From NCBI GenBank assembly GCA_963849325.1, contig CAWKHF010000012.1, forward strand, positions 896,001 through 960,000: a DNA stretch of 64,000 nucleotides, read 5' to 3'. Every line of letters starts with the position of its first letter. Positions within the stretch are counted from its first letter, which is position 1. The notes under the pieces are model-generated. The model searched no databases. It worked only from the letters and a program-made list of their open reading frames with translations, and was not told the origin of the DNA. The translations under genes were made by a program, and so were the position numbers. Positions 1-64,000 of the stretch are shown here, piece by piece. This stretch comes from an uncultured Planctomycetota bacterium. GTDB taxonomy: Bacteria; Planctomycetota; Planctomycetia; Gemmatales; Gemmataceae.

Positions 1-263
1 GGCGGACCCTCCCGTGATGCTTCCCGGCACGAAGAGCGACAAACTCTCTACCCTGTACGATCCACTGGAGAGGGAGATTATTCCCGAAGGGAGCAGGAAG
101 GCTTGCGTCCAGGATGATCGGAGGAAAGGCACGACTTTCGCGGAGAGATTTTCCGATCTTGCTGGTAGAGTGAAGGAGTAACGCTTATAGTTTTGGTATT
201 GTCGTGCAACCGAACGAGAGGGCGGCGAACGCCGTCCCCATCGACCGCGCCGGGGGAGCCGTC

Positions 264-2114
264 ATGCCCGTGCAAGTGAAGTGCCCTTCGTGTTCGACCG
301 TCTTGAGGTTACCCGACGCTCTGCCGGCTGGCGGCTCCGTTCGCTGCCCCAAGTGCAAGACCGTCCTGCGCGTGCCGGGCAAGACGCCGGCGTCCCAACC
401 TGCGCCGGCGCCGGCCAAGCCGCCGGCATCACGGGTCCAGGCGACGCCCCCGTCCGCCCCCAAGGCCGCCGTGAAGCGGCCGGCCTCGCCGTCGATTCAA
501 CCCACTCTCGCCAAAGCGCCGCCACGCATCGCCTCGGAAGCCAACGATGTCACCACGACAAAGACGGGGTCGAAGAAGGGTCTTCTCTTCGGCATCCTGG
601 GCTGCGCCGGCTTGCTCTTCCTCGTCTGCGGCGGCACTATCACCTATGGGGTTTACCGGCTCTACAGGGGTGGCAAGGAATTCGTTCAAGAAGTCAGGAA
701 CCAGGTAGAGCAGGCGGCCCAGAAGAAAAAGACCGTGGATGTCGCCTTTATCCACGCCGATTGCAACTCCGCCATCGTCTTTCAGCTCGCTCGCATTCAC
801 CAGTCCAAGTCGTCCCTGCTGCCGCCGCCGGACAAGCTCGACAAACTGGTTGACGAGACGATCAAGGAGACCGGCATCGACCTGCGTAAAGTCGAGCAGT
901 TGATCGCGGTGACGGAGCCAATTCCGCAAGGGGAAAAGCCGGCCGATCCGCGGGCAAGTCGCCGGCCGCCGCCCGGCTGGCGCACCTACTCGTCCGCCGA
1001 CGGTCGCTTCTCCGTTTTCTTTCCCTCGGCCCCCAAGGTCAGCAAAAGCCGCGACGCCCAGGGCACGGCGACCCAGAATTACCAGGCGACGGCCCGAGGC
1101 GGACTACTCAATTACCAGGTCGTTTGCACCGATCCGCCCAAGGGAACTCCGGCGGCCCCCGCCCAATTCTATTTCGATCAGCTGGCGGCCGCGTTCGGCC
1201 CCTCCGTCAAGGGCAAGAAACCGATCGAGCAGAACGGCCTGCGCGGCATGGAATTCGACATGGAGATGAAGCAAGGCCGGATCACCGTCAAGATGATCAA
1301 TCGCGCGTTCGTCGTCGGCACGCGCCTCTATCAGGTGACGGCGTTCGCTCCCAAGGGCCAGGAAAATGCCGTCCAGTTCCGCGCCTACCTCGATTCGTTC
1401 CAACCGCAGTCGTCCGGCGGCAGCGAGGATGCGCCCCTCCGCGGCGCCGGCATCGTGCGCTTCACGGAGTCCGTCAATGGCCGGCAGGTGCTGGATCAGC
1501 TCTTGAAACAATCCGAGGAGGCCAACGCCGCGGGCAAGACCTACTACCGCAGTAAGTCGGAGAAGGCGGCCGGTGCGCCGCTGGCCGGACACGTGGCCGA
1601 CGAGCGCACTCTCGTCGTGGCGCCCGAGCCGATGCTCCGGAAGATGCTCGCCGCCCCGAACGTGCCGACGCCGCTCCGGGACAAGCTACGCGAGTTCGAG
1701 TTGGACAACGATGTCTTCGGCGTGACCGTGGTCGAACCGTTCAAGGCCCAACTCAAGGAGTCGCTGCAAGCCGCCGACCTCCCGCCCCAGCTGGCCAAAC
1801 TGAAATCGATCGATCAAGACCTGGTCGCCGTCCGGCTTATCGCCAACCTCAACAGCGATAAGCTCCTGCAAGTCACGCTCGAAGGCAAGAATGAACAATC
1901 CGCGAGCAATCTGGAGGAAACGTCGAAGAACGCCCTCGACATGGGCAAGGCGTTCTACCCCTTCCTCAAAGGACAGGTGCAGAAAGACGTGCCGCCCGAA
2001 TGGACCGACCTGGTGAACGAATACTTCAAGGTGATGGACCAGATTTTGACGGGCGGCATTAAGGTGACGAAGGAAGGCAAGAACGTCGTCCTGACGCTGG
2101 AGAAGCCTCACTAA
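264..2114 (+). CDS. Zinc-ribbon (MJ0042-like finger) membrane protein with a Pro-rich linker, one TM helix and a large periplasmic part containing a PsbP-like segment
   Basis: N-terminal CPSC...CPKC, Pro/Ala-rich linker, hydrophobic helix GLLFGILGCAGLLFLVCGG, segment WRTYSSADGRFSVFFP. ATG at 264 follows GGGAG. Confidence 0.75.
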   Translation: MPVQVKCPSCSTVLRLPDALPAGGSVRCPKCKTVLRVPGKTPASQPAPAPAKPPASRVQATPPSAPKAAVKRPASPSIQPTLAKAPPRIASEANDVTTTKTGSKKGLLFGILGCAGLLFLVCGGTITYGVYRLYRGGKEFVQEVRNQVEQAAQKKKTVDVAFIHADCNSAIVFQLARIHQSKSSLLPPPDKLDKLVDETIKETGIDLRKVEQLIAVTEPIPQGEKPADPRASRRPPPGWRTYSSADGRFSVFFPSAPKVSKSRDAQGTATQNYQATARGGLLNYQVVCTDPPKGTPAAPAQFYFDQLAAAFGPSVKGKKPIEQNGLRGMEFDMEMKQGRITVKMINRAFVVGTRLYQVTAFAPKGQENAVQFRAYLDSFQPQSSGGSEDAPLRGAGIVRFTESVNGRQVLDQLLKQSEEANAAGKTYYRSKSEKAAGAPLAGHVADERTLVVAPEPMLRKMLAAPNVPTPLRDKLREFELDNDVFGVTVVEPFKAQLKESLQAADLPPQLAKLKSIDQDLVAVRLIANLNSDKLLQVTLEGKNEQSASNLEETSKNALDMGKAFYPFLKGQVQKDVPPEWTDLVNEYFKVMDQILTGGIKVTKEGKNVVLTLEKPH

Positions 2115-2173
2115 GTTCTAAGTTCTGAATGAAGGGCATTTGATTTTCACTCAGAACTCAGAACTCAGAACTT
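2111..2173. repeat. Inverted heptamer arrays, (AGTTCTR)2 and (TCAGAAC)3, between convergent genes
   Basis: CTAAGTTCTAAGTTCTGA at 2111-2128 and ACTCAGAACTCAGAACTCAGAACTT at 2149-2173. Confidence 0.75.
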
Positions 2174-2176
2174 CGG

Positions 2177-5100
2177 TTATTTCGCCACGCGCAGCAGCAC
2201 CGACCGGGCTGCGTGCTCGCTGTTCTTGCCCTCGCGCCGCGCCAGCACCACGAACGGATGGCTTGTCGCGCTAACCCACGGCTCAGCGGAAATCACAATC
2301 GTCCTGCTCGTCTCCTGCGGCGTGATGAGGATGCCGTTGAGTCCGATGTCGAGTACGCGGACGCCGTGCGGCAACCCTTTCACGTCCAGCGGAATCCGAC
2401 CTCGAAAGCCGTTGCGCCGCTCGACCGTCACGGTCAGGCGCACCTCGCCGCCCGGCTTGACGGTGACTTCCGTCTGTCCCGTCGTCGTCACGATGTCGCC
2501 CGGCTCGATGACCTTCGGAACTCCGCCCGTTGCCTCGCGTACCATTTCCTTGCTGTCGAAGACGGCGCGAGCGATCAGCTTCAGGGGCGGCGCCTTGGCC
2601 GGGATAGTGGCAGTCGTCTCGGCGTAGAGAGCGAAGCTGGTGCTGTTTTCGTGGGCCGGAATGGTCGTGACCGGGGCGTGGAAGCCCGGCGGCAGGTCCA
2701 CCAGGCGGACCTCGATCGGTCCCTCGAAATCGTCATGGCGGTCGGCGATGACGTTGATGGCGACGGCGCCGCCCTTGTGGACGGTCGGCGCGATTGGGCC
2801 GAAGTTGACGGTGAAGCTCTGCCGCGGCGGACGCACGGTCAACTGGTAGGCGTAGTGAGGCCCACCCTGCCCGCGGGCGTCGCCGATACGCACCTGGTAT
2901 ACGCCGTCGGCGGGCGGGTCGAAGACGAGCCGCGAGTCCTTGCCGAAGGCGCCGCCGCCGTCGTCATTGCGATAATACAGAGTGACAATGGGCAGACCGT
3001 TCGCCGGGAAGGTCGTGCCGGGTGGATGGATCGACACCTTGTACATCGGCTGACCGAGGGGATGGAACGTCGGCGTGGTGCCGAGGTAGCCGCGCCGCCG
3101 ACCGCCGAGGCTCCAGAACTGGCAATCGTCGTCGGGGTTCTTCGGCAGCGCCCAGATGCGCAGCAACTCGTTGCCCAGGAGCATGTAATCGTCCATGGCC
3201 AGCTCGCTCCACGTCTCGATACGGATGCCCGTCGAGTTGGAATCGTGGTCGCGGAAGGTGGCATATGTTTTGGCAAGGCTGCGGAGCGTGGCGCGGGGCA
3301 GGAGCCGGCCTTTGTCGTCGAATACCTCGATCACCGAGTCGAGCGGCGAGCCGATCCGTCGTGCATTCACTTCCAGCAGGAAACGCTGTCCCTTGTTCGC
3401 CCGGAAGCGCCAGGTCTGTGTCGCGCCCGGCTGTCCGATGCGGCCGTTGGCCGTGCCGGGCACGGGAAGCGCCGCTCCTTCCACCGAGGAAGAGACTTGC
3501 GGGAACTCCTCGACCAGGACCGTCGGATTGCCGAGGGCCTTGATCGCCAGCGGCACCGGCAAGCGCGAAGCAAGGGCGGCGTTGTCCGGCGCCTTCACAC
3601 GCACGGAGCGAATGGGACCGAGATTGACGCCTTGCAAATGGATGTCCGCTTCCGTGCCGCGTTGCAGCCCGAGCGGAAAGACACTGCCGACAATGGGGAG
3701 TTCGCCGGTCTCCAATCGATACTTCATGCTGGGATCACCGCGATACTCGCGGTCGCGGATGCCGAGGGCGTACCACCCCGCCTGGACGCAAATGTGGCCG
3801 AGCAAGCCGTTGGTGCTCTCGGCCAGAACGTGGCCGTCGGCGTCGATCAGTTGCAGTACCACGTCGAGCTTGGCCTTGTCGGCCGGCTGCACGCGCACGC
3901 CGACCTCCTGGCCTTTCCGCCCCTCGAAGCGGTAATAATCCACGTCGCCGGCCCGGCCGATGCTGCCGATCACGGTCGCCGGCAGCCGGATCGGCTGCCC
4001 GGTACGCGGCGAATCGTTCGGCTCCTTCTCGCCGACGGGAGGCCGAGGTTTGATCGGCAGCGGTTCGGCCTGCGCTTTGCCGGTCGCCGCGTCGAGCAAG
4101 ACGAGAACACCATCGTAACGCCCCAGCGCCAGCTGCTTGCCGTCGGGACGAATGGCGAGACGGAGGGCCGTTTCGGGCTGCCGGTCGAACACACGGCGTT
4201 CGACCATGTTCGCGGTGTCCCACGCCTTGACGGTACGGTCCTCGCCGAGCGAGTACAGCGTCTTGCCGTCGGCGGCGTAGGCCAGGCGGACGACCGGCGC
4301 TTCGTGAGCGAAAACGGAATGCACAACTTTGCCGCCCTCGGCGGAGACCTGCCAGACGCGAATGCTTTTGTCCACGCCGGCCGCCGCCAGGTGCCGCCCA
4401 TCGGGACTCCAGGCGACGGCATAGACCCAGTCGGTGGACTCGCCCAGCGTGTACAGCCGCCTGCCGCTCGCCACGTCCCACACCTTGACAGCACGATCCG
4501 CCGCCACCGAGGCCAGCAGCTTGCCGTCCGGGCTGAAGGCGATGCCATACACGGAATCGCTGTGGTCCTTCAGGACGCGCAGCTCTTTCTTCACCGGCGA
4601 GGCCACGTCCCACAGTTTGATGAGCCGATCGTATCCGCAGCTCGCCAGCAACTTGCCGTCGGGACTGAAGGCGATGTCGTGAATGACGTCCGGATGTGTG
4701 TTGACGACGATCTCACCCGCCACGCTGGGGATGGCCCCCTCGGTGAAGTCATGGAGGCGAACTTCATGGACTTCGCCCATCGCACTGCTGGCGACGGCAA
4801 GCTGCTTGCCGTCGGGCCGAAACGCCAGGGCCGTCACGCGCGGATGCTGCCGCTCCACCTTCGCCAGCAAATCGCCCGTGGCGGTATCGAACAGGTAGAC
4901 CAGGCCGCGACCGCCGGCCGCGAGGACATGCCCGTCGGGATGATAGGCCAGCGCGGCGACGGGAGCGGCGACCGGCGCTTTCGGGCGAATGTCCGGGACG
5001 GTGACGCGGACGGCGCCGTCCTCCTTCGCCCCCGCATCGATCCAAGCCCGCAGCAGGGCGACCTCCTCGGGGCGCGGCTGCTTCTCCTTCTTGGGCGGCA

Positions 5101-5377
5101 TGAACGGCTTTTCCTTATGCTCGACCAGGCGGACGATGCGGCTGGCGTCGGCCTTACCAGGCGTGAGCACCGTGCCCTTGTCGCCGCCTTCGAGCAGCGA
5201 CTTGTACGTCTCCAGGTCCAGGCCGCCCTTGGGTTCGTCGCTGTTGTGGCATTCCGAGCAGTAACGGGCGAAGAACGGCTTGATCTGTTTGGCGTAGCTC
5301 GTCGTTTCCGCGCGGGATGAGGTAGGCGTGAGAGCCGCGAACAGAGCAGCCAGAAGAGAAAAGCGAAGGAAGCGCAT
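2177..5377 (-). CDS. Secreted protein with a planctomycete cytochrome c domain, WD40 repeats and PPC-like domains
   Basis: Signal peptide, CSECH heme motif followed by MPP and WIDAGA, repeated AFSPDG...D..VKVWD WD40 units, GDVDYYRF PPC-like motif. Confidence 0.9.
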   Translation of the reverse strand: MRFLRFSLLAALFAALTPTSSRAETTSYAKQIKPFFARYCSECHNSDEPKGGLDLETYKSLLEGGDKGTVLTPGKADASRIVRLVEHKEKPFMPPKKEKQPRPEEVALLRAWIDAGAKEDGAVRVTVPDIRPKAPVAAPVAALAYHPDGHVLAAGGRGLVYLFDTATGDLLAKVERQHPRVTALAFRPDGKQLAVASSAMGEVHEVRLHDFTEGAIPSVAGEIVVNTHPDVIHDIAFSPDGKLLASCGYDRLIKLWDVASPVKKELRVLKDHSDSVYGIAFSPDGKLLASVAADRAVKVWDVASGRRLYTLGESTDWVYAVAWSPDGRHLAAAGVDKSIRVWQVSAEGGKVVHSVFAHEAPVVRLAYAADGKTLYSLGEDRTVKAWDTANMVERRVFDRQPETALRLAIRPDGKQLALGRYDGVLVLLDAATGKAQAEPLPIKPRPPVGEKEPNDSPRTGQPIRLPATVIGSIGRAGDVDYYRFEGRKGQEVGVRVQPADKAKLDVVLQLIDADGHVLAESTNGLLGHICVQAGWYALGIRDREYRGDPSMKYRLETGELPIVGSVFPLGLQRGTEADIHLQGVNLGPIRSVRVKAPDNAALASRLPVPLAIKALGNPTVLVEEFPQVSSSVEGAALPVPGTANGRIGQPGATQTWRFRANKGQRFLLEVNARRIGSPLDSVIEVFDDKGRLLPRATLRSLAKTYATFRDHDSNSTGIRIETWSELAMDDYMLLGNELLRIWALPKNPDDDCQFWSLGGRRRGYLGTTPTFHPLGQPMYKVSIHPPGTTFPANGLPIVTLYYRNDDGGGAFGKDSRLVFDPPADGVYQVRIGDARGQGGPHYAYQLTVRPPRQSFTVNFGPIAPTVHKGGAVAINVIADRHDDFEGPIEVRLVDLPPGFHAPVTTIPAHENSTSFALYAETTATIPAKAPPLKLIARAVFDSKEMVREATGGVPKVIEPGDIVTTTGQTEVTVKPGGEVRLTVTVERRNGFRGRIPLDVKGLPHGVRVLDIGLNGILITPQETSRTIVISAEPWVSATSHPFVVLARREGKNSEHAARSVLLRVAK

Positions 5378-5515
5378 GATGATATGTCTCAGTTTTTTTC
5401 GTTAGCCCAGCCCTTCAGAGGATATTGCATCCGCTCGGCGATTGCAACGCAACGCTTTCTCGGGAAAAAACCGGAGAGGTTTCCTCATTCCTCTCGGATG
5501 GAGGCGCCTCCCCTC

Positions 5516-6130
5516 TCAGGGTAGTTGGGCCACAAGTCCGGTGAGCGGGTCGAAGACATCGATGCGCGAAGTGGTCAGGAATCGAGATGGGAAAAGAACA
5601 AGGCAATCGTGACCAGGGTTTGTGGCGGATGGATACACAATTCCCTCGAAGTGGCCATCGTGGAACACCGCGTCTCCCAGCACTTGCGTCGGAGCATTCG
5701 GGACTCCCTTCCAGGGCGCGAGGATTTCGGTAACCGCCTGGATGCCGAGTTGGAGACGAGTGAGTGGGTCGCGGAGGTCCAAGAGACGGGATGCGCGAAC
5801 GTGGGCGCCAATCATCGCGACGGGATCGGGACGCAGTCCGCCCGCCGCCAAGAGCGCCTGCCCGGCAGGGGTCGTAGCCGCCTGGTAGTACGGTTGGTTT
5901 CCCTCTCGATGAGCGGTGTCCGCATCGAGCGCGGCGTACAGGGCAGCCGGTCCATTGGGGCGGACAAACCGACTGCCGTAGGCCCCTCCCGCCGCGGCGA
6001 GCAAGGGTTGCACCGTGGCGAAGTTCGAGAAGTGGCGGAGGTGGATGGATCGAAAGATGATGGCGGCAAGGGGGATGGCCTGCGGTCGGGCTGCCGCGAT
6101 CGCCCCAGCGAGGCGGGGCGGGTTAAGCAT
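5516..6130 (-). CDS. RES-domain toxin (putative NAD+ phosphorylase family)
   Basis: FRS, GSRF, ALYAALDADTAHRE, LLDLRD, TQVLG and GIVYPSA..NPG..CLVLF match the RES-domain pattern. Start overlaps the upstream antitoxin stop. Confidence 0.8.
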   Translation of the reverse strand: MLNPPRLAGAIAAARPQAIPLAAIIFRSIHLRHFSNFATVQPLLAAAGGAYGSRFVRPNGPAALYAALDADTAHREGNQPYYQAATTPAGQALLAAGGLRPDPVAMIGAHVRASRLLDLRDPLTRLQLGIQAVTEILAPWKGVPNAPTQVLGDAVFHDGHFEGIVYPSATNPGHDCLVLFPSRFLTTSRIDVFDPLTGLVAQLP

Positions 6131-6542
6131 AGATCGGGCTCGATCCCCACTGCGATTCCAGCGTCCCTAGTACCATTTTCGCCTGCCCCTTGCGAATGGC
6201 ATCCAGAGGGGTCGTCTCGAAGCCTGCCCCTGGACTAACGAGCCACACAAGGGCGGCGGCGTCGGAGCCAAGGTGCTCGGCCAAGAGTTTCCGCATGCGC
6301 TGGAATACGCGCCGATCTTCCGGGCTGAGACCGTCTGCTATCTCGTCGATCTGGGCCTCATCTGGGATGCCGGCCACTGGCGCGATAGACCTATCCTCCA
6401 AAGAGGAAACCGTCGACGGGGCCGGCGATTGTTTACCTGTCTTTCGCCCCCCTGTCTGCTTCGACGCCTTCTTGCCCGAAGAGACCGTGAGGGGATCTTT
6501 CTTCGGTGCTTTCGTCTTGCCGGATCGTTTGGCCTTGCCCAC
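6123..6542 (-). CDS. Xre/MbcA/ParS-type antitoxin (C-terminal toxin-binding domain)
   Basis: GSDAAALVWLVSP...TPLDAI..G...V...LES is typical of the MbcA/ParS C-terminus. GGAGG RBS; lies directly upstream of the RES gene. Confidence 0.75.
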   Translation of the reverse strand: MGKAKRSGKTKAPKKDPLTVSSGKKASKQTGGRKTGKQSPAPSTVSSLEDRSIAPVAGIPDEAQIDEIADGLSPEDRRVFQRMRKLLAEHLGSDAAALVWLVSPGAGFETTPLDAIRKGQAKMVLGTLESQWGSSPIYA

Positions 6543-6607
6543 TGTTCACCTCCTCCACGTCGATTGTATCCCGTTCGTATCGTTCGTTTGGAGGTCAATC
6601 GGAATCG

Positions 6608-9105
6608 TCAACGGTTGAACATGAACTCCTTCGAGGACAGCACGGCCCAGAACAGGTCTTGCAGCGCCTCGCGGCGTGTCGTCTTGGTATCGGCGGCCGC
6701 CTCGGCCAGCAGCACCTGAAACGTCTTCTGCTCCGTCGCCGTCGGCGGACGGCACAGGGCCAGCACGAACAAACGGCGTATCGCCTCGTCATCCGTCACC
6801 TTGTCGCGCAGCCACGTTTCGACGCGCGAACCCTTGGCCCGAATCTTGTCGTTGAGGGTTTGACCATTGTTCAGGTGCAGCGCCTGGCCAACGCTGGAAT
6901 CTTGCTGCCGTTCGCAGGAACACGTCTGGCGCGCTCGGGCCGGCCGAAGGCGTCGAGGAATCGCGACACCACCAGCGAGTCGGGCAGTTGCAGTGCCCGC
7001 GTACCGAGTGGATAACCGCTGTAATTGCTGGCGGAATCGCCGGCGGCCGAGCTGACTTTCGTGAACGACGTCGGCACGCCCGTCACTTCCGAGTAGGCGT
7101 CGAGGATGACCTCGGCCGGCAGGCGGCGGATCAGGTAGTGCGAGTAAAAGCGATCGTCACCCTTGTTGGCCGGCAGCGGCCGCGACGAACGCTGGTAGCT
7201 CGCCGAGTTCAGGATGGTGCGGATCAGGTGCTTGACATCGTACTTGTGAGCGATGAAGTCCTTGGCCAGGGCGTCGAGTAACTCGGGGTTGGTCGGCGGA
7301 TTGGTCTGGCGCAGGTCGTCCTCGGCCTCGACCAAGCCGCGTCCCATGAAGTTGCGCCAGACGCGATTGACCAGCGCCTTGGCGAAATACGGATTGTCCG
7401 CCGCCGTCAGCCAGTCGGCGAGATAGGCACGGCGATCGACGGGGCTGTCCAGTGACAGTGGCTTGCCATCAAGAGGCGCCGGCGGCATGGGCACACCGCG
7501 GCGCAGGTGCGGCACGTCGCCGGACGGCAACGATTGCACGTTGACGTCGCCGGAGCGCTCGCCATTCTTGAGGGCCACACGCGCGAACAGGTTGGCCATG
7601 CTCCAGTATTGGTCCTGCGTCCACTTCTCCAGCGGATGATTGTGGCAGCGACAGCAGGTGATCGACATGCCCAGGAAGGTCACGGCGGTCGCTTCGGTCA
7701 GGTCGGTGATGTCCTTGTGCAGCACGAAATAGTTGGCGGCGCCGTTGTCGAGACTGCCGCCGCTGGCCGTGACGATGTCGCGGGCAAAACGGTCCCACGG
7801 TTTGTTGTCCGCGACACTCTGACGGACGAACTGGTAGAACGACCACACGGCCGGTTGCGGCAGGCGGCGCGTGGTGATGAGCAGCATGTCCGACCACTTG
7901 TACGTCCAGTAATCGACGTACTCCGGCCGTTCCAACAGAGCATCGATCAACCGTGCCCGCTTGCCCGGCGACTTGTCGGCGAGAAACTTCTGTAACTCTT
8001 CCGGCCTGGGCAGGATGCCCGCCGCGTCGAGATAGGCCCGGCGCAGGAACTCGGCATCAGTACAAACCGGCGATGGTGGGATGCGCAGCGCTTCCAGCTT
8101 TCGCAGGACCAGTTCGTCGATGAAATTATGCTTCTCCGCCGAGGTGAATATCTTGGGATCGATGGCGCCCGGCAACGGCGAGGCGATGCGATTGGCGGCG
8201 ACGAGGTTGGAGTACCAGACCGTGATGGCCGCCTCTCCGTGGCCGGCGACCTGGACCAGACCATCGGCGTTGACGGTGGCGACGAGGTCTTCGCTGCTGT
8301 TGAACTTGGCCCAGCGCGTCACGTCTTCGGAATGACCGTCGGAGTACCAGGCGCGGACGACGACTTGTAGCGTGTCCTTGGGCTGGAGGACCGCCGCGGC
8401 CGGCAGCACTTCCAGGCGTTGAATACGAGGGTCGTCGGCGCGCGGTGCCGGCGCCCCGGCGGCGATCCAGTCGGCCAGGACGTGGTAGTCCGCCGAGCCA
8501 GTCTCGATCTTCTGTCCGCCGCCGTGCGGCATCGTCTGCGTCGGCTTGAGCAGGACCAGACTGCGGGCCGGCTCGCTGCGATCGACGCGCCGCCCCAGCG
8601 CCTGCCGCGTCAGTGCGAAATGATCGCTATGCGGGTCGAAGCCGCGTAGTGACAGCTTGAGTCCGCCCTTGCCGGCGAGGGCGCCGTGACAGGATCCGGA
8701 GTTGCAGCCTGTTCGCGTCATCATGGGAATGACGTGATTGCGGAAGCTCCAGCTGAACGGTTCCTTGACCTTGCGAACGGTTACTTTCACGCTGGCTTGC
8801 CGATCGGCGACGACGGCGGTGATCGTCGCCTCGCCATCGTCGGCCGCGCGCACGATACCATTAGCATCTACACTCGCCGCAGCCGGATTGGAGGATGTGA
8901 ACTTCGCCTGCAATGTTCGCTCGCCGACGACTCGTCCGTCTTCCTCGGCAACGACCAGCAGGCGCTGGCTGGCGTGCGGCCCGGTCAGCGTGATGTCCGC
9001 GGGCCGAATCTTCAACTCGGAAGCCACGAGCACAGACGGAGAGAGAGAAAAGCAAAGGCCGATGACGGCCGAACAACAAATGGTGTTCCGCATGATGCGT
9101 CTCAT
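6608..9105 (-). CDS. DUF1549/DUF1553 protein with Ig-like (Big_2) domains; one apparent frameshift near 6930
   Basis: GCNSGSCHG, FLRRAYLD, CCRCHNHP, VNRVWRNFMGRGLV. The C-terminus (QALHLNNG...DLFWAVLSSKEFMFNR) continues in another frame to 6608. Confidence 0.88.
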
Positions 9106-9128
9106 TGCAAATCCGAACCGGAAGCGTA

Positions 9129-9182
9129 AATCCGAGCCTGAAGCGTAAGCGAAGTTCTTCGCTTACGCTTCAGGCTCGGATT
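9129..9182. repeat. REP-like perfect palindrome (26-bp arms)
   Basis: AATCCGAGCCTGAAGCGTAAGCGAAG-TT-CTTCGCTTACGCTTCAGGCTCGGATT, with a degenerate partial copy at about 9110-9129. Confidence 0.85.
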
Positions 9183-10252
9183 GATCTTGTTTTATCCTTT
9201 CGACTTGGCGGCGCGTTCGGGCGCAGCGAGCGGACGACAGTGCCGGCCTGCCACATTTCGCTGTCGGCGACCTCTTTCAACTCTTTTTCGAGCTGTTGGC
9301 GATAATCGCTGCGGCTGTTGGCTTCCAGCACGCGCCGCGTCTCGTCGCCCTCGGCCACCTTGCGATACAGTTCCTCGAACACCGGCCGGGCGGCGTCGCG
9401 GAAGTGCCGAAACCAGTCCAGAGCGCCGCGCTGCGCCGTCGTCGAACAGTTGGCGTACATCCAATCCATGCCGTTCTCGGCGATGAGCGGATACAGGCTC
9501 TGCGTCGCCTCCTCGACCGTCTCGTTGAACGCCTCCGACGGCGAATGGCCGTGCTCGCGCAAGACCTCGTACTGCGCCAGCCACAATCCGTAAATCGCTC
9601 CCATCAGCACGCCGCGCTCGCCGGTCAGGTCGCTGAAGACTTCTTTCTGGAAGGTGGTCTCGAACAGGTAGCCGGAGCCGATGGCGATGCCCAGCGCCAG
9701 CGCTCGTTGTCGCGCCTTGCCGGTCGCGTCCTGGTGGATGGCGAAGCTGGCGTTGATGCCCTTGCCTTCGAGAAAGAGCCGCCGCACCGTCGTGCCCGAA
9801 CCCTTCGGCGCGACGAGAATGACATCGATGTCCTTGCTGGGCACGACGCCGGTCTGGTCGCTGTAGACAATGCTGAAGCCGTGCGAGAAGTACAGCGCCT
9901 TGCCTTTCGTCAGGTGCGGCTTGAGGGAGGGCCAGAATTCCTTCTGGCCGGCGTCAGAGAGGAGATACTGGATGATCGTGCCGCGCTTGGCCGCCTCTTC
10001 CAGCGGGAACAGTGTTTGTCCGGGCACCCAGCCATCCTGCACGGCCAGATCCCAGCTGCGCGTCTTCTCGCGCTGACCGACGATCACCTTGACGCCGTGG
10101 TCCTTCATGTTGAGCGATTGGCCGCGGCCCTGGACGCCGTAGCCGAGGACGGCGACCGTCTCGGGTCCGAGGATGGCTTGCAAGCGCTCGGGTGGATAAT
10201 CGGAGCGCTCCACCACGGTTTCCTTCACGTTCCCAATCTGAATCTGGCGCAT
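9170..10252 (-). CDS. ilvC: Ketol-acid reductoisomerase
   Basis: VLGYGVQGRGQSLN, YFSHGF, VAPKGSG, SDLTGERGVLMG, EAFNETVEE, NCSTTAQRGALDW. Confidence 0.95.
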   Translation of the reverse strand: MRQIQIGNVKETVVERSDYPPERLQAILGPETVAVLGYGVQGRGQSLNMKDHGVKVIVGQREKTRSWDLAVQDGWVPGQTLFPLEEAAKRGTIIQYLLSDAGQKEFWPSLKPHLTKGKALYFSHGFSIVYSDQTGVVPSKDIDVILVAPKGSGTTVRRLFLEGKGINASFAIHQDATGKARQRALALGIAIGSGYLFETTFQKEVFSDLTGERGVLMGAIYGLWLAQYEVLREHGHSPSEAFNETVEEATQSLYPLIAENGMDWMYANCSTTAQRGALDWFRHFRDAARPVFEELYRKVAEGDETRRVLEANSRSDYRQQLEKELKEVADSEMWQAGTVVRSLRPNAPPSRKDKTRSIRA

Positions 10253-10265
10253 GGATCTCTTCCCA

Positions 10266-10332
10266 CGTTTAGCCGCGACGCGCAGCGGAGCGCGAGACCG
10301 TCGCGCGCTCCGCTGCGCGTCGCGGCTAAACG
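10266..10332. repeat. REP-like perfect palindrome (29-bp arms)
   Basis: CGTTTAGCCGCGACGCGCAGCGGAGCGCG ... CGCGCTCCGCTGCGCGTCGCGGCTAAACG. Confidence 0.85.
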
Positions 10333-10370
10333 AAGACACGTCATCACTGTATAGTAAGCCGGAGACCTTG

Positions 10371-10394
10371 ACCACCCAACCACCTAACCACCCA
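10371..10394. repeat. Octamer tandem repeat (ACCACCYA)3
   Basis: ACCACCCA ACCACCTA ACCACCCA just upstream of the dipeptidase ATG. Confidence 0.6.
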
Positions 10395-10401
10395 AGTACC
10401 C

Positions 10402-11479
10402 ATGTTGATCGTTGATGCTCACCTGGACCTGGCCTGGAACGCCCTGGATTGGAACCGCGACCTGCTGCTGCCGGCGGCCGACATCCGCCGCCGCGAGTGC
10501 GAGCTGGGCATGACCGGCAAGGGCCGTGGCGAAGGCACGGTGTCGTTTCCCGAGCTGCGTCGCGGCGGTGTCGGCCTGTTCATCGCCACGCTGTTGCCCC
10601 GCCTGCTGCGGGCCAACCTCATGCCCGCCATCCAGCGCTACGAGCGGATGGAGGGTGCCTATGCCGCCGCCCACGGACAGATGGCGTATTACCGTGTCCT
10701 CGAACAGCAGGGCGTGCTGCGCTGGATCAAAGACGCGCCGAGTCTCGAAGCCCACGTCCGCGCCTGGCAGAGCAACGCCGACAAGGAACCGCTCGGCTTC
10801 ATCCTCAGCATGGAAGGGGCCGACCCCGTGCTGTCGCCGGAGCAGGTCGAGGAGTGGTGGCAAGCGGGACTGCGGATCATCGGGCCAGCCCACTACGGCG
10901 TCAGTCCCTACGCCGCACGGCACCGGCACCGAGGGCGGACTTTTCCCGCAAGGGCCGGCCCTGCTCAAGGAAATGGAGCGCGTCGGCATGGTCCTCGACG
11001 TGACGCATCTGTCCGATCAGTGCTTCGACGAGGCGCTGGACATCTACGGCGGGCCGGTGCTGGCCAGTCATCACAACTGCCGCGCCCTGGTGCCGGACCA
11101 GCGACAGTTGACCGACGAGCAGATCGAGCGGCTGATCCAGCGCGGCGCGGTGATCGGCGCCGCCCTGGACGCCTGGATGCTGGTGCCCGGCTGGGTGCGC
11201 GGCCAGACGCGGCCGGAAGAAACCGGCGTCAGGCTGGAGACAATGGTGGACCACATCGATCGCGTCTGCCAGCTGGCCGGCAACGCTCGTCATGCCGCCG
11301 TCGGCACCGACCTGGACGGCGGCTTCGGCCGCGAACAATCGCCGTATGACCTGGACACCATCGCCGACCTGCGGCGCCTGCCCGACCTGCTCCGCCGCCG
11401 CGGCTACGACGGCGAGGCGATCGCCGCCATTCTGCATGGCAACTGGATACGGTTCTTCTCCGAGGCATTGCGACGCTGA
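10402..11479 (+). CDS. Membrane dipeptidase (peptidase M19); apparent frameshift near 10915
   Basis: VDAHLD and SMEGAD in the first frame; LDVTHLS, ASHHN and VGTDLDG in the second. Confidence 0.9.
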
Positions 11480-11539
11480 GTCGCGGCCGTCATGCCTATG
11501 TCGAGGAGACGCCGCCAGTCGATATCGAGGGAAACGTTG

Positions 11540-12292
11540 ATGTCCACGAACTCGGCCACGACTGACCGTTCCTCCTTCTGGGCTAAGCAAATCGCGCCGC
11601 GAATAACCGTTGGCCAGATCGCCTTCGATTTCGCGTTCGGGATTGCGCTCCCCGTGATCTGCCTGTATTTTGACCCCATCGTCTTTCACGCGACTTTTGG
11701 CGAACCTCTCCTCGGCCGTCATGCCGTTGTCGCCGGCATAGCCATCGGCCTTGGGTTGCTTTCGCTATCTGCATGGATGTTGATTCGGTGGCCGCCGGCT
11801 TTCATGGCCGGGCTCTTGGCTGGAGGCGCGATCTTTGCCACACTGCTCGGCTTGGTCCTTCTTCCCTTTAGCCTAATCGGCCTGTTCGCCTGCATAGGTG
11901 TTCTCGGCTTTTCGCCATTTGTGACAGCCTTTGTCCTCTGGCGAAATGCCGTTCGCGCGTACCGGCGGACTCGCCAGGGCAGAAGCGAAAGATGGGTGCT
12001 GATAGGGGTGGCTGCTGGTCTGGCAATGTCCTGCGCGGGACCGTGGGTCGTCCAGTCGTATGTCACCTACGAATCTTCACGGGCATTGGAAATGGTACAG
12101 TCGCCTGATGCGGTTGAAGCCGCGCAGGGACTTTCCGTATTCAAACGATTGCGTGTCTTCGCCAACTATGATCGGCTTGTTTTCGCATATGAGGCAGAGA
12201 AGGATGCAGAACGTCGTGAACAGTTAGCTGAGGCGTACAAGGAGTTAACGGGCACGGAAATCGAGCATCGGCTTGCAATCCTCCGGGATTGA
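11540..12292 (+). CDS. Hypothetical multi-pass membrane protein
   Basis: Several hydrophobic helices (FDFAFGIALPVICLYFDP...); looks more AT-rich than its neighbours. Confidence 0.7.
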   Translation: MSTNSATTDRSSFWAKQIAPRITVGQIAFDFAFGIALPVICLYFDPIVFHATFGEPLLGRHAVVAGIAIGLGLLSLSAWMLIRWPPAFMAGLLAGGAIFATLLGLVLLPFSLIGLFACIGVLGFSPFVTAFVLWRNAVRAYRRTRQGRSERWVLIGVAAGLAMSCAGPWVVQSYVTYESSRALEMVQSPDAVEAAQGLSVFKRLRVFANYDRLVFAYEAEKDAERREQLAEAYKELTGTEIEHRLAILRD

Positions 12293-12536
12293 CACCGGGC
12301 TTTCGCCGCCCCGGGAACTTCCTTTGGGGATGATGCGACGGCGAACACAGGTACTCCTTTGGCGGCTGCCGAAAAAGGCGGTTGCCTCGGTCGAAAGGGA
12401 TGTTTGCGCTTCGGTCGCGGGAAATCCATGCGGATCTCCTCTCGGATTGCTCGACGAAGGACCGAACAGGGAAGGGAGGCGTGTATCGGTTCGCGGCGGA
12501 GATATCTCGGCCGGGTTGCCTCCAACACGGAGTAGG

Positions 12537-13289
12537 ATGCTCATGTTCCGGCAGTTGGCAAGGATGCTCTGGTTGCGGCGATTCCAGTCCCTTCGGCGCA
12601 CGCTGACCTTGACAGCGGCGTTGTCTCTGGGATGGAACGCGGCCCAGACAGCACAGGCGCAAGTCGGATCGCGCGGCAGTGATCACGGCGCGGTCGTCTG
12701 CCCCGGCGGCTGTTACGGCGGCGCTCACCCGTTCGGTTGCCGCGGCTACGGCGGTCCCGGATACTACGGCTTCTTCCGGCGCTACTGGTCCTACGGCTTT
12801 TACGGGCCGAACTATCTCTACGGACCCAACGACGGCATCAATGGCTTCGAGCCGGGCTACGGTCTGGTCTATGCGATCCCTCCCTGCGCTCGGGATGCTG
12901 CCAATTCCGCGATCCCACCCTCCGCCGCCTCCGGCTCCTCGACCTCCTCGGCCAACACGAACACGCCGGGCACCGCCACCACTACCCCTGCGGCTTCGCG
13001 GGCGGACAACACTCCTCTGCCGGAGAACGCCGCGCGCGTGCTGGTGATCGTGCCGGAGAATGCGGAGGTCTTGTTCAACGGAGGCAAGACCGCTCAGACG
13101 GGAACGATCCGCGAGTTCGTCTCGCCGCCTCTGGCGCCCGGCAAGAACTTCACCTACGAAATGGTTGTCCGTCGCCCGGATGCCGGCGGCGGGACGATGG
13201 AAGAAAAGCGCTCCCTCCGCGTTCGTGCCAACGAGCAGTATCGCATCGATTTTACCGAGTCCCTGATTCGGTCGGAGCCGCGACCGTGA
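12537..13289 (+). CDS. TIGR03000-domain secreted protein with Gly/Tyr-rich region
   Basis: Signal peptide, GY-rich stretch, VPENAEVLFNG.KT.QTG..REFVSPPL.PGK.FTYE domain. Start codon uncertain. Confidence 0.85.
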   Translation: MLMFRQLARMLWLRRFQSLRRTLTLTAALSLGWNAAQTAQAQVGSRGSDHGAVVCPGGCYGGAHPFGCRGYGGPGYYGFFRRYWSYGFYGPNYLYGPNDGINGFEPGYGLVYAIPPCARDAANSAIPPSAASGSSTSSANTNTPGTATTTPAASRADNTPLPENAARVLVIVPENAEVLFNGGKTAQTGTIREFVSPPLAPGKNFTYEMVVRRPDAGGGTMEEKRSLRVRANEQYRIDFTESLIRSEPRP

Positions 13290-13329
13290 GGGAGCGGGAG
13301 AAAGCCCCGCTCCCTGACGGTCGCGGCTC
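13275..13329. repeat. REP-like palindrome or bidirectional terminator between convergent genes
   Basis: GAGCCGCGACCGTGAGGGAGCGGG ... CCCGCTCCCTGACGGTCGCGGCTC (one mismatch), followed by a T run. Confidence 0.8.
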
Positions 13330-13344
13330 GGTTTTTCCGCGCGC

Positions 13345-13608
13345 TTACTTCTCGACCACGTCCTCCATTCGAGCGATGGCGACGATTTCGGTGCGCACCA
13401 GCAGGAGGCGGCGGCGGTTGCGCTTGATGCCGGTGTGGACGGACGCGGCCACGTAATTTTCGCGCGTCGTGTCGGTGTCGCGCAGATCGTGCAGGTCGGC
13501 GTTGCGCAGCTCCAGGAAGTGCTCATCCACCCGGTTCAGCGTGCCCAGGCAAACGTATTCGGTACGCAGATCGACGATCACACGCTGGCCGATCAGCTCG
13601 TCCAACAT
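13345..13608 (-). CDS. Small Sm/LSm-like protein (87 aa)
   Basis: MLDELIGQRVIVDL...VCLGTL..VD.HFLEL.NA resembles Sm1; LLLVRTEIVAI resembles Sm2. Confidence 0.6.
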   Translation of the reverse strand: MLDELIGQRVIVDLRTEYVCLGTLNRVDEHFLELRNADLHDLRDTDTTRENYVAASVHTGIKRNRRRLLLVRTEIVAIARMEDVVEK

Positions 13609-13709
13609 TTCCCTTCCCTCACTCGTCCGCAGGGATACCCGGCACGACCGGCGCCTGCTATTGTAACGGAAGTTTTTCCCAAAAGACCTCCCGAGACCGC
13701 AGCGCATCC

Positions 13710-14504
13710 ATGTCAACCAATCCCTTGTCCGCGGCCGAACGCTTTCATCAAACCGCCCTGGCACGCTTGCAGCAACTGCTGGACGTTCAGCGCGACGCTC
13801 TGGACCGGGCCGCCGAGTGGTGCACCGAGGCCATCGCCGCGGACGGCCTGGTGCATTTGTTCGGCTGCGGACACAGCCGTATGTTGTGCGAGGAAATGAC
13901 GCCGCGACAGGGCTGTTTCGTCGGCTGGCACACCATCGTCGAGCTGGGACTGACGTTCCACAACCTGATTGTCGGTCCCAACGGCCTGCGCCAAAGCCTG
14001 CACCTGGAGAAGACACCCGGCTATGCCGAGCAGATCCTGCGCAACTTCGCCTTCGGGCCGAAGGACGTGATGATCGTTATTTCGACCAGTGGTATCCGTG
14101 AAGTCATCATTGAGATGGCGGAGGCGGCGAAGCAGCGCGGTCTGCGCGTCATCGGCGTCGTGAGTCGGGTCCACTGCGAGCAGGCCCGGCCGGCCCACGT
14201 CTCGGGCAAGAAACTCCTCGACTTGGCCGACGTCATTCTGGATAACGGCGCTCCCGTCGGCGATTGTTTGTTCGAGCTGGAAGGCGGCGCCGGCAAGACC
14301 GGCCCGTTCAGCACGCTGGGCGGCGCGCTGGTCATGAACATGCTGCGCTGCGAGGTGGCGCAGCGGTTGGTGCGGCGCGGCATCGAGCCGGTGTTCCTGC
14401 CCAGCCACCAGTTCGTCGGCAGCCGCACGGTGGAGGAACAATTGGATTTCTTTTACGCCCAGTACGCCCGCCGCATTGCTCCTCTGTACGCAAGGCAAGG
14501 ATAA
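13710..14504 (+). CDS. SIS-domain sugar isomerase family protein
   Basis: VHLFGCGHS, ISTSG, DVILDN..PVGD, GPFST. Confidence 0.88.
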   Translation: MSTNPLSAAERFHQTALARLQQLLDVQRDALDRAAEWCTEAIAADGLVHLFGCGHSRMLCEEMTPRQGCFVGWHTIVELGLTFHNLIVGPNGLRQSLHLEKTPGYAEQILRNFAFGPKDVMIVISTSGIREVIIEMAEAAKQRGLRVIGVVSRVHCEQARPAHVSGKKLLDLADVILDNGAPVGDCLFELEGGAGKTGPFSTLGGALVMNMLRCEVAQRLVRRGIEPVFLPSHQFVGSRTVEEQLDFFYAQYARRIAPLYARQG

Positions 14505-14514
14505 ACTGTCAAAC

Positions 14515-14637
14515 AGGGACTAGGGACTAGGGACTAGGGAATAGGGGCAAGAGATGAGGGAGGAGAAGCCAGAGGGCAGGGGCCAGGCAAAAAGCTTCTT
14601 CCCTATTCCCTATTCCCTATTCCCTAGTCCCTATTCC
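14515..14637. repeat. Inverted heptamer arrays (AGGGAMT)n and (CCCTAKT)n
   Basis: AGGGACT x3 plus AGGGAAT at 14515-14542; about 5 CCCTATT/CCCTAGT units at 14601-14635. Confidence 0.9.
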
Positions 14638-15623
14638 AAGCGGCGACTGTTGCTGCTGGCGTTCATCATGGGGGCCGGCATGGCCGTCCTGCTGGCGGTC
14701 CTCTTCCGCGATGCCATCCCCGAGCTTTGGCGAGGCGACGACGCCTTCACTCGTTTCCCACCCGGCGCTCTGGCCGATTACGTTCCCGAGGACAGCGAAG
14801 CCGTGCTGGCGGTACACGTGCGGCCCTTGCTGGACTCGCCGGCGGGGCGCCGACACCTGGCGCCGGCCTTGCAACGACTCGTCCGCCCGGGTGAAGGCCG
14901 TTTTCGCTGGATGGACCTGCTCGGCATAAGCCCCTTGGAAGACCTGGATTACCTGCAAATTTCCTTCACACCGGGCAGCGGTGGCCAACCTCTGTGGCTG
15001 TGCGCGGCCGACTGGACCGTTCGCGCTTCGAGATCGGTCCAGGCAAGCTCCAGAAAAAGACCGTCGATCATTTCGCGGTCCTGGAGTACGCGAATCGCAC
15101 GGCGAAGACGGCGACGCTGCTCGCCCCGGTGGGCGATGCCGTGGTAGCCAGTGACACGCCAAGCCGGGTGATCGCGGCCCTGAACTACGTGCGCGACCCT
15201 CATCCCGTCACGATCCGCAACGAGACGTTGCGCCAAGGGCTGGCGCAGGTCGATCAGCGACAAAGCCTCTGGCTCGCCGCCGCGCTCAAGAGTCTCGGCC
15301 CGATCGCCCGCATCGAACCGTTTTGGCTGGAGACCATCTTGCGACCGTTGTTGACGCACGCCGACAGCGTCCATGGCGGACTCACCTGCACCGAGGACGT
15401 GCGGGTCGAACTGCACTTCCACACGACCAGCATCGAAAGCGCGGCCCGGCTGGAGACGGACTTGCGGAACATCTGCGAGGTGGCCGGGGGCGCCCCCCTC
15501 CTGTTTGGCCGAGACAAAGAACTGCTGCCGCTGTTTCGTTTGCTCGCAGCCGGACAGACGAGCCGCGAGGGCAAGATGGTCTTGCTGCGCTGCCTTCTGG
15601 CAGAGGAACAGCCGGACGGATGA
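14554..15623 (+). CDS. Membrane-anchored hypothetical protein; apparent frameshift near 15000
   Basis: N-terminal TM and YVPEDSEAVLAVHVR in frame 1, continuing VRGRLDRSRF...TLLAPVGDAVVAS in frame 2. Confidence 0.65.
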
Positions 15624-15902
15624 GCGCGGAGGGAAAGAAAGCGCGAGGGGCCGCGCCGGGTCGTTAATTGGCGGAGATGCTGGTAAACGAGTTAAGCGGA
15701 TGTTTGTCCCACGTGTGCGATCCTCCTTCCAAGCGTGCGTCCGCCAGTATAGTGCCCGCCAGCGGCGGGAGAAGGGGTTCCGCTCACAGCCCCCGTTAGG
15801 TATAAGGATTTACGACTACCTTTGCACAATCTTGCGAAGGCGTGGGAGTTGCGCCGGCGACAACGGCCGGTTCCCGAACACCGCCCACCCGAAGGGGATG
15901 TC

Positions 15903-17589
15903 ATGATTGCGCGTTCCGCCTCGGCTTTCGCCCTCGCGGTCATTCTGTCCGTCTCGTCCGGCCCCGCCACGGCTCAGGATGTCGAGAGGTATTCCCTGGG
16001 CGGCCCCCGCCTGGCCGTCGGCGACCCCGCACCCAAGCTCGCGGTCCAGGAATTCGTGCGCGGGCAACCCGTGGCGGAACTCGAGTGCGGGACGGTCTAC
16101 GTCCTCGAGTTCCTGGAAGTGTGGCTGCCCACCGTGCCGGGCCGCGATCCCGCACCTGAACGACCTCCAGAAGAAATACCCCGCCGTCGTCTTTATGAGC
16201 GTCGGGGTGTACACCCCGACGAACGACCTCATCGCGTATGTGAAGAGAACCGGCGACCACATGGGGTATCGGGTTGCCGTCGATCGTGTGCCGCCGGACA
16301 AACACCCGTACACCTGTGGGGCGATGGTTCAGGGCTGGCTGGAGCCGGCCGGCGAGGAGGGCGTCCCGACCTCATTCGTCGTTGACAGCAACGGCCGCAT
16401 CGCCTGGGTCGGTCACCCGACGGACCTGGATGCGGACAAAGCCGGCCGGCCCCTCCGTCAGATCGTCTCCGGCAAGTGGGATTCGAAGTCGGCCGCCGCG
16501 AAGTTCGCCGCGTCCCGCGGTGCTGACGCCCGCCGGCGGATCGACCAGTTGCCCAAGACCGAGCGCGATGCCGTCCACGCGCTCCACGAGCGGGTCGGCC
16601 GGGTCGAGGCGGTCATCCGTGGGAATACCGTTACCGGCGTGCGGTTCGACCCACGCCGAGTCACCGATTCGGTCATCGCGGACCTGGCAAACGGGCTCCG
16701 AAAGCTGAAAGGACTCCAGGATCTGGACCTTTGCGGCGCGGACATCACCGACGCGGGGATCCAGTCGCTTCGGACGTTGACGGCAATCGAAACCCTCGAC
16801 ATCAGCTGCACCCGCACGACGGACGCGGGGCTAGCGGACCTGCGGGACTGGAAACACCTCCGGGTTCTGAACCTCCAGGGTACCCGGGTTACAAGTGCCG
16901 GCTTGAAGAGACTGAAAGCGATGCCCAAGCTGGTGAATTTGAACCTTTCGGGCCTACCCATGACGGCCGAAGGGCTGAGGGTCCTTAAGGATTTACCCGA
17001 ACTGCACGTCCTTAACCTTTCCAGTACGGGCGTGACCGACGACATGCTCAAGGAACTTCGGGGGGTGCAGGGGCTACACGGCCTCGATCTTTCCAACACC
17101 CTCATCACGGATGCGGGAGTGAGGGAACTGAAGGACTTATCGCTGGGGTATTTGTCCCTTAAGAATACCCGAGTCGTGGGGAGGGGGTTCGCGGAGCTGT
17201 CGGAACGGATCAACACTCTGAACCTGTCCGGCACCGGAGTCACCGATGCCGGGTTATCGGAGCTGAATCGGTTCCCCAACCTCCGTCAGCTGAAGCTCGA
17301 CGGGACGCGGGTGACGGACGCGGGGTTGGCCGGGCTGCGTGGAAATCGGCGACTCCGCTCCCTTTCCTTGACCGATACCCGGGTGACCGATGCGGGCCTC
17401 TCGAGTCTCCGCGATCTGAAGGACCTTGATACATTGCAGCTGGGCGGGACCGGGGTAACGAACCGCGGGTTGCGCGAAGTAGAACGGTTCAAGACCCTCA
17501 CGTTCTTGGACGTCGCCTGCACCAGGGTGACGAAAGCGGGCGTTGATGACCTCCGAGCTGCTCTGCCAACTCTCCTAATCGCATACTAA
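15903..17589 (+). CDS. Secreted TlpA/redoxin domain fused to leucine-rich repeats; apparent frameshift near 16115-16130
   Basis: Signal peptide and LAVGDPAPKL...YVLEF, then CPPC..AIPHLN...GVPTSFVVD..GRIAWVGHP, then about 11 LxLxxTxVTDAGL repeats. Confidence 0.85.
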
Positions 17590-17972
17590 CTTGCCGGCGA
17601 ATACGCTCTGCGAATCCGAGCACTCACGGGTCGGCCACGTCCCGGTACGGAACGCGGATCCCGACGCCGCCCGCACAGGAATGTGCGTGTTACACGCCGG
17701 CACGTACTTTCTTGTGCATGGACCGCACCGACCCCGGCGAGCAGTACACGAGATAACTCTCGACCGGTGGGAGCGTTTGCCACCGGGTCATCAGTAGGCA
17801 AAGACCTTCGCGCGCTTTATATTTATCGTATTCGCCAGGCTCCCCCGGTTTCCTTCTCGTAGAGGTGGCGCATGCGTCGTTGGTATTTCCTCCTCGCTGC
17901 GTCCCTGATGAGCCGGACGGCCGCATCCGTCCATGTGGATCAACCGGATGGATAATCGTGGAGGCCAAGCGT

Positions 17973-18686
17973 ATGCCGTTGCATAATTGGACCGAGCTTC
18001 CGGGATGGGAAGGCGTTCATCATCTGTGGATCACTGAATTACTACACTGGATCAAGCCTCGTTTACCGGAGGGTTATCGAGCCTACATCGGCTCGGCTCC
18101 GGCGGTCGCCATCGGCGCCCCCACGGAGCGACCCGATGGCAGCGTGCGCCAATGGACCGAGGAGCAACCCTCGGCCACCCCGCCTTCTACCGTCTCCTCT
18201 CCGGGGGAGGCATCCACCGAGGAACCGGATGAAGAAATCGCTGTCGCCGCTCTCGATCCGAGCATGGCGCTTTACGTGCAAACCCGTGGCCGGTTGATCG
18301 CCGCGGTGGAACTCGTCTCGCCGCGCAACAAGGATCGGCCTGTCGCCCGCGCCACCTATCTCGCCCGTTACCTGGGCTATTTGCTGGAAGGCGTGCATCT
18401 GCTTCTCGTTGATGTCCATCGCCGCCCACTTCATTTTTCTTTCGCCGATAGCATCGCGCAGGAGCTGCACATCGTTCAGCCTCCCTGTCCTGCTCCTCTG
18501 GCGATCAGCTACCGTGTGGGCGAACCGGCGGCCAGCGGCGGCCGGTTCCTGGCGATTTGGCGGCGTCCCCTTGTCATCGGAGGGCCGTTGCCGCAGATGC
18601 GCCTGCCGCTGAGCGTTACCGCCGACGTCGCCGTTGACCTCGAACAGACCTACGGGCGGGCCACCGCGGACGCCTACCTGACGTGA
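17973..18686 (+). CDS. DUF4058 family protein
   Basis: MPLHNWT...HHLWITEL...LPEGY, AAVELVSPRNKDR, GVHLLLVD, VDLEQTY. Confidence 0.8.
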   Translation: MPLHNWTELPGWEGVHHLWITELLHWIKPRLPEGYRAYIGSAPAVAIGAPTERPDGSVRQWTEEQPSATPPSTVSSPGEASTEEPDEEIAVAALDPSMALYVQTRGRLIAAVELVSPRNKDRPVARATYLARYLGYLLEGVHLLLVDVHRRPLHFSFADSIAQELHIVQPPCPAPLAISYRVGEPAASGGRFLAIWRRPLVIGGPLPQMRLPLSVTADVAVDLEQTYGRATADAYLT

Positions 18687-18713
18687 TTGTTGTCTCCCGA
18701 ATGGAGGTGATCC

Positions 18714-21004
18714 ATGATCTGCCGGCGTTTGCTTTTCGTAATAACCCTATCCGCCCTGGCCCTCGACCCCGTCCGCGCCGAACCGCTGCCGGACACCAAG
18801 CCTCTCACCCGCCAGGGCGACCTCGCCGCCCAGATGGTCGAGGGCATCGATAAGTACCTGATGCGCGAGCTGGCCGCATCGGTCGAGAAGAGAATGCAAT
18901 ACTGGAAGCCCGATTTTTCTTCGGCGGAAGCGTACCGGAAATCGGTGCAGCCGAACCGCGAACGGTTGAAGAAGATTCTCGGTGTTGTCGATGAGCGCGT
19001 ATCGCCGGTCGAGATGGAATACGCCGGCACGGCGAAACAGCCCGCTCTCGCCGCCGAGACAGCTGCCTACAAAGTGTATGCCGTGCGTTGGCCGGTGCTT
19101 CCGGGCGTGGACGGCGAAGGATTGTTGCTCGAACCGAAAGAGAAGGTCGCAGCCCAGGTAGTTGCTCTGCCAGACGCGGACTGGACGCCGGAAATGTTGG
19201 TCGGCCTGGCTCCCGGCGTGCCGAAGGAAGCCCAGTTCGCTCGCCGGCTGGCCGAGAATGGCTGTCGCGTGCTCGTTCCGGTGCTGATCGATCGCAAGGA
19301 TACTTGGTCGGGCAATCCAAAACTGGGCCGCATGACGAATCAACCCCACCGCGAGTTCATCTATCGCATGGCCTATGAGATGGGGCGACATATCATCGGC
19401 TACGAAGTGCAGAAAATATTGGCTGCGGTAGACTGGTTCTGCCGAGAACAAAATCATCTTCCCGTCGCGGTCGTGGGCTACGGCGAGGGGGGACTATTGG
19501 CTCTTTACAACTCTGCAATCGATCGGCGAATCTGGCTCACGGTTGTGAGCGGTTATTTCGGACCACGCGAAGGCATCTGGCAGGAACCGATCTATCGCAA
19601 TGTCTTTGGTCTGCTTCGTGAGTTCGGCGACGCGGAGTTAGCCTCATTGGCGGAATCCGCGCTACAAGTTGAGCCGGTCAAAGGGCCGTTTGTGGACGGG
19701 TCGCCGGCCGCTCGCGCCAATCGTGGTGGCGCGGCACCAGGCCGGCTCTTGACACCAACCGAGAAAACCGTCCGGGAAGAAATGGCTCGAGTTAAGAAAC
19801 TTGATTATTTTTTTAATGCGCCCGTGCGCCTCAAGGTGATCGAAAAGGCGTCCTGAGGGGGGGACAAGGTGTGCTTGGCCTCCCTGAACTCGTACTGCTC
19901 TATCAAAAACTAAAACCTGAAGGCAAACCGCCGACAGATAACCGTAAAGACTTTGATCCCGCCCTGCGCCAAAAACGCCAGTTCGAGCAACTCGTCGCTT
20001 TCACTCAGCAGTTGATGCGCGATTCCGAGCGCTATCGCCAACAACACTTCTGGACCAAGCTCGACACGTCGTCGCTGGAGAAGTATCAGAAATCCTGCGA
20101 ACCCTTCCGCAAGCAGCTCGATGAGGAAGTCATCGGCAAACTGCCTTCGCCAACGCTGCCGATGAACCCGCAGACGCGGCCGCTCTACGACGAACCGAAG
20201 TGGAAGGGCTACGAGGTGACGCTCGACCTTTATCCCGACGTCTTCGCCTACGGTATTCTTTTGTTGCCCAAGGACCTCAAGCCCGGCGAGAAACGGCCGG
20301 TCGTCGTCTGCCAGCATGGCTTGGAGGGACGGCCGATCGTCGTGTGCAATCCCAGGGAGCGGACGAAACACTACAACTCGTTCGGTGCCCAACTCGCCGA
20401 CCGAGGTTACATTGTCTACGCGCCGCAGAACCCGTACATCGGCCACGACAACTTCCGCGTCCTCCAGCGGAAGGCCAATCCCCTTGGGCTATCGCTGTTC
20501 TCCTTCATCGTCCGCCAGCACGAGCGCACGCTCGATTGGCTGGCCACGCTGCCGAACGTCGATGCCGAGCGCATGGCGTTCTACGGCCTGTCTTACGGCG
20601 GCAAGACGGCCATGCGCGTGCCGGCGCTCTTGCCGCGCTACTGCCTGTCCATCTGCTCCGGCGACTTCAACGAGTGGATACGCAAGAATGTCTCACTCGA
20701 TTATCCGAGCAGTTATATGTTCAGCCCCGAATACGAAATGCCGGAATTCAACCTCGGCCACACTTTCAACTACGCCGAAATGGCGGCGTTGATCGCGCCG
20801 CGACCATTCATGGTCGAGCGCGGCCACGGCGATGGTGTCGGTGTCGATGAGTGGATCGCTTACGAATACGCCAAGGTGCGCCGACTGTATAGCCAGTTGC
20901 GCATCCCCGAGCGGACGGAGATCGAGTTTTTCGCCGGCGGCCACGAGATCCACGGCCAGGGTACGTTTCGGTTCCTCGATAAGCATTTGAAATGGCCGCG
21001 CTGA
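18714..21004 (+). CDS. Secreted tandem alpha/beta-hydrolase (dienelactone-hydrolase-like); split near the G homopolymer at about 19857-19863
   Basis: First half has GYGEGG; second half has CQHGLEG, YGLSYGGK and GGHEI. The two ORFs are 14 bp apart across a G run. Confidence 0.75.
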
Positions 21005-21014
21005 CGCCAGCGGC

Positions 21015-22592
21015 TCAGCGGCTCGGGCTGGCGAGAAACGGCGTGAGGAACGGCAGGTTCTGCCAGGAAGCGGGCGGCTCCAGACGATGGCTGAGTGGTC
21101 CGGGCAGGACGTCGCGGTAATCCGCCTTCAGGTACACGCCGGTCAGGTTGACGAAGCCGGCTGCCACGGCCGTCGCCACCAAGAGCGATCGTCCCCAGTT
21201 CAACCGGCGCAGGGCGTCGATGGGTCGCAGACAGAGGAGGGCGAACAGCGGCACCGTCTCCGTGACCAGCCGCGAACCCCAGCAGTGCCCGCCCCACCAG
21301 CAGTTCCACGAGGCGATCAGCGCCAGGTGAAGAACGATGGCCGTCGCACAGAACCAGCGCCAGCCGGCCGGCCCATCCGATGGCTCGGCGGTCGTTCGCA
21401 GGCGGCGGACTTGCGGCAGACACATCGTCAGACCCAGCAGGATCCACGGCTGATAGATGAAGAGTCCGTGGGCTGGGCTGAGCAGTAGGGGAATCAGCGT
21501 CTCGCGGCCGCGCCAGGACAACCCCGGCGCCTGGCCGACCGACGGTCCCAGCGGGTTGCCGTAGGTCGATTGGTAGTACCAGGCCCAGGGCGCGTAGGCC
21601 AGGACAGCAACGACACCCACGAATAGAGCACGACGCGGCGTTCGTCCTAGCAGCCACAGCCCGAACGGTAGGATCAGCACCGCCGACGTCAGCCGGCAAG
21701 CGAACGTCATGGCCAGGGCCACACCCTGGAGCAGCGAACCGACCCGGCTCGTCTGTCGTGCGCTGCGGAACTCCACCAGCAACGCCAGCAGCATCCAGAA
21801 GAGGACGCCGCCGTGCTGCCACAGCGCCTGCCCCACCGTGCTGCACAGGCCCGAGCCGACAGCGAGTAACAGCGTCGTCAGTGCCGCCGAGCGGGCATCC
21901 ACGAGATGCAGGGCCAGCAGGAAGAACAGGCCCAGGCACGCCGCCGCCAAGCCCGACGCGACCTCCTTCTCCAGCCGGTCCTGCACGGCGATCCGCTGCA
22001 AATCCGCGCCCAGAAGACGGGCCAGCGCCGCCGACGGCAGGGCGAAGAGGACCATCCCGGATGGGTACGCGGAGTGAATGCCCCTGGCCGTGCGCAGGAG
22101 GAAGTACGGCAGCTCGCCCGGGCCGTTGTAGTGGTTGAGGGCCGCGTACAGGTCGGCGAAGGCCCGCAGGTCGCTGCGGCCATCACATACCAGGCTGGTC
22201 GCTGTCAGCAGAATCGGCTTGGTATCGCCGGACGTGACCGGCCGCGTCTGCGTCAGGAAGAACAGCCCGGCCGGCAGCACAATCAGCAGGCCAGCCGCGC
22301 GATACGGGAGGCGCGCCCGGTCGGTGGCGAACGTCTCGACGTTGTCCCACAGATGCCGTACCGCCGCGCGCACGCGGCGGCGGTAGGTGGCGGCACCGAC
22401 ATAGCGCAGCAGCGGCAGAACCGTCGCCACGGCCACCCACAGGACGGGTTTGCCCTGACAGCGGCCGAGTTGCACGGCCGACACCATGACGAGCATCGTT
22501 TGCAACACGTTCAGCGCGTCGAGTGACGGGATGGACCATCGAAGGCGTGTCGGTGCGCCGGCGATCGGCACTCGCTCCGTGGCGCGTTCCAT
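21015..22592 (-). CDS. Integral membrane protein, probably a GT-C glycosyltransferase
   Basis: SGDT luminal motif, QALWQHG, LLSPAHGLFIYQP, WWGGHCWGSRLVTE; many TM helices. Confidence 0.7.
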   Translation of the reverse strand: MERATERVPIAGAPTRLRWSIPSLDALNVLQTMLVMVSAVQLGRCQGKPVLWVAVATVLPLLRYVGAATYRRRVRAAVRHLWDNVETFATDRARLPYRAAGLLIVLPAGLFFLTQTRPVTSGDTKPILLTATSLVCDGRSDLRAFADLYAALNHYNGPGELPYFLLRTARGIHSAYPSGMVLFALPSAALARLLGADLQRIAVQDRLEKEVASGLAAACLGLFFLLALHLVDARSAALTTLLLAVGSGLCSTVGQALWQHGGVLFWMLLALLVEFRSARQTSRVGSLLQGVALAMTFACRLTSAVLILPFGLWLLGRTPRRALFVGVVAVLAYAPWAWYYQSTYGNPLGPSVGQAPGLSWRGRETLIPLLLSPAHGLFIYQPWILLGLTMCLPQVRRLRTTAEPSDGPAGWRWFCATAIVLHLALIASWNCWWGGHCWGSRLVTETVPLFALLCLRPIDALRRLNWGRSLLVATAVAAGFVNLTGVYLKADYRDVLPGPLSHRLEPPASWQNLPFLTPFLASPSR

Positions 22593-22635
22593 GCGGGCCG
22601 TGACCTCCCGGGAGCCATCGCGTGCCTGCCGGGTC

Positions 22636-23136
22636 TCAGAACTCCGGGACCGGCTGCAGAGACTGGCCCTGTTGGTCGTAAAACGCTTCGTGCAGGAGAA
22701 AGACCTGGCGAGCCGTGAAGCCCAGTCCTTGGAGCTGACGGCTCAGCTGGTGGTAGGCGTGGCGATCCAGCCGCCGCGAGAGCAGTGACTGGAAGTGACG
22801 CGGGCACAGGTCCATCTCGACCGGCGCAACCGCGTGCAGGGGGAAGGTAAGGTAGCGGACGGTGCCTTGTTGCTGGCAGACCGTACAGCGATGCTTTTCG
22901 GTCCGAAGCACGAGCGGCTCGCCCTCGCCCTGGGCCAGCGCTTCCTGACAGTCGGGACAGATCGCCAAGCCGGCGAGGCGGTCCCACGGACAGCCGGCCG
23001 ATTGGCATCGACTGCACGGTTCTCGCGCTGCGACTCCTTGCTTCACCACGCGCAGCCCGTCCATCGATTGTCCTCCCCCAAGTCCGCCGCATTGATGAAG
23101 GATGATTTCCAGACCATCATCATTCATCTTCGGCAA
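22636..23136 (-). CDS. Cys-rich putative zinc-binding hypothetical protein
   Basis: CSRC, CPDC, CTVC and CPRH motifs; HEAFYD C-terminal motif. Confidence 0.65.
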   Translation of the reverse strand: MPKMNDDGLEIILHQCGGLGGGQSMDGLRVVKQGVAAREPCSRCQSAGCPWDRLAGLAICPDCQEALAQGEGEPLVLRTEKHRCTVCQQQGTVRYLTFPLHAVAPVEMDLCPRHFQSLLSRRLDRHAYHQLSRQLQGLGFTARQVFLLHEAFYDQQGQSLQPVPEF

Positions 23137-23402
23137 GCGCCCGGCCGTCTCTCCCCTTTTTCCGCGGAGAAAAGCGGTCGGGCTCGGTCGCCGGCCATGC
23201 CCCGCCTGTCGCTGTAAGCCGCTCTAAGCAGGTGGTGTCGTGTTCGTTAACTTCCGTTTACACGCGCCACTTCCGGGAAAAACGCACCCCTCCGGCTCGC
23301 GTCAGCCTGTCACGTCGCAAGTGTTTGGGAATAAATGAGATACGGCTACGGACCTCGGCGGAGGCGGCGGGACGGCGCGATCCTCTCTCGAAGACACCGA
23401 TT

Positions 23403-23418
23403 CGGCATGTCAAATGCA
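23403..23418 (+). promoter_or_regulatory. Possible sigma-54 (-24/-12) promoter
   Basis: CGGCATGTCAAATGCA has GG-N10-GC spacing, about 90 bp upstream of the ORF at 23509. Confidence 0.4.
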
Positions 23419-23508
23419 ATTCACCCGCATCATTAACCAGGACGGGCGACGTGAATTGTGCCCGTTGCGAGTCGTGCCAACGAAGTCTGTCGCTGAGGAA
23501 GGCCATCC

Positions 23509-23982
23509 ATGTCAGCAGCCGTTTCCTCCCTTCTGGGGTATCCGACCATGCCAACCGTCATCCGACCCGCTTTGCAATCCTTACGTCGTCTGCCAACGCT
23601 GCACCAGGTCGCCGAATCCTGGGGCAAGCTGGAACTGAAGCTGGAGACCGAGGACACGCGCTACTGGATCACCACCGAGGGCGTACCCCACAAGACCAGC
23701 GGAACTCCCATCAATTACGTCATCGATTACGTCACCGTCGAGAAGCTCTCCGACGACGGCAACTGGGATCTCAAGGCCGTCTACAGTCCCGAGGCGTGGA
23801 AGCTGTCGCAGGCGTTCGATTACTGCCAGATCCTCTACCAGGAATTGAACCGCCTCAACACCGCCCTGGAAGAAAACTTCAGCTGGGGTCTCGTCAAGGA
23901 ACGCGAGCAGTTGCAGGCCGAGCTGGAAGCGGCCAACAAGATCATCTTCGAGTTGTCGGACAAGGTCCGCTCGCGCTGCTGA
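23509..23982 (+). CDS. Hypothetical protein with C-terminal coiled coil
   Basis: 157-aa ORF with GC3-rich host-like codon usage and a GAGGAAGG RBS-like sequence. Confidence 0.7.
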   Translation: MSAAVSSLLGYPTMPTVIRPALQSLRRLPTLHQVAESWGKLELKLETEDTRYWITTEGVPHKTSGTPINYVIDYVTVEKLSDDGNWDLKAVYSPEAWKLSQAFDYCQILYQELNRLNTALEENFSWGLVKEREQLQAELEAANKIIFELSDKVRSRC

Positions 23983-24164
23983 GTCGCTTCTGCCAACACT
24001 CCTCCCTCTTCGCGTGTCGCCACACCACGATTCGCGGCAGACCGGATCGTCGCGGGCTACGCGCTGCCCAGCCTGTACTCTCGATGATCCGGTCTGTATA
24101 CTTTCACCTGTGGAATTGCACGCCAAAGCTCGTCCGTTTCATGGCTGAACCCACATAAGGCAGG

Positions 24165-24791
24165 ATGGCGATGCGATATGTAAAGTATACCAAGGAAGCC
24201 CTTGAAGAGGCCGTTCGGCAGAATCACTCCTTCTCTGGCGTCTTGCGAACGCTGGAGCGGAGGCTATCGGGTGGAACGCATTCGCATCTGGTTCGGCGAG
24301 TCAAGGCATTCGGTATCGATACATCACACTTTCTCGGTCGTGCATCCAACCGAGGCCCGAATCATAGGGGACCTAAGAAACTCCTTTGGGGCGAAGTCCT
24401 TGTGCTCCGTACAAACGGGCGAAGGCAAAAGGCGCATGTGTTACGGAGAGCTTTGCTGGAATTGGGTAGGGAATATCGATGCGAGGGGAAGGGCTGCTCC
24501 CTGACCGACCGATGGCTTGAGAAACCGCTAGTGCTCCACGTCAATCATAAAAATGGAAACTGGTTGGATGATCGCGCCGAGAACTTGGAGTTCCTTTGCC
24601 CCAATTGTCATAGTCAGACGGCGAACTACTGCCGAGGGATGCGGCCGGATCAACGGACAAGTATTGCGCCGTGGTGCAGGGAGTATCAGAAGCGCAGGAA
24701 AGGCCCCGTGACGGAATTGGCAGACGTTTGTGGCTTAGAACCACAGGTCCTAATGGACGTGAGGGTTCGAGTCCCTCCGGGGCCAGTATAG
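24165..24791 (+). CDS. HNH endonuclease whose 3' end spans the tRNA-Leu
   Basis: N-terminal YTKEALEEAV...GIDTSHF helical motif, CEGKGC, and LHVNHKNGNWLDDRAENLEFLCPNCHSQT. Confidence 0.88.
   Translation: MAMRYVKYTKEALEEAVRQNHSFSGVLRTLERRLSGGTHSHLVRRVKAFGIDTSHFLGRASNRGPNHRGPKKLLWGEVLVLRTNGRRQKAHVLRRALLELGREYRCEGKGCSLTDRWLEKPLVLHVNHKNGNWLDDRAENLEFLCPNCHSQTANYCRGMRPDQRTSIAPWCREYQKRRKGPVTELADVCGLEPQVLMDVRVRVPPGPV
24702..24785 (+). tRNA. tRNA-Leu(UAG), CCA not encoded
   Basis: Acceptor stem GGCCCCG/CGGGGCC-A, D loop GGAATTGGCAGAC, anticodon arm TGTGG-CTTAGAA-CCACA, long variable arm GTCC-TAAT-GGAC, T arm GAGGG-TTCGAGT-CCCTC. Confidence 0.95.
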
Positions 24792-25808
24792 ATGTCCCTC
24801 TCCATCCCACTGCCACTTCTTATCACCGGCATCTCCGGCGTGGCCGGTTACAATGCGCTGCCGTACTTCCAGCGGTGCCACCCCGGACAGGTACACGGCA
24901 TCCGCCCGACGCAGACGTGGCAGCTGGTCGGACCCGGCATCGTCGCCGTGGACACGCAGGATCGTGACGCCCTGTTTGAACTGTTTCGCCAACACGGCTT
25001 CCGCGCTGTCCTCAACTGTACGGGCAACTGCGCCCTCAAATCGTGCGAGTTGGACCCGGCGATGGCGTGGCGCACCAACGTCGTCAGCGCCGTCAACCTC
25101 GCGGCCGCGGCCCGCACCTTCGGCGCTCGCCTGGTCCACCTGTCGTCGGACCTCGTGTTCTCGGGTGCCGGCGCCGGCGGCTACGTCGAGACCGACGCGG
25201 TCGATCCGGTGACGGTGTACGGGCGGACGATGGCGGAAGGCGAGCGGGTCGTCCTTGACACCGACCCGGACGCGGCCATCCTCCGCATCTCGCTGCCGAT
25301 GGGGCCGAGCTTCAACCGTCACGCCGGAGCCATCGACTGGATCCAATCGCGCTTTCGCAACGACCGGCCAGCGACGTTGTACCTCGACGAGGTGCGCTCG
25401 TGTACCTACACCGACGACCTCAATCGTGTTTTCGAATTGTTCCTGGCCGAACGACAGGCGGGCGTCTTCCACGCCGGCGGACCACGTCCTTTGACTCTTT
25501 ACCAGATCGCCCAAATCGTCAATCGCACGGGCGGCTATGACCCCCATCTGCTCAAAGGCTGTCCGCGCCGCGACGCCGGGCCGATGCCTCCGCGGGCCGG
25601 CGACGTGAGCATGAACAGCGACAAGCTGATCGCGGCCCTCGGTGACAATCCCTTCCAGCCCTGGCCGCTCGGCGACGAGTTGGTCCCGACGCACCGCCGC
25701 TGGCACTTCGAGCGGCCGACGGAGGAGCCTGGCTCGTTCGAGTGGTTGGCGGCGCGGCTGTATCGCTATCCCTCGCCGGAGCGTTCGGCCCCCGTCGGCT
25801 TGGAGTGA
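24792..25808 (+). CDS. RmlD-like (dTDP-4-dehydrorhamnose reductase) extended SDR
   Basis: LITGISGVAG, VHLSSDLVFSG, PVTVYGRTM. The usual YxxxK lysine is replaced. Confidence 0.85.
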   Translation: MSLSIPLPLLITGISGVAGYNALPYFQRCHPGQVHGIRPTQTWQLVGPGIVAVDTQDRDALFELFRQHGFRAVLNCTGNCALKSCELDPAMAWRTNVVSAVNLAAAARTFGARLVHLSSDLVFSGAGAGGYVETDAVDPVTVYGRTMAEGERVVLDTDPDAAILRISLPMGPSFNRHAGAIDWIQSRFRNDRPATLYLDEVRSCTYTDDLNRVFELFLAERQAGVFHAGGPRPLTLYQIAQIVNRTGGYDPHLLKGCPRRDAGPMPPRAGDVSMNSDKLIAALGDNPFQPWPLGDELVPTHRRWHFERPTEEPGSFEWLAARLYRYPSPERSAPVGLE

Positions 25809-25826
25809 GGCGGAACGGCGGCGGCA

Positions 25827-26246
25827 TCAATACAACTCGACCATCTGTTCGCCGCCGTGGGCTGGATTGCCGATCAAGCGCTGCTTCATCGGATCGACGA
25901 CGAAATCCAGCCCTTCCAGGGGGAGTTGACCAATCAGGATAGGGCAGTCGTCCGGAACCTCAAGGACATCGCCACGCCAAACGCGGTCCTGGATCGTCAG
26001 TTGCACTACTCCGTACTGTTGGAGCATCACGGGGTCTCCGCTGGTGCGGGCGCGGCGGCGATCAAAGGACAGTAGCCCCAGCTGGGCAATGATTCCCTTC
26101 GGTAGCATTAACGTGCTTGTCCCGGTATCCACGAGGGCGTCCATCACTTCGACACTCCGCACCTGTTCGGGCTTGAGCAACCCTCTGTGGGCGCCGAAGA
26201 GGTCTTCCAAATTCTCGACCTTGGCCGTCACCAGGATCTTACCCAT
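25827..26246 (-). CDS. Clan AA (retropepsin-like) aspartyl protease
   Basis: ALVDTGTSTLMLP and LIGQLPLEGLDFVVDP...LIGNPAHGGE. Confidence 0.85.
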   Translation of the reverse strand: MGKILVTAKVENLEDLFGAHRGLLKPEQVRSVEVMDALVDTGTSTLMLPKGIIAQLGLLSFDRRRARTSGDPVMLQQYGVVQLTIQDRVWRGDVLEVPDDCPILIGQLPLEGLDFVVDPMKQRLIGNPAHGGEQMVELY

Positions 26247-27227
26247 CCTTGTCTCCATCGGCGGCCTCGCGGTAGGGGAAAAGGGTCTACATGGACTTGT
26301 TCTTCGATTGTAGCCCCCTGCGTCCGCGAAGGCGAGAGAAGTAAACTTTCGTCTTTCTTCCGCACACTTTGTACCGAGGACACGGCCCACGCCACCAGCA
26401 GAGACGCCGCCAAGCCGCAGACGAGGCCACGTTGCCAGGGTGTCATCTTCCGCACACCGGGCAGCAGTCCGAAGGACGCCGCCATCGCCGCGGCGGCAAG
26501 CAACAACCAACTGCTCGGCGGCGGCGGAGTGTAATCGTAGAAGGAACTGGTCAACCACAGCCCCGGCAGCAGCACCATCACGGGCGCGGTCGCCATCACC
26601 GGCGATGGCCGGCATGCACTCCGCAACAGGATCGGCAGCAGCGCCGCGGCCAACGCGCCGGCCAGTTGCGTCAGCTTGAGACTGTGGCCGTAATGCAGCA
26701 CCAGTGCCGAACCCGCCGAGGCGATGAGCAAGGTCAGTGGCTGCGTCACGCCCGGCGCGCCGGGCCGTGAACGCCAGCACCGACCAGAAGAGCAAGCCGG
26801 ACAGGCCCAGGCCAGCCAGCCAGGCCGCGACCTCAAGCCGCGCGGTGTCCTGGCGCATCGCTGGCGGCAGCACGAACCAGACGACGGCAAACCAGAGCAG
26901 GCCGCGCGACAGCCAGCGCAGCCAGGACGGACAGGAACGCCAAACGTCGAGAAAGCTGAGGGCGACGGCGAGGGGGACGAGGTAGAACAGCCGATCCGTC
27001 GCTTCACGCGGAGGGAAAGGGCGCCAACCATCGATGCCAGCGTGGCCGACCAGGTAGCCGGCGCCGACGGCCAGTGCGATATTCCAAACGCTCGATTCCG
27101 CAGCGCCCGCCCGACGCCACAACGGCCAGGTCGCCAGCAACACCACCGCGCTGGTCAGGGCCGGCAGAGCGGCCCCATACCAGAGCATCCATCGAACGAA
27201 GGACGGACTGTCCGCATCCAGAGACAA
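26228..27227 (-). CDS. Hypothetical multi-pass membrane protein; apparent frameshift near 26755
   Basis: Hydrophobic helices run in one frame to about 26760 and continue (PGVTQPLTLLIASAG...) in another. Ends uncertain. Confidence 0.6.
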
Positions 27228-27265
27228 ACGGGGGCCTCCCGTTTCGCGGCGTGCGCCGGAGGGCG

Positions 27266-27853
27266 TTACTGAATCCCCTCGATCGCCACGGTGATGCGCA
27301 CCTCATCGCCGATGGCGGGGACGCCGTATTTCATGCCGAAGTCGCTGCGGTTGATGGAGAAGGTCGTCTCCCAGCCGGTGCGCGGCTTGCCGCTGCGCGG
27401 ATCCTTGGCGGTGCCGAGGCGTTCGAGCTTCACCGTTACCGGCTTGGTGACGCCGTGGATGGTCAAATCGCCGGTGACATCGTAGGTCTTCTCGTCGGCC
27501 GCCTTCATGCGCGTTGCTTTGAAGGTCATGGCCGGGAACTCCTTGGCGTTGAAGAAGTCCGGGCCTTTGAGGTGCTTGTCGCGGTCGGCGTTGGCCGTGT
27601 CAATACTGTCGATCCGAACCTCGATGTCCAGCTTGCAGTCGGCCGGGTTCCGTTCATCGAAGGCGAACGAACCGGAATACTGGTTGAAGCGGCCATAGAT
27701 GTGGCCGACGTTGAAGTGCTTGACGCGGAAGATCAGCGAGGAATGGACGGGATCCACGGTGAAGGTGTCGGCCGCTCGTACCGTGGAGAAACCGGCCGAC
27801 AGACTCAGGCCGAGGGACAGAACGGACCAGGTGAGAAGGCCGCGGGAACGCAT
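27266..27853 (-). CDS. YceI family periplasmic protein
   Basis: VDPVHSSLIFRVKH, SIDTANADRDKHLKGPDFF, GDLTIHGVTK, INRSDFG. Confidence 0.93.
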   Translation of the reverse strand: MRSRGLLTWSVLSLGLSLSAGFSTVRAADTFTVDPVHSSLIFRVKHFNVGHIYGRFNQYSGSFAFDERNPADCKLDIEVRIDSIDTANADRDKHLKGPDFFNAKEFPAMTFKATRMKAADEKTYDVTGDLTIHGVTKPVTVKLERLGTAKDPRSGKPRTGWETTFSINRSDFGMKYGVPAIGDEVRITVAIEGIQ

Positions 27854-28022
27854 GGAGGACTCCTTTCGTCAGGGAAATGGGACACGCCCCGGTGGACGGG
27901 TCTTCCGATAGACGCCCGGCCGACCGGAGCTATTCAATTTAGTGATTGCCGAGCGGGGCGGCAGTCCGGAAACTAACTCTGGCTTTCCGAACGGTTGGAG
28001 AACTTATCGCGGTGTGAGTGCC

Positions 28023-29242
28023 ATGAAATACGTCATCGTCATCCCGGACGGCTGTGCGGATGAACCGCAGGAATCGCTGGGCGGCAAGACGCCGTTGCAG
28101 GCGGCCCACAAGCCGAACATGGACCGCATTGCCCGCGAGGGCGTGGTCGGCCGCTCCAACAACGTGCCGCCGTCACTGACGCCGGCCAGCGATGTGGCCA
28201 CCCTGAGCCTGTTCGGCTACGACCCCTTGATCGTCTACACCGGCCGAGCGCCGCTGGAGACGGCGGCGATGGGCATTGCGCTCGGCCCGGACGACTGGGC
28301 CATCCGCTGCAACCTCGTCCACGTCGCCAACGAGTGCATGCGCGACTTCACCGCCGGACACATCTCCAGCGAGGAAGGCCGGCCGCTCATCGAGGCGCTG
28401 CACGCCGAGCTAGGCGGCGCAAGGGGACCGGACGGCGCTCGCCTCGAATTTCACCCCGGCGTCAGCTATCGCAACATCCTCGTCTATCGCCCCGCTTCCG
28501 GCACCACGGCCCCCTTCTCGGCGCAGACGAAGACGCAGCCGCCGCACGACGTTCCCGATCGGCCCATCGCCGACCACCTGCCGAATGGGCCCGGAAGCGA
28601 TCTGTTAAGGAGCTTGATGGAGCGAAGCCGTCCGATCCTGCACGATCATCCGGTCAATCGCGAACGCCGCGGCGCGGCCAGCGCGACGCGACCCAGACAT
28701 GGCTGTGGGGCCAGGGGCGAGCGCCGCACTTACGGCCGTTCGCCGAGGTATACGGCAAGCGCGGGGCCATCATCAGCGCCGTCGATCTGGTGCGCGGCGT
28801 CGGCGTGCTGCTGGGCTGGCAGCGCATCGACGTGCCGGGCGCGACCGGTTATCTCGACACCGACTACGCCGCCAAGGGCCGCGCCGCCGTCGCCGCCCTG
28901 CCGCATCACGATCTCGTTTGCGTCCACGTCGAGGCGCCGGACGAGGCGTCGCACGAAGGCCGCGCCGACGCCAAGGTGCAGGCGCTGGAGGAGATCGACC
29001 GTCACATCGTCGGCCCGCTGCTGGAGGCGCTGCCGCGACACGGCGATTGGCGTATTCTCGTCTCGCCCGATCACCGCACGCCGCTGCGGACGCGCGCTCA
29101 CGCCTATGGCATGGTGCCGTTCGCCTTCGCCGGCAGCGGCGTCGTCAGCAAGGGACAGGCGTCTTACGATGAGGTTGTCGCCGAGGCGAGTGATCTGGCG
29201 TTCGAGAAGGGACACGAGTTGATGCGGCGTTTTCTCGGGTAA
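28023..29242 (+). CDS. apgM: Cofactor-independent phosphoglycerate mutase (ApgM type); apparent frameshift near 28670
   Basis: PDGCAD...KTPLQAA..PNMD, ASDVA, YTGRAPLE; second frame has HVEAPDEASH and SPDHRTP. Confidence 0.9.
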
Positions 29243-29307
29243 AGGCGCGTCGGAGAATAGCTTCCGTCTCGCGGTGGCTCGCAGAATCGCATTCTGGGTT
29301 GTAGGTC

Positions 29308-30534
29308 ATGAAAGCATCCTCCGGTAGCGAATGGTTCGAGGATGCCCTTGACGGGTTCACGGCGTACTTCCTGACCAGTCTGCCGGTCCTTCTTGGGGTT
29401 CTGTTCGGGGCAGACTTCCTGTACGGTCGTGATCGGCAGGTTGTCCCGCGCCTCGATCCGGTTTCCGCCTCTATCCATTTTGACGCTTACCACTACCTGG
29501 ACATCATTCGAACGGGTTACTCCTACAACCCGACGCGCCAGTCGCGGGTCGCCTTCTTCCCGGCTTATCCATTCCTCGCCCGCTGGCTGAGCCAGGCTAC
29601 GGGACTACTGCCGGAAGAGGCGGCGCTGTTGGTAGCCCACGTCGCACTCCTCGCTGCCTTTGTGCTTCTGGCTCGCTATGTCCGCCTACGCTGGCCGGAA
29701 GCGACCGCGGGTCAGCGCGGTATGGTATTGGTCGTTTTCGGCCTATGGCCCTTGGGGCTGTTCTTTCGCATGCCGTACAGCGAGAGCCTATTCCTGTGCA
29801 GCATGTTGGCTCTGCTCTACGGTATGGCCCGGAGATGGCCGCTGGCCGTCCTGGCGGTTCTGGCGGGCTTCGGCACCGCCGTCCGTCCGGTGGGGGTAGC
29901 TCTGACGGCCGCCTTTGCTTGGTACGTCCTGACACGAACCGGACAATCATGGGGGAAGAAGGCCGCTTGGGTGTTGTTGCTGACGCCCTTGGCCTGTTGG
30001 GGGTTATTGAGCTACATGGGGTATCAGTGGTTGGCCTTCGGCACGCCCTGGGCCTTCGCCCAGACACAAGAACATTGGAGCATGTTGGCCCCACCGGATC
30101 GCAGCTGGCCGGCAAAGCTGGGATCGCTGGCGATCCTGGAGCCGATCTGGGGAGCGTATCTACCCGACTACCCGCGCTACTGGGCTAACGCTGAGGAACA
30201 GACGAGTCCGCTGTTCAGCCTGATCTTCTGGAACCCAGTCTTGTTCGTGCTGGCGTGGGCGCTGCTGGGGCTGGGGGGCTGGAAACGCTGGTTGACGGGA
30301 AGCGAACTGGTTCTGGGGATGACCTTGCTGGCCATTCCCTATCTGACGCGCAGCTACGAGATGTCGATGGCCGCTCATGGCCGCTTCGCCGCTGTGGTCG
30401 TCGTCAATTACCTGGTTATCGGCCGGCTGCTGGCTCGCGTGTCGCCCCTGGTCATGGCCGCTGTATACGCGGTCTTCGCCTTGGGGATTTGCCTGCTCAC
30501 GGCCCTTTACGCGACGAACCATCTCATTTTCTGA
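29308..30534 (+). CDS. PIG-V/Gpi18-like membrane mannosyltransferase (GT-C)
   Basis: FDAYHYLDIIRTGY...AFFPAYP, PYSESLFL, VRPVG, FAQTQEHW. Confidence 0.82.
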   Translation: MKASSGSEWFEDALDGFTAYFLTSLPVLLGVLFGADFLYGRDRQVVPRLDPVSASIHFDAYHYLDIIRTGYSYNPTRQSRVAFFPAYPFLARWLSQATGLLPEEAALLVAHVALLAAFVLLARYVRLRWPEATAGQRGMVLVVFGLWPLGLFFRMPYSESLFLCSMLALLYGMARRWPLAVLAVLAGFGTAVRPVGVALTAAFAWYVLTRTGQSWGKKAAWVLLLTPLACWGLLSYMGYQWLAFGTPWAFAQTQEHWSMLAPPDRSWPAKLGSLAILEPIWGAYLPDYPRYWANAEEQTSPLFSLIFWNPVLFVLAWALLGLGGWKRWLTGSELVLGMTLLAIPYLTRSYEMSMAAHGRFAAVVVVNYLVIGRLLARVSPLVMAAVYAVFALGICLLTALYATNHLIF

Positions 30535-30733
30535 CCGAATGTAAATGTTTATATTCCGGAAGTTTACGACGGAATATGGAATATAGACCTCCGCCCCTCT
30601 TGCCGATTTCCTTTCGGTTTGGTAAGAAAAGCTCATTACGAGAAACCATCCATCCAAGCAGAACTGCCCTCCGTAGCCCGATGGTTCCCAGGAAAAATAG
30701 GGAAGCAGAGGTAATCCAGCCGTGTCCAGACAC

Positions 30734-31832
30734 ATGACCTTGCGGTGGTGGAGGAGAGGGCTTTTCTCGGTCTGCGCCGCACTGTTCCTGTTTTCGCTTT
30801 TCCTGCTGATCGCCAGAAAGAAATTCCCCGAAGCGTCCGCCAACGGAGGCAGCAGTACGTCTTCGCCTGCGGCGGAGCGCGCGGAGACCAAGTACGCGCT
30901 CGAGCACGACTTCGGCATGGTGAAGCCGGAGGAATCGCTGACGCACCGATTCCACATCCATAACGACACGTCCCTCCCCTGGACGGTCCAGAAAATCCAT
31001 AGCATGCTGTGCTTGCACGGTCGGCCGGCTGTCCCGGCCCGTTATCCCTCCGGGCGAGAGCGGGGATGCGGAGTTGACGTACCGAGCGCCCTCCGACGAG
31101 GGCAACGATCAACGCACGGTCACGATCGAGTTTGAAGACGAGAACAGCCCTGTTTACGCGCTGACAATTCGGGCGCGCATTCGGGAGCCGTTGAGCATCG
31201 ACCCCAAGCAGCTTAACTTCCCCCACGTTAACAGGGGGCAAGAGGTTGCGAACTTTCTGCAAATCCGCAATCACACGGAGCGGGACATCGAATTGTCCTC
31301 CGTCCAATCGGACTGCCCCTGGCTCTCCGTGGACCGTCCGATCCTGGAAAACGTCAAGGGTCCGGCGGGAGAGGCGCGGCAGGTCTGGCGTGTGCCGGTG
31401 CGGGCGGTAACGCACGACCTGCCTTCGGGATGGCACGAGGCCAAGGTGGAGGTCCGGACCAGCGACCCCAAGGCAGGCAGCAAACAGGTCGCCGTGCATT
31501 TGCAGGTCAACGAACCTGTCGAAGCCTGTCCCGCCCAGATGTTTTTCGGGACCATGCCGGCACAGGGGACGGCCCGCCGCCTGGTTCAACTGCGTTTCTC
31601 CTCGGAACAGGCGGCGCCGGCCGGCCCGGAAGCGATTGTCCTCCGGCACGACTTGAACGAGACGCTGCGGTTGACTTGCCTGCGGCGAACGGCGGCATGC
31701 TGGGAACTATCCGGGACCATCGCGGCAGGGCAGAATCCGGGCGTGATCCAGGGAACCATCGAGGTGAGCTTTCCCGGTCTCGCGCTCCCATCGCTGAAGA
31801 TTCCGGTCCTGGCCCGAGTGGAGGGACCATGA
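30734..31832 (+). CDS. DUF1573 (Ig-like) membrane-anchored protein; frameshift(s) near 31000-31070
   Basis: N-terminal TM, HDFGMV...HRFHIHN, then P.QLNF and P.QMFFG repeats in the second frame. Confidence 0.75.
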
Positions 31833-32559
31833 GCATCTGGAAGCGATGCCTGGGGCTATTGGCGCTGGCCGTCACTGCGACCTGCTGGTCCGTGGCCGGG
31901 ACCGCGCAAGGCCGCGCTGACGAGAAATCGGAAGATCCGCCGCCAACGGAGCGCCCCGCTGGCGACATGGTTCTGTGGTCCGCGCTGCGTGCAATTTCTC
32001 TTACGCCACTACGATCGCGGCCAGGACGTGGATCTGATCGACCTGGCGCGAGACGCAGTGGCCGAACTTTGAAGCCGGAGCGACGCTGGACGCGCTGGAG
32101 CGCGCTCTGCAAAAGCGCGGGGTCTACACTTGTGCGTTGCGGATCGATCCGCGCGACCGCCTGCGCTGGCCCTATCCGGTCCTCATGCATCTCAAGGGTC
32201 CGTCCGCGCTGGGGCATTACGTTGTCTGGCTGCCCTCGTCGGCAGAGGAAAGGGCGGAGGTCTGGGCAGGCCTGTCCGGGATTCAAGCGGGCGACGCCGA
32301 CCATTTGGCGGGGCGGCGTTCGGGGGTGATCTTGCTGACCTCCTCGGAGCCGATTGCCCATCCGGAAGCAGCCGTGTACCGGCCTATGCGCGTGTGGCCC
32401 TGGCTATTGGCCGCCGTCAGCTTTGCCCTCACGCTGGCGCTCTTCAAGCCAGGCGTTTATCGGCCGCTGCGGCAGTTGGCTCGAAGCATGATCGGGAAGG
32501 ACGGAAAAAGCTGCGCTGACTCTGAGACTGTCAGCAACGCGCCGGTTCGAGTTTCCTAA
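31829..32559 (+). CDS. Stand-alone exported C39-like cysteine peptidase with C-terminal TM; two apparent frameshifts (about 31970 and 32050)
   Basis: Signal peptide. A third frame reads FCGPRCVQFLLRHY (CGPRC at 31974-31988). The protein then continues QWPNFEAGATLDALERALQKRG...PVLMHL...GHYVVW and a TM helix. ATGA overlap with the upstream gene. Confidence 0.75.
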
Positions 32560-32579
32560 CCATGAAAGGTGAGTGTCCG

Positions 32580-33167
32580 ATGAAGAGCCGAGTGCTGGTT
32601 GCGTTCGTGGCGGCGATCAACGTGATCGCCCTGGCCCTGTTGCTCGATTCATTCGCCGGGAGGACGCCTTTGCCTCTCGTTGCGGCGGAAAAAAAGGTTG
32701 TTCGGGGAGGGCAATGCTATGAGACCGTTACCAAAGCCTGTAAAAAGGTAAACACCCGCTGCGACAAGCAGGAGTGCAGTGAAACGAAGATTGTAGACCA
32801 GACGTTTCACAGCTGCCCGGCCGGTTCAAACCAGGACAAAACCATCCCCGATAAGACGTTCCCAGGTTGCAAAAAGGTCAAGAAGGGGTCGGCAGACTGT
32901 TATATAAACACCTATCCATGCATCAATCGCGGCCCTTGCGTAACGGTAGGTCTGAAACAATGCAAGAAGGTTGAGGTCAGGGATCCAAAGAATCCCAAGA
33001 AGCTTGAGACTAAATATTACTGCCAGTACCAGGGCCCAACAGAGGAGCTAAGCAACTTTGGCTTTTATGCCGGGGGCGATGCATGTGATGTCAGCCAGCT
33101 TGACCTTCCGGTCGATACGGCGGTCGCGCTTGCCAACGGGCTGGAATTCAAGGTTTTCCACTACTGA
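32580..33167 (+). CDS. Secreted Cys-rich protein with a double-glycine-type leader
   Basis: Hydrophobic signal, LVAAEKKVVRGG, then a Lys-rich core with 12 Cys; AT-richer codons. Confidence 0.72.
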   Translation: MKSRVLVAFVAAINVIALALLLDSFAGRTPLPLVAAEKKVVRGGQCYETVTKACKKVNTRCDKQECSETKIVDQTFHSCPAGSNQDKTIPDKTFPGCKKVKKGSADCYINTYPCINRGPCVTVGLKQCKKVEVRDPKNPKKLETKYYCQYQGPTEELSNFGFYAGGDACDVSQLDLPVDTAVALANGLEFKVFHY

Positions 33168-33287
33168 GAAAGTGTTCTTGGCGAGCGAAGTTGCGTTAGC
33201 GCCTCGATTGTTTCTCTCAAGGCGCTGACGCAACCCAACTCGCCGGAGTTTTTCTCCATACGGGACACCGCAACAGAGGCCGCAATC

Positions 33288-34439
33288 ATGAAGAATTTTC
33301 GCCTTACCTTTCTCTTCCTCTGTGCACTGCTCATGGCGATACCTTTCGCATCTGGCGGCAACGCGCCACCCAGCCCAGGAAAAGAGATATTCCCTTTTGT
33401 CTGGGCGGGACTCAAAGATAATCGCGAACGCTTGCGTCGAGGCGCCTTCCGCGTCAAGGGACGCAAGATCGATGATGATCCCAGGGGACGACGCCTCGAT
33501 AGCGACATGACCATTTTTTGCGCCTTCGATTATGATAAGGATCTGTTCCGCTTCGATCGTGCGGAACCCGAATTCTTCACGAAAGAGCCCCTCGTCGATC
33601 GCGGCCAAGGACCGAAAGCCCTTGAGGAGCAGGGCCGGAAAATGAGGAGCGACCCAAAGGATTGGGTCGAAAGGAATGTCGGCGGCAAGTGGGCGAAATC
33701 GGAAACCCAATGCATCAGCTGGAGCATACAGGGCAACTCGGTCAGCATCTTAAGACCACATGAGGAGCCGGACTCCTCCTTAAGGATCTTCGACGTTCGC
33801 ACGCTAGGATTGTTAATTTGGGGCAACTTGGTGGACAGGGGCACTTCCTGGAAGGACACCTGTGAACTGTATCCGGAACTTCCTTTGGAAGCCGTTCAGG
33901 AACGCAAGGGTCTGTACCGTTTTCGCTGGGTTGAGAATGCCTCAATTCCTCTCCGCAAAACCCTGTGGGTAGACGAGGCACAGGGATTTTCGCCTGTCCG
34001 GCTGCACACGCAGGAGGGCCAAACCAGCAAGGATGGCATCAAGTGGTCCGAGCCGGATATAACGAGCGAAGTCGAATCCGTTTGCATTGGTGGAGTATGG
34101 GTGCCACATACCTTCCGCATCGAGACTCGTGAGTCTGCACCGTGGTTCCGGAGTTACCAGTGGACTTTCGCGTGGGAATCCGTCAATGAACCAGTCGCCG
34201 AGTCGCTCTTCACCGTCGAGGGCATGGACTTACCCAAAGGCACACCGGTGATCGATTATCGTCTCGGCGAGCCGATCCTCAAGGGCCGCATCGGCGAGGA
34301 GCCTTCATCGACGGCCGGCCAAACACCTCTGCCCGGTTTCCTGCGTCGCTATGGGCTCTGGCTTGTGGTGCTCGGCGGCGTGGCGGTCGCCTGCATCCTG
34401 GTCTACTGGCGCGTTCGTTCCCCCAAGCCAACCTCCTAA
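33288..34439 (+). CDS. Secreted beta-rich hypothetical protein with C-terminal TM anchor (possibly LolA-like)
   Basis: Signal peptide, FDVRTLG, LWVDEAQGFSPV, VWVP, SVNEPV...LF, terminal TM plus basic tail. Confidence 0.7.
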   Translation: MKNFRLTFLFLCALLMAIPFASGGNAPPSPGKEIFPFVWAGLKDNRERLRRGAFRVKGRKIDDDPRGRRLDSDMTIFCAFDYDKDLFRFDRAEPEFFTKEPLVDRGQGPKALEEQGRKMRSDPKDWVERNVGGKWAKSETQCISWSIQGNSVSILRPHEEPDSSLRIFDVRTLGLLIWGNLVDRGTSWKDTCELYPELPLEAVQERKGLYRFRWVENASIPLRKTLWVDEAQGFSPVRLHTQEGQTSKDGIKWSEPDITSEVESVCIGGVWVPHTFRIETRESAPWFRSYQWTFAWESVNEPVAESLFTVEGMDLPKGTPVIDYRLGEPILKGRIGEEPSSTAGQTPLPGFLRRYGLWLVVLGGVAVACILVYWRVRSPKPTS

Positions 34440-34473
34440 CGGGAGCCGCCGTAAGCGGCAGGCTCTTTCTATC

Positions 34474-35505
34474 ATGCTTATCCTCTTTCCGCGTACTGTC
34501 TGTCCGCATACCGGGGAGCCGAGTGACAAGGTCCGTCCACGCCATGCGTCGAGAAGCCAGCCAGGGTTTACTCTCGTGGAACTGCTGGTCGTTCTCGCCA
34601 TCATCGGGGCGCTCCTCGGCCTCTTGCTCCCCGCTGTCATGCGTGTCCGCGAAGCGGCGAGTCGGGCACGCTGCGCCAACAATATGAAGCAGCTCGCTCT
34701 GGCCGTCCATCTATATCATGACGACTTCCAGCGCTTGCCGCCCGGCGCGATCGGCCCCTATCAGCAGCCCGTCCCCGGCCAACTCTACTACGGTTGGGGA
34801 TCCTCCTCCTACGGATGGAGCTGGTTGTCCCGAATCCTTCCCTATGTTGAGCAAGCTCCCTTGTTTCAATTGGGAGGTATCCCGTCTACGACACTGGCCC
34901 AGAGCAACATTGCGGCCAGCCGCATCGTCCCCTTCCTCTGCCCCAGCGATACGGCCTACAACGCGCCTCCTCGTACCGATACGGGCAACCTGGAGGGCTT
35001 TCCGGTCGGCAACACCAACTACAAGGGGGTCAGCGGCTCCAACTGGGGCTACGACTCGTCCCAGAACGCCTGGTTCCCTACGCTGTGGCAGCACCAGGGT
35101 ACGAACGGCTCCTACGACGGACTGAGCCAGGGAGACGGAGCCATGTTCCGCATCGACATCTTCGTCCCCCGTGGACTGCTGGCCATCACCGACGGATCCT
35201 CCAATACCTTCTTGATCGGCGAGGACATTCCAGTCCTGAACAACTGGTGCTCCTGGCCTTACGCCACCCACGCTTACGGCACCTGCGCTATCCCTCCCAA
35301 TGCCGTGCAACCCAACGGTCAGCCCTTCGACCCCAACGAGTGGTACAACAATCACTCCTTCCGCAGTAGGCATCCTGGCGGCCTCCAGTTCGCTTTCGCC
35401 GACGGTTCGGTGCATTTCGTGTCCACCGCGATCAACCTCGATCTCTACCGCGCTCTGGCGACGATTCAGGGTGGAGAGGTCGTGGATGTGTCGCGGCTCG
35501 ATTGA
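34474..35505 (+). CDS. DUF1559 prepilin-type N-methylation protein with H-X9-DG motif
   Basis: GFTLVELLVVLAIIG.L.GLLLPAV..VREAA.R..C.NN.KQ and SRHPGGLQFAFADGSVHF. Confidence 0.93.
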   Translation: MLILFPRTVCPHTGEPSDKVRPRHASRSQPGFTLVELLVVLAIIGALLGLLLPAVMRVREAASRARCANNMKQLALAVHLYHDDFQRLPPGAIGPYQQPVPGQLYYGWGSSSYGWSWLSRILPYVEQAPLFQLGGIPSTTLAQSNIAASRIVPFLCPSDTAYNAPPRTDTGNLEGFPVGNTNYKGVSGSNWGYDSSQNAWFPTLWQHQGTNGSYDGLSQGDGAMFRIDIFVPRGLLAITDGSSNTFLIGEDIPVLNNWCSWPYATHAYGTCAIPPNAVQPNGQPFDPNEWYNNHSFRSRHPGGLQFAFADGSVHFVSTAINLDLYRALATIQGGEVVDVSRLD

Positions 35506-35560
35506 CTGCTCTCCGCAACTTCCGCGTAATTTCGAGAAGGGATGTCGGAAGCGATTCGAT

Positions 35561-38143
35561 TCACGAACGCAGATCGCGCTTCCAGCGGCGCACGGCCGCC
35601 ACGACTTGCTCCGGCGTCGCCTGGCTCAAATCGAACTCGCGCAGTGCTTGCAGGACCGGATCTTCCATGTGGGCGAACAGGCTGCGCTGCACGACGCGCG
35701 GCTGACGGATGCGGCCGGGTCGATCCGGCGCGTGGACGTGATGCGCCTCCAGTTCGGCGAGCACTTCGCGGGCGCGGACCAGCACTTCCTCCGGCACGCC
35801 GGCGCTGGGCCACGTGAATGCCGTAGCTCTTGTCGGCGCTGCCCGCGGCGATCTGGTGCAAAAACACAATGCCGTCGGCCCCCTCATGGACGCGCACGTT
35901 GTAGTTGCGCAGTCCCGGCAGACGCTCGGCCAGCTGCGCCAGTTCGTGGTAGTGGGTGGCGAACAGGGTGCGGCAGCCAATGCGATCGTGCAGGTATTCG
36001 GTGAGGCCCCAGGCCAGCGAGACGCCGTCGTAGGTGCTGGTGCCGCGGCCGATCTCGTCGAGGATGACCAGGCTGCGCGGCGTGGCGTTGTTGAGGATGT
36101 TCGCCGCCTCCGTCATCTCCACCATGAACGTGCTCTGGGCGCGGCTCAATTCGTCGCTGGCGCCGACGCGCGTGAAGATGCGATCGACCAGTCCGATCGT
36201 CGCTCGTCGCGCCGGTACGAAACTGCCCAGCTGGGCCAGGAGCGCCAGCAAGGCCGTCTGCCGTAGATACACCGACTTCCCGCCCATGTTCGGTCCGGTA
36301 ACGAGCAAAAAGAAGCCGTCGTCCGGCCCCATGGTTACGCCGTTGGGCACGAACGTGCCCGCCGGCAGCGTTTGATCGAGGACGGGATGCCGGCCGTCCT
36401 CGATGCGCAAGATCGGTTCGTCGCTCAGTTCGGGCCGGCAGTAGTTGCGTTCGGCCGCCAGCTCCGCCAGGGAGGCCAGCACGTCGAGCGTGGCCAGCAC
36501 TTCCGCCGTCTGCATCAGCCGATTCGTCTGCGCCGCCACGCGCTCACGCAGCTGCGCGAACAGCTCGTATTCGCGTTCCTGCAGCCGTCCCTCGGCTTGC
36601 ATGACCTTCTCGGCCATGTCGGACAGATCGCCGGTGATGTAGCGATCGGCATTCTTGAGCGAACGGTGCAACCGATAGTAGGCCGGCACCTTGCTCTTGT
36701 GGGTGTGCGTCACCTCGATGTAATAGCCGTAGCCCTCGGTGAAGCCGACCTTGAGGCTGGTGATGCCGGTATCGCGGGCTTCCTTGGCCGCATAGTCGGC
36801 CATCCACTGCTTGCCGCCGGTTTTCAAATCGAACTGGCGGTCGAGTTCCTCGTCGTAGCCACGGCGGATGATGCCGCCCTCGCGCGGACTGATGGGCGGG
36901 TCGTCCACCAGGGCGGACTCCAGCGCCTCGCGCAGCTCGGGGCACACTTCCAGCCGCCCTTCCAGGTCGCGCAACAGGACCGACTCGCGGTCCTTCACCT
37001 GCGCCTTGATGCGCGGCAGGAGGGCGAGTGTCCGGTTGACCGCGGCCAGGTCGCGCGGCGAGGCCCGTCCCGTACACACCCGCGTCGTCAGCCGCTGCAA
37101 ATCGAGTACGTCCGCCAGGCTCTCGCGCAGCTCTCGGCGCGGCCCGTGTTCGCCCAGTAACTCCTCGACGGCGTCCAACCGGGCGCGGATGGCCGGACGC
37201 TCGGCCAGCGGGGCCAGCACCCAGTCCTGCAACAGACGCGCCCCCATCGGCGTCATGGTGCGGTCGAGCACGGCCAGAAGCGAGCCGGTGCGGGCATTGT
37301 CGCGCAGGGTCCGCGTCAATTCCAGACTGCGGCGCGTCACCTCGTCCAGATACAGGAAGCGCTGCTCGGAGTACGGCCGTAGGCGGCTCAGGTGGGCGAG
37401 GCTGGCCTTGAACGTTTCCTGAAGATACAGCAGCAACGCCCCGGCGGCGTTCAGGGCCGGCTGGTTGTCGTCGAAGCCAAAGCCGGCCAGGGTGCTGACC
37501 TCGAAGTGGCGGAACAGGGCGCCGCGCGCCGTCGGAGAATCGAAGGTCCAGTCCGGCCGGGGCGTGAGGATCAGCCGCGGCATCGCCTCGCGGACACGAT
37601 CCAGCAGTCGCTCCGTCTCGGCGGTGAGGGACTCGGCGCACAGGCACTCCGATGGGGCCAGGCGCAGCACCTCGTCGGCCAGGCGTTCGCGCGGCACGTC
37701 GGCCGCCTGGAACAATCCGGTGGACAACTCGACCCAGGCCAGGCCGGCCGGCGTTCGTCCGCCCGGCGGCGTCAGCGCGATCAGGTGATTGGCCCGTCGC
37801 GGATCGAGCAGGTCGTCCTCGGTGAGCGTGCCGGGCGTGACGACGCGGATGACCTCGCGGCGAACCGGCCGGCCTTTCACCTGCCGCGGGTCTTCCATCT
37901 GCTCGCAGATGGCGACGCGGTGGCCGGCTTGCAGCAGTTTACCCAAATAGCGATCGAGGGCGTGATATGGCACGCCCGCCATGGGGATTTCCTTGTCGCG
38001 GCGGGTCAGGGTGATGCCGAGCAGTCGAGAGCCGACCTCGGCGTCCTCCTCGAATAGCTCGTAAAAGTCGCCATTGCGGAACAGCACGATCGTACCGGGG
38101 TGGCGTCCTTGGCCTCCCGGTACTGCTGCATCATCGGAGTCAT
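35561..38143 (-). CDS. mutS: DNA mismatch repair protein MutS; apparent frameshifts near 38100 and 35805
   Basis: MTPMMQQY, FRNGDFYELF, TGPNMGGKS, STFMVEM, DEIGRGTS, FATHYHEL, SYGIHVA. Confidence 0.95.
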
Positions 38144-38148
38144 GAGTA

Positions 38149-38286
38149 AATAGGGAATAGGGAATAGGGAATAGGGAATAGGGAATAGGGAATAGGGAAA
38201 AAGGAAGAAGGTGGAGAAGGTTCGGGGTGTCAAGGCAGGCATTGCCGGCTTTTCTTCTCCCTAATCCCTATTCCCTATTCCCTATT
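38149..38286. repeat. Inverted heptamer arrays (AATAGGG)7 and (CCCTAWT)4
   Basis: Seven perfect units at 38149-38197; four units at 38259-38286, the last containing the stop codon of the anti-sigma gene. Confidence 0.92.
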
Positions 38287-38752
38287 TTTTGCCGTTACCG
38301 CCGCGGAAGACCTTGCGCAGAGTGACGCCGTTGCCGCGGTCGTTGTAGGCGACCTCGGTCATGTAGTGGCGCATGAGCATGAGGCCGCGGCCACAAGGGC
38401 GTTCGAGGTTCTCGAAAGCGGTGGGATCGGGCACGTCGCCGGGGTCGAAACCAGCGCCGTCGTCGCTGATCTGGATGTCCAAACGGTCGGCATGGAGTTG
38501 ATAGCTAATGCGCACTTTCTTGGTGCGGTCCATCTGGTTGCCGTGCTTGATGGCGTTGACCAGGGCTTCCTCGAGGGCCAGTTTGATGCTGAAGATGTCG
38601 TGCTCGTTGACGCGACGGGCCAGAAGGAGCTGTTCGACCTCATCCTGGACGCGCCGGGCCTCGGCCGGATCGCTCGGGATGGAGACGTCCGCGGCAACTT
38701 GCTGGCTGACGTCGCGCTGCGGTTTCATTTTGTCCGCGATGGTTAATGGCAC
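38282..38752 (-). CDS. Anti-sigma factor / Ser-Thr kinase, RsbW-like (HATPase_c_2)
   Basis: LALEEALVNAIKHGN, ISDDGAGFDP, GRGLMLM. Confidence 0.9.
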   Translation of the reverse strand: MPLTIADKMKPQRDVSQQVAADVSIPSDPAEARRVQDEVEQLLLARRVNEHDIFSIKLALEEALVNAIKHGNQMDRTKKVRISYQLHADRLDIQISDDGAGFDPGDVPDPTAFENLERPCGRGLMLMRHYMTEVAYNDRGNGVTLRKVFRGGNGKK

Positions 38753-38804
38753 AGATGGACCTCCCTGACGATCGGTTGCTCCATTACAACCGCGTAGACA
38801 AGCC

Positions 38805-38854
38805 CGGAAGAGGAGGGCCGGGCCCGGTTCGTCAACGCTTCGCCTCCTCTTCCG
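38805..38854. other. Intergenic hairpin between the STAS and anti-sigma genes
   Basis: CGGAAGAGGAGG ... CCTCCTCTTCCG. Confidence 0.5.
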
Positions 38855-38944
38855 CCGTCTCAGTTCCAGGTGTCCGAGCCTGGTGAGCGATCGAGTGATC
38901 GATCTCCTTCGGTCACGGCCGAAACGCCGGGCATAGCCTCGGCG

Positions 38945-39307
38945 TCAGAATGCCTGCAGCGCGGCCTGCTCCTCCTTGACGATGTGGAAGAACTTGTCTA
39001 GCTTGGTGATCTCGAAGACTTCGTAGATTTGGGGATCGATGTTGCACAGAATCAATCGGCCGCCCGCCGTTTGCAGCTTCTTGTTGAGCGTGATGAGTTT
39101 GCCCAGCGCGGCGCTGGACAGGTATTCCACATTGCCGAAGTTCAACAGCAACTTTCGCAAGCCCTCGGTGTCCACCAGACTGAACAGCTGGTCGCCGATA
39201 ACCTGTATGTTCTGTTCGTCGAGGATCTTGCGATCCACGAAGTTGACCACGGTGACATCGCCGATGTGCTCCACCTCAAGACGGCGGCGGCGCGGTTGCG
39301 ACGACAT
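38945..39307 (-). CDS. STAS-domain anti-sigma factor antagonist
   Basis: LLNFGNVEYLSSAALGKL, IYEVFEITKL. Confidence 0.92.
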   Translation of the reverse strand: MSSQPRRRRLEVEHIGDVTVVNFVDRKILDEQNIQVIGDQLFSLVDTEGLRKLLLNFGNVEYLSSAALGKLITLNKKLQTAGGRLILCNIDPQIYEVFEITKLDKFFHIVKEEQAALQAF

Positions 39308-39459
39308 GGAAGACTCCTTGGAAGGAGCATTGTCCTGCCCGATGCCCCAACTCCGAAACAACCAAACCCAACAGGCGTAGGCGATTAGAGGAGCAGTTCC
39401 CTTGATGTTAAAGTGCGGCTTTGCATTGTCAAGCGTTTTCCTGTCCGAATGTCCAATTC

Positions 39460-41000
39460 GTGTGAGCAGCTGAAGAGTTGGTAGAACTTTTGTCCAGGAC
39501 GTGCGAAAATCGCGGTATGATGGCAACTTCACTCTGGCGAAGGAGTATCCCATGTCGCTGCACGAGCCTTTGAACGCGGAATTGGAAGCCCAAGCCCAGG
39601 AACTGGCGGCACGCATTCACGCTCGTGCCGACAGCGACATCCTGGCCCTGGCGCGCTTGCTGGTCAGCAAGGGCGACACCGAGGTCTTCGGCGATACCGA
39701 GTTTGAAGCCCGCAACATCGTCCATCACCTCGGCGCCGTCGCCCTCCAAGAGCGCTTAAAAAAAAGCTCGGCTACCAAGGATCGGGCATCGATTGCCCCG
39801 GCTGTCAGCAGTCCGCGAAGTTCCAGGGATACCGCCCGAAAACGCCGTTGAGCCTGCTGGGACAGGTTCCCTGCCTGCGGGCCTATTACTACTGCGGCCG
39901 TTGCGGGTATGGGTTGGCCCCCTGGGATAGGGCGGTCGGCTTGACGTCACGCTCGTTCACCCCGGCCACCGAGCGACTGGTCGGCCTCGCCGGCACCTTG
40001 AGCGACGGCTTTGAAGAAGCCGCCACGAAGGTGCTGCCCGAGATGGCGGGTCTGCGGGTCGCCGAAACCACCGTGCAGCGGACGACCGAAGCGGCTGGCC
40101 AGCGCGTGGCCGATCACCTGCGTGCGGGCGGCACCTGGGCCTTTCCCCATCCTTGGGACTGGTACAAGGACGCGCGGGGTCGCACGTGCGCCTAGGTCGG
40201 CATCGATCTGACCGGCGTGCGTCAACAGGCCAAAGACGGCGGCAAGGCCGAGGGACGCATGCCCTATGTGGCGATGATCTTCAACCCGGTCCCGGAACTG
40301 CCCGAGGACTCGCCACACCAACCCCCGACGGACGCCCGCATGCAGGCGCGTTACCTTTCCGGCTTGTACGACCTCGATTCGTTGGGGCTGGAATTGCGCA
40401 AGCAGGCGGGCCAAGTCGGCATGGACAAGGCGGAGGTGTGGATCGGCCTGACGGATGGCGGTAACGGCCTGGAAGAATTTGTGCGCCGCAATTTTCCCCG
40501 CGATGCCGTGCTGATCCTCGACTTCTGGCATGCCAGTGAATACCTCACGGAGTTGGGCCAACTGCTCTACCCCGCCGACGAGGAGACGCGGCAGCGTGTG
40601 GTTGGGGAATGGTGTCGAATGTTGAAACGCGAGGGGGGCGCCCGCGTCCTGGAAATCCTGGAAGCGCTACCCACTTCGCGCAAGCCGGCGGTTGGGGAGA
40701 AGCAGACTGCGACGGTGAACTACTTCCGCAACAACGTGCATCGCATGGATTACCCGACCTATGTAGGCAATGGCTGGTCGATCGGTTCGGGTGCCGTGGA
40801 GTCGGCTTGCAAGACGATCGTCGGCCAGCGTCTCAAGCTGTCGGGCATGCGCTGGCGGGAATACGGCACCGACACCCTCTGTCATTTGCGGGCTCTGTTC
40901 AAGAGCGAGACAGGGCAATGGCAAGCCTTCTGGCGCCGCTCCCCACCGCGAATGGCCGCAGCCTGAACATCGGTTCTACCAACAGAAGAGACGCCTACAC
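39460..41000 (+). mobile_element. ISKra4-family insertion sequence, probably inactive
   Basis: Transposase 39552-40966 with a frameshift at TTAAAAAAAAG (about 39756-39766), CPGC, RAYYYCGRC, GIDLTG, LTDGGNG, LDFWHASE and IGSGAVESACK, plus an in-frame TAG at 40193. Imperfect terminal IRs GTGT...GTTGGTAGAAC (39460-39487) and GTTCTACCAAC...ACAC (40973-41000). Confidence 0.85.
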
Positions 41001-41032
41001 GCAACCCGAAATCTCTTTCCGTGAGGATGACC

Positions 41033-42118
41033 ATGCGAACCTTCTGGACGACGATGCTTTGGGTCTGGCTGACTGTTCCGGCGACGGCCGGCGTCATCGA
41101 CACCGTGGCGGGCACTGGCGCGGCGGGCTACACCGGCGACGGCGGCCGAGCGACCGCCGCCCGGCTCAACCAGCCCTTCCACTGCGCCCTCGGCGGCGAC
41201 GGCCAACTCTATGTCGCCGACGCCTTGAACCACTGCATTCGGCGGATCGCCCTGAAGACCGGCGTCATCACGACGGTGGCCGGCTCGGGCGTCAAGGGTT
41301 ACAGCGGCGACGGCGGCCCGGCGACGAAGGCAACCTTCAACGAGCCTTACGCCGTGGCCGTCAACGAGGCCGGCGACCTGTACGTCGTCGATCGTCTCAA
41401 CGCCGTGGTCCGGTTGGTGAAGGCCGACAGCGGCGTCATCACGACGCTGGCCGGCACCGGCGAGCGGCGCCGCTCCGGCGACGGCGGCGCGGCGGCCAAG
41501 GCGGCCCTGGTCGAGCCGAATGATTGTTGCCTGGACGGCAAGGATGGATTGCTCATCGCCGACGTGGGCGACGGCCGCATCCGCCGCGTCGATCTGCGCA
41601 CCGGCAAGATCACGACGTTTGCCGGCACGGTGCGCCCCAAGGGCAAGGTCGATCGTCGGACCATCGGCGACGGCGGACGCGCCGACCGGGCCGTGCTCGT
41701 TGGGGCGCGGGCGGTGTGTGTGGACGGCGCCGGCAATACGTACATCTGCGAGCGCGAGGGCAACGCCGTGCGCCAGGTCGATGCCAAGGGCATCATCACG
41801 ACCCTGGCCGGCACCGGCGCCCGCGGCGCCGCCGATGGTCCCGCCGACAAGGCGACGTTTCACGGACCCAAGGCCATTCGCTGCGACGCTGCGGGAAATG
41901 TCTACATTGTCGATACGGAAAATCACTCCATCCGCCGCATCGACATCAAGGCGCGGCGCGTGACGACGGTGGTGGGCGGCCGCCAGGGCGGCGCGGGCGA
42001 CGGCGGCGACGCGCGGCAGGCCGAACTCGACCGGCCGCACGGCTGCGTCCTCGATGGCGACGGCGTCCTGTACATCGCCGATACGAACAACCACCGCGTT
42101 CGCCGCGTCAAGCCCTGA
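41033..42118 (+). CDS. Secreted NHL-repeat beta-propeller protein
   Basis: Six repeats of T.AGTG..G..GDGG.A..A....P...LY.AD..NH.IRR. Confidence 0.92.
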   Translation: MRTFWTTMLWVWLTVPATAGVIDTVAGTGAAGYTGDGGRATAARLNQPFHCALGGDGQLYVADALNHCIRRIALKTGVITTVAGSGVKGYSGDGGPATKATFNEPYAVAVNEAGDLYVVDRLNAVVRLVKADSGVITTLAGTGERRRSGDGGAAAKAALVEPNDCCLDGKDGLLIADVGDGRIRRVDLRTGKITTFAGTVRPKGKVDRRTIGDGGRADRAVLVGARAVCVDGAGNTYICEREGNAVRQVDAKGIITTLAGTGARGAADGPADKATFHGPKAIRCDAAGNVYIVDTENHSIRRIDIKARRVTTVVGGRQGGAGDGGDARQAELDRPHGCVLDGDGVLYIADTNNHRVRRVKP

Positions 42119-42274
42119 TCCGCCAGGGCCGAGGGCACGCTCACGGTGGACCTCGCCCCGGACCCGCTGCGCGACACGGCCTCACGACCGTCCTGCGCGG
42201 CCGAGTTGGAGACCTTTGAAGAAAAGCCGGATGGGACGATTGTTCCGCATTTGCGGAGCACAGCCGAGGCGCGG

Positions 42275-43657
42275 TCACCAGCGCAGGATGCAATCGCTGG
42301 TGGCGGTAAACAGGCCGTGTTTCCCCTCGAACGGGGCCGTCTCCGTGTGGTAATCGTAGCGGACCTCCTGTCGCAGTTGCAGCCACTTGACCGGACGGAA
42401 CGTCAGGACCGTCGCCGGCGCCACGTACAGCCCCGCGAACCCCGTTCGCTGTCCCTGGAAGTCGTCGAAGAGTTCCAGCCGCGTCGCGCCGTTGAAGCGC
42501 TCCGTGAAGTTGTAGGTGAGGTAGTTGACGAGGTGCAGCCAGTTCGCCGTGCCGATGTCCGGCACGTTGTTGGTGAACCCGTACAAACTCTCGAAGGTGT
42601 AAACCAGGTTGGGATTGATTTTGTGCGTGGCGATCAGGTCGAGGATTTCGGGGTTGTGGAAGTTGTGTTCCTGGTCGAAGCGTCCCTTGTCGATGATGAC
42701 GTTGAGCAGCAGGCTATTGCGCAGATCCGGTGACACCCCTTTGACACTACCGATGAAGGTCGGCGTGTCGGTCGGGCCGAAGAAGTTATCGTTGCCCAGG
42801 ACCAAACCCGCCTGCACGGACACGGTCTCGCTGAGCTTGGTCGTCGTCAGGATGCCGGTCTGGGTGAAGGGATTGTAAATGAAGGCGTAGGCGTGCGAGA
42901 CGAGAGGATTGTCCGGGGCGGGGATCTGTTCCACGCCGAACTGGGAGAAGAAACGGCCAACCTTCACGTCCATCCCGCGGGCCACGCTGGGGAAATACGC
43001 CTCGGCGTAAAACTCGACGGGATCGATGCCGTACAGGTTCGGACCCCCGTTGCTGGCGGTCAGTTGGCCGTTGAAGAGGCCGCGCGGCAGGGTGAAGAAA
43101 TAATCCGAGCCGGGTAAAATCCAATCCGAGCGGAAGCCGAAACTCGGCTCGCTGGTGCCGCTGGTGACGACGGGCCGGTCGATGCGCAGCCAGTTCTGTT
43201 CCAGCAGGAACTGGTTGGCCTTGTAGTTCATACCGTAGGGCAGCTGATCGCGTTGATCGGTGCTGGCCGTGAAGTTGCCCTGCGTCCAGCCGTAGACCTG
43301 GGTGCGCTGGTCCTCCAGGCCGGCGCCCAGCCACGTCCCCTGAACGGTTCGCATGAACGGCCAACGCTCCGGTGCCTTGATGGCCTGCGATACGGGCGTC
43401 GGCTGGGCGGCCGCCGGTCCCGCCGTGGGCGTCGGGACCAGGATGGGGGCCGGCACTGCTCGGGCCGGTCCCGGCGTGCCGGCATCCTCAGGTGGCTGGG
43501 ATTCCTCCGTGTCGCCGTCCACGGCTTCCGCCGAGACGGACGGCGCGGACACGGGCGGCGCGGGAGCGCTATCGGGCTGGGCCCCTGCGGACAGGACCAT
43601 GCCCAACCAGGCCAACAGACCGGCCGCCCATCGGGCACCGGGCACCGTCGCGGCCAT
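42275..43657 (-). CDS. Outer-membrane beta-barrel porin (BBP2-like)
   Basis: Signal peptide, Pro-rich N-terminus, QFLLEQNWL, VKVGRF, RLELFDD..G.RTG, terminal aromatic residue (LRW). Confidence 0.85.
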   Translation of the reverse strand: MAATVPGARWAAGLLAWLGMVLSAGAQPDSAPAPPVSAPSVSAEAVDGDTEESQPPEDAGTPGPARAVPAPILVPTPTAGPAAAQPTPVSQAIKAPERWPFMRTVQGTWLGAGLEDQRTQVYGWTQGNFTASTDQRDQLPYGMNYKANQFLLEQNWLRIDRPVVTSGTSEPSFGFRSDWILPGSDYFFTLPRGLFNGQLTASNGGPNLYGIDPVEFYAEAYFPSVARGMDVKVGRFFSQFGVEQIPAPDNPLVSHAYAFIYNPFTQTGILTTTKLSETVSVQAGLVLGNDNFFGPTDTPTFIGSVKGVSPDLRNSLLLNVIIDKGRFDQEHNFHNPEILDLIATHKINPNLVYTFESLYGFTNNVPDIGTANWLHLVNYLTYNFTERFNGATRLELFDDFQGQRTGFAGLYVAPATVLTFRPVKWLQLRQEVRYDYHTETAPFEGKHGLFTATSDCILRW

Positions 43658-43761
43658 GCAGGTCTCTCCTCCTTGCGCAACCCGCATACGTCGCACGGAA
43701 GGAATATCGGTTCGCTCTTTTGCTCGCCTGCACGGGAAAAAGCGATCTCGTCACTCCGGAA

Positions 43762-43813
43762 AAGCGAGGCAGTCCGGGAAGTCCCCAGCGGGACCTCCCG
43801 GACTGCCTCGCTT
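43762..43813 (-). terminator. Long hairpin downstream of the Cys/Tyr-rich gene
   Basis: AAGCGAGGCAGTCCGGGA ... TCCCGGACTGCCTCGCTT; followed by TTTT on the minus strand. Confidence 0.65.
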
Positions 43814-43828
43814 ATCCTGTCCGCGGGA

Positions 43829-44917
43829 TCAACGGCTGACGAGCGTGATCGGCAGGGTCGGCTTGTCGCCCCCCACTTCCACTTTTTGCTGATACAAGAA
43901 TCGGCCCGTCGCGTCCTGGACGTAGACGAACCAGGTGCCCGGCGTCAGCGTCGTCCGGAAGCGGCCCCCGTCGTCGGCGGTCACCGCCTGCCGTGTGGCC
44001 TGCTTGTCGGCGCTGACGAACAGGACTTGCGCTCGCCCCTGGGCGCGCGGATCGGCCCGGACGACCTGTCCTTGCGTGCTGTGCCGCGGCGCCGCGGTGA
44101 TGCGGTCGAAGCGGACGCGAGCGTTCGGGGCCGGCGCGGTCGGCTGGGCGGGCACCGGCGCCTGCAACTGCGGTTGACGGAACGACGAGTTGCCCGGCGT
44201 GTACGGCATCCGCGGGGCGCTGCTGCCGGGTCCGAATTTCATGCCCTGGGCCTGACCGGGTGGCGGCGCCTCGGTACTGTTGACGGCCGGCGGCGGAGCG
44301 GTCGGCTGACTCGATACGCCCGGCGGCGGGGCGGCCGGCTGACTCGACACGGCCGGCGGCGGAGCGGCGGGGACCGACGAGACTCCCGGCGGCGGCGCCG
44401 CGATCGGCGCCCCCACGCTCGTCGTGCAGCACGTCGTCACCGGCTCGTAGTAGAACGCCTGCTGGTACAACGTCACCGGCTGCATGCAGCAGCGCTGCAA
44501 GTAGCTTGTCACCGGGCAGCACTGCGAACGCAGCCGATAGCTGGTCACCGGACAGGCGGTCTGCTGGTAGCTGCACGTACACGGGTCGTAGGAGCAGCTA
44601 TAGCGGTAGGTCGTCACCGGCTCGTAGTAGTAGCTGGTGCGGTAGGTGGTGACCGGCTCCATGTAGCAACTCTGCCGGTAGGTGGTGACCGGCCGATAGT
44701 AGCAGCGCTGCACGTAGCGCGTCGTGCATTGCTGGCAGCCGCCGCACGGCGCGGGGGCCGCGGCGGGGATCGGCGCCGGCACGGCGACATAGTTGGAGCT
44801 GCGGCACGAGTTACAACAGACCTGGAAAACATTGTTCCAGGCCGCCGGGGCGGGACCGTTGGCCATCGCAAGGGCCGCCAGCGCGCAGCACCACAATGAA
44901 CCCCGACAGGGTCTCAT
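43829..44917 (-). CDS. Secreted Cys/Tyr/Thr/Val-rich (YTV-like) repeat protein with Pro-rich linker and C-terminal beta domain
   Basis: Seven PVT(T/S/L)(Y/C) units, mostly at 12-aa spacing, and APPP(G/A)VSS repeats. Confidence 0.8.
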   Translation of the reverse strand: MRPCRGSLWCCALAALAMANGPAPAAWNNVFQVCCNSCRSSNYVAVPAPIPAAAPAPCGGCQQCTTRYVQRCYYRPVTTYRQSCYMEPVTTYRTSYYYEPVTTYRYSCSYDPCTCSYQQTACPVTSYRLRSQCCPVTSYLQRCCMQPVTLYQQAFYYEPVTTCCTTSVGAPIAAPPPGVSSVPAAPPPAVSSQPAAPPPGVSSQPTAPPPAVNSTEAPPPGQAQGMKFGPGSSAPRMPYTPGNSSFRQPQLQAPVPAQPTAPAPNARVRFDRITAAPRHSTQGQVVRADPRAQGRAQVLFVSADKQATRQAVTADDGGRFRTTLTPGTWFVYVQDATGRFLYQQKVEVGGDKPTLPITLVSR

Positions 44918-45143
44918 GGTACAATCTCCTTACCACGGGTGTTTGGTTGAATGGGTCTCTTGTCTGTTCCAGCACAAACGGGTGAGGCCCACGAAACCTC
45001 TCGCTTGCTTCGGCGCACCCTCGGTTCACGCCGACTACATCTTTAACCTTAATGGGCTGAAACCGGCAATCAAGAGAGGCGGCCGCATTCCCAGCGGGAA
45101 ATTCCTACCGTGGCTGTTAAAGTTGACAGGTCCGGCAAAATCA

Positions 45144-45173
45144 ACAACCCCCGAAGGGTCCCTCGGGGGTTGT
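45144..45173. terminator. Hairpin downstream of tpx
   Basis: ACAACCCCCGA ... TCGGGGGTTGT. Confidence 0.5.
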
Positions 45174-45235
45174 GGGCTTGCTTTTCATCCGGTCCTGAAG
45201 TCGGACGCGCAGTGGGTTGACGGAATTGCAGCTGC

Positions 45236-45757
45236 TTAACCGGCGGCGGCCTTGACGGCGGCCAGGGCGGCATCGTAGTTGGGATGAGAGCCGACCTCGG
45301 GTACGTACTCCGCATACGCGATCGTGCCATTTTTATCGACGACGAAGACGGCCCGGCTGAGGAGCGGCAACGGCAGCCCCTCGATCAACACGCCGTAATT
45401 CTGACCGAACGAGTGGTTGTGGACGTCCGACAGCGTTTGCATGTTGGTGATGTTCTCGGCGCCGCAGAAGCGTTTCTGGGCGAAGGGCAGGTCGAGGCTA
45501 ACGGTGTAGCAGGCGAGCTTGTCCTTGAGGCTGCCGAGCGACTCGTCGAACTTCTTGGTCATCTGGCTGCACACCGGCGTATCCAGCGACGGCACCACGC
45601 TGAACAGCCGAGCCTTGGCCGGCGTCTTGCCCAGGTCCACGAGGTCGAGTCCACTCAGGCAGGTGAAGTTCGGCGCCTTGTCGCCCGCCTTGAGCTGCGG
45701 GCCGACCAGCGTCAGCGGATTGCCTTTGAACGTGACCGCGTTCGCGCGTTTCTGCAT
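45236..45757 (-). CDS. tpx: Thiol peroxidase (atypical 2-Cys peroxiredoxin)
   Basis: VTFKGNPL, VPSLDTPVC, SLDLPFAQKRFC, SRAVFVVD, YVPEV..HPNY. Confidence 0.95.
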   Translation of the reverse strand: MQKRANAVTFKGNPLTLVGPQLKAGDKAPNFTCLSGLDLVDLGKTPAKARLFSVVPSLDTPVCSQMTKKFDESLGSLKDKLACYTVSLDLPFAQKRFCGAENITNMQTLSDVHNHSFGQNYGVLIEGLPLPLLSRAVFVVDKNGTIAYAEYVPEVGSHPNYDAALAAVKAAAG

Positions 45758-45981
45758 GGGGAGATCCTCTCTTCTTCGGTGTGAACACACGCTGACAACC
45801 CGGTCAAGATATGCCTGTCTCCCGCGATCGTCAAACCGCTGGCACCTCCGCGTCGCGCCGCGTCTCGGCTTCCCATTCAAGTCGTTCTCCCGCACAACCG
45901 AACAAAAGATCGTACTCGTGTTGTTCCCATTGCGCGGGTTGTGCGCTTCGCTCCATCGCCAGGCAGGGAGGGGTGGGAGAG

Positions 45982-47226
45982 ATGGGATGCTTGCACCGTC
46001 TCCCCTTGCTCGTCCGGGGCGTGGTGCTCTTGCTTTTGGCGGGAGGAAGCGTTTGTGGTTGCACGGCGCGTCCGCGGGACGATTGCCCCCTTCGGGAAGA
46101 TGCCCCGCGTCCGCTGCAAGAACTTTATCCCGCCGTGGAAGCGCCGGCCGCCGCGGGCCTGGCGACCGCCCTGAGCGTGCTGGCGCCGGCCCCTCCGGCC
46201 GTCCCTCGACCTCTCCAGGTCCTCGCCCTCTCCGGCGGCGTGGCGGGGGCACCGTTTACGGCTGGTGTGCTAGTAGGCTGGACGCAGTCCGGCACGCGGC
46301 CCATGTTCGACGAGGTGACCGGAATCAGCAGCGGCGCCTTGATCGGCGCCTACGCCTTCCTCGGACCCAAGTACGATCCCGAGATGAAACGCTTGATTTT
46401 GACCCTCCGCGCCGCGGACCTGTTTCGCTTTCGGCCGTTGCGCTGGATGATGCGCGATGGGGCGTTCGGCTCGGCGGAACCGGCCCAGCGACTGATCCGC
46501 AACGTGTACCACGACGATTTCGTCGCCGATCTGCGGCAGGCCCACGCCGAAGGACGCCGTCTTTTCGTCGGCACCATGAGCGTGCAGACCAAGCAGCTGG
46601 TGATCTGGGACGTTGGGGCCATCGCGTCGAGCGGCCGTCCCGACGCCGCCGACCTTGTCCGCAAGGTGCTCCTGGCCGCGGTGTCGTGGCCGGGAGCCGT
46701 GCCGCCGGTCGAGTTCGACGTGGAAGTGAATGGTCGTTGTTACCGCGAACAACATTGCGACGCCGGCTCGGCCGCCATGGCGTTCGTGCGTTTCGGGCCG
46801 CTGCCCGGCTGGCCTCCGTCATGCGCTCCCGTTCAGCCCGGCTGGCTGGCCGGCTCGGACCTGTACGTCCTCGCCAGTCGCAAGCTGTACTCCGACCCGG
46901 CGCCCGTTCGCAAGTGCGCCCTGCCTCGCCTGCTGCTGTCCGTCTCCGCCATCTTTGAAGCCCTGACGCGGGCGGACATCGCTCGGCTGTATTCCTTCTG
47001 CGCCGTCTCCGGGATGCGTTTCAACCTGCTCGCTCTGCCCGCCGACTTTCACGGAGCGCCGCCGAGCATGAGTAACCTGTATCCCAAGGATGCGCGGCCC
47101 CTATTTGAGATGGGATGTCAAATCGGCGCACGCGGTCCTTGTTGGCGGCATACGCCGCCGGGCGCCGGACCCGGCGAGGAGGCCGTGCCGCGCGATGGGT
47201 CCAACATCAAGCCCTGTGGGTTGTAA
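45982..47226 (+). CDS. Patatin-like phospholipase lipoprotein
   Basis: Lipobox VCGC, LALSGG..GA, GISSG nucleophile elbow, DAG. Confidence 0.85.
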   Translation: MGCLHRLPLLVRGVVLLLLAGGSVCGCTARPRDDCPLREDAPRPLQELYPAVEAPAAAGLATALSVLAPAPPAVPRPLQVLALSGGVAGAPFTAGVLVGWTQSGTRPMFDEVTGISSGALIGAYAFLGPKYDPEMKRLILTLRAADLFRFRPLRWMMRDGAFGSAEPAQRLIRNVYHDDFVADLRQAHAEGRRLFVGTMSVQTKQLVIWDVGAIASSGRPDAADLVRKVLLAAVSWPGAVPPVEFDVEVNGRCYREQHCDAGSAAMAFVRFGPLPGWPPSCAPVQPGWLAGSDLYVLASRKLYSDPAPVRKCALPRLLLSVSAIFEALTRADIARLYSFCAVSGMRFNLLALPADFHGAPPSMSNLYPKDARPLFEMGCQIGARGPCWRHTPPGAGPGEEAVPRDGSNIKPCGL

Positions 47227-47355
47227 ACCTCTCGCCTCCACCTCTTGTCAATTCCGTTTCCAAACGGCAACACCTTCTCCGGCTCGTGCGGCCTTGTCGG
47301 GCCTATTTCCCCATCCACACGCCGAAAAGGGGCGAATGAGAGAGATGGCGAGATT

Positions 47356-47371
47356 CGGCATCGCAATTGCT
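47356..47371 (+). promoter_or_regulatory. Possible sigma-54 (-24/-12) promoter
   Basis: CGGCATCGCAATTGCT has GG-N10-GC spacing with TTGC. Confidence 0.45.
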
Positions 47372-47595
47372 AAAAGAGAGGCCAAGGTACTGAACTCGCC
47401 TCGTTCGTACGGAAATGTGCTGCCTCCCGCCTTCGCCTGCGGGGATAGCGGATTCACTTCTCCCCAAAGGTCGATGTGCCGGCCCCGGCGGTCCCCCCGC
47501 CGGGGCTGGCCTGCCATCCGTCAACGACGGCTGGGAACGGCCTTGACCTCCCCCTCCCTCTGTGCGATACAACTCGCTTCACGGGAGATGCGATC

Positions 47596-48030
47596 ATGCG
47601 CCGAAGGGGGACGGCTTGGGTTGCGGCCGTGGTGGCCGCCGCGCTGAGCGGCTGCGGGACGGTGGTGAATTGCACCGCCGTTAACGGCCCAGCCGCCCGC
47701 GAGATCTACGGCGGCGTCAAGCAGGACGTGCAAAACGGCTCCGGCCATCTCGCCGAGGCGTTTTACGGACCCTGCCCCTCCTTCTCCCCCTATCCCACCT
47801 CGCCCAACTCCGGTCCCAATCTGCTGGGCAAATCGTTCTGCGCCGGCTGCGGAGTCTGCATGCTGGCCCTCGATCTGCCGGTTTCCTTCGTGGCGGACAC
47901 GCTCACTCTGCCCGTCACCATCCCCGCCGCTCTGAGCAAAACGAAAGAGCCGCGCAAGCGCAAGCGATCTTCGGCCCAGGCACGGACAGCGGTTACACTC
48001 CCGACAACGCAGTCGAGGACGGGCGGATGA
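47596..48030 (+). CDS. YceK/YidQ-family lipoprotein
   Basis: LSGCGTV lipobox, IYGGVKQD, LDLPVSFVADTLTLP. Confidence 0.85.
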   Translation: MRRRGTAWVAAVVAAALSGCGTVVNCTAVNGPAAREIYGGVKQDVQNGSGHLAEAFYGPCPSFSPYPTSPNSGPNLLGKSFCAGCGVCMLALDLPVSFVADTLTLPVTIPAALSKTKEPRKRKRSSAQARTAVTLPTTQSRTGG

Positions 48031-48168
48031 TTCCTCGTCGTCAGTCGGGATAACGGCCGATGGGTCTTCTTCCCGATACTTTCCGCTGGCAAACCGGCCC
48101 CTCGCTCCGGTACGATAAATCTTCATCGTGGTCCAACACCGAGTTGTCTTGAAGCGAGAAGAACCCGC

Positions 48169-49887
48169 ATGACGCTCATCCCGACCTGCTGGCCCCGCGC
48201 ACGGCCCTGCTCCTGGTGATCGTCGCGGCCGTCATTCCTGCCGCCGCGAGGGCGGAGGACGCTCTGCCGCTGAAGACCCTCGCCAACCTCAAGGCGGCGA
48301 CCGTGTTCCTCAAGGTTGAGGATGGCCGCGATGCGGCCAGCGGCACCGGCTTCGTCATCAAGACGGAAGGACAGACCGCGTACCTCGTCACCAATCACCA
48401 CGTCATCGACCTCGCCGACGGCAAGCCGCGGCCGTTCGCCAGGCCGCCAGTCATCACGGCCGTCTTCGGCAGCGGCACGAAGAACGATCGTTCCGCCCGC
48501 GCCGAGGTGCTCGCCTCCGACGTTCGCCGCGACCTGGCCGTGCTCAAGGTCCAGGGTGTGCGCGATTTGCCTCCACCCATCGAGTACGACCACGAGCCGC
48601 AATTGATCGAGACCATGCCGGTCTACATCCTCGGCTTTCCGCTGGGCGAGATGTTGGCGACGGGCAAGGGCAACCCGGCCATCACGGTCAACCGAGGCTC
48701 GGTGTCCAGCATCCGCATGAATGACCACGGCGAGGTGGCGACGGTGCAGATCGACGGCGACATCACGCCGGGCAACAGCGGCGGGCCGGTCGTGGACGCA
48801 CGCGGCCGACTCATCGGCATCGCCGTCGCCACCATCCGCGGTCGAAACATCGGCTTTGCCATCCCCGGCATCGCCCTGACGCGACTGCTGCACGGTCGGC
48901 TGCTCGAATACCATTTCACGACTCGGCCGGGTGCGTCGGGGAACCTGGAAGTGCAGGTCGAGCTGACGGTGTTCGATCCGTTCGACCGCATCCGTGGCAT
49001 CACGTTTTACTACCTGCCCCGCGATCACGGCGGCGCCCGCAAGTTGGCGGCCGTGATGGGCGTGCAGAAGGTGGACCTGCGGCGCAACCGCGGTCAGGTC
49101 ACGGGCACGTTCTCGCTCGCGGGCGGCGCGGGAGTGGAGACGCCGGTCGCCTTCCAGGCGGTCTACGTCAACGGCGAGGGCAAGACCTTCCTGAGCAACC
49201 CGCGTGTCCGCCGTTTCCGTCCCGGTGCCGCGCCGCCGCCTCCGGTGGCCGTGGCCCCTCCGGCTGTCCGACCGCCCCAGCTCGGCAATCAACCGCTCGA
49301 CAAGGAGGGGGTGACGCAGGCCCTCAAGGATCTACAAAGCGACGAAAACCATCGGCGCCGCATGGCCGCCGACCGTCTGGCGAGGACGCCGCCGGAGGAC
49401 CGCCGCGCCGGAAGTGGTCAAGGCGCTGGAGCCGCTGCTGAGCGACAAGGACTTATTCGTGCGCATGAGCGGGGTGAAGGCCTACATTCCCTGGGCGGGC
49501 AAGGACGGTGTGGCGAGGTACTATCAACTGCTCAAGTCCGATAACGTCTTCATACGGCAGCCGGTAATTGAGCCGCTGGCGAGATATGAGGGGGCGAAGG
49601 CGGCCGAGGCGTTGGCGGAGCTTTTGCTGGACCCGCATTGCCGCCATCCCGCCAGCAAGGCGCTACAAGGGATCGGGCCCGGTGCCGAAAAAGCCGTGCA
49701 GCCGTACCTGGAGAAAGGCGACTGGGTCACGCGCGGCGAGGCGTGCCGTATTCTCCAGAAAATCGGCACGGCGGATAGTCTTGAAGCCCTGAAGCGCGCC
49801 AGCACGGACCGTCAGCCCGGCGTGGCACTGCCGGCCCGCGCCGCCCTGCAAGAAATCGAAAAGCGAAAGGCCAAGGCAACGAAATGA
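48169..49887 (+). CDS. Trypsin-like (S1C) serine protease with C-terminal HEAT repeats; apparent frameshifts near 48200 and 49410
   Basis: GTGF, TNHHV, DLAVL and GNSGGP triad motifs; HEAT-like helices in the downstream frame. Confidence 0.85.
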
Positions 49888-49888
49888 G

Positions 49889-49952
49889 GGCGAACGGCCG
49901 GCGTCAGCCGGCTGGTCGAGTCAAACCAGCCGGCTGACGCCGGCCGTTCGCC
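49889..49952. repeat. REP-like perfect palindrome (28-bp arms)
   Basis: GGCGAACGGCCGGCGTCAGCCGGCTGGT-N8-ACCAGCCGGCTGACGCCGGCCGTTCGCC. Confidence 0.85.
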
Positions 49953-49972
49953 AGGTTTAAGGAGTTTCGCAC

Positions 49973-50914
49973 ATGCCCGTCCGGACTCAGTGCCCTTCCT
50001 GCAAAATGGCCATCAACGCGCCCGACGGAGCGCCTCGTCAGCGCGTGCGCTGCCCTTTCTGTGCATCCGTCTTCATGGTCGAGGCCCGGAACGCTCCACC
50101 ATCCAAGGCTGTATCGGCGCGACCGCCGGATCGAGACATGCTGCAAACCGGCAAGGACGTGCGGCCGGCGTCCCGGCGCAGCCCTCCGACGATTCGCACG
50201 CATGACGAGCCGGTCGTCACCCGCAAGTCGTCGGGCGTTCCCGTGGGTCTGCTGATTGGACTCGGCGTCGGCGTGGCCGGCCTGTTTTTCCTGCTCATCG
50301 GGGGAGGGGCCGTCCTGTGGTTCGTTCTCAGCCGATCCAGTGACCCTCCGCCTCCTGTACCTCCGCCGGTGGAAGTCGTCGCTCAGGTCGTCCCTGCTCC
50401 GGCTGTAGCGGAACCGGCGCGGCAAGTCGTCCCTGCCGCGCAGGCGGTCCCCGAAGCGCCGGCCGCCGTCGAGGGGGCCGAAGAGTTCGTGGACCTGCCG
50501 GAGCGCGGCGAGGCCATGCCGGGCGTGGCCGGACTCAATCCCGAACAACCGCAAGGCGGCGTCCCCGGGCCGGGAATGCCGGGCGCCCGGCCGCGCGTCG
50601 CCCTCTCCAACGGACGGGCGGTGCGCGTCGTGGGGAGGGCCGGCATGTCCTTCCAGGTCGATTACCGCTTCGAGCAAAGCACACCACAAGCGGCGGCGCG
50701 TTACAAATGGGTGATCCTCACGGCGCGAGGCAAGGTGTTCCCCATCTCCCTCACGGCGGCCCAGCTGCAAGCGAGCGGCACTCTTCAGGCCCGCGGCCTC
50801 GGAGCGACGTCAATCGATGCCCCTTACCAGACCTTCCTGGCCATCGAGGTGTCCGTGCCGGGGCGTCTCGGCATCCAGGTCGAGAAGATTTCCGATGTGC
50901 TGACAATCCGTTGA
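49973..50914 (+). CDS. Zinc-ribbon membrane protein with Pro-rich periplasmic linker
   Basis: CPSC...CPFC, one TM helix, AAGGAG RBS. Confidence 0.78.
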   Translation: MPVRTQCPSCKMAINAPDGAPRQRVRCPFCASVFMVEARNAPPSKAVSARPPDRDMLQTGKDVRPASRRSPPTIRTHDEPVVTRKSSGVPVGLLIGLGVGVAGLFFLLIGGGAVLWFVLSRSSDPPPPVPPPVEVVAQVVPAPAVAEPARQVVPAAQAVPEAPAAVEGAEEFVDLPERGEAMPGVAGLNPEQPQGGVPGPGMPGARPRVALSNGRAVRVVGRAGMSFQVDYRFEQSTPQAAARYKWVILTARGKVFPISLTAAQLQASGTLQARGLGATSIDAPYQTFLAIEVSVPGRLGIQVEKISDVLTIR

Positions 50915-50940
50915 CAGTGAAGAGGAGCGAAGGTGACGAC

Positions 50941-52208
50941 ATGACGCGCAACCTGTTTCGGGCGGCGGTGGTCCTGTGTTCGTCCGCCCTGCTTTGCAGC
51001 GGTCCCGGCCCCGTTCGCGGCGAGGAAGCGGAGGCACGGCAGCTCGCCGAGCAGGCCCAGGAGTACGCCCGCGACAAGAAATACGACCAGGCCATCGAAT
51101 CGATTCACAAGGCCATCCGATTGGAGCCGAAAAACGATCAGTATCTGGGGATGGCCAGCGAGATCGAGCGCCTCGCCGGCCGCTTCGCCGACGGCGTCCG
51201 CGACGCGCTGGCCGCCCTCAAAATAAACGACAAGGTTGGTCTCTATTACGCCCTCGTCGCCGCCAACGCCTACGGCAACCAGGATCCCGAGTTGGCCCTG
51301 GAATACTGCCGCAAGGTGATCGAAATGGGGCCGAGCAGTGTCCGCCCGTCCGTCTACAACGACGTCAAGGCTTACGAGGACTTGCTCGTCAAGAAGACCT
51401 ACACCATCACCTGGAACCTCGACCCTTCCGACCCACAGCATCGCAAATTCATCGGCAATTCCCTCCCGGTGGCCCTGCCCAAGAGCGACCTGCCGTACCA
51501 GAGCGTCTCGGTGCAGGTCAAGGGCGCCAGAAGCTATCGTCTCGTCAAGGGCGAGGTCAACGACGTGGTGCGCGTCGTGCCCAACGGCAACAAGGCCTTC
51601 CAGGTCATCACCAAGGTGACGGTGCAGCCGGTCAGCTACAAGGCGAAGCTGGCGAAGGCCGAGCAACGGGCCGATTCCGGTCAACGTCCGTCCCTTCCTC
51701 GGAGCGGCCGAGTCCTTCGACCCGGACAGCCCGGCGCTGAAAAAAATCGCCGCCGAGGTGAAGGGCGGCAACAGCGTCGAGACCGTCCGCAACGTCCTGG
51801 CGTGGCTGCACAAGAACATCAAGTACAAGAACGAGGTCAGTTCGATCACCAAGCTGGATTTCAAGAACGTGGACGAGATCGTCGAGCGCGGTCACGCCGA
51901 ATGCCGCGGCTACACGATGCTGTTCGCGGCCCTGTGCCGCGCCGCCGGCGTGCCGGCCCGGCCGGTGTGGGGCGTGCTGTTCTATCCCAAGAGCTTCGCC
52001 AGCCACAACTGGGACGAGGTCTACATCAGCCGGCGTCGGCTGGGTGCCGGTGGACCCGCAGAAGGTCGAGACGTTCGGCTGGCTGCCGATCAACCACGTC
52101 CGCATCTTCATGGACCTGCGCAAGACGCCCACGTCGGAAGAGAATTTGCCGCTGCTCAACCTGGTGTTCATGAACGGCGAGAAGTTGCAGTACGAGCAAT
52201 CGCGCTGA
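50941..52208 (+). CDS. Secreted TPR plus transglutaminase-like protein; apparent frameshifts near 51665 and 52030
   Basis: TPR helices; AECRGY (Cys), HNWDEVY (His) and GWVPVDP (Asp) spread over three frames. Confidence 0.82.
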
Positions 52209-52254
52209 GCGTCGGGCGCATGCCGGGCTTGTGCTGATGCGCACTAGAACGGTC

Positions 52255-53458
52255 TCACGTCGTATACTCGGCGTTGAGGCGGATGTATTCCTGCGTCAGG
52301 TCGCAGGTCCAGAAGGTGCAGCGGCCGGGCCCGAGCGTGAAGCGCAGACGCAGGTGGACGTGACGCTCGCGCTTCAGGTAGGCCGAGGCGGTGGCGGCGT
52401 CGAACGGCTGCGGCGCGCCGGCATGATACAGCAGCAGGTCGCCCAGCCACAGCGACAGGTGCTCCTCCTCGAACTCCACGCCCGCGTAGCCCGCCGCCGA
52501 AACGATGCGGCCCCAGTTGGGGTCGGCGCCGTGGATGGCCGTCTTGACCAGGGCGCTGTCGGCGATGGTCTTGGCCACGCGGTACGCCTCGCGGTCGTCG
52601 CGCAGCCCCTCGACCTCGATGGTGATGAGGTGCGTCGCCCCCTCGGCGTCGGCGGCGATGGCCCGCGCCAGCTCGCCGCACACGTCCGTGACCGCCGCGC
52701 CGAACCGCGTCAAGGCCTCGCCGCGCACGGGAGCCTGTCCGGGCTGGCCGGCGCCGTTGGCCAACAGCAGCAGCGTGTCGTTGGTGCTGGTGTGGCCCTC
52801 GACGCTGACGCAGTTGAAGGTGTGGTCGGCCGTGCGGCGCGCCAGCGTGGCCAGGTCTTCCGCTGACACCGCGGCGTCACTGCAGACGAACGCCAGCATG
52901 GTCGCCATGTTCGGCCCGATCATGGCCGCCCCCTTGGCCACGCCCGTCAGACGGACCGTCGACGCCGTCCAGTTCGACCTCGCGCGTCGCCACCTTGATG
53001 CGCGTGTCGGTGGTCAGGATGGCGCGGGCCAGGCTGTCGAGGGCCAGCGGCGTGTCGGCCAGCAGCGGGACGGCGGCGCGGATGCCGGACTCGATCGGCG
53101 GCATGGGCAGGTGCCGGCCGATGACGCCGGTGGAGCAGACGAGCATCTGTTCGGGCCGGCAGCCGAGTGCCTCGGCGGCGACGGCGGTCATGGCGCGGGC
53201 GTCGTCCAGGCCCCGCCGGCCGGTGCAGGCGTTGGCGTTGCCCGAGCAGACGACGACGCCGCGCACCTCGGCGGACGGCAGCCGTTCCTGGCAGACGCGC
53301 ACCGGGGCGGCGCGTACGCGGTTCTGCGTGAACACGCCCGCCGCCGCGGCCGGGACGTCGCTGACGAGCAGGGCCAGGTCGCGGCGGTCCGGGTCGGGAC
53401 GGAGGCCGCAGTGCAGGCCGGCGTAGCGAAAACCCTTGGCGAGGTGCCAGATGGTCAT
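52255..53458 (-). CDS. argJ: Bifunctional ornithine acetyltransferase / N-acetylglutamate synthase; apparent frameshift near 52955
   Basis: GVFTQN, SGNANACTG, STGVIG, ILTTDT, KGAAMIGPNMATML, STNDT, DPNWGRI, YIRLNAEYTT. Confidence 0.95.
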
Positions 53459-53489
53459 GCCTTCGAGTTCCTCTGGAGGTAAACCGCCT

Positions 53490-55854
53490 CTATCGCATCA
53501 ACGCATAGAGTACGGCCGCCCGGCCCAGGCGGACAGCACTGTCGTAATCGTGACCCAGGCAGTCCGACGAGGTAGTGTGCTCCAGAGCGCAGCCGAGGTC
53601 GTATTTGCTGTAGATCACCACCCAGCGGCCGTTGTACTTGATGCCCTCCAGGGCCGGCGCCACCGCGCGATACTCCGGGTCCACGCCCTTGCCGTCCGCC
53701 TTCGGACGGCGGCAGCGCACCTGCTTGATCTCCTGGCCGTTCAGCTCCCGACCGAAGAGTTCGTCCGACGGCGGGATCGGCTCCAGCTTCAGCTTTTCCT
53801 CCGCCCATAGCGTTTCCATGAACTTGCGGAAGGAGGCGTCGAAAGCCGGCGAGCCGCAGCAAGCGTCGGCCAGCAGCAGGCCGCCCGACGTCAGGTTGAA
53901 GTGCAGGGGTTTCAGGTCCTTCGCCTTTTCCTCGAAGGCGCCGCGACCGTGCATGTACAGGAAGCGGTAACGGACCACATCTTCGCGCGACGGAAACACC
54001 TCGATCGGCTCCAGCACCACGTCGAGTCCGACCTTGCGCATCTCGCTCATGAGGTTGCGCATGGCCTTGGGGGCCGGCCGCCAGTCGCCGCCGGCGACCG
54101 GCGTGTAGTGGATCTGGCCCACCTTCAGGTAGCCGCGGCGCACACGCTGCCGTTTATCTTCGGGCGGGATCACGATCTCGGTCAGACGGGGCCGCGGCGG
54201 TTCCAGGCCGGTGGCATAGGCGATGATGTTGGCCGCCAACTGGAAGGCGGTTCGACCTTCCACGCTGCGGTCGAAATCGTTGGCCTCCCAGTAGTAAGCC
54301 AGCGGTCGCGGGCTGAAAATCACCACCCACTTGCAGCCGTGCTGGATACCGTACAGCGGGAACGGCCGATTCGGCGTCAGCAGGAACTTGCCCGACGCCG
54401 TCCAGATCGGATGATCGTCCGGCAGGGGCTTCAAATCGGCATCGGGGAAGATGCGGCCCATGAGTTTCTCGAAGTCTGCGTCGAAAGCCCTCCGCGCCGC
54501 AGCAAGCCTCGGCGAGCACGAAACCGCCGTTCTCCAGGTAGTCCTTGAGGATTTCCTCTTCGTTGCCGCGCGGGGCGTAGTCGTGGCCGTTGAAATAGAC
54601 GATGGGCGAGGGCAGCAGCTCGGCGGCCAGGCGGCGCCGCTCCGGCACCGCCTCGGCCCGGCCGCGCACGTCGAAGATTTGCCAGGCCAGCGGTTGACGC
54701 TTGAACAATTCGCGGCTGGCGAAATCGACCAAGTGGCGCACGTCGCTGTGTTTGTTGTTCCAGCCATCGTAGCCGCGCGGGCCGTAGGCCAGCTTGGTCA
54801 ACAGCACCGGCGTCCGCCCCTTGGCGAGGAACAGCAGCGCGAAGCTCGTCGCCACCACCGGCGTGCCGTCGAGGTTGCCCACGCCCTGCCAGGAGCCGTC
54901 GCCCCTCTGAACGCGAACCAGGTATTCGCAGCCGATCTCGTACCAGTCGTGGCCGCCGAAGAAGCGACGACCGGTCAGCCGGCCGGTGCGTTCCAGTCCG
55001 TACAGACAATAGAACTGGGCCGGGCCGAGCCGAGTCGCGGCGTTGTCCGCGCCGAGCCGCGCCGGGAAGTGGGCGCCGATCCAGCGCAGACCGTTGACGG
55101 CCGGGCCATCCTCGTCGTAGACGCCGCAGTCCTTGATGACGCCGCCCTCCATGTGCTGCTTGCCGACGTCCAGGTCCATGCCGGTAATCATCAAGTTGCA
55201 CAGTCCGGCGCTGGTCATGGTCATCGACGGCGGATTGCCGGCCTTGTACGCCCATCCGCCGATGCCTCCCCTGGCCTGTTCCGCCTTGGGGATCTGCGTG
55301 GCGATCATGAATTGGCGGATTTTGCCCAGCGCCTCCTTGTTCACCTTGACGCCGGATTCGATGCCGGCGTGCAGGCCGAGGACGGCGTACTGCGAGTTGG
55401 AGTTGTCCGTGGTGGTGTCCTCGCCATAACCCCAGCCGTTGGGCTTCTGGTGCTCGATCAGCCAGTTGACGTTTTGCTGAATGCGTTCGCGGTCGATGGC
55501 CTGGCCGGCCTGGCTGTAGGCCATCGTTTGCAGGGCGACCACATAGGTCTTGCTGAAGCGGCCGAGCTTGATGTCGCGCAGATACTTCAAGCCGTCCTGG
55601 ATGGCCGGATCGGTGGCCGGCACGCCGGCGGTGAGCAGGGCCAGCAGTGCCAGGCTGGTCGTGCCGCCGGGATAGGCGACGTGAACGGCGTCCGTCTCCC
55701 AGCTGCCATTGTTCCGCCGCTGGCCGAGCAGAAACTTCTTGCCGTCGTCGATGGACTTGCGCACTTTCTCGACCAGTGGGTCGTCGCCTCGGGCGGGGGC
55801 GGCCGCCGACATGAACAGAACCAGGACCATCGCCGACATCAACAGCCATCGCAT
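53490..55854 (-). CDS. Prenyltransferase/squalene-oxidase-repeat protein with two DUF4159 domains; apparent frameshift near 54490
   Basis: DNSNSQYAVLGL, YCLYGLERTG, QRGDGSW, and two copies of GG.(V/L)LA(E/D)ACCG. Confidence 0.85.
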
Positions 55855-55938
55855 GACGGCAATCCTCGGTGGAAGGGGGACAGAGAAGAGGACTGCCTTC
55901 ATTGTGAACGGCGCGGTGGAGACTGCCAAGGGGCAAAC

Positions 55939-57324
55939 TTACAGCAGCTCCCGCACCGGCTCGCGTTCGTCGAGCAGATAGCGCGGCCGGCCGGAGCCGT
56001 CGCGGAAGGTCATCGCCGGGTCGATGCCGATGGTCTGGTAAATGGTGCTCAGAACGTTGGAAATCTTGTAGGGTCGGTCCTTCGGGTATTCGCCGCGGGC
56101 GTCGGTGGAGCCAATGACCTGGCCCATCTTCAAACCGCCTCCGGCGATCGGCGGCGGACATGGCCGGCAGCCAATGTTCGCGGCCGGCGACCTTGTTGAT
56201 CCGTGGGCTGCGGCCGAACTCACCCCAGACGAGGACCACGACGTCCTTTTCCAGGCCGCGCTGGTGCAAATCTTCGAGGAGGGCCGACAGGGATTGGTCC
56301 AGCCTGGGACAGAGCACGTCGCGCATCTTGGGGAAGCCGAGGACGTTGGCCGGGCCGTGCATGTCCCAGTAGCCCAGCGCGACCTCCACGAAGCCCACAC
56401 CCGCCTCGACCAGTCGCCGGGCCAACAGCATCTGGAGGCCCTGGCCGTGGAAGCGGCTGTCCGAGCCGTAGCGTTCCCGCACTTGCAGCGGTTCCTTGCT
56501 CACGTCGAGGGCGATGCGCAGAGCGCTCGAGGTCACGATCTCGAAAGCCCGGCCCTGGAAGGCATCGAGGCCGTTCGCGATCCCCGAGGCGTCCAGGTCG
56601 CGGCGCATCGCATCGAAGCTGGCCAGCAGCTGTTTCCGGTCCCCCAGCCGGCCGCGATCGACACCCGGCGGAAGCTGCAGATCCGCCACGGCGGGACTTT
56701 TCCCGAGGTTGTCCACGTTCCCCGACAGCGAGAGGGGCAGATGGGCGCGACCCAGGAAGCCCGCTTGCAGGTAGAATTGCCAGATGGGCAGACGGCGTCG
56801 CGGTGGGGAAGGACATCTTTCGCATGGTGACATAGGGGGGCACGCCGTTGGCCGACATGCCGCGCACCCTGGAAATCACCGACCCCATGCACGGGTGCTG
56901 CCCCCGCGGACTCTCGACCTCGTTGCGGCCCGTCATAACTTCCGCATCGCTGTGGCCATTCGGAGCGGTCGCGGACAGAGAGCGGATGATGGTCATCTTG
57001 TCCATCAGGGCCGCTTGCCGAGGGAACAGCTCGCAGATGTCGATGCCGCTGACTTTCGTCTTGATCGGCTTGAACTCGCCGCGATACTCGGCCGGTGCAT
57101 CGGGCTTCATGTCGTAGGTATCGAGCTGGGAGGGACCGCCGAGCAGGTACACCATGATCACCGACTTGTTCGGCCGCGACGCCGGCCGCCGCGACGCCGC
57201 CGCTTGCAGGCGGAACAGGTCGGCCAGGCTCGAGCGCCCCGCCCAGGGCGCCGATCCGCAGAAAGTCACGGCGGCTAATGCCGTCGCAGAATCTCCCCGT
57301 GTTGTCTCCCCAGATGGTCAACAT
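55939..57324 (-). CDS. DUF1501 family protein; apparent frameshifts near 57230, 56790 and 56150
   Basis: SRRDFLRIG, GGPSQLDTYDMKP, LARRLVEAGV, WDMH, WGEFGRSP, GREHW. Confidence 0.88.
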
Positions 57325-57346
57325 GCTCGAATCCTCCTGATGACCC

Positions 57347-57850
57347 TCATTCGTGACCGATAGTTGTCACCGCGACCGCGTTGGACATCTCTGGTTTGGC
57401 TGGTTCAAACAGCTCGATGGTGAAGCCATCGGGATCGTACAGGTAAACCACAAAGCCGCCGCGGTTCGGACCGGCCGTGATGGCGACCGGCTCGGTGCGG
57501 AAACGTACACCTTGGGTCCGCAGTGCGTCGTAGGCCCGGTGGATATCGTCCACCTCACAGCACAGGTGTGCATGGCCGGCGCAGTTTGTCGCGGGCAACC
57601 CGTTCTCGACGGCATGAGATAGATACTGCACCAATTCCAGCGTGGGCCGGCCGCCTGTCCCCAATTGGAAGGAGGCCACTTCCAGGCGGACACCGGGACA
57701 GCCGGTCTGCCGTCCGACGTAGCTCGCCTCAGCCGTGCGCCGCGCGAGCAGGCGCAGGCCCAGCACGTCGCGGTAAAACCCGATCGACCGGTCGATGTCC
57801 CGCACCGTCAGGCCCAGATGATGCACAGCGCCGAGCAGCCGGTCCATCAT
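57347..57850 (-). CDS. VOC (glyoxalase/bleomycin-resistance) family protein
   Basis: HHLGLTVRDIDRSIGFYRDVLG, LELVQY, HLCCEVDDI, DPDGFTIELFE. Confidence 0.9.
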   Translation of the reverse strand: MMDRLLGAVHHLGLTVRDIDRSIGFYRDVLGLRLLARRTAEASYVGRQTGCPGVRLEVASFQLGTGGRPTLELVQYLSHAVENGLPATNCAGHAHLCCEVDDIHRAYDALRTQGVRFRTEPVAITAGPNRGGFVVYLYDPDGFTIELFEPAKPEMSNAVAVTTIGHE

Positions 57851-57966
57851 ATCCTCATCAGATCGTTTACGTCTCGAAAGCTATCCAAAGTGTTTTCAGG
57901 TCATCGGTCGGTGCCCGGGCCGCCGGGCCGTCCATGAGCCAGGTCACCAGCACACCCTCGGATCGG

Positions 57967-59421
57967 TCAGCCGTTGGCAAGGAGTTCGGTCACCACGCGG
58001 CCGGACTGGCCGTCGAGCAGCGACTCCGCCCGGCCGCCCTGGACGAAGACCAGCCGCTCCGCGTCCAGGCCGAACAGGTGCAGCAGGGTAGCGTGATAGT
58101 CGTAGTGGTGGACAATGTCTTCGACGGCGCGATGGCCGAACTCGTCCGTCTGTCCGTACACGAAGCCCCGCTTCACGCCGCCGCCGGCCAGCCACATCGT
58201 AAACCCGTCGGTGTTGTGGTCGCGGCCGGGGAGGTAGCCGTCGCCGCGGAACTGCACGAACGGCAGCCGGCCCATCTCGCCGCCCCAGTGGACCAACGTC
58301 GTCTCCAGCAACCCGCGCTGCTTCAAGTCGGTCACCAGGGCCGCGGATGGCTTGTCCACCTGCCGGCATCGCTCCGGCAGATACCGATGGATGTGCTCGT
58401 GATGGTCCCAGCCGTTGGCCCAGACCTGCACGAAACGGACGCCGCGCTCGACCAGTCGTCGGGCGATCAGGCAGCGGGTGCCGAAGTTCCGCGTCACCGG
58501 GTCGTCGAGGCCATACAGCCGGCGCGTCGCTTCCGTCTCTCGCGACACGTCGAAGGCCTCCTTGGCGGCCGTCTGCATCCGCGCGGCCAGGCGATAGCTC
58601 TGGATGCGAGCCTCCAGGTCGGTCTCTCCCGGCGAGTGCTCCAGGTCGCGGCGGTTGAGTCCGTCGAGGTAGTCCAACTGCAATTGCTGCGGCCCGCCGC
58701 GCAGCAGCGCCGTCGGGTCGAGGTTGGAGATGCGCGGCTCGGTCGGCCGGGCCATCGTCCCTTGGTAGATCGACGGCAGCCAGCCGTTGGACCAGTTCTC
58801 CGCCCCATAGACCGGCAGACCGGTATCCGGCAGGGCGACATATGCCGGCAACTCCTGCGTCTCGGCGCCCAGGGCGTAGGTCAGCCAACTGCCCAGTGAC
58901 GGCCGACCGCCGCGGTTGCGCCCGAGCCGAACGCCCGCAGCCCGCCGCCGTGGTTGCGGATGCCGCGCGAGGTTCATCGAGCGGATGACCGTGAGGTCGT
59001 CCACGATCCGGGCGATGTGCGGCAGCAGGTCGGATACCTCGATGCCGGATTGGCCGCGCTTGGCAAACTTCGCGATTCCTTTCATCACGGTGGAGGTGGC
59101 GCCGCCGGCGTTGTCGTAATCGACCTTGAGCACGAGCGACTTGCCGTCGTACTTGTCCAGCGTCGGCTTGGGATCGAAGAGGTCGATGTGGCTGGGACCG
59201 CCTTCGATGAACAGCGAGATCATCGCCTTCGCCCGGGCCGGCCGCGGCGGCTGCTTCGGCTTCAGGTCGTAAGTGCGGCGGTCCAGGTCGGGCATGACCG
59301 GCGCGGCCAGCAACCTGTCTTCGTTGAGCAGCCAGGCGAGGGCCAGGCTGCCGATGCCCATGGCGCTGCCGGCCACGAAATGCCGGCGGCCGCACACCGC
59401 TCCACCAGACGACGGACGCAT
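57967..59421 (-). CDS. DUF1501 family protein (compensating indels near 58920-58970)
   Basis: GGPSHIDLFDPKP, ARRLVERGVRFVQ, WDHH, WGGEMGRLP, GRDHN. Confidence 0.9.
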   Translation of the reverse strand: MRPSSGGAVCGRRHFVAGSAMGIGSLALAWLLNEDRLLAAPVMPDLDRRTYDLKPKQPPRPARAKAMISLFIEGGPSHIDLFDPKPTLDKYDGKSLVLKVDYDNAGGATSTVMKGIAKFAKRGQSGIEVSDLLPHIARIVDDLTVIRSMNLARHPQPRRRAAGVRLGRNRGGRPSLGSWLTYALGAETQELPAYVALPDTGLPVYGAENWSNGWLPSIYQGTMARPTEPRISNLDPTALLRGGPQQLQLDYLDGLNRRDLEHSPGETDLEARIQSYRLAARMQTAAKEAFDVSRETEATRRLYGLDDPVTRNFGTRCLIARRLVERGVRFVQVWANGWDHHEHIHRYLPERCRQVDKPSAALVTDLKQRGLLETTLVHWGGEMGRLPFVQFRGDGYLPGRDHNTDGFTMWLAGGGVKRGFVYGQTDEFGHRAVEDIVHHYDYHATLLHLFGLDAERLVFVQGGRAESLLDGQSGRVVTELLANG

Positions 59422-59459
59422 ACGCTGCCTTCCTCTCTCCTTCGGACATATGAGGTCGC

Positions 59460-62116
59460 TCAACGCACGTAGAGAAAACGGTTCGAGGCCATCAGTGCCT
59501 GGCAATAGGTCGCCAGCGCCGCCCGGGCCGGGTCCGCGAGCGTCGGCGGGCTGGTCGGCTGGGCCGACCCCCGCCGGGGCCGGCGGGCCGGCTCGGCCGG
59601 CGGCGCCGAGGCCAATTCCTTCACCCGCGCCCGCAGCAGCTCCGTCTGCCGGGCCAGGTACGCGGCGGCCGACTCGACCTCGACTTCGTTCGCCTCGACG
59701 CCGAAGGCGAGACGCCACGCCAACCGCACCTGCCGGATCGGATCATCGCCGGCCTCGGCCCGGACCCGATCCGCAAACGCTTCCGCCGTGCGCAGCGCGA
59801 AGGGGCTGTTCAGCAGCAGCAGCGCCTGCGGCGTAACCGTGGAGACCATGCGGACCTCGCAATTGGGCGCCATCATCGGAGCGTCGAACGCCTCCAACTC
59901 CGGGCTCAACGCCGTCCGGCGCGCCGCCAGATACACGCTACGCCGACAGGCCAGGGTCGGGACCCGAGTCCTCCGCCCGGCCTGATCGGTGCTTTCCGAA
60001 GCGACCGGCACGGGCGGCCCGAACGGGCTGGGGTCCAGCTTGCCGGAGACAGCCACCATCGCGTCGCGCACAGCCTCGGCCTCCAAGCGGCGGACGGAGA
60101 AGCGAGCCAGGAGGCGGTTGTCCGGATCGACGGTGTCCAGCCGCGACCGCCGGGCCGACGACTGCCGGTAAGCGGTCGAGCAGACGATCAGTCGGTGCAT
60201 CGCCTTCAGACTCCACCCTCGGGCCGGCAGCTCGCTCGCCAACCAGTCGAGCAGGGCCGGATGGCTGGGCCGATCGCCGAGCCGGCCGAAGTCCGCCAGG
60301 GTAGTCACGATGCCGCGGCCGAAGTGCAGCGCCCAGACCCGGTTCATGAGCACGCGGGCCAACAGCGGATGCCGGCCGTCGGTCAGGTGGCGGGCAAAGG
60401 CCAGCCGCCGTCCGGTGGTCGGCACGTTCGGGTCTTTCTCCGGAATGTCCGTCTCGACCACGCCGCCCAGGACCAGGAGGTCGCCGGGCGGCACCGCCTG
60501 CTTGGGCTGCTCGTGATCGCCGCGGTGCAACAGCCGAGTGACCGGGACTTTACCCGGAACCTCGGTCAATACCCGGACGAACTCCTCTCGCGGCTTGGAG
60601 GCCAGGATCGCCTTGATCCGAGCATCGTATGCCTCCAGCCGCTTTTGACCTTCCAGGATCCCCGGCAGACGTTGGAAAAGTCCCAGGTTGGAGGCGTTCA
60701 CCCGATTTCAGGTTCGGGTAACGGTCGAGGACTCGTGCTTGCTCCGCCGTTCGTCGGGACGGGGCAGATTCATCGCCGCGGCGACAAGGGGACGATCGCT
60801 CTCCGGGAGTCGTTGAATCAGCACGGCCTTGATCTTGGCGATCTGCTCGCGGACGAGTTGGTCACGGGCGCGCTTCTCGGCGGCCGCCTCGCGGTCGATC
60901 GTCTCGACCTTTCGGCGATGGGCCTCTCCGGCCAGCGAGATCCGTCGCTGGTCCGGCGTGCGCCAGTTCTGCCAGTCCAGGGCCGGCTCAAAGACGGCGC
61001 GGAGGCGATGGTAGTCTACGTGGCTGATCGGGTCGTAGCGGTGGTCGTGGCAGCGGGCGCACTGCACGGTCAGACCCAGCAGGGACGTGGACACCACCTG
61101 GAGCGTGTCGGCGATCACCTGGTTGCGCACCGCCGGGGTGTTCTCCTGACCGGTGCCGTCCGGCACCATCCGCAAGAAGCCGGTCGCGGCCAGCTTGTCG
61201 AGGTCGGCGGCGGAGAGGTCCTGGTACGGCGGCCGCACCATCTCGTCGCCGGCCAGTTGCTCCTGGAGGAACTGGTCCAGCGGCTTATCGGCGTTGAAGG
61301 AGCGAATCACGTAATCGCGGTAACGGTAGGCGTCCGCGCGGGGTGGGTCGCGCTCGCTGTGTCCCTCGGAGTCGGCGTAGCCGGCGACGTCCAGCCAGTG
61401 GCGGCCCCAGCGCTCGCCGTAGTGCGGGCGACGCCAACAATTCGTCCACCAGCCGCTCGTAGGCGTCCGGGGCTGTGTCGGCGACGAAAGCGGTCCACCG
61501 CCTCGGGTGTCGGCGGCAGGCCGAGCAGGTCGAAAGAGAGCCGGCGGATCAGGGTCGCCCTGTCGGACTCGGGAGAAAAGGTGAGTCCTTTCTCTTCCAA
61601 CGCCGCCAGCAGGAAGGCGTCGATGGGCGTGCGGACTTTCGCGGCCTCCTTCACGGCGGGCAGAGGGGGCCGTCGGATCGGGCGGAACGCCCACCAGGTG
61701 CGTTCCTCCTCGGTGAAGTACGGCTCCGCCCCGAGGGATGTCGGCTCCGGGCGCACCGTCGGCGCACCGTCGGCGACCCAGCGGCGCAGCAGCTCGACCT
61801 CCCGCGGGGTAGGCCGCTTCTTCATCTCCGGTGGCGGCATTTCCTGATCGGCGATGCGCCGCAGCAGCAGGCTTTCCTCCGGCTTGCCGAGCGCGACCGC
61901 CGGCCCGGAGCGGCCGCCGGCAACGAGGGTGCGGCGCAGGCGCAGGTCGAGCTTGCCCTTGGGCTTTCCCTCCTCGCCGTGGCAGTGGAAGCAGTGCGTC
62001 TTGAGGATGGGCCGGACGTCGCGCTCGTAGGTCACCCTAGGCTCTGCCCCGGCGGCGAGGCCCGGGAGGAACGCGGCAACGGCGGGAATGAGGACGCGGC
62101 GAAATCGGTCCAGCAT
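59460..62116 (-). CDS. PSD1 / planctomycete cytochrome c protein (PSCyt1-DUF1549-DUF1553); apparent frameshifts near 61490, 61435 and 60710
   Basis: CFHCH, LIRRLSFDLLGLPP, YGERWGRHWLDVAGYADS, CARCHDH, NRVWALHFGRGIV, PQALLLLN. Confidence 0.88.
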
Positions 62117-62267
62117 GACTTACGGTCCTGAGAGAACAACCCGGTGCGGAATCGGGAAAGTCCTGCGATCGCGGGGGTAGGGTAGGCCGATTCGATTATC
62201 CACTCAACCATCGCGCGTGTCAACGGGGTGGGACCGGAATCACAGTCATGGGGTTGGCTGGGCCGCA

Positions 62268-62411
62268 CTAGCGTAATGACTCGACGCACCGTCTATCGCG
62301 TGGCCGATCCACTGCAGCGACTGGTTCGAGCGTATGCACGGCGCCGCACCCCGCAGCGGTAAGCCAGGTAGTCATCCGCTGAGGAAGTTGCGCATCCACG
62401 AGGAAATTCAT
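62268..62411 (-). pseudogene. Truncated DUF5615 (PIN-like) toxin remnant
   Basis: 47-aa ORF below the track cutoff: MNFLVDAQLPQRMTTWLTAAGCGAVHTLE, after which the resemblance is lost. Confidence 0.65.
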
Positions 62412-62446
62412 GGGACCACCGGGTAGAGCCGGCGGGTCCGAGCTAG

Positions 62447-62641
62447 TCAGGCGGCGAAAGCCAGTACAGCTAAGAGATCGTCACGCTCCAGGTCGCTGTA
62501 GTCGGCCAAGATCTCATCCATAGTCATACCCGAACTGAGCAATTCGAGGAGCGTCTCTACCGGGTAGCGGAGTCCGCGGACGCACGGCTTGCCATGACAA
62601 ACCGATGGATCAATCGTAATTCGAGAGAGTAGTGTGTCCAT
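62447..62641 (-). CDS. DUF433 antitoxin-like protein
   Basis: RITIDPSVCHGKPCVRGLRYPV...ILADYSDLERDD. Confidence 0.9.
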   Translation of the reverse strand: MDTLLSRITIDPSVCHGKPCVRGLRYPVETLLELLSSGMTMDEILADYSDLERDDLLAVLAFAA

Positions 62642-62784
62642 ATCCCTAGCATACCAAAAACGGACGCCCTCATCGCCGAACAATAAGCTCAGATGGGGAT
62701 GATGCCGGGTTGCTCCCACCGACGACAAGCCGGCGGTATTATGGAGTAACCCAGTAAAAGCCACCCCATCTGGAGCAACCCGAC

Positions 62785-63798
62785 ATGTCCACCACTCTAC
62801 CACTGTTCGTCGGACTGGACTACTCCCAACACGCCGTCCAACTGTGCGTCTTGGACCCCACGGGTCAGGTCTTGTGTAACCGCGCCGTGCCTGACTCCGC
62901 CGACGCCATCGATCAGGCCGTCCGGCGATTCGGTGCCGTCCGCGGCGTCGCCCTGGAAGCCTGCACCGGAGCCGCCAACCTCGCCGAGGAACTCGCCGAC
63001 CGCTTCGCCTGGCCCGTCCACCTCGCCCACCCCGGCTTCGTCTCCCGCATGAAGCAGTCGCCCGACAAAACCGACTTCTCCGACGCCCGCGTCCTGGCCG
63101 ACCTCGAACGGGTCGGCTACCTGCCCCGCGTCTGGATCGCCCCCAAGCAGCTCCGCGAGTTGCGTACCCTGGTCCGCGACCGCCAGCAGTTGGCCGCCCA
63201 GCGACGCAACCTCAAACTTCAGATCGGTGCCCTGCTACGGGAACACCGCCTACGCTGTAGCCACAACCGCTGGACGCGGGCCTGGCACGCCTGGCTGGAG
63301 CATCAAGCTCAACTGCCCGAACAAGCACGCTGGGTCATGCAACAACGCCTGCGTCGGCTGGCCTGGATCGTCCAGGAGATCCGCACCGTCGAAGAACGTC
63401 TCGAACAAGTCACCGCTGTGGACGGCACCGTAACTTGGCTGCGGACGATCAAGGGCATTGGTCCGGTCACCGCCTGGACGTTGCGGGCCGAGATCGGTCG
63501 CTTCGACCGTTTCCGCACCGGCAAGCAGTTGGCGCGGTACTGCGGCCTGACGCCGTGCAACCGCTCCTCGGGCGTGCGTGAGGCCGACGCCGGTTTGATC
63601 CGGGCGGCCAATCCCGAACTGCGTCGCGTGCTCATCGAGGCGGCCTGGCTGTTGGCTCGTCTGCAGCCGCGTTGGCGGCAACTGGCCGAGCGTCTGAAGG
63701 CACGGGGCAAACCGAGTACGGTGGTGATAGCGGCCGTGGCCAACCGCTTCGTGCGTTGGTTGTACCACGAAGGAGTCCGCCAACAGGCGGCGGCCTGA
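62785..63798 (+). mobile_element. IS110-family transposase/recombinase (intact); the element extends into both flanks and probably past the window end
   Basis: DEDD residues in VGLD, LEACTG and KTDFSDA; IKGIGP, EIG.FDRF, YCGLTP...SSG, AVAN. Confidence 0.93.
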
Positions 63799-64000
63799 CG
63801 GATAGTGACAAGGCGTTGTCATTGTCGGGGAAGTTCCTGAGCGGTTGCGGGTGTGCTCGGCCGGCTGCTGGGGTTTAATCCTCGCGCTCAGATGGGGCAG
63901 CCCGCAACCTTTCTTCGCATCCCATTTGGGCAGGGTCTTGAACCCACGCTCGGATAAGAAGCATGGGAGCCCCAACAGCGTCGGCGTCCTGCCGAAGATT
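63799..64000 (+). ncRNA. Candidate IS110 bridge/seek RNA region (partial)
   Basis: Non-coding 3' flank with stems such as TGACAA/TTGTCA and GGTTGCGGG/CCCGCAACC enclosing a large loop. The assignment is inferred from family knowledge. Confidence 0.45.

Follow-up and report, generated by a model that had tools for sequence, protein, structure and literature searches.

The six genes between apgM and mutS in an uncultured bacterium of the Gemmataceae are one copy of a modular cassette that recurs in Planctomycetota. Its core is a hypervariable Cys-rich secreted cargo, an anchored LolA-fold protein and a DUF1559 prepilin, usually joined by a DUF1573 protein, and all of the cassette proteins are predicted to face the periplasm. 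We put at roughly 55% the probability that the cassette serves the extracytoplasmic maturation and delivery of a small, diversifying protein with disulfide bonds, by Sec export and cleavage at a double-glycine (GG) site, after which anchored partners would pass the product on. Relatives are known for the individual parts; no counterpart of the whole assembly was found, nor any description of such a cassette in the literature searched, which took in few subscription journals.

Organization and recurrence of the cassette

The window, a stretch of 64,000 nucleotides, carries the island at 29308..35505, where six co-oriented genes lie between apgM (end at 29242) and the convergent mutS:

29308..30534, + strand: g1, GT-C glycosyltransferase, distantly PIG-V-like, 408 aa, about 8 predicted transmembrane (TM) segments
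30734..31832, + strand: g2, N-terminally anchored DUF1573 (Ig-like) protein, PF07610, one frameshift near 31000
31829..32559, + strand: g3, C39 peptidase by motifs and profile match, N-terminal signal and C-terminal TM anchor, no ABC domain
32580..33167, + strand: g4, cargo, 195 aa, with signal peptide, pro-peptide ending LVAAEKKVVRGG and mature part of 151 aa with 12 Cys
33179..33246, no strand: palindromic REP-like hairpin directly 3' of the cargo gene g4, fold z -4.6
33288..34439, + strand: g5, periplasmic protein of the LolA-superfamily fold (AlphaFold model), signal peptide and C-terminal TM anchor
34474..35505, + strand: g6, DUF1559 (SBP_bac_10) prepilin-type protein with H-X9-DG C-terminus, PF07963, PF07596, TIGR04294

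All six are real genes, and a signal or a membrane segment is predicted for each of the six products, in agreement with the initial annotation, which had described six co-oriented genes and had taken every product to be membrane-bound or exported. The tight coupling that it reported for g2 to g4 is also present in the sequence, as an ATGA overlap of g2 and g3 (31829-31832) and a gap of 20 bp between g3 and g4 (32560-32579). Its remark that parts of the island are AT-richer applies to g4 (GC 0.53) and g5 (0.57), which account for most of the fall from 0.64 in the window to 0.60 in the island, but not to g1, g2, g3 and g6 (0.62-0.65). No terminal repeats or att-like sites were detected within 28900-36200, and a scan of the island for promoters and terminators gave results near chance level. 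Among the congener matches listed, apgM and mutS are on different contigs, and therefore no empty apgM-mutS site was seen. The REP-like hairpin has five copies in its own genome, and a copy also lies 3' of the cargo gene in a paralogous cassette, L002.

Three frameshifts interrupt the island, one in g2 and two in g3 (near 31970 and 32046). Because the flanking apgM is itself split across two frames and the C-terminus of mutS appears to be shifted in frame, those in g2 and g3 are probably assembly errors. Profile searches bore out the DUF1573 and DUF1559 assignments. The g2 product scored 38 bits against PF07610 (cut-off 26.1) and, when read through with X, matched a DUF1573 profile built from the loci with E 4e-33. 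In g6 the N_methyl motif, SBP_bac_10 and H-X9-DG models were all above cut-off (DUF1559 with N_methyl, E 7e-40); its start is uncertain, at 34474 or, with an additional frameshift, near 34546.

Co-occurrence was counted within 6.5 kb of an anchor gene in 59 C39-anchored, 60 LolA-anchored and 37 GT-C-anchored loci. The C39 genes were accompanied by LolA-fold genes in 52/59 loci, DUF1559 in 49/59, DUF1573 in 33/59 and MauE in 9/59. Around the LolA-fold genes, DUF1559 was found in 54/60 loci and DUF1573 in 42/60 (the background for DUF1559 near a random site is 0.08), with C39 in 7/60. The C39/GG step is thus optional, and both of its elements are absent from most LolA-anchored cassettes. A cargo candidate was called in 33 of the 42 LolA-anchored loci that bear DUF1573, compared with 4 of the 18 that do not; 23/60 had no cargo call, many of these consisting of just a LolA-fold and a DUF1559 gene. 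In-frame fusions were found among C39, LolA-fold, DUF1573, MauE and DUF1559 proteins. The 92 cargoes, almost all of them mutually unrelated in sequence, fall into 76 clusters, and 66 of 91 have an even number of Cys. The genes recur together across Planctomycetota near a Cys-rich gene that varies, and leaders of the GG type accompany C39 proteins with signal peptides (see below), so that the outcome named by the initial annotation as refuting it was not observed.

The C39 peptidase and the cargo leader

The product of g3 (243 aa, hydrophobic segment at residues 7-23), read through with X, matched a C39 profile made from 34 locus homologues with E 1.6e-19, as had been predicted; its unbroken C-terminal piece alone reached 16.7 bits against PF03412, under the cut-off of 22. 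A C39 profile matches the ComA structure 3K8U (E 3e-15), and PF03412 matched five of the six rows of the alignment A1 at E<=0.1 (best 7e-18). The CGP and GHY motifs of g3 align with columns that hold Cys in 31/34 and His in 33/34 homologues. An N-terminal hydrophobic segment is present in 31 of these 34 proteins and a C-terminal TM segment in 33.

The PCAT/AMS exporters (ComA, PCAT1-CtA, LahT) have in common with g3 the C39 fold and the Cys-His dyad, and their leader signature, L(-12)/E(-8)/GG, is also seen in cassette cargoes. In these exporters, however, the C39 domain is cytoplasmic and fused to an ABC protein, whereas g3 has a signal peptide and a C-terminal anchor, and no ABC gene is present in the window cassette. 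The cassette leader, moreover, sits behind a Sec-type signal, the cargo is about 150 aa as against the ~10 kDa given for active PCATs, and the accompanying proteins are of the LolA-fold, DUF1573 and prepilin types. An ABC-independent periplasmic C39 protein, as proposed earlier, is not unprecedented. FapD, of the Pseudomonas Fap amyloid system, is described as a stand-alone periplasmic C39 protein with a Sec signal, encoded in a secretion operon, as is also predicted for the location and signal of g3; Fap secretion requires FapD activity (PMC5557850). A GG/GA target has been proposed for FapD and is still unresolved, and canonical leaders are absent from the Fap proteins, whereas in the cassette a canonical leader tracks the protease. 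The matched C39 protein and GG pro-peptide may thus provide the candidate cognate substrate of a periplasmic C39 that is still missing for FapD. The cassette differs from Fap also in that g4 has no amyloid repeats and the window cassette no beta-barrel gene; none of its six products is N/Q-repeat-rich or a FapF-like barrel.

No relatives of g4 were found among 1,171 candidates scored, and no lipobox is present in its sequence. Cleavage is predicted between LVAAEKKVVRGG and QCYETV. The leader has L(-12), E(-8), G(-2) and G/A/S(-1), and with the 12 Cys of the mature part it confirms the GG-leader, Cys-rich precursor recognized at the outset. The best leader window scored 10.3 bits, mid-range for cargoes of C39-bearing (C39+) loci, and the next best was near zero. 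The motif learned from the cassettes, L/V(-12), S(-11), E(-8), L(-7), G(-2), agrees with the PCAT signature L(-12)-x3-E(-8)-L(-7) given in PMC8277102; at position -7, g4 has Lys and 19 of the 42 training cargoes have Leu.

GG leaders do accompany C39 proteins with signal peptides. In the LolA-anchored test set, which is small on the C39+ side (6 loci), a strict GG rule held for 3/6 C39+ and 0/31 C39-free cargoes, and the leader profile gave p 0.001 in a rank test; a first, over-fitted profile with fixed thresholds had given 1/6 and 0/31 (p 0.16). The spacer in this set is 25-33 residues in C39+ cargoes, compared with a median of about 11 in the others. The GT-C-anchored set showed a GG leader in 3/4 C39+ and 0/8 C39-free cargoes, and under a looser rule the pooled figures were 39/51 and 5/35, so that 12 C39+ cargoes fail the rule and five C39-free cargoes pass it. 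Cargoes of C39 cassettes thus have an extra pro-peptide with a GG-type site, whereas in C39-free cassettes the Cys region follows soon after the signal peptide. The coupling may nevertheless be a single inherited event: of eight changes on the best tree only one is forced by well-supported branches, and an independent-pairs test on the LolA tree found one supported pair (p 1).

It is unlikely that, with the reading of the family correct, the copy in the window is degenerate, with real frameshifts and a weak or dead protease. The three frameshifts across g2 and g3 would fit such decay, as would the Ala at the third triad site of g3, where the 34 homologues have Asp (28), Asn (4) or Glu (2). However, the split apgM argues for assembly error, the Cys and His of g3 and the mid-range leader of g4 are retained, and the frames of g1, g4 and g5 are intact.

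Partner proteins and the proposed pathway

The g5 product was modelled by AlphaFold with pLDDT 90 from a 143-row alignment (31 from the single sequence) as an open beta-barrel with a helical lid. Its best structural matches are all LolA-like (Z 13.0-13.7; Foldseek E 2e-7; VIA Z 13.7/13.5, rmsd about 5 over 207-210 aligned residues), and on this model g5 is a LolA-fold protein. In the initial annotation it had been suggested as a possible chaperone or immunity factor. It shares the fold with LolA, P. gingivalis LolA3, DUF1329/TP_0789-like proteins, LprG and RseB/MucB, but is only about 10% identical to them, larger and C-terminally anchored, and the lipoprotein cargo of LolA has no known counterpart for g5. 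Searches of Pfam and PDB by sequence gave nothing useful, and no plasmid match was found. A broader profile places the family in 109 of the 201 genomes sampled from the host's order (a narrow one in only 5/301 genomes of the phylum), with some 2,300 representatives at 50% identity, yet it has no Pfam model. Co-folding of g5 with mature g4 scored 0.00 with an uncertain fold for g4, and is evidence for neither side.

Some cassettes resemble the methylamine dehydrogenase maturation cluster, in which MauE/MauD are found with a Cys-rich small subunit, in that MauE, in the nine C39-anchored loci noted above, neighbours a gene for a small exported protein rich in disulfides. The dehydrogenase subunit, however, is a conserved enzyme component, whereas cassette cargo is hypervariable and the window copy lacks MauE. 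MauE is reported to substitute for DsbB (10.64898/2026.03.05.709764).

In the proposed pathway the cargo would be exported by Sec and lose its signal peptide, and its disulfides would form through the cassette MauE, where present, or host enzymes. The anchored C39 protein would then cleave after RGG, releasing a mature protein beginning QCYETV; until then the pro-peptide might hold the cargo in check or assist its folding. The anchored LolA-fold and DUF1573 proteins might bind, shield or hand on the cargo, and the DUF1559 prepilin could connect it to a pilus or T2SS-like exit or display. We infer that the cargo most likely acts between cells, as a bacteriocin-like antagonist or kin-recognition factor. 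Rather more tentative, at somewhat less than even odds, is the proposal of a widespread pathway that delivers hypervariable disulfide-rich proteins with the help of an anchored carrier of the LolA fold, an Ig-like protein and a dedicated prepilin. In this pathway C39 and the GG pro-peptide would come and go together, and the inner modules of cargo and carrier would be exchanged while the outer genes stay conserved. If so, it would be a polymorphic-effector system without an ABC exporter and would give a role to part of the DUF1559 expansion. The cassette supplies testable partners for the DUF1559 prepilins, which rank with the most expanded and the least understood proteins of planctomycetes. 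Its cargoes, disulfide-rich and unrelated to one another, make up a large set of proteins whose mature N-termini can be predicted.

The LolA-fold protein need not carry cargo, since the domain also occurs fused in an ECF-sigma/LRR protein (P0210) and a BlaR1-M56 protein (P0250). The cargo could instead be a pheromone or stress cue, with g5 as an RseB/MucB-like sensor feeding ECF sigma control. ECF sigma genes adjoin two loci (L002 and L109), MucB (Z 7.7) and RseB (Z 6.6) are among the fold matches of g5, and the literature on ComA counts quorum pheromones among GG-leader peptides. We regard such signalling as improbable: g5 is far closer to LolA of the lipoprotein-carrier type (Z 13), its cytoplasmic tail is short, and the window cassette has no regulator.

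Alternatively, by analogy with FapD, GG cleavage might activate the cargo as a variable tip or adhesin on a DUF1559 pilin, the LolA-fold and DUF1573 proteins being assembly factors. The dependence of Fap secretion on FapD would fit, as would the LolA-fold and DUF1559 genes being the most constant pair, present also where no cargo was called, and the C39-DUF1559 and MauE-DUF1559 fusions. This too is doubtful, however. A genome has 41 or more DUF1559 genes, and genes for signal-peptide proteins often lie next to them anyway (PMC8567305); the window cassette has no outer-membrane channel gene, and polymer formation is unsupported. Delivery of a matured cargo remains the preferred reading.

The GT-C gene

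The initial annotation of g1 as PIG-V-like finds weak support in its family: g1 itself has no Pfam match, and sequence searches of Pfam and PDB gave nothing useful for it, but 16 of 47 aligned family members match PF04188 at E<=0.01 (best 1.8e-9), and P0072 scored 26.9 bits (cut-off 22.4). Asp59, after TM1, is kept in at least 93% of 106 homologues. GT-C enzymes are described as having an acidic motif in the first extracytoplasmic loop (PMC6801728), and PIG-V/GT76 proteins share with g1 the multi-TM topology and an acidic residue in this loop, but they have DxD/DD where g1 has one Asp. Relatives of g1 are present in 21/151 genomes of the host's family.

The GT-C gene is a rare accessory whose link to one pilin subtype is stronger than its link to the cargo, and the earlier suggestion that it glycosylates the cargo is therefore unsupported. 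As an integral step of the pathway, such glycosylation is quite unlikely: although a LolA-fold gene lies within 6.5 kb in 14/37 GT-C-anchored loci, and the GT-C gene directly adjoins the cargo gene in L002, L008, L109, L110 and L113, a GT-C gene is found in just 1/59 C39-anchored and 1/60 LolA-anchored loci, and cargo Ser/Thr and sequon content does not differ between 15 cargoes with GT-C and 76 without (Ser/Thr p 0.96). A pilin or the envelope is more likely to be its target than the cargo. The g6 pilin subtype is enriched beside GT-C genes, being found in 8 of the 11 GT-C loci with DUF1559 as opposed to 3 of the 103 other DUF1559-bearing loci; from the pilin side, the link was traced by the coordinates of g6-type matches. 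In comparison with one congener locus, g1 is 65% and g6 80% identical, whereas the inner genes differ.

Gene content and recurrence of the cassette

All six genes proposed in the initial annotation are present in the window at the positions assigned to them:

29308..30534, + strand, putative GT-C protein (PIG-V-like)
30734..31832, + strand, DUF1573 protein
31829..32559, + strand, C39 peptidase
32580..33167, + strand, cargo (small, variable, Cys-rich secreted protein)
33288..34439, + strand, predicted LolA-fold protein
34474..35505, + strand, DUF1559 prepilin

The DUF1573 gene contains one frameshift and the C39 gene two; because the adjoining apgM is likewise split over two frames, these are probably assembly errors. 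The AT-richer parts remarked on earlier are mainly the cargo (GC 0.53) and LolA-fold (0.57) genes, compared with 0.64 for the window. No empty insertion site between apgM and mutS was seen among the congeners listed, since in these the two genes match separate contigs. Homologues are labelled Planctomycetota, several of them named Gemmataceae. A palindromic REP-like hairpin lies 3' of the cargo gene here (33179-33246) and in the second cassette of this genome (L002, 9539-9617), which lacks C39; five copies were found genome-wide, with many in congeners. Its presence may help to stabilise mRNA from the cargo gene, or may reflect insertion by chance.

The cassette is real, recurrent and undescribed: the gene unit had been drawn correctly, and no published description was found in the literature searched. 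C39-type sequences are matched in 57 of 201 genomes of the class, ABC-fused forms among them. From 126 such matches, 59 regions were picked by short open frames and contig room, and one hit from the same genome was added; in the 59 loci where the anchor was seen, genes for LolA-fold (52), DUF1559 (49), DUF1573 (33), MauE (9) and GT-C (1) proteins lie within 6.5 kb. The LolA-fold anchor is matched in 109 of 201 genomes of the order, and 60 loci, picked by contig room from 150 listed matches (307 in all), carry DUF1559 (54), DUF1573 (42), C39 (7) and GT-C (1). By comparison, a random site in the source genome has an 8% chance of lying 7 kb or less from a DUF1559 gene. Among 37 GT-C-anchored loci, several ended early by contig ends, 14 include LolA-fold, 13 DUF1573, 11 DUF1559 and 4 C39 genes. 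These counts indicate recurrence rather than exact rates, because the search profiles were derived from the same loci and kin among the loci are not independent. Seven minimal loci (L234, L236, L246, L252, L264, L268 and L273) have only LolA-fold and DUF1559 genes with no cargo call, and possibly represent a core unit or a cargo overlooked by the rule.

In-frame fusions, counted in stop-to-stop frames, join C39 to LolA-fold (2 frames), DUF1573 (7 distinct) and DUF1559 (1), and MauE to DUF1559 (3) and DUF1573 (1). Queried with a LolA-fold homologue (P0129), the Atlas returned a cluster of 311 members in which a similar fold is joined to C39.

Cargo, leader and protease

Cargoes were called by rule without curation, and the set probably includes a few false ones. 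The calls come from 42 C39-anchored and 37 of 60 LolA-anchored loci, and accompany DUF1573 (33 of 42 loci with it, compared with 4 of 18 without). They are diverse, with 92 cargoes forming 76 clusters; when 1,171 candidates were scored, none proved to be a relative of the window cargo. Two or three similar copies stand in tandem within single cassettes at L174 (7030-8455), L186 (10314-12616), L271 (6652-7621) and L290 (7490-9697).

The leader motif in 42 training cargoes reads L/V(-12), S(-11), E(-8), L(-7), V/L/I(-4), G(-2) in 40 of 42, and G/A/S(-1), in agreement with the published PCAT signature (PMC8277102). The best window in our cargo is LVAAEKKVVRGG (10.3 bits). In the separate LolA-anchored set, a strict leader rule was matched by 3 of 6 cargoes with C39 and 0 of 31 without (p 0.003); the two groups were also separated by profile rank (p 0.001), and between signal and first Cys lay 25-33 residues when C39 was present, against a median of about 11 when it was absent. 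The GT-C set gave 3 of 4 versus 0 of 8. Other results weigh against the association: with thresholds fixed, the first profile found 1 of 6 versus 0 of 31 in the LolA-anchored set; a cargo without C39 reached a score of 8.8; in some cases the rule matches a window other than the obvious GG; and a looser rule applied to the pooled cargoes gave 39 of 51 versus 5 of 35. The suggested pairing of C39 with a GG leader holds, the leader being associated with the protease. The LolA tree does not support repeated co-evolution of the two: it needs eight changes, and its well-supported branches require only one of them.

A profile of four locus homologues and the two window pieces matches the ComA and PCAT1 structures (E 3e-15 to 1e-13), and the protein is a C39 peptidase. 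Of the catalytic residues, Cys is conserved in 31 of 34 locus homologues, His in 33 and Asp in 28; a hydrophobic N-terminal segment occurs in 31 and a C-terminal TM in 33. The window protein retains Cys and His, and Ala replaces Asp. Gln precedes the Cys in only 7 of 35 rows. Several cassettes encode C39 proteins of 340-410 aa (L119 6225-7340, L174, L180 and L182), and that of L119, the one scanned, ends in a rhodanese domain. Elsewhere in the same genome, a frame of 930 aa, probably an ABC fusion, includes a C39 domain (L141, G000:C1:309645), and there is a weak stand-alone match (L142, G000:C5:925428).

Relatives of the LolA-fold protein numbered 12 by word search and 2,299 representatives by profile. 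Its model, predicted from 143 rows (pLDDT 90), has the fold of the LolA superfamily, with a Foldseek E of 2e-7 and Z scores of 13.7 and 13.5 at an rmsd of about 5. Such a domain was found too within an ECF-sigma/LRR protein (P0210) and a BlaR1-M56 protein (P0250).

A proposed pathway

Building on the linkage, topology, folds, cargo diversity and leader-protease association documented here, we propose that the cargo would be exported by Sec and then acquire disulfides; MauE substitutes for DsbB, according to a preprint (10.64898/2026.03.05.709764). The periplasmic C39 would cut after GG, the anchored LolA-fold and Ig-like proteins may handle the cargo, and the prepilin may provide its route of exit or display. 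We give this whole mechanism, together with an inter-cell role for the cargo, a probability of 0.55. The cassette could instead be read as serving signalling, or as belonging to a pilus tip; we consider each of these unlikely.

A periplasmic C39 had been thought to lack precedent, which was overstated. FapD, the sole periplasmic or stand-alone case found in the literature searched, has a Sec signal and is required for Fap secretion, its target being left unresolved (PMC5557850). DUF1559 genes are expanded and frequently flanked by signal-peptide genes, as described in PMC8567305.

The GT-C-like gene and the pilin

The GT-C-like protein is multi-TM, and the Asp that follows TM1 is shared by 93% or more of 106 homologues; it had no Pfam match itself, and 16 of 47 family members match PF04188. 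Its gene, an accessory of the cassette, is enriched next to cassettes yet rare among them, and cargoes found with it do not differ from the others in Ser/Thr content, leaving the earlier suggestion of cargo glycosylation unsupported.

The pilin type of the window occurs in 8 of 11 GT-C loci with DUF1559, compared with 3 of 103 DUF1559-bearing loci from other anchors, one of the three being the same pilin as in L040. Starting from the pilin, the association is loose: of 94 matches to this pilin type, 7 (the window included) lie no more than about 13 kb from a GT-C match on the same contig, by comparison of coordinates by eye. In L040, from a congener, the GT-C and pilin proteins are 65% and 80% identical to those of the window; DUF1573 is weakly similar (29% over 83 residues), the cargo is leaderless, and tblastn found no match to the window C39 or LolA-fold proteins. 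In L109, which has C39, the corresponding identities are 59% and 67% and the core again differs. Similar outer genes around differing cores suggest that inner modules are swapped between them, and that the GT-C acceptor may be the pilin or envelope.

The start of the DUF1559 prepilin gene is ambiguous (34474-34570); an ATG at 34546 would give a typical short basic prepilin leader, but in another frame. GT-C homologues also stand back-to-back with a different pair of genes, one for a large secreted protein (Calx-beta or unannotated) and one for a probable helical-repeat partner (L001 7474-9560, L114 4777-8607, L124 4977-9194), a second cassette type using the same glycosyltransferase. In several loci, L115 (2432-4036), L118 (54-1493) and L129 (3652-5421), the PIG-V-like gene has a second GT-C gene close by, with weak PMT_2 matches below cut-off.
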